64,000 nucleotides of DNA from Bispira polyomma. Its lineage: Eukaryota. The translations under genes were made by a program, and so were the position numbers. Position 1 is the first letter of the stretch. Every line of letters starts with the position of its first letter. Shown one piece after another: positions 1 through 64,000 of the stretch. The stretch spans positions 26,846,001-26,910,000 of the forward strand of contig OZ287751.1 of NCBI GenBank assembly GCA_965649765.1. The letters run 5' to 3'. A model generated the notes under the pieces. The model searched no databases. It saw only the letters and a list, made by a program, of their open reading frames with translations, and had not been told where the DNA came from.

Positions 1-533
1 GAAACAAACCCGAAGAAGAAAATGTTAACAACGTATCGATAATCATCTTTTGTAAATGTACAAGTATTTAGATTGGCATTCATTAAGATTAAGCAAATTA
101 TCTCCCAAACAACCCCAAAGAAGAAAATGTATGAAACATATCGATAATCATCTTTTGTAAATGTACAAGTGTTTAGATTGGCATTATTACGATTTAGCAC
201 ATTATCTCTCATGATAAGCAGAAGCTGGATATTTTGAATGTTAACAATGTCATAACTTTTGCAGTCGGTAGGAACTTTTCTGAGAATATCACAGAAATTC
301 ACATGATCAAAGGGAATTTTATAAGGATACAACAGATATAAAAGAGATCTTGATGCTTCAGATTTACTATCAGTCATAGTCAGTTTTCCACATAACCAAA
401 AATACGGTTTCCACTCTCTAAGAGACACTTTATGAATTTGAAAAATATTTTATGTAACTGAGCTTCCACAGGGATGTCATCAAATATTAAAGGCAGGTAC
501 TGGGAATGTGTTGGAAAATGCAAACCAATAAAC
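1..533 (-). mobile_element. 3' part of a non-LTR retrotransposon (L2/CR1-group-like ORF2 C-terminus), running off the window edge
   Basis: Near-identical to 48679-49319. The minus-strand translation THSQYLPLIFDDIPVEAQLHKIFFKFIK resembles the post-RT C-terminal region of L2/Crack-like LINEs. Contains 2 copies of a 105-bp repeat. Confidence 0.6.
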
Positions 534-1381
534 TGGAGTGTGGTTATTACGTTGAAGGACTCCCTCCTAAACTTCAGGAAGGAATGTTCTGGCAGTTTCC
601 CAGCCTCCATGGCTAACCAGTTCAAAAAAGCTCCTCGTGGTCCTTCAGCTTGGGGTTTCTTGGCCTCCTTCAGGATTCTTGTTATTGTCTCTTCCATCCT
701 CTCAATCGCAAAATTAAATACTGAACTGTCACTCCTGGATAGGGTAGAGGATTCGAAGGCTGTTGAAGTTTTGGATGAAGCCACATTGAGGGATGACTCC
801 ATCTCACCCTGATATGTATCAGAGTGAGACACCCCTGGTGTTGGACATTTACAAGGAGCAGCCCCCTGAGAAGCTGATGCGATAGGCTTGAAGCCGGCAG
901 ACTTGTTAAGCTGGCACTTTATATGCGGCTTAAGGAAGTCGAAGCTGGTCTTCACCCACTGCTGTCACTCGGTCAACTCGATGGCAGCTTACCCAGACTA
1001 GCCCATACTCAGCTTGCCAAAGATAGTCCTCTAGGTATGGAACCACTTCATAACTTCTGTCTTATCTAATCCAGTGGCCGTGCAGTACTCCTTCCACAGC
1101 ATGTTTTTCTTCTGAGTGTCTTTATACTGTGAATCGTGCTTATTGTAGAGCCACTCACAATTCTTCAGGAAGTCCACTACAGCCTCCTCCTGCTTATCAG
1201 CTAACAACACAGTCCTTATTTTCCCCTTCTTGTGTTTGCGACTGGGGTCGGCCGCCACCTCCCTGTCCAGTGTATCCTGTGTTTCCCAAATATCCTGGGT
1301 ATCGTGGCTCTGGGAAAAAAGTTCTGGGGTGTCACTCTCTATCTCGGACTGTTGAGTTTCTGTTACCCCTGTTATAATCAT
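534..1381 (-). pseudogene. Harbinger accessory MADF (Myb/SANT-like) protein with BESS-like C-terminus, disrupted
   Basis: AVVDFLKNCEWLYNKHDSQYKDTQKKNMLWKEY...EVMKWFHT* matches the MADF pattern, with a stop at 1031-1033. The downstream fragment PRGAFLNWLAMEAGKLPEHSFLKFRRESFNVI is BESS-like. Confidence 0.7.
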
Positions 1382-2115
1382 CTATAATAATATTTCTTAA
1401 AATATTGCCAATTGATGTGTTCTCTCTGAAAGCTGTGATGAATCTGTTGTAAGAAGAGTGACTCATCCACCTTTTCTACAATCTGCTTCCCGCCCTCGAT
1501 TAATCCAATATTTGCGCCTGAGTTATCGGTTTCACTCCTGAGTTATTCTTTATTCCGCCTGACCTATCGTTGGTCTTCCCAAGCTATCTTTACACTCGGG
1601 GCTTCCTAAAGATCTATTGGCCACTTCTCCCGAGTTATCTTTAGAATCGGGAGCTTGGTAAAGACCTATCCTTATGACATTCCTGGGCTATCTTTAGAAT
1701 CAGGCGATTTCTTACAATCGATTGTTAACATCTGACAGGATAACTCGGGAGAAGTGGACAATGACTCATAATGCCCCCGACCCATCGGGATGGATGGGAC
1801 AATAAATCCTTATCATGATGGCTAAATTTACTCCCGATTTAGATCCTGATTGAACAGATATGTCTTTTTAAGGTAAAGATAACTTGTTGGCAGCTGACAA
1901 TTGACCTCGATTGACCCTAATCTATCAGATGAAGGTCAGCCATTCGCAGAGGTTTTCAAACATCTTAGTTAATTGGGACAAGTGACCAAGAGTGTCCTGA
2001 GTGACGACGATAAGTCGGGACAACTCACCCATTGTCCCGAAGATTGTCCCAATTATATACCGATTGTATAATCAGGATGGTCGGGAGCTATAATTGGCAT
2101 GGTGGGACAGCCCCT
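534..2115 (-). mobile_element. PIF/Harbinger DNA transposon remnant (one terminus plus the MADF/Myb accessory ORF)
   Basis: Terminus GGTGGGACAGCCCCT at 2101-2115 followed by TTA. A subterminal region rich in TCGGG/CCCGA lies at ~1490-2100, and a MADF-like ORF is inside. Confidence 0.7.
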
Positions 2116-3260
2116 TTAATGTAATAAAACACAATCAGAGTAAAGTTTCAATCTCTGTCTTAGGAGATTCTAAGGGACAACTATTCAAATTATATTCTGG
2201 AAATCTTATATTTATAGAAGTGTTATAATCATAGATCTAAGATGCCGGTATATTGTGAAAATGGGAAGAGTACATTCTTTTTTACAGCAACCAGGTTTTG
2301 ATCATATAAAATAATATAAATGGCTTATTGTTTAAAACTTATATATGACCAAATTTATGACAAAGTATCTGCTAAGGTGTATATAAGTACAACTTTTAGC
2401 TGGAAAAAAATACCTAACACACCATTGCTGCGGTATACATGCAAACAATCACAGATCTGGCAGGGAAACCCCCAGGTATATTGTAGCTGTGGTATCCTTG
2501 AGGTGTCACCCCTTTTTATGTGCACAAGTACAGCCAACCAGTAACAGTAACTGTCTCTCTTCAAACTAAAGACAGAGGCTGAAAAATGGCATCATTTATC
2601 AATGAACCCAGTATTGTTCGACCTGCCAGTTGGAATCGTTCTTAGACCGAGACCAAAATATGGTTCTTACAAGTCATAGTCACTATGTATCTGCTATATC
2701 TAGGATGCCACTGTCACAATGACACAATTGGCTAGGTTACCACCTGTGCCAACATGGCAGCACTTCTGATTACAAAACCTTAATTTAGATGAGGTTATTG
2801 ATGACAGACTCACTTGTTGCTCTGGAGTGTTACCCTTAACACCTGGTTATATATTTTGTGTCAATTTACTGAAGCTTACAGCCGGTAGAAATATATGAGG
2901 AAACCATTTATCAACACTGGGCATAAGACTCAATAACAGAGTACTTGTATGCACTGATAAGTATGTGACCATGTAAAAATACAATTGCACTTTTGAATGC
3001 CTCGCATGAACACTTAACTATTACAATTCTATATTGCATGGTATCAGACAGGGACTTTATCAAAAGCTGCAAAAATCTACATCAATCTCTGAGGAATTGA
3101 ACTTCAAGTCGGTCTTGGCTCACATTTATAAAAGCTCCACTGGCTCACTGCCAATCGAGTTCTGTGTAAAATTTTAATTAAATGTTTTCAATTTCCTCCG
3201 TGATATATTTCAGCATTCTCACGAGAGGCAATCATTACTCCAACTTTTTCATATCTTTAA

Positions 3261-4427
3261 TCCCGTGGTCACACTCAGTACTTTCGCATTTTCGTAACAG
3301 GGAGAAAAACAAAGTTAAAAACCATGGAAAAATGGGGAAACATAGCAAAAATCAAATATATGGGCTGTTTTGTACTCGTTCAGTACTCATCTGTACACGT
3401 TTGTACACACATTGAATATGTTTTATTAGCCATTTTCATTATGTTTAACTCGTTAGACACCTTTTAATAATACGTGAGCCTTGTTGGCCATGTTTTAGCC
3501 TCGTTATCACGCTTCTAAACCCCTTTTCAGTCTAGTTTTTAATATTTGTAAACCTGTTTCGCCCTCGTTCTCCTCGTCCCTAATATTATGTGTAGGTATA
3601 GTTGGTTTTACTCCTGTTGTTCATGTCAAATACGCATTATATAAGTTTTGATACTTTTCTGCGAACGCACCACCCGTTTCCTGAAAGTTTTGCAGCAAAT
3701 GGCAAAAAACATATCACCGAGTGACCTATTTTCGTGGGTGTCCTATTTTCGTGGATAAGTGTTTCTAATACTGATCAGCTAGTGATCTGTGTCAAAGTGG
3801 AGTGTGTGTGTAAAATGTCCTCATAAAACAGTTATGTTTGCATTTTAACAATTGAAAATGGTTCTTGTATCAATATGTTAATAAAAAACGAAATTAAATT
3901 TGAAAATGTGACTAAAACCAGTTTATTTTTGAGCATGTTAAATATCTATTATTAATCATGTTAAATAGCTCACTTCTGATGGGGTTTTTATCTTCAAAAT
4001 GTTAGATCTTGAACTTGTTTTCATTGAAAATATCAGCCGTGGTAAGGTACTTATTAAAAAAAAATTTACGGCTCTTATTACAAATACCCATGAAAATAGG
4101 ACCCTCTGTTTGAGGCTATTTAAAAATGTAATTTATTGGAGCTAAATTTTAAAAAGTCAAAAGTACTGAGATTCCTTAATTTTTAGTTCTGATTATGTAC
4201 AAATAAATTAGATAGATCATGAAAAATACTAGTCCAAAGTCTTTTATGAATTTTTGTGCAGCAAAGTTCAAGTTTGTGTCATGTTTAAGTAGCTTACTCT
4301 TATGCCCATGAAAATAGGTCACTCGAGTATAAATGTTTACTATGTTTTACTTCCGTTCACTACGTTTTACCTTACGTTCGGCATTTTTTGTGTGTAAGCT
4401 AAATGTAAGCTCAGTGTGACCACAGCA
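3261..4427. mobile_element. Harbinger/Tourist-like MITE
   Basis: TIRs TCCCGTGGTCACACT (3261-3275) and AGTGTGACCACAGCA (4413-4427) match at 13/15. Flanks are TAA and TTA. Confidence 0.65.
3716..4328. mobile_element. MITE nested inside the Harbinger-like MITE
   Basis: TIRs CGAGTGACCTATTTTCGTGGG (3718-3738) and CCCATGAAAATAGGTCACTCG (4305-4325) match at 20/21. Confidence 0.7.
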
Positions 4428-7249
4428 TTAGAGTCTGAGCACATTCTGAATAGACTGCCAATAAACAGCCGAAACAAAGATTCCTGGTTTTGTTTTAAAA
4501 CATCCCTCTTAAAACCCCTTTCTCCATCTACTTGGTGTTTTTTCTATAATATATCTGTGATTATGACTGGACCAATCGATGAGAAACCTTTTATTCCACC
4601 AGACTACTCTTTATTGGAACATGATTGGGGATATTCACCTCCAGAGAATGAATGCCTGAGTTGTGGTGCTATAGAAGTTTATAACATTAACATTACATGG
4701 ACTGCCATCTTGTGCAATTAGAAATTACGTCTAGGAGAATAGCCAAGAATCAGGTGTTTCTTTAAAATTAATGGTCCGAGCCGAATGTTGTGAAAGTCGA
4801 TTCATGTAAAGTTACTGATGTTTCTGACTGACATAAAATTTTATGCAAGTTAATTTATAAATCAGTGGTGACCAGTGTGCCAACTAGAATTGGTGCAGAG
4901 TTGGCCAGACTGTGGTCGAGTTTGCTTTGGCGATGAGTCAACAATATATACCCTAAAAAGTGTCAACATTGATGATACTTTCCATGTGACAAATTACACC
5001 TTCTTCATTAATGAACACACAATTGTCTTCACAAACTCTTGTTTAGAATACAATTCTAATAACAGAGCTCACTGTATCAAGAATAGACCATATAAAGTAG
5101 GTTGCTATCTGTCATGAAACTCAGCAATAACAAAGCACCATAATTGCCTCAATGCCACTTAGTAATAGTGCTTAATTGCAAAATTACAAAGGGGACTACA
5201 ACTCGTGTAAATAGTATCAACTACAGAAGAGGTTCTTTTCAAAGATTTGAATTCTATGCGTAGGGGAATTGTCGTGAAGCAGGAGTTTCTCTAAAATTAA
5301 TTGTCCAAGCCGAAGGCTTAAACTGCTTAAACCTAAGGTGACAGTAATGAATAAAGGTAAGGCGATAAAATTATATGTTAATATAATTTTATTTAACGAT
5401 TTTCATGAATAAAGCCAACATAAATTTATGATGTACCAATGTAAACTTAACTGCCTATGTTTATAGAAATGCACTGATTTGACAGCACGGAAATGGGATA
5501 TGACAGTCATTTTAAACAACAGAGAAGTGGTCTTAGTGGACCCCTCTATAAAACTGCTTAAGTTAAGTAAAACAATTTTAGAAACATGTCAGGGCAAAGT
5601 CCTTGTTAATTAAAACTTTTTTAAGCGAAGATGTATATAAGAAGAGCTTGACAGTGAAAGGGACTAAAGGAGTAGCATATATTTTTTACTTAATATTGGT
5701 TATGAAATATTGATCTGGTTGCTTTGATAATGAAGCCGGCCATCACCCTGGAGGCCACAGTATTTGGATCTATAAGAGATCATGAATTAGTTCATAGCTG
5801 TGAAACAATTGAAGCACAGTAATTTATCAAAAAATCCCAATTTTTTGCGATAATATAAGATTATTAATTAGTTGACAGGTGTGCAGCAATCGAACCACAA
5901 TAATTTATTAAACAATAAAAACTTTTGGATATCACTTTGTTGCATTTAGTGTAATAGTGTATGAATTAAGCTTTCATACAATGGTTGACAAACAGTACAT
6001 TCTATAAAAAGAGGCATGTGTTGAAAACAATATGTATCACACAAACAAGTAATTAAAAAAAAACATATTATTGCAAAAATCTTCTGATAAGCCATATAAA
6101 CATATTACCACTTTTAAGAAATACTCGAACTACCATAAACGTATATGTCTTACCAACAAACATTACAACTTACTTAGTCAATTTTATATTTTATATATTG
6201 ACCCTGTTTTAGTATTGCATAGTTTTGTAAGTTAGTAAAACACACACACACTCATAAAACAGGACTTTAATCAGAATGAACAAAAGAGGCATGAGTTCCC
6301 AAACAACCTGGCATTATTTATAGCCCAAAGTCACAGAAGGGCAATGGTTAATTTCCCCTGAGAAGAATTACCTTTGTTTCCTGCTTCCCCTCACACTTTG
6401 ATTTTTTTCCCTTGCCTCCAACCTCTAACTACAAACCCTGTTGATCCAGAGTAATCTTGAAATTCCCACTTAGCCATCCATCAATCAGTGACAGGCAATG
6501 TCAATGGGGTTCATATGTATGCAAATGCAAAAATAGTTATCAGTTTGGCGCTTTTCCTAATATAATAAACATAAACTGAAATATGAAGTCATTGTTATAG
6601 TGAAAATAATGAGTAATATAACTTAAATTGTCATTAGAAATCATTGAAATATAAGTGAGAACCCCATTTCTAACAAAAAAATCTTCACATTTTTTTTATT
6701 AAAAATAAAGAACACTTTAAGTTGACATTTGGGCATGGGCACTTATTAGTAAGTATTTGATATGAAGAGTTTTTTTTTTTTGGCTAGTGGCACTCACTTT
6801 GGCCGCAATTTTTTTTGTGGATATATTTTACAAGTTTATTCTTAAAATTGAAAAAAGGGTTTATATAAAGCTGTATTGCTGTACAGAGACAATAGACCTT
6901 TAAACCACAGTTTTATTTTTAAAGGTCATTGTCTCTCAAGCTGAATAAATCTCCCTAGTCTGAGAACTGCACGATCAAGACCTGTAGTATTTGCCTATCA
7001 AAAGTGCATCTTTGTGTTTGTCCTGATATTTGCTGTGTTGTATTTTTAGTGTGCTTTTACACTGATATTGCTTATTCACACTATCTCTCATTTGATTCTA
7101 ACTGTGCCATTATAATTATAGTACAAACCATTCAAATAAATTTAAAAAAGTAGTCAGATTATGCCCGATTGATAAGTCATTGGTATAAAATTCTAAACTT
7201 GTTTCTATATTGTATTGTAATATATTACGTATTTTATTGTACTTTATAG

Positions 7250-7870
7250 ATGCAAGGCATCATCTAAAGTGCAACAACCAAATCAATAAAACAATCGTGA
7301 AGTCCTAAGACATCAGTCTCATGGAAGGATGTGGGGCTGTACATAGGGGGAATTAACGAGGTTAAATGAGTTTGAAAAAATAGATTTGTCATAAACCCAG
7401 ACAGTGTTTCCAGTAATCTAAGCTGAACTGGTAGACCAATCCATAACAGCTATTGAGAAAGATCTATATTCAGTCCTCTTTGGTTTTTACAGAAGAAACA
7501 GAGAGTATATTTCCTCTTTTAAGGTTACTGAAAGAATGATGAGTAACAATGTAGGAAAACTGTTCAGAGGCAACAGATTTGAAAGTTGTGCCATGAATTT
7601 AAAACAAAATCCTATAATAAATGGAAAGCTAATGTTTGAGGTAGGGAATGACATTGGTTTGTATGCCCATGTAAAATATTACTCCACATATATAGTTTTG
7701 AATGGTCTGTAACTTTTTAATGCGAGACTTATTTACCCTAAACAAAAGAGAATTGCAGTAATCGAGGTGGCTACTTACAAGAGTATGAGCAACAATCATA
7801 GCAGTATTCAATGACAAGTGATTTCTGATTCTTTTGCTTTCACAATAGTAAAGTCCCATTTTAATCCATC
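7250..7870 (-). mobile_element. Decayed L2 LINE 3' fragment
   Basis: [31 protein letters not shown] is homologous to the L2 ORF2 at 22231-23070. A degenerate L2 3' stem-loop lies at ~7240-7275. Confidence 0.8.
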
Positions 7871-9489
7871 TCATTGCAGCAAAATTACTCAAAAACTATA
7901 CATGGGAACTATTTTACGTATTACCAGAATTTCAAGCATTATCCGCGAGGTGTTCATTTTGCCAGCATGACATGAGGATGGAGCCATATCGTAATGTATT
8001 GTTAACTTTACGTCAGTTTTTAAACTAGATCGTAAATATAGTACTAGCATTACGATTATTTTTTACAAGTGCCACAGAGGTTATGTTTTCATTATGTTTG
8101 TTAGTTGGTTTACTCGCATCGACACAGATGTTTTTAAAATATTTTCACTTATATCTGTTGGTTTATCTGTTTGTTTGTCATTAGGAATACACAAACACCA
8201 CTGAACCGATTTACATGAAATTTAGTGACGGGACATGGGGAAAATCAAGTAAATTGTAGAGAATATCTAGATCAAGGAATTATTTTCACTTTGTTTGTAC
8301 TGCGACACTTTCGTGGAGGTATGCAGTATACTGAGTGACCTTCTATTTACAAACTCTGTTGTAAACAAGATCAACCGTATGTATTGTTTCTCACATCACA
8401 ATATGTGAACAATATGAACTGTTATCACTTCCCATTTGATCTGTAGTAAGTAATTTATTCAAGCCACATATCAAGCCCATTATCAGCTGAAGTCAGCAAT
8501 GATTTATCTATTACAAACATAGATGCACCTGAAAATTCCTCTCCCTCTGGACTGTATATACATGTATACATTACATATAAAAACAAAACACTCTTGTGTT
8601 TTACTAGAGGGGTATTAATTACTTGGTATACGAGTAGCCTTTTTTCATGATAGTGTTTACTAAGGAAATGACAGGGCTATCAATAGGACAATCCATCGTT
8701 AGATGGAATTGGTGCTCAGGTAAAACACATACTAGCCGGAAATTTACATCTTAGCACAAAATTGATAACCTAGATATATACACATGTATATATATATATA
8801 TATCTAGAGAAGTTTATAGTTTATACTTCTGCAAAAACTACTAGAGAAGAAATCCATTTATCTGAATGCTGCCGCAGACATGACCTTTAGTCAAATAAAC
8901 GAGAGATTCGGATACTCGGGAGGGTCAGGCGAATAAATTGGTAAAATAGAAGACATTTTTTACATAACATAAAGTGTGTCAACTCTGATCACAAACCCAT
9001 TCTACTATGGATTATTCTTTTACATACTGATCGGGATGTGCACCACAGAAGAGTCAGGTCATTGATTGTGGCGCTATAGAAGTAAAAACAATAACTAACT
9101 TACCAAGGGATCAATTTTTGAATAAAATAGATATAGATCGTAAAAATCGTGTTTTATTATTCTTAGGTTTTATTACAATATGAATTTATTTATTCACCAT
9201 TTAGAACTAGACTACTGAAGGAATCGGGACAAAGTGATAGTACAGCTTTTAGAATACAAGTTTTGTTTCGGACAAACAATTGGTGCCATTTAGGCATACT
9301 TACATATTGATAGTTCCACTTGTTTTAAATCCTATGTTCTATTTTGATTAATATACTGCCCAAATTAAATCTATGGATATAGCTTTTCAAGTATTTTGCA
9401 AATTGAAGTTAAAGAGTTAAATTATTGCAGCCTAAAATTGGTCCAATATAGGCATACTTATACAGATAGTCTATTCCTTTTAACTTACC

Positions 9490-10400
9490 TTTTGGAGTCC
9501 CCTAGTGATCCGTCTTGGGGCCCCCTTTATTTATTATTTACACCTTTCCTCTGTGTTTTGTTATAAATAAACTCAATATCAAACATCACATGTATGCCGA
9601 TGACACCCAAATGTACCTATCATTAACAGCAAACAATGCACAAGATCAGCTCAGCATCCTTGCCGGATGGAGTCAAGAAACAATCACTCAATCCTGACAA
9701 AACAAAATTTATACTAATCGGCACTAAAAAGAGACAGGAATAAACTTAAATCACTGTTTCCTATTAATCTACTTGGCAATGACGTACTTCCAACGGATAA
9801 AATAAATAATTTAGGTGTCACTTTTGACTCCCTCTTTTCTTTTAATGATCATATCTTTAATATACGTTGATCTTGTTACCTCTAAATTCGTGACTTCAAG
9901 AGTATTAGAAAACTCCTATACCATTAAACCGCAATAGTTGCACTCGTAAGCAGCCTATTGGACTACTGCAATTATCTGCTTCTTGGACTAAAGAAGTACC
10001 AGCTGCAAAGACTACAATCAATTCAGAAGCCCCTCTGCAGAGATGTGTGCCGTGTGAGATCACATGTCAGTACGACTCCTTTTCTCAGAAGGCCACATTA
10101 ACTACCCGTCAAGTACCGTATCATTTCCAAGACCAATGTTACTACATACAACGCTGTAAAACTATGTCAGCCCCCATATCTTGCCTCATTGTTGTCTTTC
10201 CAGACTTACCAGGGGAAACAGAATTTCAGTCTCTGATACCAGGACTAGTAAACAGATTGGATCCTATGCCTTCTCTGTTACAGTACCTACCCCATGGAAT
10301 AATTTACCAACAATATACGATCCCAAAAAACCCTCTCTGGCTTTAGAAGTAACCTTTCTCTTCAACCTCAACCCAATCATGAATTTGCTTTGGAAACAAC
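9490..10400 (+). mobile_element. Decayed L2 LINE fragment (RT to 3' end)
   Basis: GPPLFIIYT...[15 protein letters not shown] motif, followed by DYCN and PWNNLP motifs across frameshifts and stops. Confidence 0.85.
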
Positions 10401-11748
10401 TATGTTAATGATGTCGCATAAAAATCTATCATATTATATAGTTTCACTTGTGTTAAGCCTATATTTTATTTTGAGTGATATTATGCACAAAGTAAATATT
10501 CGTATTAACATTCAGTTTTGTTACAGGCCATGTGACTATATACTACTCAATGAAAACACCTTAAGACTGTTACACAAGTCTGTAACAAGTTCTAGAATTC
10601 CAGGGTGTGGCCATGTTGGATTTGACAGATGAATACATATAATGCTAAACCGTATAAGGACGATGCTATCAACCCTGTTGCTTGTGATAGTAGCAATATC
10701 TTCCTTTAATATGGCCGCCACGCCCTGTCCAGTGAATTTAGCCTACTATTGGACCTCAATCAAGTGATACATCACCAAATGAATGGCTACATATATAAGT
10801 CTACCACTATTTGCTAGTCTCATTTAGGTAATAGTCCTTGTCTCCTATTCGCCTCCTTGTGTGCGGGCTGCAAAGGTGGGGCGCTGGGAGGCATAAGCCC
10901 CTTACTTGCTAGGCGAATCGGTGCCGTAGATGTTGGGTCCTAACACACGTTTGCTGGTCAGGGCTGCACCCGTGGTCCTGGCATTTTTATCATATGCACT
11001 ACAAAATTTACATATATTCATAGTGACATTTTACAAACATAAGCCTTGAAGAAATTAGGGTTACTTGCACAGAAAGTATCAGTTAATTAAGCTATCCTTA
11101 TAAATGGAAAACATGTCACAGAAACAGGTGCTCTCACAGTGCAGAGACACACATTCAATACACATTAGGGTCACCTTAGACTAAGGTTAAGGCAATGTAC
11201 TCATAAATGTGTTTAAATATGGTCGGTATTATAAATAAACAACCCAAACAAGTTTTGTTCTGTGTTCTTATTCTACTCATCTGCTTGCCATATTCCACTT
11301 TCACCTTATCTGACTTCAACTCGGGCAAACTGTAGTTAATAGTCCTTAATTATTTCTGAGGTAAGAGTCCACTTCATGTGTATCACAACTATTACTGTGG
11401 CATCAACCAATGTGGGTTAATGCACAAATAAATCTCATAATGGACACTAATTGTAGATAATTACTAATCCATGACATGGGCCCATTCTATCTTGATGAAG
11501 GATGTCCCTCATTAAACTATTGGCATGCTGCAGTTTATAAATACACCACTAATAGACTATGCTTTGTAGAAGGCTTTTAACAAAATGTCTTAATTATTGT
11601 GGGGGGGGGGGGGGGCTGCTTCTGGGGGGTGTATGGTTTAGCTCACACACTTAGACATCTCAAAACTTTGGTGAATAACTTATTTGATCAAAACACCCAC
11701 TTCCAAGTATAAGGTACTGTTTTTCAGGGTACAAGTCAGATTAAGTGC

Positions 11749-12006
11749 AGAATAGCCAAGAATCAGGTGTTTCTTTAAAATTAATGGTTCGAGCCGAAGG
11801 TAAGGTAAATAAAGGTAAGGCGATGCAATTTCATGTTAATATTATTTTATATCATAATTTTGATGAATAAATGTAATATATATTTTAAAGTTACTGAATA
11901 TGATGTACCAATGTAAACTTGAACTGAGTAATTTATTAAACAAAGTCATTCAATAATGTGGCCCAGAAAGCAGACAGTACATTCTTTAAAAAGAAACACC
12001 TGATTT
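11749..12006. mobile_element. Small MITE-like repeat; partial copies at ~4735-4790 and ~5275-5460
   Basis: AATCAGGTGTTTCTTTAAAA near the left end and inverted TTTAAAAAGAAACACCTGATT at the right end. The left end recurs almost exactly at 4737-4785. Confidence 0.55.
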
Positions 12007-12712
12007 TAACATAGGTATCACCCAAACAGTTTAAGTGAATTTAGAAGTTAAAGTTGTGAAGACAGTATCAAGAGTTTGCGGATAAAGTATTTTCAATAAA
12101 TCTATATATAGTTAAGATATGCAATACAAAGGACATAAGGCCACCTTGCATTAAGTAAAGTTAATAGATATACATTCTTAATTTAAGTCTAAACTTAAAG
12201 AGAATTTTATAGAAGATGAACAGCCTTTTTAAATTTTATTGTACACTTTTATAGAGATAGAAAATGGTTCTTTGATTTATGTTGTCAATAAATGTGTAAG
12301 TAAATGTTATTCTCTTAAGTTCAGAGGGTGGTAGCCATTGGGGACTCTATGAGAGCTAGTTGACTGTTTACTAAAGTATTTTTCTCCACGAGAATGTCAA
12401 AATCCAGTTGGCTGGTGTAGCAGTATTTTAGTGCCAGGAGTCCAGTGCAGACCTTCCACTGGTGTGATTTCTGCCACAGCGAGATTTTTGGGGGGAATGA
12501 TTCAATTACTGTAACCAGCTGCACATTGACAGCAGAGGGCAAACCGGCTACAGTGTGGAGAGTCCCGGGTACAGATGTAAATAATGTCACTCAGCTCATA
12601 TACTATATGATGTCTCATCCTGTATCGGGGAAATCAGGGATTTAAGCTGGAAATGTCACTGAATTCAAAATTAACTGGAATTTATTGAAACAAATGGTAA
12701 TGTTTTTTTTTT

Positions 12713-12797
12713 TAACTCAACACAACTTAAAATGTAAATTTTTTAACTCAACACAACTTAAAATGTTATTTGTTAACTTAACACAACTTAAAATGTA
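12713..12797. repeat. Short tandem repeat, ~3 copies of a ~31-bp unit
   Basis: TTAACT(C/T)AACACAACTTAAAATGT repeated three times. Confidence 0.8.
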
Positions 12798-12849
12798 AAG
12801 GTTAATAGACTTAAAATTACATGTTCACCTATGCATGCCATTAGCCATT

Positions 12850-13050
12850 AGTTCATTGTAAGGACATAGAAGTATATGGGACCCTGTGTTCGATCCAAGC
12901 GATGCGGCCCCTAAGTACAAGCAGAGACTCAGTGGCTCAAATGACCACTTAAAATCCTCTGTCATTGGGTCATATCTCCAGTGACAGGCTGAAGATTCTT
13001 TAGGATGTTGATAAATGATCAACCTTAGGTTTCTGTCATCAAGTAGGGGA
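12850..13050 (+). mobile_element. Degenerate tRNA-derived SINE (same family as 45826-46020)
   Basis: B-box-like GTTCGATCC, and the body motif AGTGGCTC(A/G)(A/G)ATGACCACTTAAA shared with 45916-45938. Confidence 0.45.
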
Positions 13051-13298
13051 ATGCCAGTTACTTACCAGTATGAATAAAGGCAGATAAAGTTGAATACAAA
13101 TACAGGTAATAAGTTTTATTCCCAGTGAACTTTAATGTTGCTAGAGTAGTGTAATTCAGACAGGTGGTATAATGCTGATAAAGTATCTTTTACAAACAAA
13201 GGTAGCTCTTATATAGTAATTCAAACCTGTAGCTTTTTTTAACCCTGAAAACCAATCAGCATAATTTAATCTATCCAAATTTACTCGTCGTCTTTAGG

Positions 13299-13555
13299 TT
13301 TGAATTTGAATTTGGATATTTAACGTCCACTCTGGTACCTTTTAGTAGGTTACATTGGGACGGGTAGTTGGAAACTCTGGAGGAAACACTGCATACAGTC
13401 GGTCAAGGTTCTGCACTAAAACCAGCGGCCCACAGTAAGGAACTACCACCTTTCCCACATAGGCATCAACGGGATTCGAACTCACGCCGCTCAGATGTGA
13501 GAGACCCGTGATTGTGAAGTGCAATGCTTGCTAACCACTAGGCCACCGCGGCCCC
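13299..13555 (-). mobile_element. tRNA-derived SINE, full length (family A)
   Basis: On the minus strand: GGGGCCGCGG, A box TGGCCTAGTGG, B box GTTCGAATCC, and tail GGACGTTAAATATCCAAATTCAAA. Imperfect TSD TCGTCGTC(ACC)TTTAGG. Homologous to 51558-51821 and 37483-37610. Confidence 0.9.
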
Positions 13556-14337
13556 TCGTCGTCACCTTTAGGTAAGTTTTAGAGAATATTTGCATTCCTC
13601 TTATAACTAGAGCCCTAAGAGTTTTGAATTATGTATAGCTTTCGAATAACACTTGTTCCTTTGTGTGGATGTTGTTTGTCAGATATTTGCCATAGGTCAG
13701 TGGGTTACGGAATGCTTCAGCACTGGTTTCTTCTACCGTTAAATCTGGCTGTCATAATATGACCTTAAGCTTTTACAAGTGATGTAAAACCCAACTAAAA
13801 TCCTAGAAAATTACCATATCCTATAACATTCAATTCAGTTTGAACAAACCTGTGAGATTTTAAACAAAACAATCAATAAAAATAAGGAGTCAGATGTAAC
13901 ACAGATATATGATTTAATAAAAATGTGGAGTTAGATGTGATACAGATAAATATTGTTCCACAAAAGATACATGTTCAAAGTGTAGTTCCTTGTATTTATA
14001 ATAAACCTATAACCCTACTGCATTAATGCAATGCATTCTAAATGCAGGGTCTGATACCTTTAGTGTCCTTGCTGCTTAGTTTAAACCATTCTTCATGCTA
14101 GATGAACTGGTTTATTATCATATGGTGTGGCCAAGCCTTTAGTCCAATATACCTTGCAATCACCAGGTTGATGGAGCTAGGGCACACACATGTACATTAG
14201 ACATGTACCAGATTGTTATCAAATTCATTTTTAAAAAGGCCAACTCCTGAGTAGTAGATTTGTGTGACATTTTTGTTTTATATTACTGCTTTCATAAACA
14301 TCTCATCGGTTTATGAATAGCAATGATTTCCTTTGCC

Positions 14338-15048
14338 CACAGCAAACTAAAATGGTGGTTCGACTATGCCAATTTGGTTCCCGACCTTCTTAATTTTGAG
14401 GTCCGGGGCGTGTCTGTATAGGTCCAGGGGTTGAAAACAGGGCGAAGATGAAGGTCAGAAGGAATATCGAACATTTTTGATATTTCAAAAAGTCCCCAAG
14501 ACTTGCTCTTCCCTAAAAATGACAAGGTAAGCGTCGCCGAATAAGTTCAATCTTATTGTCAATACGTTCTGTCTGTTAGGTCTTATCTCACCCCAGGCCT
14601 TTCCCAACACTGGCCCCTTTTAACGTATAGGTTTGGGGCGAAAACTGAGCAAACAGGGTGGTGTGAAAGAATATAACACCATTTTTTTCAGTTATTTTGA
14701 AATAGCAGTCCCGACCTTGATTATTGCAAGTATGATTGTGAGTGACAGGGGTATAGATCTGTCAGATCCTATCGCCGATATGGTTGATTCTAATGCCGAT
14801 ACGGTCGATCCTATCGCTGATACGGTTGATACATCAGTTCCTTTTACCAGTAAGTTCGATCCTAACCTAGGTCGGGGAGGTTGAGGCAGTTTTTGTATGT
14901 TTGATTGTGGTCGGTGTCCCGTCAAAACATGACTCAATCAGTTTGATCTGGAAGGTCGTCCACACTTTCATTTACTTGCTCAAAATATTACATTATTGAT
15001 TTTTTTGCCACGAGCACACCGATCTCAAAAACGGACCCATTTTGCTGA
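14338..15048. mobile_element. Putative non-autonomous DNA transposon (CAC-ended, EnSpm/CACTA-like) with an internal 21-bp repeat
   Basis: Left end CACAGCAAA and right end TTTTGCTG form a short inverted match around a CpG-rich interior. The classification is tentative. Confidence 0.3.
14766..14830. repeat. 21-bp tandem repeat, ~3 copies
   Basis: GATCCTATCGCCGATATGGTT / GATTCTAATGCCGATACGGTC / GATCCTATCGCTGATACGGTT. Confidence 0.85.
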
Positions 15049-16029
15049 TCGTACTTGAACGTGGAACAACCTCTTTATGCTGATTACACAACAGTATACA
15101 GATAACAAAGATTCAAATAGACAGGCAAGTAGCGAACATATTCATAGTAATAACAGCCTGTTATGATAGACAAGGAAAAAAACTCTTATAACCTTTTCCT
15201 CTCAAGAGAAGTCATAATTGTAGCATTAAATGTTGATAAAGCATGTTGAGGTATAAGAATAGACGCATGATTTAGATCTGGTTGGAGATTGAGTCCATTG
15301 CAGGATGTGTACATTATTTTTCGTAGGTCAGGTAATACGATGTCCAAGTTCATTGATGGAAGAGTCATATGTGAGAACACTAGGGATCCAATTTACTACT
15401 AATCACCAATTTGTCTAGTTTCTGTCCCCTTCACAATCATTGGTATCTCATTAATGTGGGTTCATATCATATGGAATTAGACCACTACTAATATTTGCGC
15501 TATACTGAAGTCGGGCAAAGTGCTGGCCCTACAAATCATATATTAAATTAAACATCAATCATAGCCTAACATTTCAGTATAAATAAAAACAGCTCTGAAC
15601 TATTTTTCTGAAAATATAGGTGAACTAGGTGATTACCTGTCAAATCAAAGATAGCCAAACATTACAGGAAGACCCTGAAACAAATAGCTTCTGATTATTT
15701 ATGAATTAGCTTTTGGAATGAATTTGAAATTTTTCAGTAATTATTTCCCTTTAATATCGTTGAATATTCACCAAAGTTAAATACTCTGTAACTAGGAAGC
15801 TGTTAATATAAAAATCACTCCATGTGGGAAAGTTCGTCACATACTTGACATAGATCGGTTTTTAAGACAGTGCTTTGGCACTGATATCTTCCACCATTGA
15901 ATCTACCCATTGTGATATGACCTAATGTGGCATTCATACTGTCCACATTCTCGGTCCCTGTTCAACCCGTTCTGAGAATGTGTGTGAACTGGAGTAAAAC
16001 TTGTGTAAACTGGGCATAAACAGGGATAA

Positions 16030-16634
16030 TGGCCTGGTCACACCAACACGTGCTAACGTCCCACAACGAAGCAAAGCAATATAAACTTAAAACATAGTAG
16101 TTTCATGTCAAAGTGATGTCATTTTCAAAAAAGTGCAGTCGATTGTGACGTTTCATAAAGTTTCGTGACGATGTTGGTACTTATACACATGGAGCGAGGG
16201 CGAAAATCTAACACTTTACTGGTAGGATATAATTATCTACTACTACGTAGATCTACTGTACATGCCACTTATTGCTTTGTTCTGCTGTGTTTAGCTACCT
16301 AGTGAAACGTTCACGACGAATACAGATGAGTGGAGACAATCTCACTATTTACTGCTACTTACTGCTACGTTAAGCTACTTATACAGATGAGTAGAGATGT
16401 TCTTAAGAAACAGAGAGCTCTGCCAGGATTATTTCAAACAGTTTAAAGTTATCGGGGCAGTGAACTAAACGGAGACTTTTCCCGAATGATATCATCTGTT
16501 AACCAACATCAAAAAACTAACACAGCAGAGTTCCTCACTTTTGTATTACCGTCTACTACGTTTATACTAGCTTTCAGAACAGTTAAAAGCGTCACACACA
16601 CGTAGCTCCAGCACGTGTAGGTGTGACCAGGCTT
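16030..16634. mobile_element. Harbinger/Tourist-like MITE
   Basis: TIR GCCTGGTCACACC(A/T)ACACGT at both ends, with TAA TSD at 16027-16029 and 16635-16637. Confidence 0.8.
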
Positions 16635-18091
16635 TAAACTGCAACAACGGGAGCTACAGCCGGAATTATTTTTTGAACATGTTCGAAACTTCCGCAGATG
16701 GTCAGCTCTGAAAGCAAGTGGGTGGTGTCTCAAGCAGGTGTTATTGTATATGTTATGCACATAGACCATAGCTTATGTATGGTATTGCACTGTGTAAATA
16801 CCCGATATTACAATAATAACTAGCTGTTGCCATTGTCCCATACACGGTTTGAGCGACAAAATGGCGTCATAATTTTATTATACATGACAAATAAGTCTAC
16901 TGAAAAATAAAGTAAAACAGTATAACAATACAAATGTCTTATAAACTATTATATATCTTCAGATGGAATGTCTAAATATCTGCAAAGAAGTGTTCTAGGC
17001 ACCTATTGGAATCCAAATTGTGTTATTGGCTAAACTTGTTTATCCATCTCCCACAAATATATAAAAACACCCCTCCCCACCCTCTATGCTTTGACATGTT
17101 CATTATATAATTTTCTGTTTCATTTCATCAATTGGTGTTGTTCAGTCCTCGGTGCCAATGGAGGGCTTTCTCTGAATTGTGGAGAATGATATCGATGATG
17201 CTATGAACACAAAGGGACCATGACTTCCTCCCATAACAAAGAGATAATCAAGTTTACCAGAATTAGAAAAGGAGGACCTGGAGTCATTCATTGGCTTTAC
17301 ATTCACTACAAGTTGGCGGAGGTTTATCAATCAATGGCATTTTCTATTGGATGTTGCTGCTTTCTTAGGTTTTAGAAACAATTGACATTAACTAATTTTA
17401 AGCTTGAGGCATTTTCATACTAACTGTTTTCATAGTACATGTACGTCTAGTAAATGTCAATCATTTATACGCCAAGCGTTATACAGATCTAGAATACTAG
17501 GAAATGTAAAGGTTCATCAAAAACACCAGAAAATAGTTGATAACTAGTTTGTCTTTCTTTAAAAATTTCATTGAGTAAAACTTAAACTACATGTACCTGT
17601 GGATTACCCTTAAGTTTGGGTAAAATAGTAGTAACAAATGATTAGCTTCCAGGGAACAAACACAATAGAATCAGAGGAAGTACTGGAATATAAAGCACAT
17701 TCTTATTTTTTTATTGATTTCATTGATACAAAATTTTTTCACTTCAGAAACTGTCTGTCAACACCGAATACAAAGATGGCCGACATAACAGCCTTAAGCC
17801 TGCTATTGTAAAGTCACATACTTTAGAGTTTGCCTAGTAACCAAGTTGTTATCAAAGTTCTGCACAATGGTGAAAACACGTCCAACTACTTTGCTCTATT
17901 TTGCCTTGAATACTATATATCAAACTTTCAGCTAAAGTTATATAACCCAATTAAATTATTTGTGTGGATGAAATGGACACGAAACTATGAGAGCAGTTTT
18001 GGTGGAGCATGGGTTTGTGCAGTTCTTTGTTAACATTGTTCAAAACAGTCTCCCTTTAAATGTAGGGACAAACTGCAAGTGCAAATGAATG

Positions 18092-18497
18092 TATATGTCA
18101 TGGTAGAAAGTCCAATCTGGTAGAATTTGAAATTCTACTGGTAGAAAGTCCAATTGGAGTTAAATATGTCAGTAATCAGAATAACAACACTGGGAATCTT
18201 GTTGTTTTCCAGAGCATTAATATTACAAGATGATTGATGCAATTGTTGCCAAAATATACTCTATAAAAGTATGTAATACAAAAAAATATGCAAACATCAT
18301 AAAAAGTCAAGATATCTTTTAGTATATTGCAATGTACTGCATTTTTTTAAAACAATGAAACATAAATCACAGGTTGTGTTTTCTTTTTATTTCTTTAAAT
18401 TTTCCAATTGGACTTTCTACAGGTAGAAACTCCAACTGGACGTTCTACCAGTAGAATTTCAAATTTTACCAGATTGGACTTTCTACCATGACATATA
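18092..18497. mobile_element. MITE with ~70-bp TIRs in TA context
   Basis: TATATGTCATGGTAGAAAGTCCAATCTGGTAGAATTTGAAATTCTACTGG..., with its reverse complement ending at 18497. Confidence 0.85.
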
Positions 18498-19211
18498 TAT
18501 GGCCATCATGAAATATGGAGTTTATATTAAAGCCGATTCATCCTAAAGCTCTGAGAAAGTAGGCAATACAGTTATATTCTATTCCATAAGCCTAGGCTTA
18601 AATGTCGCAGATCCTGACTTCGGTTTATTTTATATGGGCCGATCAGTTTTTTTGTCAGACGTCAACCGATTTATTATTTGATGCAGCTGATAAAAACGTG
18701 TTTCTGTCCGTCAAATTTCATTGGAATCAAGTTTTTAACAATACATATTGCTCAAAAATACCCAAAAATCTGGCCAAATGTGTCAGGGTTTTATTTGCTT
18801 CATGACCAAAAAAAATTCCTAAGCTTCTGCCAAGTATCTGATGTCATTTGCTGTGTACATCTGACACATAGTAGTGCTCACACTGTGCACGATATATCTG
18901 ACACACATGACTTCTGAGGTTCAATAATTCACCAGGGTTGTTTGTAATCGTTTAGTTATTTCAAAGAGAAAAGGGGGTTGTTCCTTTTGAGATGTCACGA
19001 TTAGTAAGGCGAAACTAATATGAGACAAAGAGGTTTTAGTTTACAACTACAGATGGACGACATAAAGGGAAGGAACAAATTGAATATCATTAGTAAAACT
19101 ATTCCCCAGCGTGGGGTACTGTATATGAGAAGATATGTTTTTGTTGCTGTAAGACAGTGGTTTTCAGTGTTTCTGCATTGGTTTACTCCACCAAGAAATT
19201 GTATTGTATTA

Positions 19212-19368
19212 GTTGGCCTAGATCGTCATCAGTAGGCAATGGCGTGTTCCCAGCGTCATTAGCAGGAGTCAAAAACCTTTCATTTACCTGACCAACTCCT
19301 CACCACTCCGAGTTGAACCGGGGACTTTCTGGTCACCTGATCACTTCCCTAACCACTACGCCACAGAA
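19212..19368 (-). mobile_element. tRNA-derived SINE with duplicated head (family B)
   Basis: On the minus strand: A box TGGCGTAGTGG, B box GGTTCAACTC, a second partial head, and CCATTGCCTACTGATGACG. Homologous to 63521-63715. Confidence 0.6.
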
Positions 19369-19642
19369 AACCACGACCTAAACTGTTAATAATGTAAAAC
19401 CCAAATAAATTCAAATTCCAGGGTTTCTGTTGGTCATAGGAGGTTTAGCGTGCACCAGTTAAGTACCATTTTAAAATTTCCGTTTCGCGATTTGTAAAAT
19501 TCTTACTGGTACCTCGAGTTATGGCGAAAAACATTACATATTTTGATTAGTTACAGTTCTTTTTATCATATTTACTTTGTCTGTCTTATAGGGCTTTTCT
19601 TGCCATTTATCACCTAGCTGTTTAACCTTCTGTTATTATCGC

Positions 19643-19980
19643 CCACATTTCCCGTTTTACGCATTCGTTTTTCTTCTGCTATTTTCGCATTTCCTTTTCT
19701 TCTATGTGACTTTGTTCCCATATTTTTATACTACAAGTGTTTTTACATAGAATAGACTACATCTTTTATTTTGATTCTGTCTAGCTGTGATTTATATTTG
19801 GTTCTTTTTGTTGCCACATTCCCCGTTTTACGCATTCGTTTTTTTCTGCTATTTTCGCATTTCCTTTTCTTTTATGTGACTTTGTTCACATATTTTTATA
19901 CTACAAGTGTTTTTACATAGAATAGACTACATCTTTTATTTTATTCTGTCTAGCTGTGATTTATATTTGGTTCTTTTTCT
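19643..19980 (+). repeat. Tandem duplication of ~171 bp in the L2 5' region
   Basis: CCACATT(T/C)CCCGTTTTACGCATTCG... starts at both 19643 and 19814; the copies are near-identical. Confidence 0.9.
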
Positions 19981-20231
19981 TGCTACTGCTCCTTCACCTC
20001 TGAGATGTGGAAGTTCTGTTTAACACTTCTCCCGTGTATGATTCTGGCCGGTGTCAGATTACATAAATGGAGCACCTGCTCTCCATCCAATACACCTTTT
20101 TTCGACCAATTTGCACTTGATCCATCTCTACTAGCCTCCCTGGATAAGGTGAACACTTCTTTTTTAGCCAAATTCAAATTCACATTACCCGCCGTCCAAA
20201 CCCCAGGGTTAACAGTATTTGGATCCCTCTG

Positions 20232-23070
20232 TTGACTGCGCTATGCGGGGACGTCAGCATTAATTCGGGCCCCCCAGCATCCTTGCTTAAGATCGGTGCA
20301 TTTAATGCCCGTTCCCTGCGGAATAAGGCACCTGCGGCTATCGACTTAGTCATAGCCCAGGACCTGGATGTTGCTGCCGTCTCCGAGACGTGGCTCAGCA
20401 GTAGGGATACAACATCCTTTTTATCGGATATTACTCCTCCGGGCTACAAATTTCATCAGTTCCCCAGGTTGCACAAACGCGGGGGAGGAGTTGGCATTTT
20501 TGTGAAAAATACCCTTTCCTGTGAAATTCTAAAAAACCAGTCCTACTCGTCTTTCGAACACATTTCATGCAAAATTTCAAATGGCTATCATTCATTCCTA
20601 GTTTCCTCCTTTTACAGACCACCCATCCCTTCTTTAACTAGTTTTACTCAAGAGTTTTCCGAATTCCTTGAGACCCTTAACCTTCTCCCATTTGAAGCTA
20701 TCATCCTTGGTGATTTCAACATCAAGCTCGACATAGAAAATACTACGACAAAAGATTTTAACACCCTCCTCGACACTTTTGGGTTCTCACAGTTTATCTC
20801 TACTTCAACCCACATCCACAATCACATACTCGATCTGGTAATCGCAAGACCAAATTCAAATCTCATCAGAGAATCATGGGTAACTGATGGGATTTCAGAT
20901 CACCTAGCAACCTTCGCCTATTTAAATTTACCAATACCTGCCTCACATAAACCTCGTGTCATAAAATATAGAAACATCAGAAAAATTAATATAAGCAAAT
21001 TCAGAGACGATATCCTGGAAACTAATCTCATCAAACATCCATGCAAAAATGCTGAAAGCCTTAGCTTACAATACAATCACTGCCTTTCTACTGTCCTTGA
21101 TAAACATGCGCCATGGGTATCAAAAACCCTTCCCCAACTAACAACCATGAATGGACCAATGCCGCCATTACAGAAGCCAAAAGATGCAAACGCCAACTTG
21201 AGCGTCAATGGCGACGCACAAAATCCTCCTTAGACATAAGCCATTACTGTATCGCCACAAATAATTACAACAGGCTAATAACTGATGCCAAAAAACAACA
21301 CTACGACTCCATCATCACCGAAAATCAGGATAATCCCAAAAGGTTACATCGAACATCAGAGAAGGTTCTCCCCATAAACCACTATCTTACTTTTTAGCAG
21401 AAAAATTTGGAAAATTTTTTATAGAAAAAATCAGCAACATTCGTGACGCCTTCCCAACGATACATCACTTCAATCCTCCATCCCCAGGATATAAGGTTTG
21501 TAACCTGTTTCATTTTAGTACACTGTCTGAGCTTGAAGTTCTGAAACTCATCAAATCCTCTACTATTAAATCTTGTAACTTAGATCCCATCCCAGCAGTT
21601 ATTCTGAGTCAATGTCTTGACATTCTTGTCACACCCATAATAAATATATTAAATTTTTCTCTTCGGGATGGTGTCTTTCCCACCTGTTTCAAGACGGCAA
21701 ATGTAACTCCCTTGATTAAAAAACAAGGGCTTGATAAAAACCATCTCAAAAACTACAGACCGGTGTCAAACCTTAGCTTCATCTCAAAAGTCATTGAGAA
21801 AGCTGTGGCTAAACAAATTTCTGACCACCTTAATGGACAAAACATCGCCACCAGTCTGCTTATAGAAAATTTCACTCTACAGAAAGTGCCCTTTTTTCCA
21901 TCAGCAATGATGTCAATCTTGCACTGGACCGCAACGACACAGTGGCCCTCACCCTTCTGGATCTCTCAGCTGCATTCGACACTACTGATCATGTCCTGCT
22001 CTGCGACACTCTCAAGCAGTGGTTCGGTATAAATGGCAGTGTCCTTAAATGGATCAGATCCTACCTTACTCTTAGGGCACATTTAAAGAATTAAACTAGA
22101 TGATCACCTATCATCTTCCATAAAACTTCCATATGGAGTACCCCAGGGATCCGTCCTTGGTCCTCTACTTTTCACCCTTTATACACATCCTCTCAGCACT
22201 GTCATCAATAAACACAATATAAAACACCACATGTATGCAGACGACACTCAAGTCTATTTCTCCCTCAATCCACAAAACGCAGATACTAACATAGACCTAC
22301 TTGCAGACTGTTTGTCTGATGTCCAGGCGTGGATGAACTACTCCAAACTAAAGCTTAACCCTGACAAAACAGAATTCATCCTCATAGGAAACAAGAAAAA
22401 CAGTAAACTCCGAAAATCTTTGTTTCCCATCTCCCTGCTGGGAAAAGACATACTACCTTCCGAAAATGTTAAAAACCTGGGTGTCACTTTTGATTCAGCT
22501 TTTTCGTTCGATACTCATGTTGCCAACATCTGTCGCTCCTGCTATTACCACATACGCGACATCAAAAGAATCAGAAACCACTTGTCCATGGACACAGCGA
22601 TAATTGTGGCAAATGCCCTTGTAAGTAGCCGCCTCGACTACTGCAATTCTCTCTTGTATGAAGCAAATAAGTCAAACATTAAAAAGCTCCAGTCCATCCA
22701 AAACTACCTATGTAGGGTCATTTTTCGCCTGGGTTGTCGCACAGACGTTACTCCTTACCTCAAAAAATTACACTGGTTGCCCATTAAATCTCGAATTTTG
22801 TTTAAAATTCACGTTACCACTTTTAAGGCTGTAATCACTCAACAGCCACCCTACCTTGCCTCCCTTCTTTCTTTTAGTAACCGCAAGAGAGGCAACAGAC
22901 TCTCTGTCACTTCTGTCAGACCAATCAGAAAGGTGGGTTTCAGAGCGTTCTCCACCGCAGCTCCACGGTTATGGAACAGTCTCCCAGTTGACCTCAGATC
23001 AGTTGACACACTTATCGGTTTTAGGAAAAAGCTTAAAACCTATCTTTTTAATCTTGCCTACCCACCTTAG
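20232..23070 (+). pseudogene. L2 ORF2 (endonuclease-reverse transcriptase), broken by several frameshifts/deletions
   Basis: ORF pieces 20232-21233, 21113-21397, 21712-22032 and 22231-23070 carry consecutive EN, linker, RT and C-terminal motifs. Confidence 0.9.
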
Positions 23071-24030
23071 CTTTCCTCGTGCACGCTCCCACTTCCTTCC
23101 TTACGACTCTGCAATTTCCATGGACTTAATGATTGGACTAATGATTCTGCTGTTGCGCTTTAGAAGATGCCTAGCATCAATAAAGCGCGTTAAAAATCTA
23201 TAATAATAATAATAATAATAAGCATCTACTATAAAACCACTAGTCTTTCACCTATAAGGAGAGAGTGTGGACATATATTCTTCAAACTTACTACTTGCCA
23301 TAGGTCAGCGTTACAGTCGATGAGTTTATGTTGGTGGTGGTGGTGGACATTATATAGAGTACTGTGATGACAGTTAGAGCTCTACAGGTTGCATGTATGT
23401 AACTACTTTTGGACCATGTACTTATGGCCCACTCACACTGGCTTGTTGTTTTAATTGCACACAAAAATGAGCAAATGGAAGGCGAAACATGAATAATAAC
23501 TTATAATGAAATTAACGTATTGAATGTATATAAATGTATGCTTGCATAAATAAAACATAAGACAAACAAAGAAAAAATTTATTATTTCGAGCTGCATGAA
23601 AATATGCTGCATTTATAGCTGTTTTTGACAATCTCCACTAAAACGGTTGCTGCGTTCGGGGAAAACATAGGACACATCTGACATGTCATTAATGCGTATA
23701 TGAACGTACAAGACGGCACTAATGTTTCGAAATGTAATAAAATGCATTAGAAAATCATATGGGACCTATCTAAAGTTGAAAACATAGTTGAAATGGCTAC
23801 CAAAACAGTTTCCCCAATTTCAGTTTGTTTATTTCTGTTTTGCTTACATTTCTAAAAATGAATTTAATTTAAGTTAAAATTTTAGTGCAAAAACACCTTA
23901 GTGTTATACTGCACTATTAAAATTAATAAATACATTAACTAAATATATACAAACAACATTAACATTAAACAAACGAAACAATGACTAGATTAGAGAATAA
24001 GATGCCAAAAATATAAAATATAACAAATAA

Positions 24031-24118
24031 ATACAAAATATAAATATAACAATACTACAAACAAGACTAGACTACAAAATATAAATATAACAATACTACA
24101 AACAAGACTAGACTATAA
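24031..24118. repeat. 41-bp tandem duplication in the LINE 3' UTR
   Basis: TACAAAATATAAATATAACAATACTACAAACAAGACTAGAC present twice. Confidence 0.85.
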
Positions 24119-24187
24119 AAAACAAAGATATCACAGACAACACAATAAATTAACTCTTATTAACAGAATAAATTATTTAACTATATC

Positions 24188-27100
24188 TTAAAACTTATAG
24201 AACAAACCTATTTCCTTTAAATAATTAAAAATACTATTTACATTGCTATTTAATAAATCTTTCATATTATTAACATTAATAAACTTTTTTTGAATGTCAT
24301 GTAGGTCGATACAGTCCAATAATATATGCCTGACTGTATCGGGACAATGACATGGAATGCACCAGGGCTTATCCTCACCTTTCAACAGATAACTATGTGT
24401 AAAATAGGTGTGTCCTATACGGGCTCGAGTAATAACTATTTCTTCCCTACGAGATAAACCTGTCCAAAAATTAAAATCTCCAACTGTAGGGTTTATTTGA
24501 AATAGTTTGTTATCAGGACACGCATTCCATTGGGCTTGCCACTTTTGTTTAAAAACACTATTTACATTAACTTTGAAGTCTGTATAGGGGACTTTCAAGT
24601 CTAAAATGTTAAAATTCAATGCTTGTTTGGCAAGCTTGTCTGCCACTTCATTGCCCTTAATACCTACATGACTAGGAACCCATGCTAAAACTACTTTTTT
24701 GTTCACTGACAAACACTGATTAAAAACCTTTAAAATATCCTGTAAATAGGGATGATCACAGTTATTGCCATCAATGGCTTTCAGACTAGATAGAGAGTCA
24801 GTGAATATAATAAACTTTAATCCCTCACAATGTCTAATAATGTTAAATGCCATTTTCAGAGCCTGCAATTCAGCTGTGAATATGCTAGCATTGCCAGGTA
24901 ATCTAACTTGGGCACTGAGGCCATTTGATGTTGCTGCTGCAGCTACTTTGTTTTTATCTTTAGAACCATCAGTATATATTGCCCTGTGATCAGAATAACA
25001 ATTGATCAACTGGCTAAAGAGACTTTGAAATAAATAATCGTCTCCTATATGTTTTTTATTTTGTGCCAAGTAGTAATCAATGTGTGGCTTTTGTATAGTC
25101 CAGGGTGGGTCTTCTGGCAATGACACAGTCTGAATTAAATCCAACCGAGGACAGACAGCAGCTAAGTCTGCCTTAATACGATGCCCAAATGATCTTATAG
25201 CTGATGGTTTATTTTCATACTTATCAATGTACTGGGGGTTATATACTACTTCATAGGTTGGATTTTGAGGGTTACTTCTCAACTTTATTGCATACTGAAC
25301 ACACAGTTTATGAAATCTCAGGTATAATGGTGGTTCATTAGCTTCTACATATAAGCTTTGCATTGGAGAAGTCCTGAAGGCTCCTAGGCATATTCTTAAG
25401 CCCTGGTTTTGAATGGGTTCCAATTTTCTCAAATAAGACTTACGGGCAGAGCTAAAAACTGCACAACCATATTCCATCCTTGATCTAACAAAAGATCGAT
25501 ACATCCTTAGTAGTACACTTCTGTCTGCACCCCAATCCATTTTTGACACTACTTTTAATAAATTCATTGCTTTGTCACATTTCTTACGCACATAGTCAAT
25601 ATGTGCTTTAAAATTCAACTTGTTATCAAGTATAATGCCAAGAAACTTTGTTTGTGTTACTACAGGTATTTGAGTGCCATATAATGTTAATGTAGGATCT
25701 AGATGGAGTTTTCTTTTGTTACAGAAGTGCATGCATACTGTTTTAGTTTTAGAAAATTTAAAACCATTTTCATCAGCCCATTTTTCAATTTTATTCAGGC
25801 ATAGCTGTAATTGTCTCTCTATAGAGGCCATATTATTTGAGCTATATGTTATTGAGAGGTCATCAACAAAGAGAGACTTTTCAAAGTTGGATGGAATAAT
25901 ATCACTTATGCTATTGATTTTTAAAACAAACAAAGTAACAGCAAGGATACTTCCTTGAGGAACACCCATTTCCTGATTTTGCATATCTGAATAAACTGAT
26001 CCTAGACGAACTTTAAAAACTCTATTGGATAAAAAATTCTGAATAAAAACAGGCATTCTACCACGAAGCCCTGCCTTATACAAATCTCTGGCAACACCAT
26101 ATTTCCAAACAGTATCATATGCTTTTTCTAAATCAAAAAATACTGAAACTACATGGTTGCCTTTTAAAAATGAATCTCTAATTAAAGATTCAAGCCGAAC
26201 TAATTGGTCTGTTGTCGTTCGACCTTTTCTAAAACCACTTTGATGTACACTTAAAATGTTGTTTTTTTCAAGAAACCAAACCAATCTTGCATTTATCATT
26301 CTTTCCATGGTCTTGCACAAGCAGCTCGTCAAAGATATGGGACGGTAATTAGACGGGTTTTGTGGGTCTTTACCAGGCTTAGGAATGGGTATAATAATTG
26401 CTTCTTTCCAGCATTCAGGGATTTCACCAGTTATCCATATTTCATTAAATATGTCTAATAGTACCACAAGTGAATCCCTTGGCAAATGTTTAAGTAATTG
26501 ATAATGTACTTCATCAGGCCCTGTGGCTGTATCATGAGACTTTTTTAATGCATCTATCAATTCTGATATATTGAACTCCATGTTATAATTTTCTTGGTTT
26601 CTTGATGCAAAATTAAGCTTTTCTTTTTCAGTCTTTTCCTGATATTTCTGAAACTTAACAGAGTAATTTTTACTGCTGGAATTTTTGCTTATTTCTTCTG
26701 CCAAGATATTTGCTATATCTCCTCTTTCTGTTATTTTACTTCCATCAGTATTTACTAGATGTCTTACTGTTGTATTATTTTGCCTCCCATTTATTTTCCT
26801 AAGCATTTCCCATACCTTTTTGGCTGAAGTATTTGTATTTAGTTTCGATATATATTCCTGCCAGGAGTTTCTTTTAGCTGCTTTAATTACACTCCGAGCC
26901 TTAGCCCTGCAGTTTCTATATTCATTTATATTTGCCGATGTTGGATTTATTCGGCATTTATCTAGGGCTTTCTGACGAGCTTTTTGGACCCTTTTACATT
27001 CATCATTAAACCATGGTTTAAAACTACCAGTGGACTGTCCTGAGGATTTAGGTATACTTTTTGTGGCTGTGTCATTCAATTTACTCATAAAAACAGGAAA

Positions 27101-27886
27101 CTTGTCATTCAAATTTTGAAATGTATGTCTATTAATTTCAAGTGAGCAATGTAGCTGATATTTTACCCAATCAGCCTTTTTAATGTTCCAACGGGGTGCA
27201 TTGTCTCTTGGTATATTTTTAACTATATCGATTAGAATTGGGAAATGATCACTACCACATTGGTCACTGTGAACTTGCCAAGTAAAGTCAAGGAATATTG
27301 AACTGGAACATAATGATAAATCTATTGCAGTTAAAGATCCTGTAGCTGGATGTAGGTATGTAGGAGAATAGTCATTGAGTAAACAAACGCCAGATGAATC
27401 TAATATATGCTCAATCTTTTCACCTCTACTATCACAGTGATTTGAACCCCACAACTCATTATGGGCATTAAAGTCACCTATTAATAAAAATGGTTGTGGC
27501 AGTTCATTGACTAGATTATCTAAGTTTTTCTGTGTAACTGTACAACTTGGTGGAATATATATACAACATATAGTTATGGTTTTGTGTAGGGATACTTTAA
27601 CTGCTACGGCTTGTAACTGTGTAGTTTAGGAGATTACTTCGTGTGGCACACCTTTTTTAACAAATAATGAGCAACCTCCAAATACTCTTCCATTAACTTC
27701 TGAAACACTAGTTTTGTAATAGTGATCAAAGCCTCTCAACTTGTAATTATCATTGTCTTTAAAATATGTTTCCTGCAAAGCTAAAATGTATGGACTAAAA
27801 TCAGAAATTAAATGTTTAATTTCTTCAAAATTTGGCTTATAGCCACGACAGTTCCACTGGATAATGTGTTTTTGGTTTGGTTTCAT
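24188..27886 (-). pseudogene. LINE ORF2 (APE endonuclease, RT, RNase H, CCHC), ~1232 codons with one in-frame TAA at 27626-27628
   Basis: ORFs 27626-27886 and 24188-27454 are in the same frame. Motifs: QWNCRG, LQET, GDFNAH, GSDHFPI, YRPISLTSC, DLEKAYD, GVPQGS, LFVDD, YTDGSK, AELQAL, TDSLS, WVPSHVGIKGNEVAD, CxxC..HILLDC. Confidence 0.93.
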
Positions 27887-27895
27887 TATTTAATT

Positions 27896-29128
27896 TTATT
27901 TACAATTTTGACTCCGGGGTCTTCCTCTATTATTTTGTGGTGGTAGGTCAACCATCATTTCATGATCATCCTCACCATCTGAGTAAAGAGTATCTTGTTT
28001 ATTATATTGTTTAATAAGATCATTTGACCCTTTTGAATTTCTATTTCTATTGAGAATTACCTTACTCTGGTTATTTGTCACTTTGACTGATTCATTTTGT
28101 GATTTGGTTGCTTCAGTTTGACATGAAGATGTAACTTTGGTTAAAACTACTTTTGAATCCTTTTCATTTGTTGCTTGTGGTAATTTTTTTGGACTTTTTA
28201 ATGTTTCTGGCCAAGTTATATCTGTCTGAGTTTCCTTGGAGCAAAGTGTCACAGATTTTGTTACTTTGGCATATGAAGTTTTTACATTATTAAATATTGA
28301 TATTTGTTTCTTGGCTTCTGTATAAGATATACCTCTTTCAGTTTTGATTTTTTGGATTTCTTTTTCTTCTTTCCATTTTGGGCAAGTTTTGTCGGTAGCT
28401 GAATGATTTCCCTCACAATTAATACACTTGGCATCATTTTCGCATTCATGTATATCTGTATGATTCTCACTACCACATTTTGGGCACACTTCTTTTCTTC
28501 TACATGTAAATTTTGTATGACCAAATTTTTGGCATCTGAAGCACCTCATTGGATTTGGAACAAACACTGACACAGGCACTCGCAAATAACCCACCCTGAT
28601 GTATTTTGGTAGAACTTGGCATGCAAAAGTCAATATGAAAGTCCCAGTACGCCTTCTTTCGCCCTCTCGAAAAATCGTTATTCGGTCCAACTTTACAACA
28701 CCCTCAGATTGTAAACCTTCTAATATTTCATCATCTGCACATTCTTTAATATCTGGACATCTTATCACTCCTTTCTTTGTATTCAAAGTATTGTGAGGGG
28801 TTACGCTGATTGGTATAGAGTAGTCCATTGTCAAGTCCAATTTTGTTGTTTTCAAAAGTTTGTCACTTTGCTTTTCTTTATCAACCTCAACTAAAATATT
28901 TCCTGATCTTAGTTTTTTTATGTTGATAGGTTCAGTGCCCAAAACAGATAAAATGGCCTTATTAACAGCAAAAGGTGAAAGTTTCAGTAGTGAATTTTCT
29001 GTATCAGAACCTTGCAAAAGTAAAAATCGAGGCCAAGAACAAGCAATACCAGTTTCCAAAGTCATAAATCCTGGGTCATTCGTAGGTCGAGTCCTTTTCC
29101 TTCCATCCGTTTGATTTTGTGATGCCAT
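27896..29128 (-). CDS. LINE ORF1, gag-like nucleic-acid-binding protein (~410 aa from the ATG at 29128)
   Basis: Zinc knuckles CFRCQKFGHTKFTC, CPKCGSENH..C and CINCEGNH..C, plus KLSPF..IKKLRSG and PHNTLNTKKGVI motifs typical of I/Nimb ORF1. Intact frame. Confidence 0.9.
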   Translation of the reverse strand: MASQNQTDGRKRTRPTNDPGFMTLETGIACSWPRFLLLQGSDTENSLLKLSPFAVNKAILSVLGTEPINIKKLRSGNILVEVDKEKQSDKLLKTTKLDLTMDYSIPISVTPHNTLNTKKGVIRCPDIKECADDEILEGLQSEGVVKLDRITIFREGERRRTGTFILTFACQVLPKYIRVGYLRVPVSVFVPNPMRCFRCQKFGHTKFTCRRKEVCPKCGSENHTDIHECENDAKCINCEGNHSATDKTCPKWKEEKEIQKIKTERGISYTEAKKQISIFNNVKTSYAKVTKSVTLCSKETQTDITWPETLKSPKKLPQATNEKDSKVVLTKVTSSCQTEATKSQNESVKVTNNQSKVILNRNRNSKGSNDLIKQYNKQDTLYSDGEDDHEMMVDLPPQNNRGRPRSQNCK

Positions 29129-30150
29129 GGTTAAATAGTGAATATTCACTGCCAATGCTCTCCACCCACCCTTCGAGCCCAACAAGGGGATACCGAATTG
29201 TGTGGGGCTATGCCCAGCACACAGGTACCAGAGATACATTGGCAGTATACTCAAAGCACACTAAAAGTGAACCTCAATTGACCTGTTAAGCAGCCGCCTT
29301 CTAGATACTCCAAACAAAAGCACAAACCAGATACCAGCAGAATAAAACTAACAAAACAACGATATAAACATTCACCAACAACAAACCATCACTTAATTTG
29401 GAGCACTAGGGCTTGGCACTACCAGCCGATTGGTTAAGCCAGGCCATCTTAACCATCCGTCTAAGTGAAATTGAGGCCAAAGCTGTGTATTGCCTCCTCA
29501 ATGCCGCAACAAGGTATCGGCTCAACAACCAGGATCCTCTCTTCCACTGACACGGACCGCAACCCACGGCAAACAGGTTGCCCCCAATTAGTCGCCTCTT
29601 ACGACACGCTGGAGGATACGTTGGGCCTATTCTACTTCCCCGGACCCACAGGGGGATCTAAAAATGAAATAAACGTAAATGTAAACCCAGTGTGACCAAG
29701 CCTTAATTAAATTTTTTTCTAAAGTTAAACATGTACAACATTTAAATTGGTTCCAAACTGAATGAGAATTTCTGACAAACATGAGACTTAAGCAAGGCTA
29801 AAGAGATGGTTATATGTTCAACTGACAAAATGTGGTGTGAGATTTTGGCCCATTTACTTAGTTGATGGGCTTTGCAGTGCCATTTTCTAACAGGTTGGGG
29901 AATTGGTGGGAAATTCTCAACTCTCAAGACGACAGTATTGGCATCTTAAATAAAAACAGCTGAGGCACATTTTTTGTTTCTGTGAATATATTGGGTAATG
30001 TTTAACACTTAAAGGAATATATTTCACTCATTGCAGAGTTTTCAATACCAGAATATTTGTTGATGTGTTTGTGTTTGTAGTAGAGATTTAATGAAATTAG
30101 AAATTACCTATAATAGTTTATAATACATAGGTCACACATATCACTGTTAA

Positions 30151-32690
30151 TGGTATTGTTCCACTATCAAGACTAGTCAGGGGGATGGGCTGATTATATG
30201 ATCAGGGTCAATCGTGGGCAATTTGTCCTGATTGGTTTCAAAAAGTGTGAGAAAAAATGAGTCCAATTATATTTGTATTGTGCAAGGACCAAAGAGATAA
30301 CTCGTTAGTAAACCACAGAAGGTTAGATAAATTGATGTGATTAGACTCCAGGATCACATATTTTTGCCCCTGACCTCCCTGATTGAAAAAGATAAGTTGT
30401 TGCAGCCAGTTACGATCCAAAAAAATAAGTAGTTAGAACACCCCAACCTACTCGTACACAAAGATAACTTGGCGCCTTCAAGTGACTGATCCTAACCAAA
30501 TCCTGGGCAATCAAAATTTGGGGGCTTTGATATGCCACTACATGCTATAAAAGGGGGCAGAGAACTTGTATTCAGACAGTTATAATTGAGAAGTCAAGTA
30601 AGAAAGATGATACCAGAAGGTATTATAAATAAGAGGGGAGCAAGGCAAAGGTTCTGGGTCAAGCCATGGCTGAGGGGAGGGAATGATATGAACACTACAC
30701 AGCACTTATACCACTCGTGGAGTTGGAAGATGTCTAGTAGTATGACAACCTCCTCAGGATGACACCTGGTGTGTTCCTGGAGATAGAGAGGAGGGGTGGA
30801 GAACAGGGTACAGAAACAGACCACCTGGTACAGGAAGCCACTTTCCCCTGGATTCAAGATAGCTATCACTTTGAGGCATTTGGCTACTGGGGAGTCATAC
30901 ACATCACTGCAGTACTCTTTTGTAGTGGGCAGGTCAACCATCAATGTTACCCCTATACTCAAAAAGTCAAATCTAAACAGAAATAGTCTTAAAAATTACA
31001 GACCAGTGTCAAATCTAAGCTTTGTCTCTAAATTGATTAAAAAAGCCGTTGCTCTCCAAATAAATGAACCCTTACGCACCAACAATTTGGGAAAATACAC
31101 ACCAGTCAGCCTACAGAAAATACCATTCAACGGAAACAGCACTTCTAAAAATTTGCAGTGACATCAATATGATCTTGGACAGGGATGGTGTAGTTGCCCT
31201 TACTCTTCTTGATTTGTCTGCTGTGTTTGATACAATTGACCACAAGGTACTTTCTGAATGCCTAAATACTTGGTTTGTGCTATCAGACTTCAGTTCTTTA
31301 ATAGATTGAATCCTATCTGGAATGCCGTGATCAGGGTCAACAGAGCTAAGTCATCTTCTTTTAATCTCCCGTTCGGTGTCCCTCAAGGTTTGTTCCTTGG
31401 GTCCCTTCTGTTTTCACTGTAAACTACTCCCTTTGAAAATAAAATATGCTTACACCACAATATCAGCTATCACTTCTATGCAGATGACACACAGATCTAC
31501 TACTCCCTCCATCCAGGTCCTAGAACAGCTTTCTAGCTGCCTGAATTCGATTGAATCTTGGATGAGTAATTCAAAATTGAAATGAATTCCTGCTTATCTG
31601 CTTCAAACATCAAAAGAAAAAGGTCCTTGACTTCTTTCCTACTACTCTCATTGCTGACAGTGCGAAGAACCTAAGAGTCACTTTTGACTGACTTCTCCTT
31701 CAAAAAACATGTCTCCAATATCTGTCGTTCCGGCTACTGCAACATCTTTGACTTTCTTAGGATTCAACGGCATTTAACTCTAGAAAATGCCATTGCAGTG
31801 GCAAATGACCTGGTATAAAGTCGGCTAGATTACTGCAACTCACTACTATATGGAATTGGACAGGGCTAAATATACAAGCTACAGAAATTAAAACGACCTG
31901 TGCGGAATAGTAAGCCATGCTGGCCCTCGCACTCACACACATCCCCCCTCCTTAAACAATTACATTGGCTACCTATTGAGTTCTGTGTTTAATTTAAGGT
32001 AATTATCCTTATTTTTACGACAGTTCATGTACATCAACATGCCTACTTATCATCTATGCTGTCTCTTAGCAATCTAACAAGATGTAATCATCTCTCCACC
32101 TCAGGTTTCTTACCCAAAAAATCAGCTGGTTCAAAATCATTTTTAGAGTAGCACCTGCTGAGTGGAACAGCCTCCCTACTAGTCTTCGGATTGAGACAAG
32201 CATCACAGGTTTCAGAAAAAAGCTCAAAACACATCTGTATCAGCTCGCTTTGCCAACCTAGCATTCATCTGCTGGTCAGGACTGAACTCTGATCACCAAC
32301 CATTTTCTGTCTACCAGTCTGTTTGCACACTGATTAGGATATGCGCCACAGAGGATGCCTGGTCATCGATTGTGGCACTATAAAACTAAAAACATCAACA
32401 AGTTTGTGCAGAAGGTTTGACAGGCCATCATAGATAAGTACCAGGAAGAATTTCTCATATGCCCTACCACCCCTGAGGACTGGAAGAAGGTTAAGCCTGT
32501 CTTTAGAAATACGTGTAATGTTCCAAATTTTTAGAGGGCCATAGACGGCAAGCACATTGCTATTAGATGCCTGTGAAAAGGTGGGAGCGAGTACATCAAC
32601 TACAAGGGATTCACTCGATCGTCATACTTGTCCTAGTAGACATGGATTACTGTTTCCTATGGGTCAACTTCGGTTCAAGAGAACAGTTCA
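30151..32690 (+). mobile_element. PIF/Harbinger transposon (left end plus decayed DDE transposase) interrupted by an L2 insertion
   Basis: Terminus TAA|TGGTATTGTTCCACTATCAAGACTAG. RFWVKPWL and PLSPGFKIAITLRHLATGESYTSLQYSF..GRSTI precede the insertion; INKFV..CPTTPEDWKKV..AIDGKHIAI..YINYKG follow it. Confidence 0.85.
30945..32392 (+). mobile_element. 5'-truncated L2 LINE inserted in the Harbinger transposase
   Basis: NYRPVSNLSFVSK, STETALL, LLDLSA.FDT, FYADD and WNSLP motifs, with a 3' stem-loop. Flanking CATCAA at 30939-30944 and 32393-32398. Confidence 0.88.
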
Positions 32691-32799
32691 GCTGTTATCA
32701 ACTGATAATTTGAAAAATAGTGCAATTTGTTACTATTTTGTTGTGACTAAAGTTTGTACAGAAATCACACTAACATTTTTATTAAGGTGTTTACCTAGT

Positions 32800-33110
32800 T
32801 ACCTAAGTGACTTATTGAGCCTAGTGAGTTCCACTTTGAACCATCGGGTCTAAGGTTTAATCATTGCTGCTGGTCTGGAGATTATACCCATGGGCAAGGT
32901 ATATTACACAAAGTTGTCGCTTTTCAACCAAGCGTGTAAATTGGCACCTGGCTACTAATGGGTGTTAGTCTTTGCGCCTTATGTGGCAGCATGGTTAGTA
33001 TGCTTCCTCAGAGTGGACGATTGGTTAACAAGTGGAAGAACCCAGGCTGGGAGTGTAAACTATAAAGTCGGATGAGACCTCACTAGGGGTAATATCATAC
33101 TATGAACCTA
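32800..33110 (+). mobile_element. Degenerate SINE with Nin/Deu-like central domain
   Basis: CCCATGGGCAAGG...TTCAACCAAGCGTGTAAATTGGCACCTGG resembles the conserved SINE core. The head is degraded. Confidence 0.45.
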
Positions 33111-35717
33111 CACCCCTACATTTTTAAAAATTAAATACAGTTTCACACTTCTTTATTTCAATACTTTTTGTGATACGTTTCTGTAATTCATAGTCACCTT
33201 AAAACTATAAATTATTACACTAACTTGGGGCTAAAATAAACACACACTGTTTCATATTAACATATTTGCCTGCTCTCTGAGCATTCGCAAACTAAATAAC
33301 TAGGCCGAAGTAATTAAAATAAATTGGTGGTCTTCTGGAGGTGAGCAACCTGACCTCCTTAAATTAGAAAGGCTATACATTTTACACAGCTATTTTTTTA
33401 ATGCTGACACACATAGAAAGAATCACCACGGCACCAGTTATGGATTTCCAAGACTCATGGTTTTACTGAGAGCTTACAGTAATTTTAGCAAAGCTTGCAT
33501 GGATTAAGTTACAGATATTTATTCAAGAACACACACATATGCCTGCATGTTAACCTTTCCAATTCTAGGCTAGTAATACATTTACACTGAAAATTTATAC
33601 AAGAATGGATACAAAAAGGCAAGAATGACAAAGAAGCCTTTACAGTTGCCATACAGTAGAGCGAAGATTTCATGGTAGGTTTCTATGCATTTGCTGCATG
33701 GCAATGGAACTTTTAAACATTTCCAAACAATCATGGAGCAAAGGTGAATGTGGAAGAACAAATTCTAGATGTACAAGAACATACAAATAACATTTCCTTA
33801 ATGGCTTTACCATGGTTGACATACACAGATTTAAGTTTGTGACCTTCTTTCACTGTGATCCTTCTATGTGTGATCTGGGCTTTAGAGGGCCCCAGGGGGT
33901 ATATAAAATGTCAACATGCCAACAGACTATTGCCAGTGTCTAATAAGCAAGTAGTAAAGGATCTCTAAAAGTTGTATTGACACTGTGGGTTATCGAGGGG
34001 ATGTATTGTCAGTGTGCTGGTCCTAATTGATGGTTTTTCTGCACTCACAAACTTGGAAGATATTCAAATTTATTTGGGGCCTTGTTCTTTCCACATGGCC
34101 TATTTATGGTTACCATTATTTTAAAGATATGTCCTACCTTCAAATTCGGCTTCTGCAACATGTGGGCCACATACCATAAATGCAAATTTGCCAGTAGACT
34201 TGCTGAAGACCGGTAATTTTCTAAACGGCTTATTGCCACCAATAAACTACCCATCTTGAAACATCTTGACATTTTTATGTTTTGTTCAATAGGTTACATA
34301 TAGAAATAAATATAATCAAATAATTTTTGGGGGCTAATATGTTGAATAATTATTGATTGGTTTTGTTTTCTCTTGTAAAAAGCCAGAACAGATTCCCCGA
34401 AATCTGTTAAATCAAGGAACCAATTACTAAATACAGGATATCTTCCTAAATCGTAAAATTGTGATATGAAACTAAACTTGATCATAATTTGCTTAACTTA
34501 AAAAAAAGCCGAAATTAACATCTCTGTAAAGAATGGCCTTTAAAAATGGAATGGGATATTAACCAGGATGTATACATGTATAAGCAAATGCAGCACTAAG
34601 CATATTACTCACACCAATGTTGCATGCCATATATAATCGTTGATGTTCATACTGGATTCTGGAATGTTCGAGTGGGTTATTGACACACTATTATCTTACT
34701 CATACTTTTTGGCACAATACCCGTCACGTTAATCACCTTGAAGAACTGGGTGTTGATACATGGACTTTCACCAAGCACTACACTATTGCAGCTGCATAAT
34801 TCATATGCAGAATGAAGCCAGAAACCTTGTAGAAGTAATTTGTATCACACACTTGTAAAGACTAATTTGATTCGTTACCTTCAGGGATGGTGAGGGGCCA
34901 ATTTGGGCAGAATCAACAATGTCAGCCACACAAATATCCTTGTTATAATCCTAAATATAAATGTACTGCTCACAGTATTTGCTTTGTTATAACAAAGTGC
35001 ACCACTTCAAGGTTCATTGACCATGTGAACCTTCAGCAAAAGAAGGACATGTAGAAATCCACACGACATATATCGCAGAAAATTTTACTATTACTACAAG
35101 TGGCCTACAAAGAGGGCATTCAGCAGAGGCAAAAAAGGTAAACAAAAAATCCCGGAGTCACCCTTCTATTCTCATCTGCTCCAAAATGTAATGGGTACAG
35201 GTGTTGTAGTGATAACACAGTCGCCTCCCACTTCTGCTCTGATGGATTGAAAACTCAGCCCTGACATATTTGTGGGAAACTCAGCGGTATCTGTGTTGGT
35301 AGTCTGTAGAGCAGAAAACTTTGACCAACTAACTTGTTCTTAGTTCCTCAACCAAGTTATCTGCTCACCCCGATATGACACTAAACACAAACTAAACTCA
35401 AAGTTTGACGGAGTCTTCCTAGGACCATGCCCCATGATACCACCAAATTGTGTAAACCATGTTAATATAAATAACAATAAACGAACTAGCCAAAAAACAG
35501 GTGTGAAAACATATCTTTGGCCATGAGGTCATGACGAAGTAGGGAGAGGGATAAATTAGTTAGATTTAGATTAGAGATTTAAAATGCAATTTAAAAATGC
35601 CAAATTTACCAATGTAGATTTTTGTTTATATTCGGTATAATGCCACTTTAAACAAATGCATATTATATTGGCATAAGCAGTTCATTGTAAAATCCCCCGT
35701 GGTTGGGGTGTTGGTCT

Positions 35718-35720
<3 letters not shown>

Positions 35721-35763
<43 letters not shown>
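35721..35763. repeat. (TA)n microsatellite
   Basis: About 21 TA units. Confidence 0.98.
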
Positions 35764-35770
<7 letters not shown>

Positions 35771-36254
35771 TACACAATACATAGGTGACAATTCATTATA
35801 CAGATGTCAGACCAAGGTAACATAAAGAGTACAATACAATGTAAGACAATACATAGACAACAATTTATTATACAAATGTCAGACCAAGGAAACAAAGCCA
35901 ATCAAGTTTTACTGTCAGATATCATACATGTAATTCTGTGAAGACTATTAGTAAGTACAAATTATTTATTCATGCTTTAACTGAAACCTTTTTGTTCATA
36001 ATAGTGAGTTTTTATTGTATTTTCTCCGGCTATTGCTAGAAGTTTTACTTAAGACCTGCAATATATTTTTTATTATAAAGACCGGAAGTGCGCATAGAAC
36101 ACAAAAGCTGTCAGTGCACAATTCGTAGCCGTACTTTATCTGGGAAAATAGATCACGGAAAAATAGTTCCGTCAGCAGCTACAAAAATAGTTCACAGTAA
36201 GTTGGGAAATATCTTATTATTTGCTTTAAAATATAGTATTGTCAGTCTTTATAA

Positions 36255-36392
36255 TAGAAATAAAGTACACGGGCTTGTACTTTATTGGAGAATCAAGGAC
36301 AGCCTTCCGGCCTGCCGGCCCTCATCCATTATTCAGCCATAAGTCAGTCCTTGATTCTCCAATAAAGTACTCGCCCTTGAACTTTATTTCTA
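36255..36392. mobile_element. Small palindromic (hairpin) MITE
   Basis: ~46-bp arms, TAGAAATAAAGTACACGGGCTTGTACTTTATTGGAGAATCAAGGAC and its near reverse complement. Similar hairpin elements at ~52527-52677 and ~57350-57445. Confidence 0.7.
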
Positions 36393-37029
36393 CAATGCAA
36401 AAGAAATTAAAATCAAAGAAAATTAAAATTTTGTTTTTAGATTTCATATGTTTTAGAAACTGTTTTCTAAAAAAAAGTGCATAGTTAACAATTTCTCTTA
36501 TTGGATCACTAGGAATACCAAAAATTTCTTCACACAGAGTAAAGCTGAATTTAACTACTAACTGATCGTAAATCCAAGTTTCTAATTTCTTACGAAAAAT
36601 TCTTGATTTATTACTTAGCTAAGGTAAGGTTGTAGTCTTTTATATATAAGTGGAACCGTTTTACATAAATTTTACATTTTAGTGCTTTTTATTGCTATAT
36701 TCATGTAACTTTTACATGCTTACCATGTTGCGTGAACTTGAATTTAATTAAAAAAACTTAAGGTCACCTTTATTTATACATACGTAAACTTGTTAATGTC
36801 TCTTTTATTACAGTAACTTAAACTCATATTCCAAACTCACAGTTAAGGTTACTTTAAAGTTTAACCTTAACTTTAGGTTGAGGCAATATTAAACTCATGC
36901 TTTAAACTAAGTTGACAACAAATATTTTTATTGTAGTAATGTAAATAGCATAGTAGATCTAACCCCTAGAAAGTATTAAAATTAATATCCCCAAATAAAG
37001 GTGTTTTTACTAACTTCATACAAATGTCA

Positions 37030-37260
37030 CAATCAGAGGCATTCTTCATTCCAACAGCGCTTCTCAAGGAAAGGGAAAGTTTTTATCCAGAAATCAATTG
37101 AGCTTGGAGGTTTCAGTGTCATGTAGGCTAGCTTACTAGTGCATTTATTTAGAAGAACTCGATTTCTATTAATTTTGACATGTATATCATTAATCCAGCG
37201 ATCAGAATTAGTCAGCTTATCTTCTGTGTAATGAGTGTACAAGACTTCATACCCAGATTA
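37030..37260 (-). mobile_element. Possible L1/Tx1-like LINE C-terminal remnant
   Basis: The translation TSKLAY..PSSIDFWIKTFPFLE..W resembles the region ahead of the L1/Tx1 zf-RVT domain. Confidence 0.35.
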
Positions 37261-37482
37261 GTAATAGTCACATATACATTTAGGTTGGCGATTACTGTAC
37301 GACCAGTTTTAAGGGTCAGTGAAGAACATGTTGCTATTATATGTCCATGTCCAATGTTTCAAAGATTTATAGAGACCAATTGCACACATTGGAGTACACA
37401 TACCCCACCCACTTTCATGGAGGGATGTGGCTAATATAGGTATCATTGTTATGATTATGTACACCTGTGGAGCATATGATGT

Positions 37483-37610
37483 GGGGCCGCGGTGGCCTAG
37501 TGGTTAGCAAGCATTGCGCTTCACAATCACTGGTCTCTCACCTCTGGGCAGCGTGAGTTCGAATCCTGCCAATGCCTATGTGGGAAAGGTGGTAGTTCCT
37601 TACTGTGGGC
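37483..37610 (+). mobile_element. tRNA-derived SINE family A, 3'-truncated
   Basis: GGGGCCGCGGTGGCCTAGTGGTTAGC...GTTCGAATCC...TGTGGGAAAGG matches 13299-13555 and 51558-51821. Confidence 0.9.
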
Positions 37611-39163
37611 TGAAGTTATTTTTCAGGTATGGATGTGTTTTTTTGTTCTTACTGACAAGATTGTTTCCACTTTGCAACCTGTCGCCGACCGATCACAGCA
37701 TATCTTTTCCTGATAGCTGATCTATTGCTGAGCAGTGCCGAATTGGTCAACAAAGAAGCCATTGGGTGGATGTGGAAGTTAGTTGTTGCTGACTGGTCAC
37801 TGATAATTTATGGCAACTTGTCTGAGTAGTTGCTTTCACTTGGAAGTACATTGTGAGTTCAGACATGCAGGTAGCTTTCAACTAGCGTAACCTATCGTAC
37901 ATTATTTTTTATTCTTTTAAAAGCACATGGGACCACTTACAGAATATTTCCGAGCAGTTTAATGGCCAGCAGGTTTGTTGGTGCAGCACCAGAAAACCTC
38001 CTTCTGACCAAACTGGTCTTACATCTACTGAAGACCACCAGAGAACAACAAAAATTCTTTAAAAAATTATGAAAACCTACTTTCAATGGGAAGTTGTATT
38101 GGGCTTGTAGGAGGCTCGGGTTTATTAGCGATAGTTATTTTTATTATAATCAGACTGTGTGAAACTCAACAACTACCATTTTTATCAAGCGAGCCTGATG
38201 TTGTTTTCCATTCCTAAAAGAACGTCGCCATCTTAGAAATAATATGCAAGGCCTTCATGGATTGTTCATGGAAGCAATCGACTCATCCAAACTAAAGGGG
38301 GTGTCAGATTTGGCTCAGTTTTTAGTGTCCATATCAACGTTAGTGTATTTTATACTGTGCGCCTGTGTCTTTAAAAAAAAAGACATTTCTTGTTTTTTAG
38401 CATATACATGGATATGTTTGTGTGTATAAGCTTGGGTTGTACCCTACTATTATCTCTGTACCACTTACTAATAATTACACCTTCCTCTCTCTTTGCCGGA
38501 AATGTGATCAATTAGACTAAAAGATCACTGAAAAGCATCTTGATGCCATACCAATGGCGTAATTGAAGGTCTACAATTAGACGTATATTCACAAGAATAA
38601 AGAAAAGACAAATGCTACATGATACAACGAACTCAAACATCCATGGGTGAATGTGGAACTTTACAAAAGTGGTCCTAATTAACTTAAGGTTTCTATTGAA
38701 TGGCTAACCCCAAATAACGTGTAGCTCTGATAATGTTGTCTCAATTCAGTTGGCTAGGTAGGAGGGTATTCCTGTGTATTGCTTATAAGAGCTACACTTG
38801 TGTGACCACTCCTATGCAGATGTCTGTACTTAGAAGAATATGATTGGCCAAGCAGTTGGGGGAGTCTGTGTATATCTTAACTGAGGCTTTCTTTTACTGA
38901 ATAAAAGCAACAGTCGCAGACTGCTTCTGGGGTAAAGGGCCATTGTTAGGGATTCACCATTATTGTAATAGCTTTATGACAGTGAACCTTGGAATGCTGT
39001 CATTTTGGAAATAGTTGTAGAAATGGTATGACAGTGTTAAGTAGAAAAAACTACCTCCTTTGTGTGCACACTAACATTATTCCCACTGGTTAAAAACCTT
39101 TGCAAAGTTTCTACAAAGCGAACAATTTGGTGAACCATTTGAAAAGTGATTTATTTACAAACA

Positions 39164-40867
39164 ATGATGTCCATCATTTTATGTGCAGTTATTATTTCGT
39201 TGGCATTAGCAGAAGAGGGATTGCATCCATCGTTCCAGCGCAATGTGAGACCATCATACGAAAGCTTTCTTTTGGGAAAACGTGGGATGCCACGTGATGA
39301 AAGTTCTTATATGGGATTTCTTCTTGGGAAAATTAAGAGGGAGAATCCCAAATACTACGACTTCCTGATGGCAGAAGGTACTGTGAAGCGAGCAGATCTC
39401 AGCGACTTTATGGTGGGGATGAAGAGGCAGCCACTTGGGTACATGGATTTTGTCATGGGGGCAAAGAGAAACGGTTACACAGACATGCTGGACGTCAAGA
39501 GGGATGCATACACAGACTTCCTGACTGGAAGTAAAAGACCATATGACTTTGATCATTTCGTTCTTGGGAAGCGTATGCAGAATTACAAGGATTTTGTACT
39601 GGGAAAGCGGCGTGTTAGGAGAGCTGTGCCTAAAGGTACTGATGACGGTCTACACGGTCAGTTCGTGCTGGGAAAAAAGTCGAAAGGTCCACAGGACTTT
39701 GATAACTTTGTCTTGGGAAAGAAAAGTTCCCCCAAAGAAGGCTATGACGGATTTGTGTTGGGGAAAAAAAGTTCCCCTCAGGAAGGGTTTGATAATTTTG
39801 TACCGGGAAAGAAAAGGTCTCCACAAGGGGAATATGATAAGTTTGTACTAGGAAAAAAAAGTTCCCCAGAAGGCGAGTATGACAATTTTGTACTTGGAAA
39901 GAAAAGGTCTCCTGAAGGGGTGAATGATAATTTTGTACTGGGAAAGAAAAGGTCTCCAGAAGGGGAGTATGATAATTTTGTACTGGGTAAGAAAAGAAGT
40001 GGTTATGATAATTTTGTTTTAGGAAAGAAAAGTTCCCCAGAGGGAGGGTTTAATGGGTTTGTCTTAGGTAAAAAGAGTATCCCAGAGGAAGGTTTTGATA
40101 AGTTTGTTTTGGGTAAAAAGAATGCCCCAGACGGAGAGTTTAATAAGTTTGTCTTAGGTAAAAAGGATGCCCCAGAAGGAGGGTTTAATGGGTTTGTTTT
40201 AGGTAAAAAAGGTACCCCAGAGGAAGGTTTTGATAAGTTTGTTTTAGGTAAAAAGAATTCCCTAGAGGGAGGTTATAATGGGTTTGTTCTGGGAAAGAAA
40301 AGCGACCTTGATAAAGGGTATGATAATTTTGTTCTAGGAAAAAAAGCTTCACCAGAAGGTGCCTATGATAACTTTCTGTTAGGAAAAAAGAGTACCGACT
40401 ACGATCAATTTGTCTTTGGGAAGAGGAGTGGCTATGATGACTTTGTTTTGGGTAAAAGAGGGCATCCAAATTATGACCAGTTCTTGGCGGGTAAAAAGCA
40501 CACAGCTGGATATCGTGACTTTGTGTTGGGCAAGCGAGCAAGATTTTCACCCATGTCTGGCTTCAGCAAAAAACAGAGCCTTGGAAGTAGATATACCGAT
40601 TTCCTTGTAGGCGTCAAGAAAAGTGCCCCGAGCCCCCAAGATAAGAGATATCACAATGTTATCGAAGACTTTGTACTTGGTAAACGGGAGGCCTCAGACA
40701 ATGTGGACGACAGGCGAGAATACAAGGATACCTACACGCAGATGGGCAGAGAAGGAGGTCAAGGTCAAACAGGTGAGAAGAGATCAGCGGTCCATCAAGC
40801 AGACCAAGGCAATGAAGTCATAGATGGGAAGGCTTCAGTTAACACAGTGGATAGTTATAACCAATGA
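39164..40867 (+). CDS. Multi-copy neuropeptide precursor (FVLamide-type, 567 aa)
   Basis: ATG at 39164 with A at -3; hydrophobic signal peptide MMSIILCAVIISLALA/EE. 20 FVL-G-K(K/R) units plus FLLG, FVPG, FVFG and FLAG variants bounded by dibasic convertase sites. 1.7-kb open frame in AT-rich DNA, with synonymous variation between repeat units. Confidence 0.96.
   Translation: MMSIILCAVIISLALAEEGLHPSFQRNVRPSYESFLLGKRGMPRDESSYMGFLLGKIKRENPKYYDFLMAEGTVKRADLSDFMVGMKRQPLGYMDFVMGAKRNGYTDMLDVKRDAYTDFLTGSKRPYDFDHFVLGKRMQNYKDFVLGKRRVRRAVPKGTDDGLHGQFVLGKKSKGPQDFDNFVLGKKSSPKEGYDGFVLGKKSSPQEGFDNFVPGKKRSPQGEYDKFVLGKKSSPEGEYDNFVLGKKRSPEGVNDNFVLGKKRSPEGEYDNFVLGKKRSGYDNFVLGKKSSPEGGFNGFVLGKKSIPEEGFDKFVLGKKNAPDGEFNKFVLGKKDAPEGGFNGFVLGKKGTPEEGFDKFVLGKKNSLEGGYNGFVLGKKSDLDKGYDNFVLGKKASPEGAYDNFLLGKKSTDYDQFVFGKRSGYDDFVLGKRGHPNYDQFLAGKKHTAGYRDFVLGKRARFSPMSGFSKKQSLGSRYTDFLVGVKKSAPSPQDKRYHNVIEDFVLGKREASDNVDDRREYKDTYTQMGREGGQGQTGEKRSAVHQADQGNEVIDGKASVNTVDSYNQ
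39680..40390 (+). repeat. Coding tandem array of mostly 45-nt (15-aa) units
   Basis: About 16 units of xxP(E/Q/D)(G/E)x(Y/F)(D/N)xFVLGKK, including one short unit SGYDNFVLGKK. Confidence 0.95.
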
Positions 40868-42594
40868 GTGGAGCCTATGCTTGGTCTATATAATTTACTA
40901 TTTTCTGATGTGTAATTTACATAAAGTACAGGATATGTTACATATCTTTTTCTCCTCTATAACATCTTACAGTTTCTCTATGTGACACATGTAAACAATT
41001 ATTTACCTGTTAATTGTCTCATTATTTTTTTTCATACTATTAGTGAGTTTACACTTTATGCAGAAACATTACACAAAAATGAATTTCTAATTCTCATATA
41101 AAAATTCAAGTCGAGTTGTATGGATCTTTGACTATGTTAAACTATTTGTTGTTCCCTCTCACCCTGTTCGGGTTATATAGATTTTCATACAGATATCTAA
41201 TGATGTCTAATTATTGTAATTTAAGGTGTCTGCAGTTTAGTGCTTAAAAATACCAATACCTAATTGTCAGGGTAGTGACAAAACAGGTGGTAGAATGGTC
41301 ATATACATGAGTAAAGATTGGTTTGTGGAAAGATAGTGTTTTCCAGAAGTCAAGGTTTTGTCAATACCAACACTTAATTAGATTCCTATTGTGAAAAAAC
41401 CCTAACCAAACGTTAGAAATGGTGTAGTTTCATAATAAGTGTACAAAATGCAAACAAAAAATGATTGCTTATACAATCCTCAGAACAATGTATTGGAAAT
41501 TATATAAATATATGATATTGGTAAAATACACTGATCCACATAAACCACATTGTGACTGGATATACAGTTACTTTAACTAAGGCTGTGTAAAAATTTGGCT
41601 AAATTACTTCTCACACAAAGTATGCACATGTTTTACTTTATTGCAAAATACCTTTCAAGTACCAAGCAACATTTTTGTCTTCATATTATTGCTTTAGGCT
41701 ACTTCATTTGTTTTACTTAAATGTAGTGCACAGTATAACACTTAGGTAAACTTTTTTGTTAAAAGTTCAGAGACCAATAATATAACTCTAGCCCTGTTTG
41801 AAATGTTCCATACATAGCTAAGTTGCACACAGTGTTCTTTCTACTGCTGTTGTTATAAAACATCCACGCAAATTTAAAATTTCCCTGCTTGCATTTACCA
41901 AAGTCATCTCCCGTGACCCTGGATACCAGTTGCTGGGTCTGCTACCTAAATCCTATTTCGTGCAACGAATACCCGATTAAAACCTCATCTGTCGGATATA
42001 TCATCAAGTGCATTCACAAGATGGCCATCCAATTCCAAGGCTCACCAAATAGTTTTCAGTTATTAAGGAAAAAATGCATAAAATGTGTGCATGAAATAAT
42101 GTAATTAGATTTCAAAATTATTACAGACATTTTTTGTTTGATTTTTAATGAAATTGAAATGATATATACAACGTCTTGGTTTTTTATATGTACTAGTACA
42201 TATATATATATATATATATGTGTGTGAGCTTCATTTGTACTGACACTTGAAGATAATAAACAACAACAGCACATCAGAACCTAAATTCTGCAAACTACTG
42301 TACACATATAAAACACAAGTTTTCAATGGTAATGTTAAAACCCATTTTCTGTTTAGTCACTAAGACTAGTAATGTATTACATGACATTGTTACTATCTGC
42401 GGGTTAATTATTATTAATTTTACTCAATGCAATAAAATGTGATATTGTATATATATATATGCACAAGTTTTAACTAGTGAATAAAATCCTCTCTATCATT
42501 TACAATGAGCTGTACTGTAGTTTTATTCATACATTTCAGCGTGAGTTTTCTTAATATCAATTTATTTGATGTGAAATGATACATTAAACATTCC

Positions 42595-42910
42595 TTATTG
42601 ATGACAGGCATCTTCTAAAGCGCAATATTTTTGATAAAGTTAAAATCATAACCCGTTTCCAATGCAAATTCGTGATCAGGGAAGTGACATGAATGAGAAA
42701 GATCTCTATGGAGGAGGGTAAGCGAGGTTGAAAATATTGGTCCTACGGTTGCTTTTGAAAAGATTTTCTGGGATCTTATATTGGCTGGAAAATTGTTCCA
42801 TAGGGTTGGTGCTGCAACAGAGAAGGCATAGGATCCAATCCGTTTACTAATTCTGGTACTGGAGACTGATATTCTGTTTCCCCTCGTAAACCTGCGGAAA
42901 GACAAAAATA
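42595..42910 (-). mobile_element. L2 3' fragment
   Basis: RGNRISVSSTRISKRIGSYAFSVAAPTLWNNFP and a reversed L2 stem-loop at ~42595-42625. Confidence 0.8.
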
Positions 42911-44069
42911 AGGCCAGGCTAAGTAACAGCTATTTATGTAGACATTTTTTCCACCCTTTTCCACACCTGTAGTCAAAGTGTGATGTCCAGGTGTTCTTGG
43001 TGGAGAAAAAAACCGTACTATCTGTACAGCAAAAACCACCGACCTACGGGAAGTAATCCAGATTTCAATAGGAACCATAACATGGATTTGCTACTATCAA
43101 AATGTAAATCCTGCCATTTATGTGACCTTGAAAGTACATAGCAGAACAAACACTTAGGTTTAGCAGTTCAGACTGATCATCGTGGTCATCCATGTGTTAT
43201 ATAGTACAGAGGCGAGAACATTGATTCCGAAACACTAGACAAACCTTTATATTCTGGAATTCATAATGATGCAAAATTAATTAGAAAATTGACCACTTTG
43301 TGTATAATCAGGGTACCGTTTTGGTAAAAAGACATTATGTTTAGCTGATAGCTTATGTGATGAGGGATTCAGATCAATCTATATTTCTTTACATTGCCCA
43401 TTACCACACATGATCCACACAAACGGTACAGAAGAATGAGCAGAAAGTATGTCAATAAAAAGCTATCTATAGCTTCTCTGTTCATTGCATGATATGTATA
43501 AACCCCCCCCCCCCTCCTCCACCCCCATCTTTTAGGAAAATCCTAGACCTGCCACTGCATGTGCTATTGATAATTACAAGTTATATAAAAGGACAACCAA
43601 TATTGTCTCCCTGGACATTAATTCATCCCTAAGCCATAACACTGCTAACAAAAAAGGCCATTTTTAACGTTATTCAGTGAAACCCTTTACAGCTCTAAAT
43701 TCTAAATCTCTGATGAAAGATGAAAGCTAAAACCACACAAATAAGCAAAGAAATGAAATAACATCAGACATTTCAGTTGTAGCCAGTTAAGGAGTGGATT
43801 CAACTGCAACGATGGAATGGATTGTAACTCATCTCCGGAATTTTTGTCTCTTTAATTAGGTCACATGTATCGTAGCCATCCAGATAGCATGGTGGTTATA
43901 GGTGGCAGTTGGACTCGTTGCCAAGATATGGTCTTTTTACCCATAAGACAAGGCAGGGAAACACATTTCCATGTTTACAGAACAAATGAAGCCACGGAGA
44001 TGGAAAAAAAACACCCATGTGTCTAATTGTTGAGCTCAGTACATCATCATGACACAGCAGGGTTGTAAT

Positions 44070-44317
44070 CTCGGCTGGTATTCTCGAACGTATACTCAGC
44101 TTAAACTCGTACTCAGCTCAAATCTGGATTCTCTATAACTCTGGATACAGCAAAGATAACCAAAATCTGACTTCATATTTGAATTCAGGGTTAAAAGCTC
44201 TATTAAAATGAATGGTCATAAGTATAGGTTATTTCCATGTACAATGATTTTCACATGGCCTGTATTTGAGTTGAGTATGAGTTTAAGCTGAGTATACGTT
44301 CGAGAATACGGGCCCAG
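44070..44317. mobile_element. MITE with ~50-bp TIRs (Harbinger-like GGGCC terminus)
   Basis: GTATTCTCGAACGTATACTCAGCTTAAACTC..., with its reverse complement ending ...GAGAATACGGGCCCAG. Confidence 0.8.
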
Positions 44318-44679
44318 AACTAAACAGATCAAAACTTTGCATACTTGTTACTTTGTGTTTTGTTAGTGCAAGGGTTGGTAAAATGATAATAGACTGATAC
44401 ATCCGTTTTGGAGAAACCAAAGATACCATGTTTTGGCTTTGCCACAGTTGCTTTCAGTGGCAATTTTCAGAGGTTTGAGACATTTACCATACCTGTGGAA
44501 ATCTGGCACTTATAACAAACAAAAATAATTATAATGACCAACTTATGACCAACCTATACATACTTATTCACAGAAATGTCATTATTTCAAATAAGTTCCT
44601 GTATGTTGTATAAAACGTAGAAATGTCCCATGTCAGATTGGCAAACCTTTGCAAATGGTAACTGCTCTGTCCTTCTAAG

Positions 44680-45330
44680 ACTAAATTACATCTCCAAATT
44701 AGTTGAAAGAGTTATAACCACACCGATTAAGTCACATCTGGACATTAATGGCCTTGGAAATTGCTACCAGTCAGCCTATAAAAGCGGCCACTCAGAAACT
44801 GTTCTGTTAGATTCATATGTCACTATTTAAGGGTTCTGCTTGATCTATCGGCAACTTTTGATACCATCGATCATAGTACTCTTCTGAATTGTTTGTCCTC
44901 ACGGTTTTAGGGGTGTTGTCCTTGATTGGTTTCAGACCTATCTTACAAACAGATACCAGGCTGTCAAGATTGGAAAATCTATTTCTAATCTATTTAAATT
45001 AGAATACAGTGTCCCTTAGGGTTCTGTGTTAGGCCCTGTTCTCTCTGTACACCACCCAATTAAGCCGCATAATTAATAAATATATCTAGATTTTTTTCTG
45101 TCAATATATTACGAAATAAACTCTTTCCATTAAAAATTGTCAAAAATGTGGATGTTCTATTTCATGCTGAGTTTTCCTTTACTGAACATGTTGAGACTAT
45201 AGGCAGATGTTTTGCAAACATCACCCATTTTTAAAAGGACAATAAGGCATCAATCCAGGAGTACTGATACCACGGCCACTAATGCTTTTGTCAGCAGTAG
45301 GCTGCACTACTGCAACCCCCTGTTTGTCGA
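44680..45330 (+). mobile_element. Decayed L2 RT fragment
   Basis: ISKLVE, YQSAYK.GHSET, DLSATFDTIDH, VP*GSVLGP and SSRLHYCN motifs. Confidence 0.75.
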
Positions 45331-45825
45331 GCACACTTAAGACATACTTACCAAGGCTTGCCCTACCTAGGTCATTTTTTTTTCAGATTCATTCCGGTGT
45401 CACCATCTCCCGAAAAAGGACATTACAAGACATGAATATGATCATGATATATTCGCCCTAGAATCCACCTTAATGCGCTATAAAAGTTTGATTAGATTAG
45501 TTTCACGTATAGAAACAAAGAAAGGAGTCTTCACATTGCATTGTACACTTCACACATTCTTTGTATGTCTATTTTTTTAGGAATTTGTATAAGTTTACCA
45601 TCCACTTTTCTTTTTCAAGGCACTAAGCAAAGGTATGTTTAAAAACAAAATTACAAAAAATTGTTGTCTTTATCGTCAATGCATCACAACAAATGTTTTC
45701 TCATAGGATATGAATTACTTCACTACTCCTTCGTTTATTCCTATAAATATATTTTTTCTCCTCAATTCAACAGTAGAATTACACCGGCAAGTCTAGAATG
45801 AGCACAAATAAAACTAGAATACAAT

Positions 45826-46020
45826 TGTCGTCTAATAGGTAAGACACTTTGCTATGAATACGGAGCACCTTGGTTCGATACCCCTTGGAACTCTCAGGTA
45901 CAGAGGATGATATATAGTGGCTCGGATGACCACTTAAATGGCGGTCTTCTGTCCCTGTGTCCTAAAAACCTTGAATATGTTTATAAGTCATCTTGAACTC
46001 TCTGTTTTTCAGCAAGGGAA
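45826..46020 (+). mobile_element. Degenerate tRNA-derived SINE
   Basis: A-box-like TCGTCTAATAGG, B box GGTTCGATACC, and a body shared with 12850-13050. Confidence 0.5.
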
Positions 46021-46054
46021 AAGCCAGTTATTTGTATTCTATTATATATTTCAT

Positions 46055-46460
46055 TTTTAACACGCCTTGTTGATGCGAGGCATCTGCTAAAGTGCACCAC
46101 CAGAATCAAATAAGCAATTGAGAAATCGAACTATATAGCTACAGGATGTGTAAAGATGTAGGGGTATACAGGGAGGGAAATAAAGGGGGTAAGTAAGTTT
46201 GAAAATACAGGTTGACAGTTTTTTTCCCAACCCCAGAAAATGGTTCTAGTGATCTAAGCTCAACTTGGACACTATTCCATAACATGGGGGCAGCAATTAA
46301 GAAAGCTCTAGATCCACCCTTCTTGGTGGGTTTAACAGAGGAAACAGAAAGTCTCTTCCCTCTCTTGAGGTTTACTGAAGGAAAGACAAGTAGCAGGGTA
46401 GGAGGGCTGTTGAGAGACAACGGCTTTGAAAACGGTCACATGGACTTTAAACAGAATTGA
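46055..46460 (-). mobile_element. L2 3' fragment
   Basis: KRGKRLSVSSVKPTKKGGSRAFLIAAPMLWNS, with a reversed stem-loop at ~46062-46095. Confidence 0.8.
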
Positions 46461-48622
46461 AGCTACCTACTGAAGCAAATTGGACTGCACTTAATGGTAA
46501 TTAGTGCCTTGAATTCCTTCGAAACCCTAAGTAACCTAGCAGACAATCTAGAGCACATATATCTGATGAGGCCCCACAGTCTAGAAACGTGAAAGCAAAT
46601 CTAACTTTCTACCTGAATCTTTCATAGTTCACGCCCATCCTCTCTACCAAATTTCACATACAAATTGGTTCATTAGTTTTGTGTAATAATGCTTACCAAC
46701 AAAGCAGTGGACAATTAACCTTCTTTGTGGGCGTAATAGGATGGCAGAGTAGATTTGTGTGTATTCTTAAAATACAGTAAATATTTCATCAATTGCAAGT
46801 AGTATTCAACTGAATGACTCCAAAAACCAACAATCACATAATGTCATTCATTTATGCAGTTAATATCCATATATGCTATTAGTATCAGAAAACTCCATGT
46901 ATAGAGAGAGATTTGTTAGGAAAGAAGCATGTTTTTGTAAATAAGCAGTACCTAATAAAGCCAATAGAGCTGTGTATTAGACGGCAACAAGATCTGGTAA
47001 TAAGAATTCTGTAGATTGGGTATCTCCTTTAAACCAAAGGTGGCAACTGAGAATTATCACAGTAATTGTGTAAAAGCAACCCTCTTGATAATTGCAGTAT
47101 AATGAATAGAGTTATGTGTGTTTTGGGTAACTTTATGTACTAGCAGCCAGGTAGGTATATAGACTCTGTTATGTCACCACATTGATTTCTTGTTTAAAAT
47201 AAGACTTCATATCTTTGTTACAAAAATTAAAATGTAAACAAAGAAACTGTTTGTTTGCCGATTTTCTAATACTTACCTTTTGGAAACCAGACCAGTGAAA
47301 TAAGAAAAAATAGTAACTGAATTAAAATAGAAAAAAATATTACAATTTCTCATTAGAATGATATCATCATATGAAACAGAATAAAAGAAATGGTTTCACT
47401 TGCAGACATGGACGCAGTAAATAATTATTTAATTTCCTAGAGCATTTAACAATGGTTTCCCCCAAGGAAATGGAGCATTGTTTTAGTTTAGAGCTACTGA
47501 TACATTATAACCTGTAGATGGGGCTAATGAAGGCACTGCAGCTCGCCATAAATATTCATATTTGTGTGATAGGGGGGTTGTATTTACCTTGGCTGACTTC
47601 CAGTTGTAAAAATACTACTGACATGTAATGATAACTGAACATCAAATGATTTCATTGCGACACCTTTCTATGTAGTAGCATCACAAAAAACACACCTAGC
47701 AAGTGACGTCAGAGTCAACGCACGTGATTCATTACCATATATCATCTTGATAAATGATTCTTCTGATAAAAGGACCTCTCCCATTTTTGTTACAAATTGC
47801 ATAAAACATTTATTAAGAACCCCCTGATGATAAATCGTTTTAAAGGGAAACAACTCAATAAAATACTTGCACGATCCCAGATGTGGAACTTTAAATATGC
47901 ATCAACATTGTAAAAGCAATTTGTTATCATTAAACAAAGAAAATAATCCCTAATGATCTGTAGCAGGGAGGTGTAATTGTTTTAAAAACATATTGAAAGG
48001 CGCTCGTACTCCATTAAGTTTACATAATGTAGTGCCACTTGGTGTTTATCTACATAACAGTATATTTTGGTACATGTACTTGGCGAGTCTAAACTGTACT
48101 TCATAACTTCATCAAATATTCTTGGCATATATAAATATGACTAATTAAATAAGCTAATTTCTCAAAACATAGGTTTTACTTATGTAAACTCAAAACTTAA
48201 AGTTCAAAAGGAAGGAAGTGTCACCATGTCTGCCTTCCTTCTGGGAAACAAGAGTGACACTGCCCTTTGTCATAATGTGACTGGCAGTGGCATATTCTGT
48301 TATTCTTGCTACTTGACCAGACAGCCACCACATGGTTCAATATCTCAAGTCCAAGTAGACAACACCCTGTGGTCTAGTTAAAGTAGTTGTACATGCAAGT
48401 TGGCCAAGAGGTGACCTTCTGTTTCATAAACATTTTTAAACTTGTATTAATACTAAAGTAGCTAGGCCACTTGTATTTCATTTTATGTTTCTAAAGCTTT
48501 CCCCAAGACTGACATGGGTTTGCTACTTCAATTCGGCAACTCCGAATACAACAAAATTAAGAGAAACCATGTTCAAATTAGTGTCAAGTTATTTTTATTC
48601 TGCCTTTTATTTTGATTCTGCC

Positions 48623-49510
48623 TTTTTTTTATTTCTTGTATACATGATTCAGATTTTACACTAAAACAAAAAGAAAAGGAAACAAACCCGAAGAAGAAAA
48701 TGTTAACAACGTATCGATAATCATCTTTTGTAAATGTACAAGTATTTAGATTGGCATTCATTAAGATTAAGCAAATTATCTCCCAAACAACCCTAAAGAA
48801 GAAAATGTATGAAACGTATCGATAATCATCTTTTGTAAATGTACAAGTATTTAGATTGGCATTCATTAAGATTAAGCAAATTATCTCCCAAACAACCCCA
48901 AAGAAGAAAATGTATGAAACATATTGATAATCATCTTTTGTAAATGTACAAGTGTTTAGATTGGCATTCATTAAGATTTAGCACATTATCTCTCATGATA
49001 AGCAGAAGCTGGATATTTTGAATGTTAACAATGTCATAACTTTTGCAGTCGGTAGGAACTTTTCTGAGAATATCACAGAAATTCACATGATCAAAGGGAA
49101 TTTTATAAGGATACAACAGATATAAAAGAGATCTTGATACTTCAGATTTACTATCAGTCATAGTCAGTTTTCCACATAACCAAAAATATGGTTTCCACTC
49201 TCTAAGAGACACTTTATGAATTTGAAAAATATTTTATGTAACTGAGCTTCCACAGGGATGTCATCAAATATTAAAGGCAAGTACTGGGAATGTGTTGCAA
49301 AATGCAAACCCATAAACTAGCGAATAGACTTTCTCTTAGTTACATTCAATGTTCCACCGAACAATATAATGTCATACACTACTGTTTAACAAGGTTATAT
49401 TGTACATTAGAGTCACAGATAACTCCGGCCTATTATGCCTAAGATGTTAAGGACGAGCTGGTATTATTCATTTGTTCAGCTACAGTATCTCAAGAGTACA
49501 CTTTACCTGC
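48623..49510 (-). mobile_element. 5'-truncated LINE 3' region (longer copy of the element at 1-533), with poly(A)
   Basis: Minus-strand CDSNVQYNLVKQ*CMTLY..RKSIR*FMGLHFATHSQYLP. AATAAA followed by an A tract at ~48623-48635. Three 105-bp repeats. Confidence 0.6.
48690..48990. repeat. 105-bp tandem repeat, ~3 copies (2 copies at ~10-210)
   Basis: AAGAAAATGT...GATAATCATCTTTTGTAAATGTACAAGT(A/G)TTTAGATTGGCATT... unit. Confidence 0.9.
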
Positions 49511-49535
49511 CGAAAATTATTATATAATTTTATTA

Positions 49536-50208
49536 TTAGTGAGAAAGTGTTGTGTTTAGTTCTTCCCATGGCTTGACCCAGAACCGTCGCTTTGATTTTT
49601 CTCTTCTGGTAACCTTTCTCTGAGCCTGTGGATTCTGTGCCTCCCGTTGACTTCTTAATCTTCTTATTCTTCCTTCAATGTCTATAATAACCATTACTTG
49701 AACTTGCATGTAGGCAACTAAGTCCTGTTGCAAATATTTATTATCCCATGTGGCATCATCGTTCTCATTTAACTTCTAAATTAAAACTGCCCCCCTTTAG
49801 AGCTTTTTGGTGGCTTTCTTGAGGTTTAGAGGCGGGCCCAGTTTTTATTGCCCAGGATTTGGTTAGGATCAGTCACTCGAGCCACAGAGTTATCTTTGTG
49901 TTCAATAAGTAGGTCGTGGTGTGCTTACTACTCATTTTTTGATTGTACCAGGCTTCAAAGATTATTTTTTTAATCAGGGAGGTCGGGGGCAAAAATATGT
50001 GATCCTGGAGACTAATCGGGACGGTTTATCTTACCTATCGAGGCTTCTCAGCGAGTTATCCTATCGGTCCTTGCAGAATACAAGTGTAATCGTATGACGC
50101 ATTTTTATCCATGCTTTTCGACACCAATCGGACCAAAATGCCCATGATTGACCCTGATCATATAATCGGCCCATCCTCGCGTCTAGTCTTGATAGTGAAA
50201 CAGTACCA
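49536..50208 (-). mobile_element. Harbinger left end plus transposase N-terminus; relative of the element at 30151
   Basis: Terminus reverse complement TAA|TGGTACTGTTTCACTATCAAGACTAG. The subterminal region aligns with 30151-30560, and the RRFWVKPW motif is present. Confidence 0.8.
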
Positions 50209-51557
50209 TTAGCAATATTCATCATTATTTTTAAACTAGACAGTGTAGGAGCTAGTAATCATCAGCAAAGCCAAGAGCAATTACAGAACAATTACAAATC
50301 GCGGATATCCAAACCCTGAAGATTTTAATCTTGTTCACATCTCATCAAAATATAAATAGAAAAGTACAGGAGAAAGAACCCCTTCATTGCTTGACACCAT
50401 CACTCTGTCTAAACTCAGGAAAAGTTACATTATCTGATGCTTAATTTTTGTTAGGTTTAAGGGGAAAAAGATGTTGAGTCTCTGAAGTAATGTTTATGGA
50501 AGTAACAAGTAACAATAACGTTCTTTTAAAGTTTTTAGTATATATGTACCTCTGCCAGTAACACTATTACTTTTACTTTGTTGACAAGTGTTGGTTGATA
50601 TTGCTTTACATGATGAATCTACGTAATACTCTTTCTCTTTTAAAGTTGTTTTATGAAAGATTTTTTTTAATTTGTCTCTTTATTTGTTATTGATTAGCAT
50701 TTGCATTTCTTAGTGCATTCTATATTTATATGTAACCTTATAGTTATGAAAATAGATTTCATATTTAAGGTTATAGTATATACTCTAACTGTAAAGGCTT
50801 ACTGTAAGGTAACCTTTATATTGAACTGTTTAAGGTAACCTTAAATTTAACGTAAAGTGAGATGTTCTATTTTTAACTAAGGTGACCTTAAGTCACCCTG
50901 CTAATATGTAAAACGTATAACTTAAGTTTAAACTTAACTAGAGTTTAAGTAAAGTAACATGTTTAGTTAAGGTGACCTTATGTCACTTTAAGGTTTTAAG
51001 TTTAAACTTAAACTGTTAGGGTGAACATAACTTAGAAACAATGGTCCCCCCTGTGTAATGTTGTCGATTAGTAAATGTGTAACACACTAATATATTAACA
51101 TTTAATGTTAGAGTAGACATTTTAATAAATGCCCAATGAATGCTATTACTGGTGTCGTCAATATTGTGTTCCCAATTTATTTAGTGCCCCGCTCTGGGCC
51201 TTGCTCTGTAAACTGACTGTACTCTTGAGTACGGAACAACACCCAGGGCTCTGGCCATGAAGCTTGTTTCACCAGCTTTTCTCTGCCTTGTACCATTTCC
51301 CCTCAAAAATACATGTCACATACATTTGAAACACATGAAATGGTTATATTTTTGTACAATTTTTTACATTATGATGTTAAACAACATGGGCGTGGAGGGT
51401 GGGCAATCAGGCAGCACTTCTCCCAGCACACACTTTATGATACTGAAAATCTTAAAACAAGGCCTTATATACTCTCTTACTCTGTATGCACACTACACGG
51501 GACAGTCCACTCCTAACTTCAAGTGGAGGGGTGATGGCTCTAGCATTGCATTATGAA

Positions 51558-51821
51558 TTTGGAATTGAATTAGAATATGGATATTTAATGTCCACTCTAG
51601 TACCTTTTAGTAGGTTATATTAGGACAGGTAGTTGGAAACGCTGAAGGAAACACTGCATACAGTTGATCAAGGTTCTGCAGAGAAACCAGCGGCCCACAG
51701 TAAGGAACTATCACCTTTCCCACATAGGCATCGACGGGATTCGAACTCACACAGCCCAGAGGTGAGAGACCAGTGATTTTGAAGCGCAATGCTTGCTAAC
51801 CACTAGGCCACCGCGGCCCCC
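51558..51821 (-). mobile_element. tRNA-derived SINE family A, full length
   Basis: A and B boxes present. Perfect 15-bp TSD GCATTGCATTATGAA at 51543-51557 and 51822-51836. Confidence 0.93.
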
Positions 51822-53048
51822 GCATTGCATTATGAAACATGGGGTTATTCCTAAGACTGACACAAAGTTCTGCGCAACTTTTCCACCAGTCCACGGAGCA
51901 CCCCAGATAAGGAGATAAGTGATATTTGAACAAAGTGATGACAACAAGGCGTATAGCACTTTGGGCATTTATTATATACATACACATCTAACAGCTAACA
52001 TCTAAAGAAAGGAAAAGGTGATCTTAAGAGTTAAGGCTACAATAAATTAAGTTTACCTTTAATACAGAATTTAATTACATGAGTTAAACATAATTTCACT
52101 ACTATGCCTATAGTTTGAAAACACTCATCTAATGGTAGGCTGCATAATGTCTTTTGCGCAATGTCTTAAATACGCGTAAAACACACAGTGTACTGCATGG
52201 TAGGTTGTTTACGCTGTTTTATTAATCACTTTTACATTACTCAATATTTAAACGTAGATATTTCAGCCATTTCTCAATGGATTTTAATGTAACAAAAATC
52301 ACAAGTAATCGCAATATAATAATCTTTCTTGCCATATTTACTTTCACTAATAAATAATCAGCATTTATTTGGTATTTTTAAATGGTTTTGTTTTGAAAAC
52401 TCCGTTGTAATTTATGTGTATATGATAGAATAGTCAAAACATGGAACCGTCTATGTAGTAGTAACCCATTTTAGGTAATCAAAATGTCATGTTAATAAAA
52501 TATTGACGATTTATCATTTTACAACAGGAATAAAATACTTAAACTCTTGTTTATGCGCATTTTAAATGATCTTTAGAGTTCAATAAATGCACTCAACCCT
52601 TCCGGCTTCCGTGCGTTAAACCCACTCCATTGACTGTTTAAAATATGCATAAAACATTCGTTTGTATTTTTTATTCCGATATTATATAGAAAAAATATTT
52701 TAACTGTCATATAGGTCATAAATGGCTGGATGGTTGTAACTTGCTTCATATTTTATTGTACTGGGATTTAAACATGATATCATGCAGCAAGTGACAATAA
52801 ATTTAAAAATGAATCTGAATGTTTTGCTTGTGATAATGCTCCCTTGTGGTCCTTTACAAAGCACAGCTTTCCAGAACAACCCTCATTTCCAATATAAGTA
52901 AGCTTACAGTGCAATACTTACTTAAAGTTAACTCAAAGTTATCCCAATTATGTAATTTACAGGTTGGTTTTAAAGCTAACCACACCACTACTCTATATAC
53001 ATTTGTAGTCTATTAGCCTATGTTTCCTTTCAGCATGTTTTTCTCGGC

Positions 53049-53066
53049 TGACGTCAACTGACGTCA
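53049..53066. promoter_or_regulatory. Tandem full CRE palindromes (TGACGTCA x2, 10-bp period)
   Basis: CTGACGTCAA is duplicated. Function is not demonstrated. Confidence 0.3.
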
Positions 53067-53356
53067 AATTATCATTTGATAATGTTTATTATGTAAAACA
53101 ATTTAAGTTGTTAATTAATAAAGGATTATACCCCCTTGATATCAAGATTCCTAATAATATGTATACATCTCGTAAATAGCTCACTAACCACACATGCTTT
53201 TTATATCATAAAGCAACTGCCAATGTCCATGCTCTTTTAACTTTGAGTAAGATTTATATTTGAAAGTTCAATGATACTTTGACACTACACACTCTATGAG
53301 TGGACCACACGACACCTCTGCCGTTGTCAGTAGCGTCAGTCTCTCTCCCTCTCCTC

Positions 53357-56224
53357 TCTTTTCCCACCAGATTCCCTCACAAATACACACACAAAAATAC
53401 ATATTTTAAATACAAGCAATACATTTCACCATATTTTGTTTTTAGTTACATCTACACAAAGGGAGAGGAGGGTGGGCTCTAAAAGCTCCTCTTCCCACAA
53501 GCACTTTTTGACAACCAAGTTGGAGGACCCCACTGTAGTTTCCCGCCCTTTCTTGTGACATTTACACTCAACCAGAGAAGGTCCATTGTTGACCCTGTAG
53601 GAAAAATGGAGGGTTAAGCTTTTAATACATAAGATGGGCCAGCCACTTCGAATTGACCTCAAGTGCAAGCAACACTTATGTAATTTGTTAAATAATCTGA
53701 GAATATGCATAACCATCTCTGTTTTATATGTTTTTATTAATGGTAACAAACATGTTTTAAAATTTTTTTCTTGATAATCAATTTTATCTCTGTTAACGAT
53801 AGTATTCATTGATGTGCAATTTAATAGTTATATTTTTATAGTTGTATGTATAGTAATATGTAGATGAAATTAGCTTGTGAACTTAAATTCATGTTTACCT
53901 TAAAAGGTCATACTTAAGGTAACCTTACCTCATGCAATTAAGGTAACCCTAACTTGAAAATATCTTGAAACCTAAACTTAGTTAAAGGTAACCTTAACTT
54001 ATGTAATTAAAATCTTTACCAAAGGTAAACTTAAATTATGGTGGCCTTAACTCTTAAGGTCACCTTAACTTAATTAAAGGTAGCTTTAACTTATGTAATT
54101 AAATTATTTATTAAAGGTAAACTTATTTTATGGTGGCCTTAACTCTTACGGTCACCTTTTTCTTTCTTAATTGTAATTAATGTTCTAACCTAATAACTTT
54201 AGATGTTAGCTGTTAGATGTGTATGTATATAATAAATGCCCAAAGTGCTATACGCCTTGTCGTCATTATCACTTTGTTCAAATATCACTTATCACCTTAT
54301 CTGTGGACTGGTGAAATTTTAGTAAGGTAAAAGTAAATATATTTAGGTATATATATCGAATAGATATAAATAACTGATTGTACCCTTTTTAGAAGCTTTT
54401 ATTGTGAACTGTCTGAAATCACTAATAATATACTGTGGATATTCCTAAGGTCAAGGTTACACATCCCCTGACAAAAAGGGGGAAAAGGAGTAATTTTACA
54501 TGTCTATTCTTGTTACCAAAAAAATTTGATGTCCTTCCCACAAGTTATTATATTATTTCTTCTTAAAAATAGTATCTTGTTTCCACAAGAACAAGATGAT
54601 ACTGTTTGGGAACGGAATAGTATCTTGATGTAACAAGAATATATCTTGAGGAAACGAAATGCTATCTTAAGGCAACAAGATAACACACAAAGTTTCCTGT
54701 GACAATACCCCAAATCAGTCATTTCAAACTATAACTACAACCACACAAAATAGTACATATTTGTCTCACCAAAAAGCCACTTTTAAAATCCTTCCTACTT
54801 GTTAACATTTTTACACCACCACCCCACCATTATTTTTCCACCATTCTGGATGAATTGGCAAACTTGCATCCACTGTCTGATTTTATTACTAATTCTTAGG
54901 CATTTGGATCAACTTACTTTCATGTTATAATAGACATCTGTGGATTGCCAATGGAGTTTTTTCTCCCACTGAACTACTCATTATTTGATCCAGATGTATT
55001 GATGGAGGAAATGACAGGAAATTACTATATTGCAGGTCTTTTCACACATAATTACGATATGCACCTATGTGGCATTGATTAAGCCCCTTTACTTCAAGAA
55101 TAGACATGTAAAATTACTCCTTTTCCCCCTTTTTGTCAGGGGATGTGTAACCTTGACCTTAGGAATATCCACAGTATATTATTAGTGAGTTCGGACAGTT
55201 CACAATAAAAGCTTCTAAAAAGGGTACAATCAGTTATATATATCTATTCGATATATATACCTAAATATATTTACTTTTACCTTACTAAAATTTCACCTGT
55301 CCACAGATAAGGTGATAAGTGATATTTGAACAAAGTGATAATGACGACAAGGCGTATAGCACTTTGGGCATTTATTATATACATACACATCTAACAGCTA
55401 ACATCTAAAGTTATTATTAAGAAAGAAAAAGGTGACCGTAAGAGTTAAGGCCACCATAAAATAAGTTTATCTTTAATAAATAATTTAATTACATAAGTTA
55501 AAGCTACCTTTAATTAAGTTAAGGTGACCTTAAGAGTTAAGGCCACCATAATTTAAGTTTACCTTTGGTAAAGATTTTAATTACATAAGTTAAGGTTACC
55601 TTTAACTAAGTTTAGGTTTCAAGGTATTTTCAAGTTAGGGTTACCTTAATTGCATGAGGTAAGGTTACCTTAAGTATGACCTTGTAAGGTAAACATGAAG
55701 TTAAGTTCACAAGCTAATTTCATCTACATATTACTATACATACAACTATAAAAATATAACTATTAAATTGCACATCAATAAATACTATCGTTAACAGAGA
55801 TAAAATTGATAAAGAAAATTCTTTTAAAACATGTTTGTTACCATTAATAAAAACATAAAATAGAGATGGTTATGCATATTCTTAGATTATTTAACAAATT
55901 ACATAAGTGTTGCTTGCACTTGAGGTCAATTCGAAGTGGCTGGCCCATCTTATGTATTAAAAGCTTAACCCTCCATTTTTCCTACAGGGTCAACAATGGA
56001 CCTTCTCTGGTTGAGTGTAAGTGTTACAAGAAAGGGCGGGAAACTACAGTGGGGTCCTCCAACTTAGTTGTCAAAAGTGCTTGTGGGAAGAGGAACTTTT
56101 AGAGCCCACCCTCCTCTCCCTTTGTGTAGGTGTAACTAAAAGTAAAATATGTTGAAATGTATTGCTTGTATTTAAAATATGTATTTTTGTGTGTGTATTT
56201 GTGAGGGAATCTGGTGGGAAAAGA
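53357..56224. repeat. Long inverted repeat: arms 53357-54512 and 55095-56224, 582-bp spacer
   Basis: The arms are near-identical reverse complements with scattered substitutions and small indels. Mirrored ORFs 53426-53809 (-) and 55866-56102 (+) confirm the symmetry. Confidence 0.95.
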
Positions 56225-56313
56225 CTTAATGATTGGACTAATGATTCTGCTGTTGCGCTTTAGAAGATGCCTAGCATCAATAAAGCGTGTTAAAAATTTA
56301 TAATAATAATAAT
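56223..56313 (+). mobile_element. ~90-bp 3' end of the same L2 family as 19420-23221
   Basis: Matches 23123-23221 apart from two substitutions and tail length. Ends in (TAA)n. Confidence 0.92.
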
Positions 56314-56339
56314 AAAGAAATTTAGTCAACCCTTAACTT

Positions 56340-56790
56340 GAACCCTTATCTTATATATTTTATAATGAGTCTTTGAAATTGTCATATTTTCTTCAAAAGA
56401 GGAACTTGCTGCCCCAAAGCAAAACAATCATTAGGGAACAATCGAAAAATTGTGGGACAGATGAGGGTGAGAAATCCAAGGAGATATCATTGTGAACAAA
56501 GGAAGAAGCTAAGTAGCTTAGGCTGATGTAAATAGGTGACTTTTGGAGTGCTTTTTGAAGGAGGTAACAGAGAGACTGGTTCTAACATGTTAATGTAAAG
56601 AATTCCAAAAAATAGTATCCTAAAGACTTAGTAGAGTACTTGTAAGGCATGTAGATGCTTCTATTAAACTTAAGAACCTGAAAAAATTTGGGCAAACTTT
56701 ATCTAATGTTCCTGGCAGATCTTAAAGAGTTGAGGGTATCCTCAAAACTAGGCTGGTTGACTAGATTTTTACTGGAAGTAGTTGACATGC
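56340..56790 (-). mobile_element. Old L2 3' fragment
   Basis: Minus-strand WNSL...LSVTSFKKHSKSHLFTSA* resembles the L2 ORF2 C-terminus. Confidence 0.55.
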
Positions 56791-59109
56791 AATTCCTAAG
56801 CCTCATCAGGTGAGAGGCAAGTGTGTGTGAAGCTATTTCCGTGAAATCACTAGTATATATGTATATATTGTAGCTATGATCGTTTTACGAAAATGTGGAC
56901 ACTGAGACTTTAAAGATGCACTGGAGTGTTTCTCTTCCACTGCCATTGCAATAAATGGGAATACAGAGGAGGTTAATGACTGACAACTAGCCGAGCTAGT
57001 AGCCCATCTGTTACCATTAGTGGAGCTGTAAATCTTAATTTGTGCCCATACAAGCTGATGGCATTGCCATGTATTCTGGGCGTATACTCTGTCTACGTCT
57101 TTACTATACCAACCCTCTCTCAAGTGGAGCAATCAGCCACTAATTAGTCCAGACAAAAGGAAAACAACTGCTGTAAAATCCTCCTCAAAGATGGGGTGTA
57201 TATATGTATGAGCAATGGTAGTAAAGGGAGTCACAAGATTTTATAACAAAAAGGGTCCATATTCTAACATTGATCTCGACAATTATTGCAGTATCTTGCA
57301 CTGCTGTTTGGTAAAGAATAAATATTGTAGAACTCGAAATCTTTTCTAGAAATTAATTTCACCTAATGAGTTGGGACAGTGAAAATATCACTCAGTATTG
57401 ATATTTTCACTAAATACAACAACCTATAGGGTGAATTAAGTTCTTTTAAATTACAAATAAGTGTAGACTCTTTGCAAATACAGTACACTTTTTCGACAGG
57501 AAAATTCCCAGGTGTATTTGAACAAAAATTAATAGACATCTTTCTTGTGGGGCCTAGTTATGACCGAGTTGGTCTTATGGTCAGAGATAATCTAGTTTTA
57601 AAAAGAAAATAGCTACTACATAGGTTAATCTACACATACGATTGTAGGCATCCTGATACCTCAATGGTTGGACGTGGCATTTATAATTGTCACCACGATG
57701 TTATATTTCTGAAGGTAAAACCACGTTCCAAGGCCTGACTATGAAACAAACACTTTTCATGTCCAATCATTGCACTCAGACCAACATCATGGCTCTACGA
57801 AACATCTCAGCTGTAATTAGAAACAGACTGATCAAAAAGTTACAAAACATTGCACATTACTTTATAATCAAAGACCCCACAAGGAGCATATATAAACATT
57901 ATATAATCATTTCATGAAAAATTCCTAATTGTGCCGTTAATGAAAGGGATGGCCTCTGTTTTGCTTAAAACGTGCATCTGTTTGGCAGGTAACATGGATA
58001 TGTTTGGCAGGTAACATGCCATATTTCGGCTTTTGCGATAGATGTTTGAAACAATTTAAAACATTCATGAAAACATATCTTCAGTTGAACTGGATGCTCA
58101 TGAGTTGACACGTATATGCAAGGAATGTAACACTATTTACCACAATTGAAAACAAGACATAAATAGAGGGACAAACTAGAAAGGTGTGACCCAGACATCA
58201 TCATTAACATCCTTGTGGCAGTTGTTAGTACACCATTGCCTGCTTAAGATGACCAATGTTAGATTTCAGGACTATCCCTTCTTTGAGAAAAAAAAACATC
58301 TAAGAAGTGTACACCCACGTTGTCTTCCTCCTTATATACCCCACATCTTTTCTAGCACATCTTTTCCTAGCACATCTTTCCCATGACCTGGCTATGTTTA
58401 TCTTTAGAAGATGCCTCGCGTCATCAATAAGATGCATTAAAAATCCATAATACAGTACAATATATAACTGCCTGCAGAGAAATTAATAATAGGACATGAA
58501 TTCCCTGAAAACATGAGCTGGAGATCAGTTGGATAAACCAGATATTGTCTCAGGCATTTACAAACAAGCAATTTTACATGAAGTGACTTAGGTCTAAAAC
58601 TTGCAACATGAGAATACATATATTTACAGATATTTGTGAGTCTCAGATTTCCACACAACATTTTCAGTTCTCTGCAAAATACTCGTAAACTACTGCTGTT
58701 AAACGATTACCAGCCAGGGGTCTTTCCTTAGAAAAAAGAATGAGGAAAGTGATTTTATGGACTAAATTACACCTCTTTAAACAGTGGAAGTACCTCTTAC
58801 AACATACAAAGTAAAGGTTCTAACTTATGGCTCCATCTATTTATATTAGTCGTACTGAGAATCTCTTTTTAGGATGAACTAACAGCAATATGGAAATACC
58901 ACCTGCTACTTTGTATCTAGAACAAAAACTGAACATGTACCCTAGCCGTTATTTAACCTTTAAATATCTAACTTCAACACTTAAGATAATGTTGCTTCTC
59001 ATATGATTTGTGTGTTTGTGGTTCAAAGAGACAACTATATAGAACTTAAATTTGAAATTATTTATGTTTTTCCGTCACCTTTACCATCTTTGATCATATT
59101 GTGAAGGAG

Positions 59110-59262
59110 TAAAATTCTAACTGGAAACCGCTGACCCTAGAGCAAGTATATACACAAAACTTTCTCAAATGAAGAAAGAAGTGGGATTTGATCCCACCGT
59201 CCCCAGAGGTGAGATGCTAGTGACAATCAAGCAGGAGCTTATATAACCACTAGGCCAATGGC
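59110..59262 (-). mobile_element. Degenerate tRNA-derived SINE related to family A
   Basis: Reversed A box (AACCACTAGGCCA) and CAGAGGTGAGA motif. Confidence 0.5.
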
Positions 59263-61288
59263 ATTTATTTTGCTAAATTTAGTCCATGATAAGTTCATGT
59301 TATTTTAGTTGACTTTGTATCGTTGATTGGAACTTAAAATATTAATGATTTTTTGAAAATCGACTAATTGTTATGACTTGGTCTTAATATCTGAGTGTTT
59401 CAAAAATAGTGAATGATTATTTCATTTCATCTGACTTGAGTTCCATATTTTTCCAAATATGGTGCTGTGAAATGTGAAAAGTAGTGTCATATGTGTTCCT
59501 AACATGAAAACTGGAGCAGTTAAAATAATATGCAGGCTTTTTATACATGTTATAATCCATCAATTTTATAAAGAATTGTGAATAAACTATATAAGCACCT
59601 GTATGTATTGTTTTGTGATTTTTGGTTCACAATAAAACTAAGGAGATGTAATTTTGGTAAAGCATGCGAATATTTTATAATTTTTCAAGAAGAATAAGGA
59701 ATGTTTCCACTTTTTATAGTCAAAGGCAATTAACACTCTACCTTCTGCGAAAATGTAACTATAGCGGGATGACATGACATTATCACGTAGCCCCCAAAAA
59801 TTACCATGAGGCCAACCAAAATCATTGTGCAAAAAATCTATTAGGTCGCGTTTACATACACATAACTGATGTAGAAGATTTGTTGAAACGAGTTATTTTA
59901 AGACAAGGAACTCCAAGCACAAGATTCGAGAAATAAGTATGGCACCCCTGGTGGAATCAGTCAGATATTGTGACATTGAGTCTGGCTTGACATGGAAATC
60001 CTTTCATGTTTGCATGGTGACACACATTTCCTGTATTGTATAACCAGGATTACCCACTTTCCTGTCTATTGGTGGGGGGAGGGAATTTGTAGTTGGTTTG
60101 TGGTTAGAAAACACATAAAAACACATCTGTTCCATATAGATAGAATCCTGTTATGCCTAGGTCCCATCGGCCATCACGTTAGAAGTCGTTTAAAAAATCA
60201 ATTTGCGTGAGGTTTGCATAGTTTTTGCATGGTTTGACGTATTGCACGTGCATGTACATTACCTCATGCGGGAGGTGTCATGCAAAAAATTTCAAAATTT
60301 TGACACACATACAATGTACGAGGTTCATTTGTGTATTACACACAGTCACGTATTATGTTAGACTGTATCACCTCTCGCAACGGTCATGCAAATATATATT
60401 GAACCACGCTAAATTCTTGGATTTCTCAGCTTTTACATCAAATATCCCAGTTGGAACAGAGCAGGACTGGCATAAAGATTGTGAACATAAACAAGTACAG
60501 CAATGCAGATGTGAAGAGTACAACTGTAAAAAAAAATACTGCTGTATGTATTCTTTTTTTTTGAAAATAACAGATGGTTCATTTAGTACATACCTACAAT
60601 ATATGAAATGTACCATATAATTGCCAATATTCTCCACAACTTTGTCAAGACATATTGCAACTTTGCAAAAACAGCACTAGTACTTTATATGTAAGCCTTC
60701 ACAATTAGATTGTGATTTCACGATTAGTCAGTATTGCACTTTTATTATTGCAATTTCTATGGGCAGTATTATGGGCAATGTAATAAAAAATCCTATAATG
60801 TCAATGCTTATTAATCCTGAGGGACTAGTTTTTCACAAAAAGTATTAATTTTTTTTAAACTGTTCGGTCCTACATATTTACAGTAAATCGATGGATGCTG
60901 ATTTGGGCGATGTCCAGCACAAAAAATCACACCTGTCCAGGTTTTTGCAAAGGTTTATGGCCGATTCTAGGATGTCCGTTCCGTACGAAGAAAAAACAAC
61001 TTTTTCTGGGACTGCTGCTTACATCACCTGGTTTGTTTGCATGGATCTAGAGCTTTCTCAACTCCTGACCCTATGTTATAAAATAGTCTCCCAGTGGAGC
61101 TTAGATCACCAGAAACACTTTCTGGATGTAGGAGAAAACTTCAATCTATCTCTTATCGCTGATTCCCTTCCCTTCCTTGTACACCCCCCAATCCTCCCTT
61201 AGTTCTGGGGGACTGCTCCCTGACAAAATTTAAATTCGTTACAAATGAAAAATACAATACATTAAACGATTATAAACTTCTGTAACTT

Positions 61289-61332
61289 AAGCCCAAGTGA
61301 CACATGCAAAAGCCCAAGTGACACATGCAAAA
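61289..61332. repeat. Direct duplication of a ~21-bp unit
   Basis: AAGCCCAAGTGACACATGCAA present twice. Confidence 0.85.
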
Positions 61333-62112
61333 ATCATACAAGAGTCAAGCAGAAAGTCACAAATTAAAATCCTTGATGATACACTATTATTACACTACAA
61401 TATTATTGCCCTGCTCAAAATTGTCACAACCAGGTTACGAAGTCAGGCGAAGTCATAGCATCATATTAGATAAATCATATCCTTAACACCACTAGATAAC
61501 CCTATAATGCAACTATAGGGTAGCCACTATGATACAGTGGTATTGGGGTGTAATTTGGTATAATTGTGGAGTATTTGACAGTAAACCTAGGGCTGTTGTG
61601 ATGAAACACTGGTATTTGTTTGTAATCATACAGTAATTTGTATCGGTTTACACGAACACTAAGAATGTCCTTAACACTTCATTTATTAAAACCCCACGAA
61701 ACTGCGGAAGGTAGAATTGAATCATTGGTGCTTCCTGTTAAGTTTGACCTGGGCTTAACATTGTAACGGTGCTCTGTAAACTTAGGTTATACAGGCAAGT
61801 CAGTAAAAATAAGCAGCATTTTTAACACATTTGTGTAATTGTGAAAAGGTTGAACCCAGAGGGGGGAAAAGGGGAGCAACATGGTGGGAAACCTCTTTGG
61901 GCGTAATGTGTGGGTACAAATTTGGTAACTGATTGTACATTCGACAAGTTGGAGTAGAAGGCCCAGGCCTGGTAAATAGAAGTCTGCCACACCGAATGGC
62001 TGAGTTACTAGTATATTTAGCTCTCCAACAGATTAACCTAATTTTTGAGAAAAGTTCACTTTTGGCACATAACTCAGGTTCACCCAATTTTCTAATTCAC
62101 ATGAACCCTTTA

Positions 62113-62671
62113 AGTCCTGGTCCCACCGGCCGTCACGTTTGCTGTTGTTAGAAAATTAATTTGCGTAAGTTTTGCGTGGTATTTGCGGGAGCTGACATAC
62201 AATACCTAAGCATGCATACCTGGCGTGAGAGATGACACGCAAGAAGTTGATAATTTCAAACCGTTTGAAATTTGGACAGCAAACCATGTAAGATTGATAC
62301 ATGGTGTAACATAATATTTGCGAGAGCTTTGCAAGAAGTGACGTAGTATAAGGGCAATATGCGCCATAATGTGTCAGTGACGTGATTTAACATAATGTAC
62401 TTAAACGTAAACAATGACGAATTTCAATGTGTATTGGCGTACTCATACATATGATACGGGGATTAAAATATGTCCTTTGCCAAGAACTAATGCATCCCCT
62501 GCTAGACTTAACAGCTTTGGACGTACTAATACATGAATTTTAACGTCTGTTGACCCCTTCAACGTGGGGAAAATCACTAATTTCGCTTTTTGCATGACGT
62601 TTTGCATCAAATATTTTACAAGGCCATGCGTGACTTACATATTCTAACGTAAATCCGGTGGGACCGGCCCA
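62113..62671. mobile_element. Harbinger-like MITE; partial second copy from ~60155
   Basis: TIR core GGTCCCACCGG / CCGGTGGGACC with TAA/TTA nearby. The left end recurs as GGTCCCATCGGCCATCACGTT at 60160. Confidence 0.65.
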
Positions 62672-63520
62672 TTAACCAACAATTTTTAAACCCTTTTACT
62701 GCTACTTTAATGTAGAATGAAGCCTTAGAACTGGATGAGTACGTCACTTTACTTACACACACGCAAAACAAATACCAAGCTGAATACAAAGCTATCTGTT
62801 AAGACAACCATATGCCGTAAAAAGAGTCTCATTAAATCACCCAGTTGACTATAATACCCCAATGTAGTAAATGCAGCCACACACTCAGCCACACATACCC
62901 TCACCTATAACAGGCTCTTCAGTTGAGGTCTAATGGTTCTGACAACATAATGGAAAGCTAGGTGTCATTTATTGGGGAGCAGGTCCTTCATTTGAGCTGA
63001 CCATCATAATCTGAAGTAGGTAGACTAGGAACATATATTGCACATGACAACAAAGCTGGTTAAGTTCATTGGTTGGATCCAGTGCTTAAATTTACATAAA
63101 AATACCTTTTGCAGAAAGCAGGTACACTTCAACATATACATCAAATACCAAAAGTGCTGTTGATAGAATTCAGTATTTTCTTGCAAATTACATTTTAGGC
63201 TTAAACATGGAATACAGTTATTGAAAAACAGAAACCCCCAAAATACAGTCACAAAAAAAAAGCATTCTGTGGCCCCTCTTTTTCCTTATTCAGTCAGATG
63301 CCTATTCTGCCTCATGGTGTGTTTGCATCGAATGTATGGTACTAATATTTGTACTTTGCATTTTTGAAGCGACTTATTGATGCCAAGCATCTTCTAAACC
63401 CCAACCAAAGAATGAAAGAACCAATCGAAAAGTAAAAAAAACACCATAGCATTTCAAAGTTACTGTAACATGTATGCCAAGCCTAGTCCCCCCATCCCCC
63501 ACCCCCACCCCCCTTTAATA

Positions 63521-63715
63521 TCCCATGGTCTAGTGATAAGGGAGTTGGCCTGATGATCAGAAGGTCCCTACTTCGACTCCTAGTTGGGCAAGTTGGTCTG
63601 GTGATTGACAGGTCCCCGGTTCGACTCCCGCTAATGCCGCTAGGTTAATTGGAGATAACATCCTTGGGCAAGTTGTGAACACACCATTGATGCCTACAGA
63701 TGATGACTGAAGCTA
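63521..63715 (+). mobile_element. tRNA-derived SINE with duplicated head (family B)
   Basis: A-box-like TGGTCTAGTG, two B boxes (CTTCGACTCC and GGTTCGACTCC), then the TCCTTGGGCAAG core motif. Confidence 0.65.
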
Positions 63716-64000
63716 TGTCATAAGACTATCGGAGAGCTAGCACCAAATCAGCTTAAAATGAGTTTTGACAAATAACTGATACAAATGGTCAGAATGAGAT
63801 TGTATATTGGGTCATTTTCAAGCTTTTCGTATTCAAACTTAGTTTACTGTGTATAGCAACCGGCTTTGAACTATTGTCTGCAGAATTTGGATAGCGTTCA
63901 CATCATCAGATTAACTGTTAAATATCTAAATGTTATTTTCCACATAAAAAGCTTTTACATTATATTTTGTTTTCATAAAATTTCCCCTGACATACAGACA

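What the first reader, a model, noticed from the sequence alone, without database searches (positions are those of the whole stretch)
39164..40867. Candidate undescribed neuropeptide signalling system: an FVLamide precursor with ~25 amidated peptides
Seen: a signal peptide, then 20 peptides ending FVL-G-K(K/R) (e.g. SPEGEYDNFVLa, SGYDDFVLa, PYDFDHFVLa) plus FLLa, FVPa, FVFa and FLAa variants; consensus (Y/F)-(D/N)-x-F-V-L-NH2; coding region uninterrupted. Established: a G-dibasic pattern gives C-terminally amidated peptides via prohormone convertase, carboxypeptidase E and PAM. The motif is not that of FMRFamide, PXFVamide/MIP, FVRIamide, buccalin/allatostatin-A (FGLa) or EFLamide/TRH (different register). 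The closest I recall, unverified, is Platynereis FVMamide (..DYSKFVMa); one unit here is YMDFVMG. Inference: a new family or a divergent FVMamide ortholog outside its known range, with an unidentified receptor.
Basis: partly seen in the sequence, partly recalled or inferred. Interest (0 to 1): 0.88.

Follow-up and report, generated by a model that had tools for sequence, protein, structure and literature searches.

The report
Known worm neuropeptide gene, massively copied
This is a real gene for a precursor that would be cut into about 25 small signalling peptides, but it is a marine worm's version of an already known annelid neuropeptide (FVMamide, also named FILamide); the odd part is that it sits in a large DNA block copied about 21 times over five chromosomes, and this is one of only two copies found unbroken.

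Summary
Observation confirmed: 39164-40867 is an uninterrupted 567-aa ORF with a signal peptide and 25 Gly-dibasic peptides, 20 ending FVL. It is not an undescribed system. The genome is an annelid (Frizzled tree). The Platynereis FVMamide precursor itself carries nine FVL-G-dibasic units, FVF and FLL variants and the same layout. Urechis 'FILamide' aligns in register outside the repeats, so FILamide is probably the same family. Of ten other copies read, nine are broken; only this copy and its upstream neighbour are intact. Copies differ by 1-3% and the broken ones decay almost neutrally, so amplification looks like passenger duplication. Two intact copies out of 21 could be chance, so which is the working gene is not shown. 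No expression data were obtained. The scan found the same thing earlier on another, broken copy in this genome (s1-656003).

The parts
39164..40867 (+). Single-exon coding region of an FVMamide/FILamide-family neuropeptide precursor, 567 aa
   Evidence: homologues; the Paralvinella homologue is also encoded in one piece
39164..39211 (+). Predicted signal peptide, aa 1-16
   Evidence: hydrophobicity and A-L-A ending, (by inspection)
39212..39610 (+). N-terminal variable peptide region: 3 amidated peptides plus extended, non-amidated units (F-x-x-G-x-K-R type) as in Platynereis FVMamide
39611..39622 (+). Furin-type site R-V-R-R (aa 150-153), the only R-x-[KR]-R in the protein, just before the main repeat block; an equivalent site lies there in Platynereis, Urechis, Paralvinella and two unnamed homologues
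39623..40390 (+). Homogenised repeat block: 17 peptides ending F-V/L-x-G-K-K(-R), 45-bp DNA period (TRF array 39700-40393, 15.6 copies)
40391..40687 (+). C-terminal group of shorter amidated peptides (5) and non-amidated spacers
40688..40867 (+). Acidic C-terminal tail without amidation signals, and stop codon
533..49318 (.). One unit of a head-to-tail tandem duplication that contains the gene; 39.5 kb in the upstream copy, 48.8 kb here because of insertions; junction at 532/533 has a 2-bp microhomology and recurs in clusters on C4, C6, C9 and C12
49319..64000 (.). Right flank of the larger duplicated block, shared with copies on C4 (27.07 Mb), C9 (46.97), C10 (40.57) and C12 (18.82-18.87); the block's right end lies at or beyond the window end
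19439..23229 (+). Broken L2/CR1-type LINE (endonuclease and reverse transcriptase pieces) inserted in this copy of the unit, absent from the upstream copy
23869..29656 (-). Young LINE with endonuclease, reverse transcriptase and RNase H (ORF 24191-27625) and a 454-aa ORF1, inserted 9.5 kb upstream of the start codon; 97-98% identical copies genome-wide

Best explanation
The ORF is this annelid's FVMamide-family (FVMa/FILa) neuropeptide gene, in which repeat homogenisation has made FVL rather than FVM the main ending. Shown: sequence anatomy, annelid host, family match. From established pathway knowledge: the signal peptide sends it into the secretory route, a furin-type cut at R-V-R-R separates the N-terminal part from the main block, prohormone convertases cut at KK/KR, carboxypeptidase E trims and PAM turns the terminal Gly into an amide, giving about 25 peptides of consensus (Y/F)-x-x-F-V-L-NH2. 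Inferred from relatives: made in apical-organ and brain neurosecretory cells and acting, most likely through a still unidentified rhodopsin-type GPCR, on ciliomotor and settlement circuits (faster ciliary beat, fewer arrests). The gene rode as a passenger in a segmental block that was duplicated in tandem and then dispersed in a fairly recent burst; the extra copies are decaying. This full-length copy on C4 is the most likely working gene. Family identity about 0.95; this copy being the (or a) working gene about 0.75.
For: Platynereis FVMamide precursor: nine FVL-G-dibasic units, FVF and FLL units, G-S-K-R extended units, R-K-R-R before the G-K-K block; one unit differs from aa 139-149 here at one of eleven residues; its amidated peptides were detected by mass spectrometry (supplement 9). 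Best database hits are Paralvinella LSH36_597g01021 (E 2e-80) and Urechis FILamide QUP52035.1 (E 6e-19); the Urechis protein aligns in register in the non-repeat N-terminus, including the unusual F-x-L-G-K-I-K-[RK] unit and the furin site. Motif test: 82-100% of amidated units of Paralvinella, Urechis and three unnamed homologues (P0123, P0148, P0167) fit [YF]-x-x-F-[VLIFT]-x, three other unnamed ones 46-67%, against 0-15% for other repetitive precursors hit by the same search. Annelid host. Function of relatives: PMC7017327 and PMC5130983, PMC7737342. Duplication; copies 1.0-3.3% apart, nearly star-shaped tree; dN/dS 0.82 in broken copies against 0.44 in the two intact ones. This copy is full length, close to the majority sequence (18 codon changes), and on C4 the block's left edge runs on unbroken through a Harbinger-like remnant while three other copies stop there, as expected of the source locus.
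Against: The dN/dS difference is not significant (Fisher p = 0.086) and 5 of 20 amino-acid changes in the intact copies hit core motif residues, the share expected by chance (150 of 567 positions). With about 2.7 lesions per broken copy, 1.4 of 20 neutral copies would still be intact by chance. The Platynereis sequence was compared by eye from the paper's supplement, not by a scored alignment. Repeat-driven E-values are unreliable: an unrelated MHF-amide precursor ranks second.
Confidence: 0.72

Rival explanations
1. Same family, but this particular copy is a silent duplicate that has not yet been hit by a stop or frameshift; the working gene is the upstream copy (C4:26836907, 492 aa, two in-frame deletions of whole repeat units) or a locus not scored by the search.
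For: Neutral model gives P(at least 2 intact of 21) = 0.42; this copy carries private changes in core motif residues (L214P, L418F) and two LINE insertions 9.5-20 kb upstream, where a 5' exon or promoter could lie; only 77 of 267 candidates were scored.
Against: It keeps all repeat units, has fewer amino-acid changes (11) than any full-length broken copy (14-21), and dN/dS 0.45; the upstream copy also has core changes, including loss of one amidation glycine. No better intact copy appeared.
Confidence: 0.2
2. A new neuropeptide family separate from FVMamide.
For: No paper in the searchable main texts uses the word FVLamide; FVL is the main ending here, FVM in Platynereis; no Pfam family; a targeted search did not return the Platynereis protein itself.
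Against: Platynereis FVMamide holds nine FVL units and the same architecture; the last two residues vary freely across homologues (FLM, FIL, FVM, FIA, FVT); the host is an annelid.
Confidence: 0.03
3. The amplification was selected for dose, for instance to supply peptide for an exocrine use (pheromone, tube or mucus secretion), or the C12 mini-gene satellite is expressed.
For: About 21 copies plus at least 67 N-terminal fragments on C12, many in a 168-codon open frame that joins aa 1-121 to aa 402-439.
Against: 19 of 21 copies are broken; dN/dS near 0.8 in broken copies; some stops are shared between copies, so broken copies were themselves duplicated; tens of kilobases of non-coding, transposon-rich flank were copied along; satellite units have only about 130 bp between frames.
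Confidence: 0.05

Closest known systems
Platynereis dumerilii FVMamide precursor (GenBank JF811328 and the N-terminal mRNA1; PMC3890597)
   Same: Signal peptide; variable N-terminal units with extended non-amidated forms; furin-type site; homogenised G-K-K block; later G-K-R units; Y-x-x-F-V-(M/L)-amide motif; contains FVL, FVF and FLL units.
   Different: Main block ends FVM there and FVL here; spacers here are mostly S-P-E-G-type; no report of a multi-copy locus in Platynereis was found (copy number there not tested).
Urechis unicinctus FILamide precursor (QUP52035.1; PMC7737342)
   Same: Aligns in register from the N-terminus, shared F-x-L-G-K-I-K unit, Y-x-D-F-V-M-G unit, furin site, G-K-K block with FIL, FVL and FLL endings.
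   Different: 336 aa with 7-8 peptides; published as Urechis-specific, while that paper lists no FVMa for Urechis, so it is most likely the unrecognised FVMa orthologue (inference).
Paralvinella palmiformis hypothetical protein LSH36_597g01021
   Same: Best hit (E 2e-80); single coding exon; 26 amidated units, 96% fit the motif; furin sites before the block.
   Different: 732 aa, main ending FLM; unannotated; no conserved flanking DNA with this locus.
Crinoid precursors with F/L-M-L/M-amide repeats (Anneissia japonica XP_033111019; SALMFamide-type by my recollection) and MHF-amide or FGL-amide precursors
   Same: Repetitive G-dibasic precursors hit by the same HMMER search.
   Different: Do not fit the Y/F-x-x-F register (0-15% of units); similarity comes from repeat spacing.

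Membership tests
Annelid FVMamide (FVMa/FILa) proneuropeptide family | N-terminal signal peptide, no other protein domain | tested here: met
   Hydrophobic aa 1-15, A-L-A ending; no Pfam hit above its cut-off. SignalP itself not run.
Annelid FVMamide (FVMa/FILa) proneuropeptide family | Many peptides of form (Y/F)-x-x-F-(V/L/I)-(M/L)-G followed by K-K or K-R | tested here: met
   22 of 25 amidated units fit the [YF]-x-x-F register; Platynereis units.
Annelid FVMamide (FVMa/FILa) proneuropeptide family | Layout: variable N-terminal units, furin-type R-x-[KR]-R site, homogenised repeat block | tested here: met
Annelid FVMamide (FVMa/FILa) proneuropeptide family | Found in annelids only | tested here: met
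   Frizzled-9/10 of this genome falls in a clade with Capitella and Paralvinella, 100/98, apart from molluscs, brachiopods and a nemertean (one gene, Owenia falls outside that clade).
Annelid FVMamide (FVMa/FILa) proneuropeptide family | Scored sequence match to the type member from Platynereis | tested here: inconclusive
Annelid FVMamide (FVMa/FILa) proneuropeptide family | Neuronal expression and amidated peptides in tissue | not testable with these tools
Annelid FVMamide (FVMa/FILa) proneuropeptide family | Conserved gene neighbourhood | tested here: inconclusive
   No called neighbour within 10 kb in Paralvinella; no host gene recognised in the duplicated block.
FVamide/EFLGamide (fulicin/TRH-type), PXFVamide, FVRIamide, allatostatin A | Family-specific endings (F-V-amide, E-F-L-G-amide, P-x-F-V-amide, F-V-R-I-amide, F-G-L-amide) | tested here: not met
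   None of the 25 units has these endings.
Giant cargo-carrying transposon (as cause of the amplification) | Defined ends with terminal repeats and target-site duplication, own transposase | tested here: inconclusive
   A left edge at C4:26801171 is shared by three other copies but lies inside a decayed Harbinger-like element; no matching inverted end was found within the 264 kb held; no long transposase ORF other than nested LINEs and a tyrosine recombinase insertion; right end and flanks of other copies could not be fetched.

The most novel reading that the evidence does not exclude
The block of at least 79-109 kb that carries the neuropeptide gene is not an ordinary segmental duplication but moved as one giant mobile unit (for example Harbinger-driven macro-transposition or a circular intermediate), scattering a whole neuropeptide locus over five chromosomes and spawning a 100-kb satellite of in-frame mini-precursors, some of which could be expressed.
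Probability: 0.1. Interest if true: 0.6.

Novelty: new member of a known kind. Interest (0 to 1): 0.28.

Why it matters
As a peptide system it adds one more annelid member to a known family and joins two names (Platynereis FVMamide, Urechis FILamide) into one family whose constant part is (Y/F)-x-x-F-hydrophobic-hydrophobic-amide; that is useful for finding the receptor, which appears to be still unknown. The copy-number history is the unusual part: neuropeptide genes are normally single-copy (own knowledge), and here one has been copied about 21 times with almost all copies dying, which offers a dated natural experiment on dosage constraint and on how repeat units are gained and lost in steps of 45 bp. 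It also warns that annotation, primers and RNA mapping for this gene will be confounded by pseudogenes.

Tried and rejected
Pfam: only sub-threshold noise for the precursor. Paper search for FVLamide: none, but the term stands in a supplement. Conzelmann 2011 and Bauknecht 2015 are not held, so FVMa physiology is cited from papers that summarise it and the receptor status rests on memory. The first selection test (p = 0.002) was discarded because BLAST had aligned the upstream copy's repeat units out of register; the gap-aware repeat gives p = 0.086. Assembly artefact (haplotype copies) rejected: about 21 copies on five chromosomes, each with its own lesions and insertions, and the tandem junction recurs on four chromosomes. 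Retrocopies rejected: tens of kilobases of flank on both sides are shared. Whole-genome duplication rejected as the cause: the Frizzled search shows no such doubling and the copies are clustered. No conserved non-coding DNA with the Paralvinella or P0123 loci. No structure prediction was run, as such precursors are unstructured.

Full report
Observation. The stretch 39164-40867 on the + strand is one open frame of 567 codons and a stop. It begins with a hydrophobic stretch ending in A-L-A, has 25 segments that end in glycine before a basic pair (20 FVL, 2 FLL, 1 FVP, 1 FVF, 1 FLA), four or five related units with an extra residue after the glycine, one furin-type site (aa 150-153) and an acidic tail. 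The central part is a 45-bp tandem array. The motif count is 25 against 0.024 expected from shuffles.

Host. The genome has 1.04 Gb in 75 contigs. Its Frizzled-9/10 protein has Paralvinella, Pecten and Capitella as best named hits, and in a maximum-likelihood tree it falls in a clade with Capitella and Paralvinella (support 100/98), apart from molluscs, brachiopods and a nemertean. The host is therefore an annelid; this rests on one gene and I did not identify the species.

Family. The only hit of the whole protein in the 90% database is an unannotated 732-aa Paralvinella precursor with FLM-amide repeats. The exhaustive search adds a set of shorter precursors, one of which is the named Urechis FILamide, QUP52035.1. 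That protein aligns in register with ours in the non-repeat N-terminal part, including an unusual F-x-L-G-K-I-K unit, a Y-x-D-F-V-M-G unit and the furin site. The supplement of Conzelmann et al. 2013 (PMC3890597) gives the Platynereis FVMamide precursor: it holds nine FVL-G-dibasic units, one FVF and FLL units, extended G-S-K-R units near the N-terminus and an R-K-R-R site before a G-K-K repeat block, and several of its peptides are labelled FVLamide there. One of its units matches aa 139-149 of our protein at ten of eleven residues. The paper classes FVMa as annelid-specific and lists amidated FVM peptides found by mass spectrometry. A motif test separates these relatives (46-100% of units in the Y/F-x-x-F register; 96% for Paralvinella, 100% for Urechis) from other repetitive precursors that HMMER also hits (0-15%). 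The last two residues vary between species (FVM, FVL, FLM, FIL, FIA, FVT), as expected when repeats are homogenised within each lineage. I file the gene as a new member of the FVMamide family and suggest that Urechis FILamide belongs there too.

How it most likely works. Processing by signal peptidase, a furin-type cut, prohormone convertases, carboxypeptidase E and PAM follows from established knowledge of the pathway and gives about 25 amidated peptides of 8 to 17 residues (the first one needs a further cut at a single arginine). In Platynereis larvae FVMa raises ciliary beat frequency, reduces arrests and drives upward swimming (PMC7017327, PMC5130983), and its transcript is seen in 3-day larvae (PMC5747525). 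Urechis FILamide is expressed in apical-organ cells and peaks in competent larvae (PMC7737342). A like role here is inference. I know of no identified receptor; the screen paper could not be read.

The protein matches 161 places in its own genome. DNA on both sides of the gene is shared at 93-98% identity. Counting places with the coding region and adjacent flank gives about 21 copies in nine clusters: C4 26.83-26.89 Mb (2) and 27.08-27.13 (2), C6 79.2 (2) and 81.96-82.05 (4), C9 16.93 (1) and 47.01 (1), C10 40.6 (3) and 48.5 (1), C12 18.81-19.05 (5). This is my hand count and a lower bound. On C4 the gene lies in a head-to-tail unit, window 533-49318, whose upstream twin spans 39.5 kb and lacks two LINE insertions present here. 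The junction shows a 2-bp microhomology and the same break point appears on C6, C9, C12 and in the second C4 cluster, so the tandem formed once and was then copied. The unit's flanks were copied too: the left flank to C9 47.05, C10 48.46 and C10 40.72, the right flank to C4 27.07, C9 46.97, C10 40.57 and C12 18.8. The C9 47.0 copy has one unit between both flanks (at least 79 kb), C4 has two (at least 109 kb) and C10 40.6 has three. The shared left edge is at C4:26801171, inside a decayed Harbinger-like element that continues unbroken on C4 only, which points to C4 as the source. No terminal repeats or own transposase were found, but the right end and the other copies' flanks could not be read.

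State of the copies. Ten other copies were aligned to the coding region. Nine have nonsense codons, frameshifts or insertions; the upstream neighbour (C4:26836907) is open for 492 aa with two in-frame deletions of two and three repeat units. The remaining ten copies appear broken or truncated but were not read. Copies differ by 1.0-3.3%, with a nearly star-shaped tree in which the three C10 40.6 copies group with the upstream neighbour and the two C12 copies group together. Against the majority state, dN/dS is 0.82 in broken copies and 0.44 in the two intact ones, which is not significant (p = 0.086). Broken copies carry about 2.7 lesions each, so 1.4 of 20 neutral copies would be intact by chance. 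The data fit one working gene plus passengers that began to decay soon after copying; they do not prove which intact copy works. This copy is the better candidate because it is complete and lies at the probable source locus. Its FVP and FVF peptides are private substitutions.

Satellite. On C12 between 18.912 and 19.010 Mb at least 67 fragments of aa 1-121 (to 150) recur, largely at a 637-bp period, each next to a piece of aa 402-439; many lie in one 168-codon open frame. This looks like an internally deleted copy that was amplified into a satellite. It is read from coordinates only.

Limits. No step needed referral.

Earlier findings. After reaching these conclusions I found that the scan had followed up another, broken copy 217 kb away with the same reading (s1-656003). 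It agrees but is not independent evidence.

Verdict. Real gene, known family, known phylum. The claim of an undescribed signalling system is not supported. The lasting points are the merging of FVMamide and FILamide and the unusual 21-fold, mostly dead amplification of a neuropeptide locus. Interest 0.28.

Noticed in passing
G000:C12:18912000-19010500 (coordinates): About 100-kb satellite, mostly 637-bp period, built from the precursor's aa 1-121 joined to aa 402-439; many units keep a 168-codon open frame with the signal peptide. Not read.
   Followed up: partly
window 23869-29656 (-); also L021:3637-9384 and about 20 kb further right: Young LINE with endonuclease, reverse transcriptase and RNase H; three copies within 70 kb and many at 97-98% identity genome-wide; one sits at a similar position in the C12:19.06 copy of the block.
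   Followed up: partly
   Followed up: no
L019:3020-4036 (+), C4 about 26.829 Mb: 339-codon tyrosine recombinase frame (Phage_integrase, E 4e-6), probably a DIRS-like insertion private to the upstream unit.
   Followed up: partly
window 53357-54512 and 55095-56224: Inverted repeat with 1.15-kb arms at 96% identity, a foldback-type element with relatives across the genome.
   Followed up: no
window 2-208 and 48680-48992: 105-bp tandem repeat about 320 bp before the unit junction, in both units.
   Followed up: no
window 383-964 (-) and 30787-31158 (+); C4:26800900-26807500: Several decayed Harbinger-like pieces (transposase and Myb-like ORF remnants, recognised by eye); the 194-codon frame at 383-964 is a chance fusion across the tandem junction.
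   Followed up: partly
L026:2991-3452 (-) and about 5.6 kb further right: Two related exons with a weak CUB-domain match, perhaps the next host gene family about 53 kb beyond the window.
   Followed up: no
P0123, P0126, P0127, P0128, P0148, P0167: Unnamed precursors in public assemblies with FIA, FIQ/FFQ, FVM, FVT and FIT endings in the same register; probably further FVMamide-family members from unidentified animals.
   Followed up: partly
P0122, P0124, P0129, P0131: Very long (859-1638 aa) unnamed precursors with up to 51 M/L-H-F-amide and M-S/N-F-amide units; a different family, not identified.
   Followed up: no
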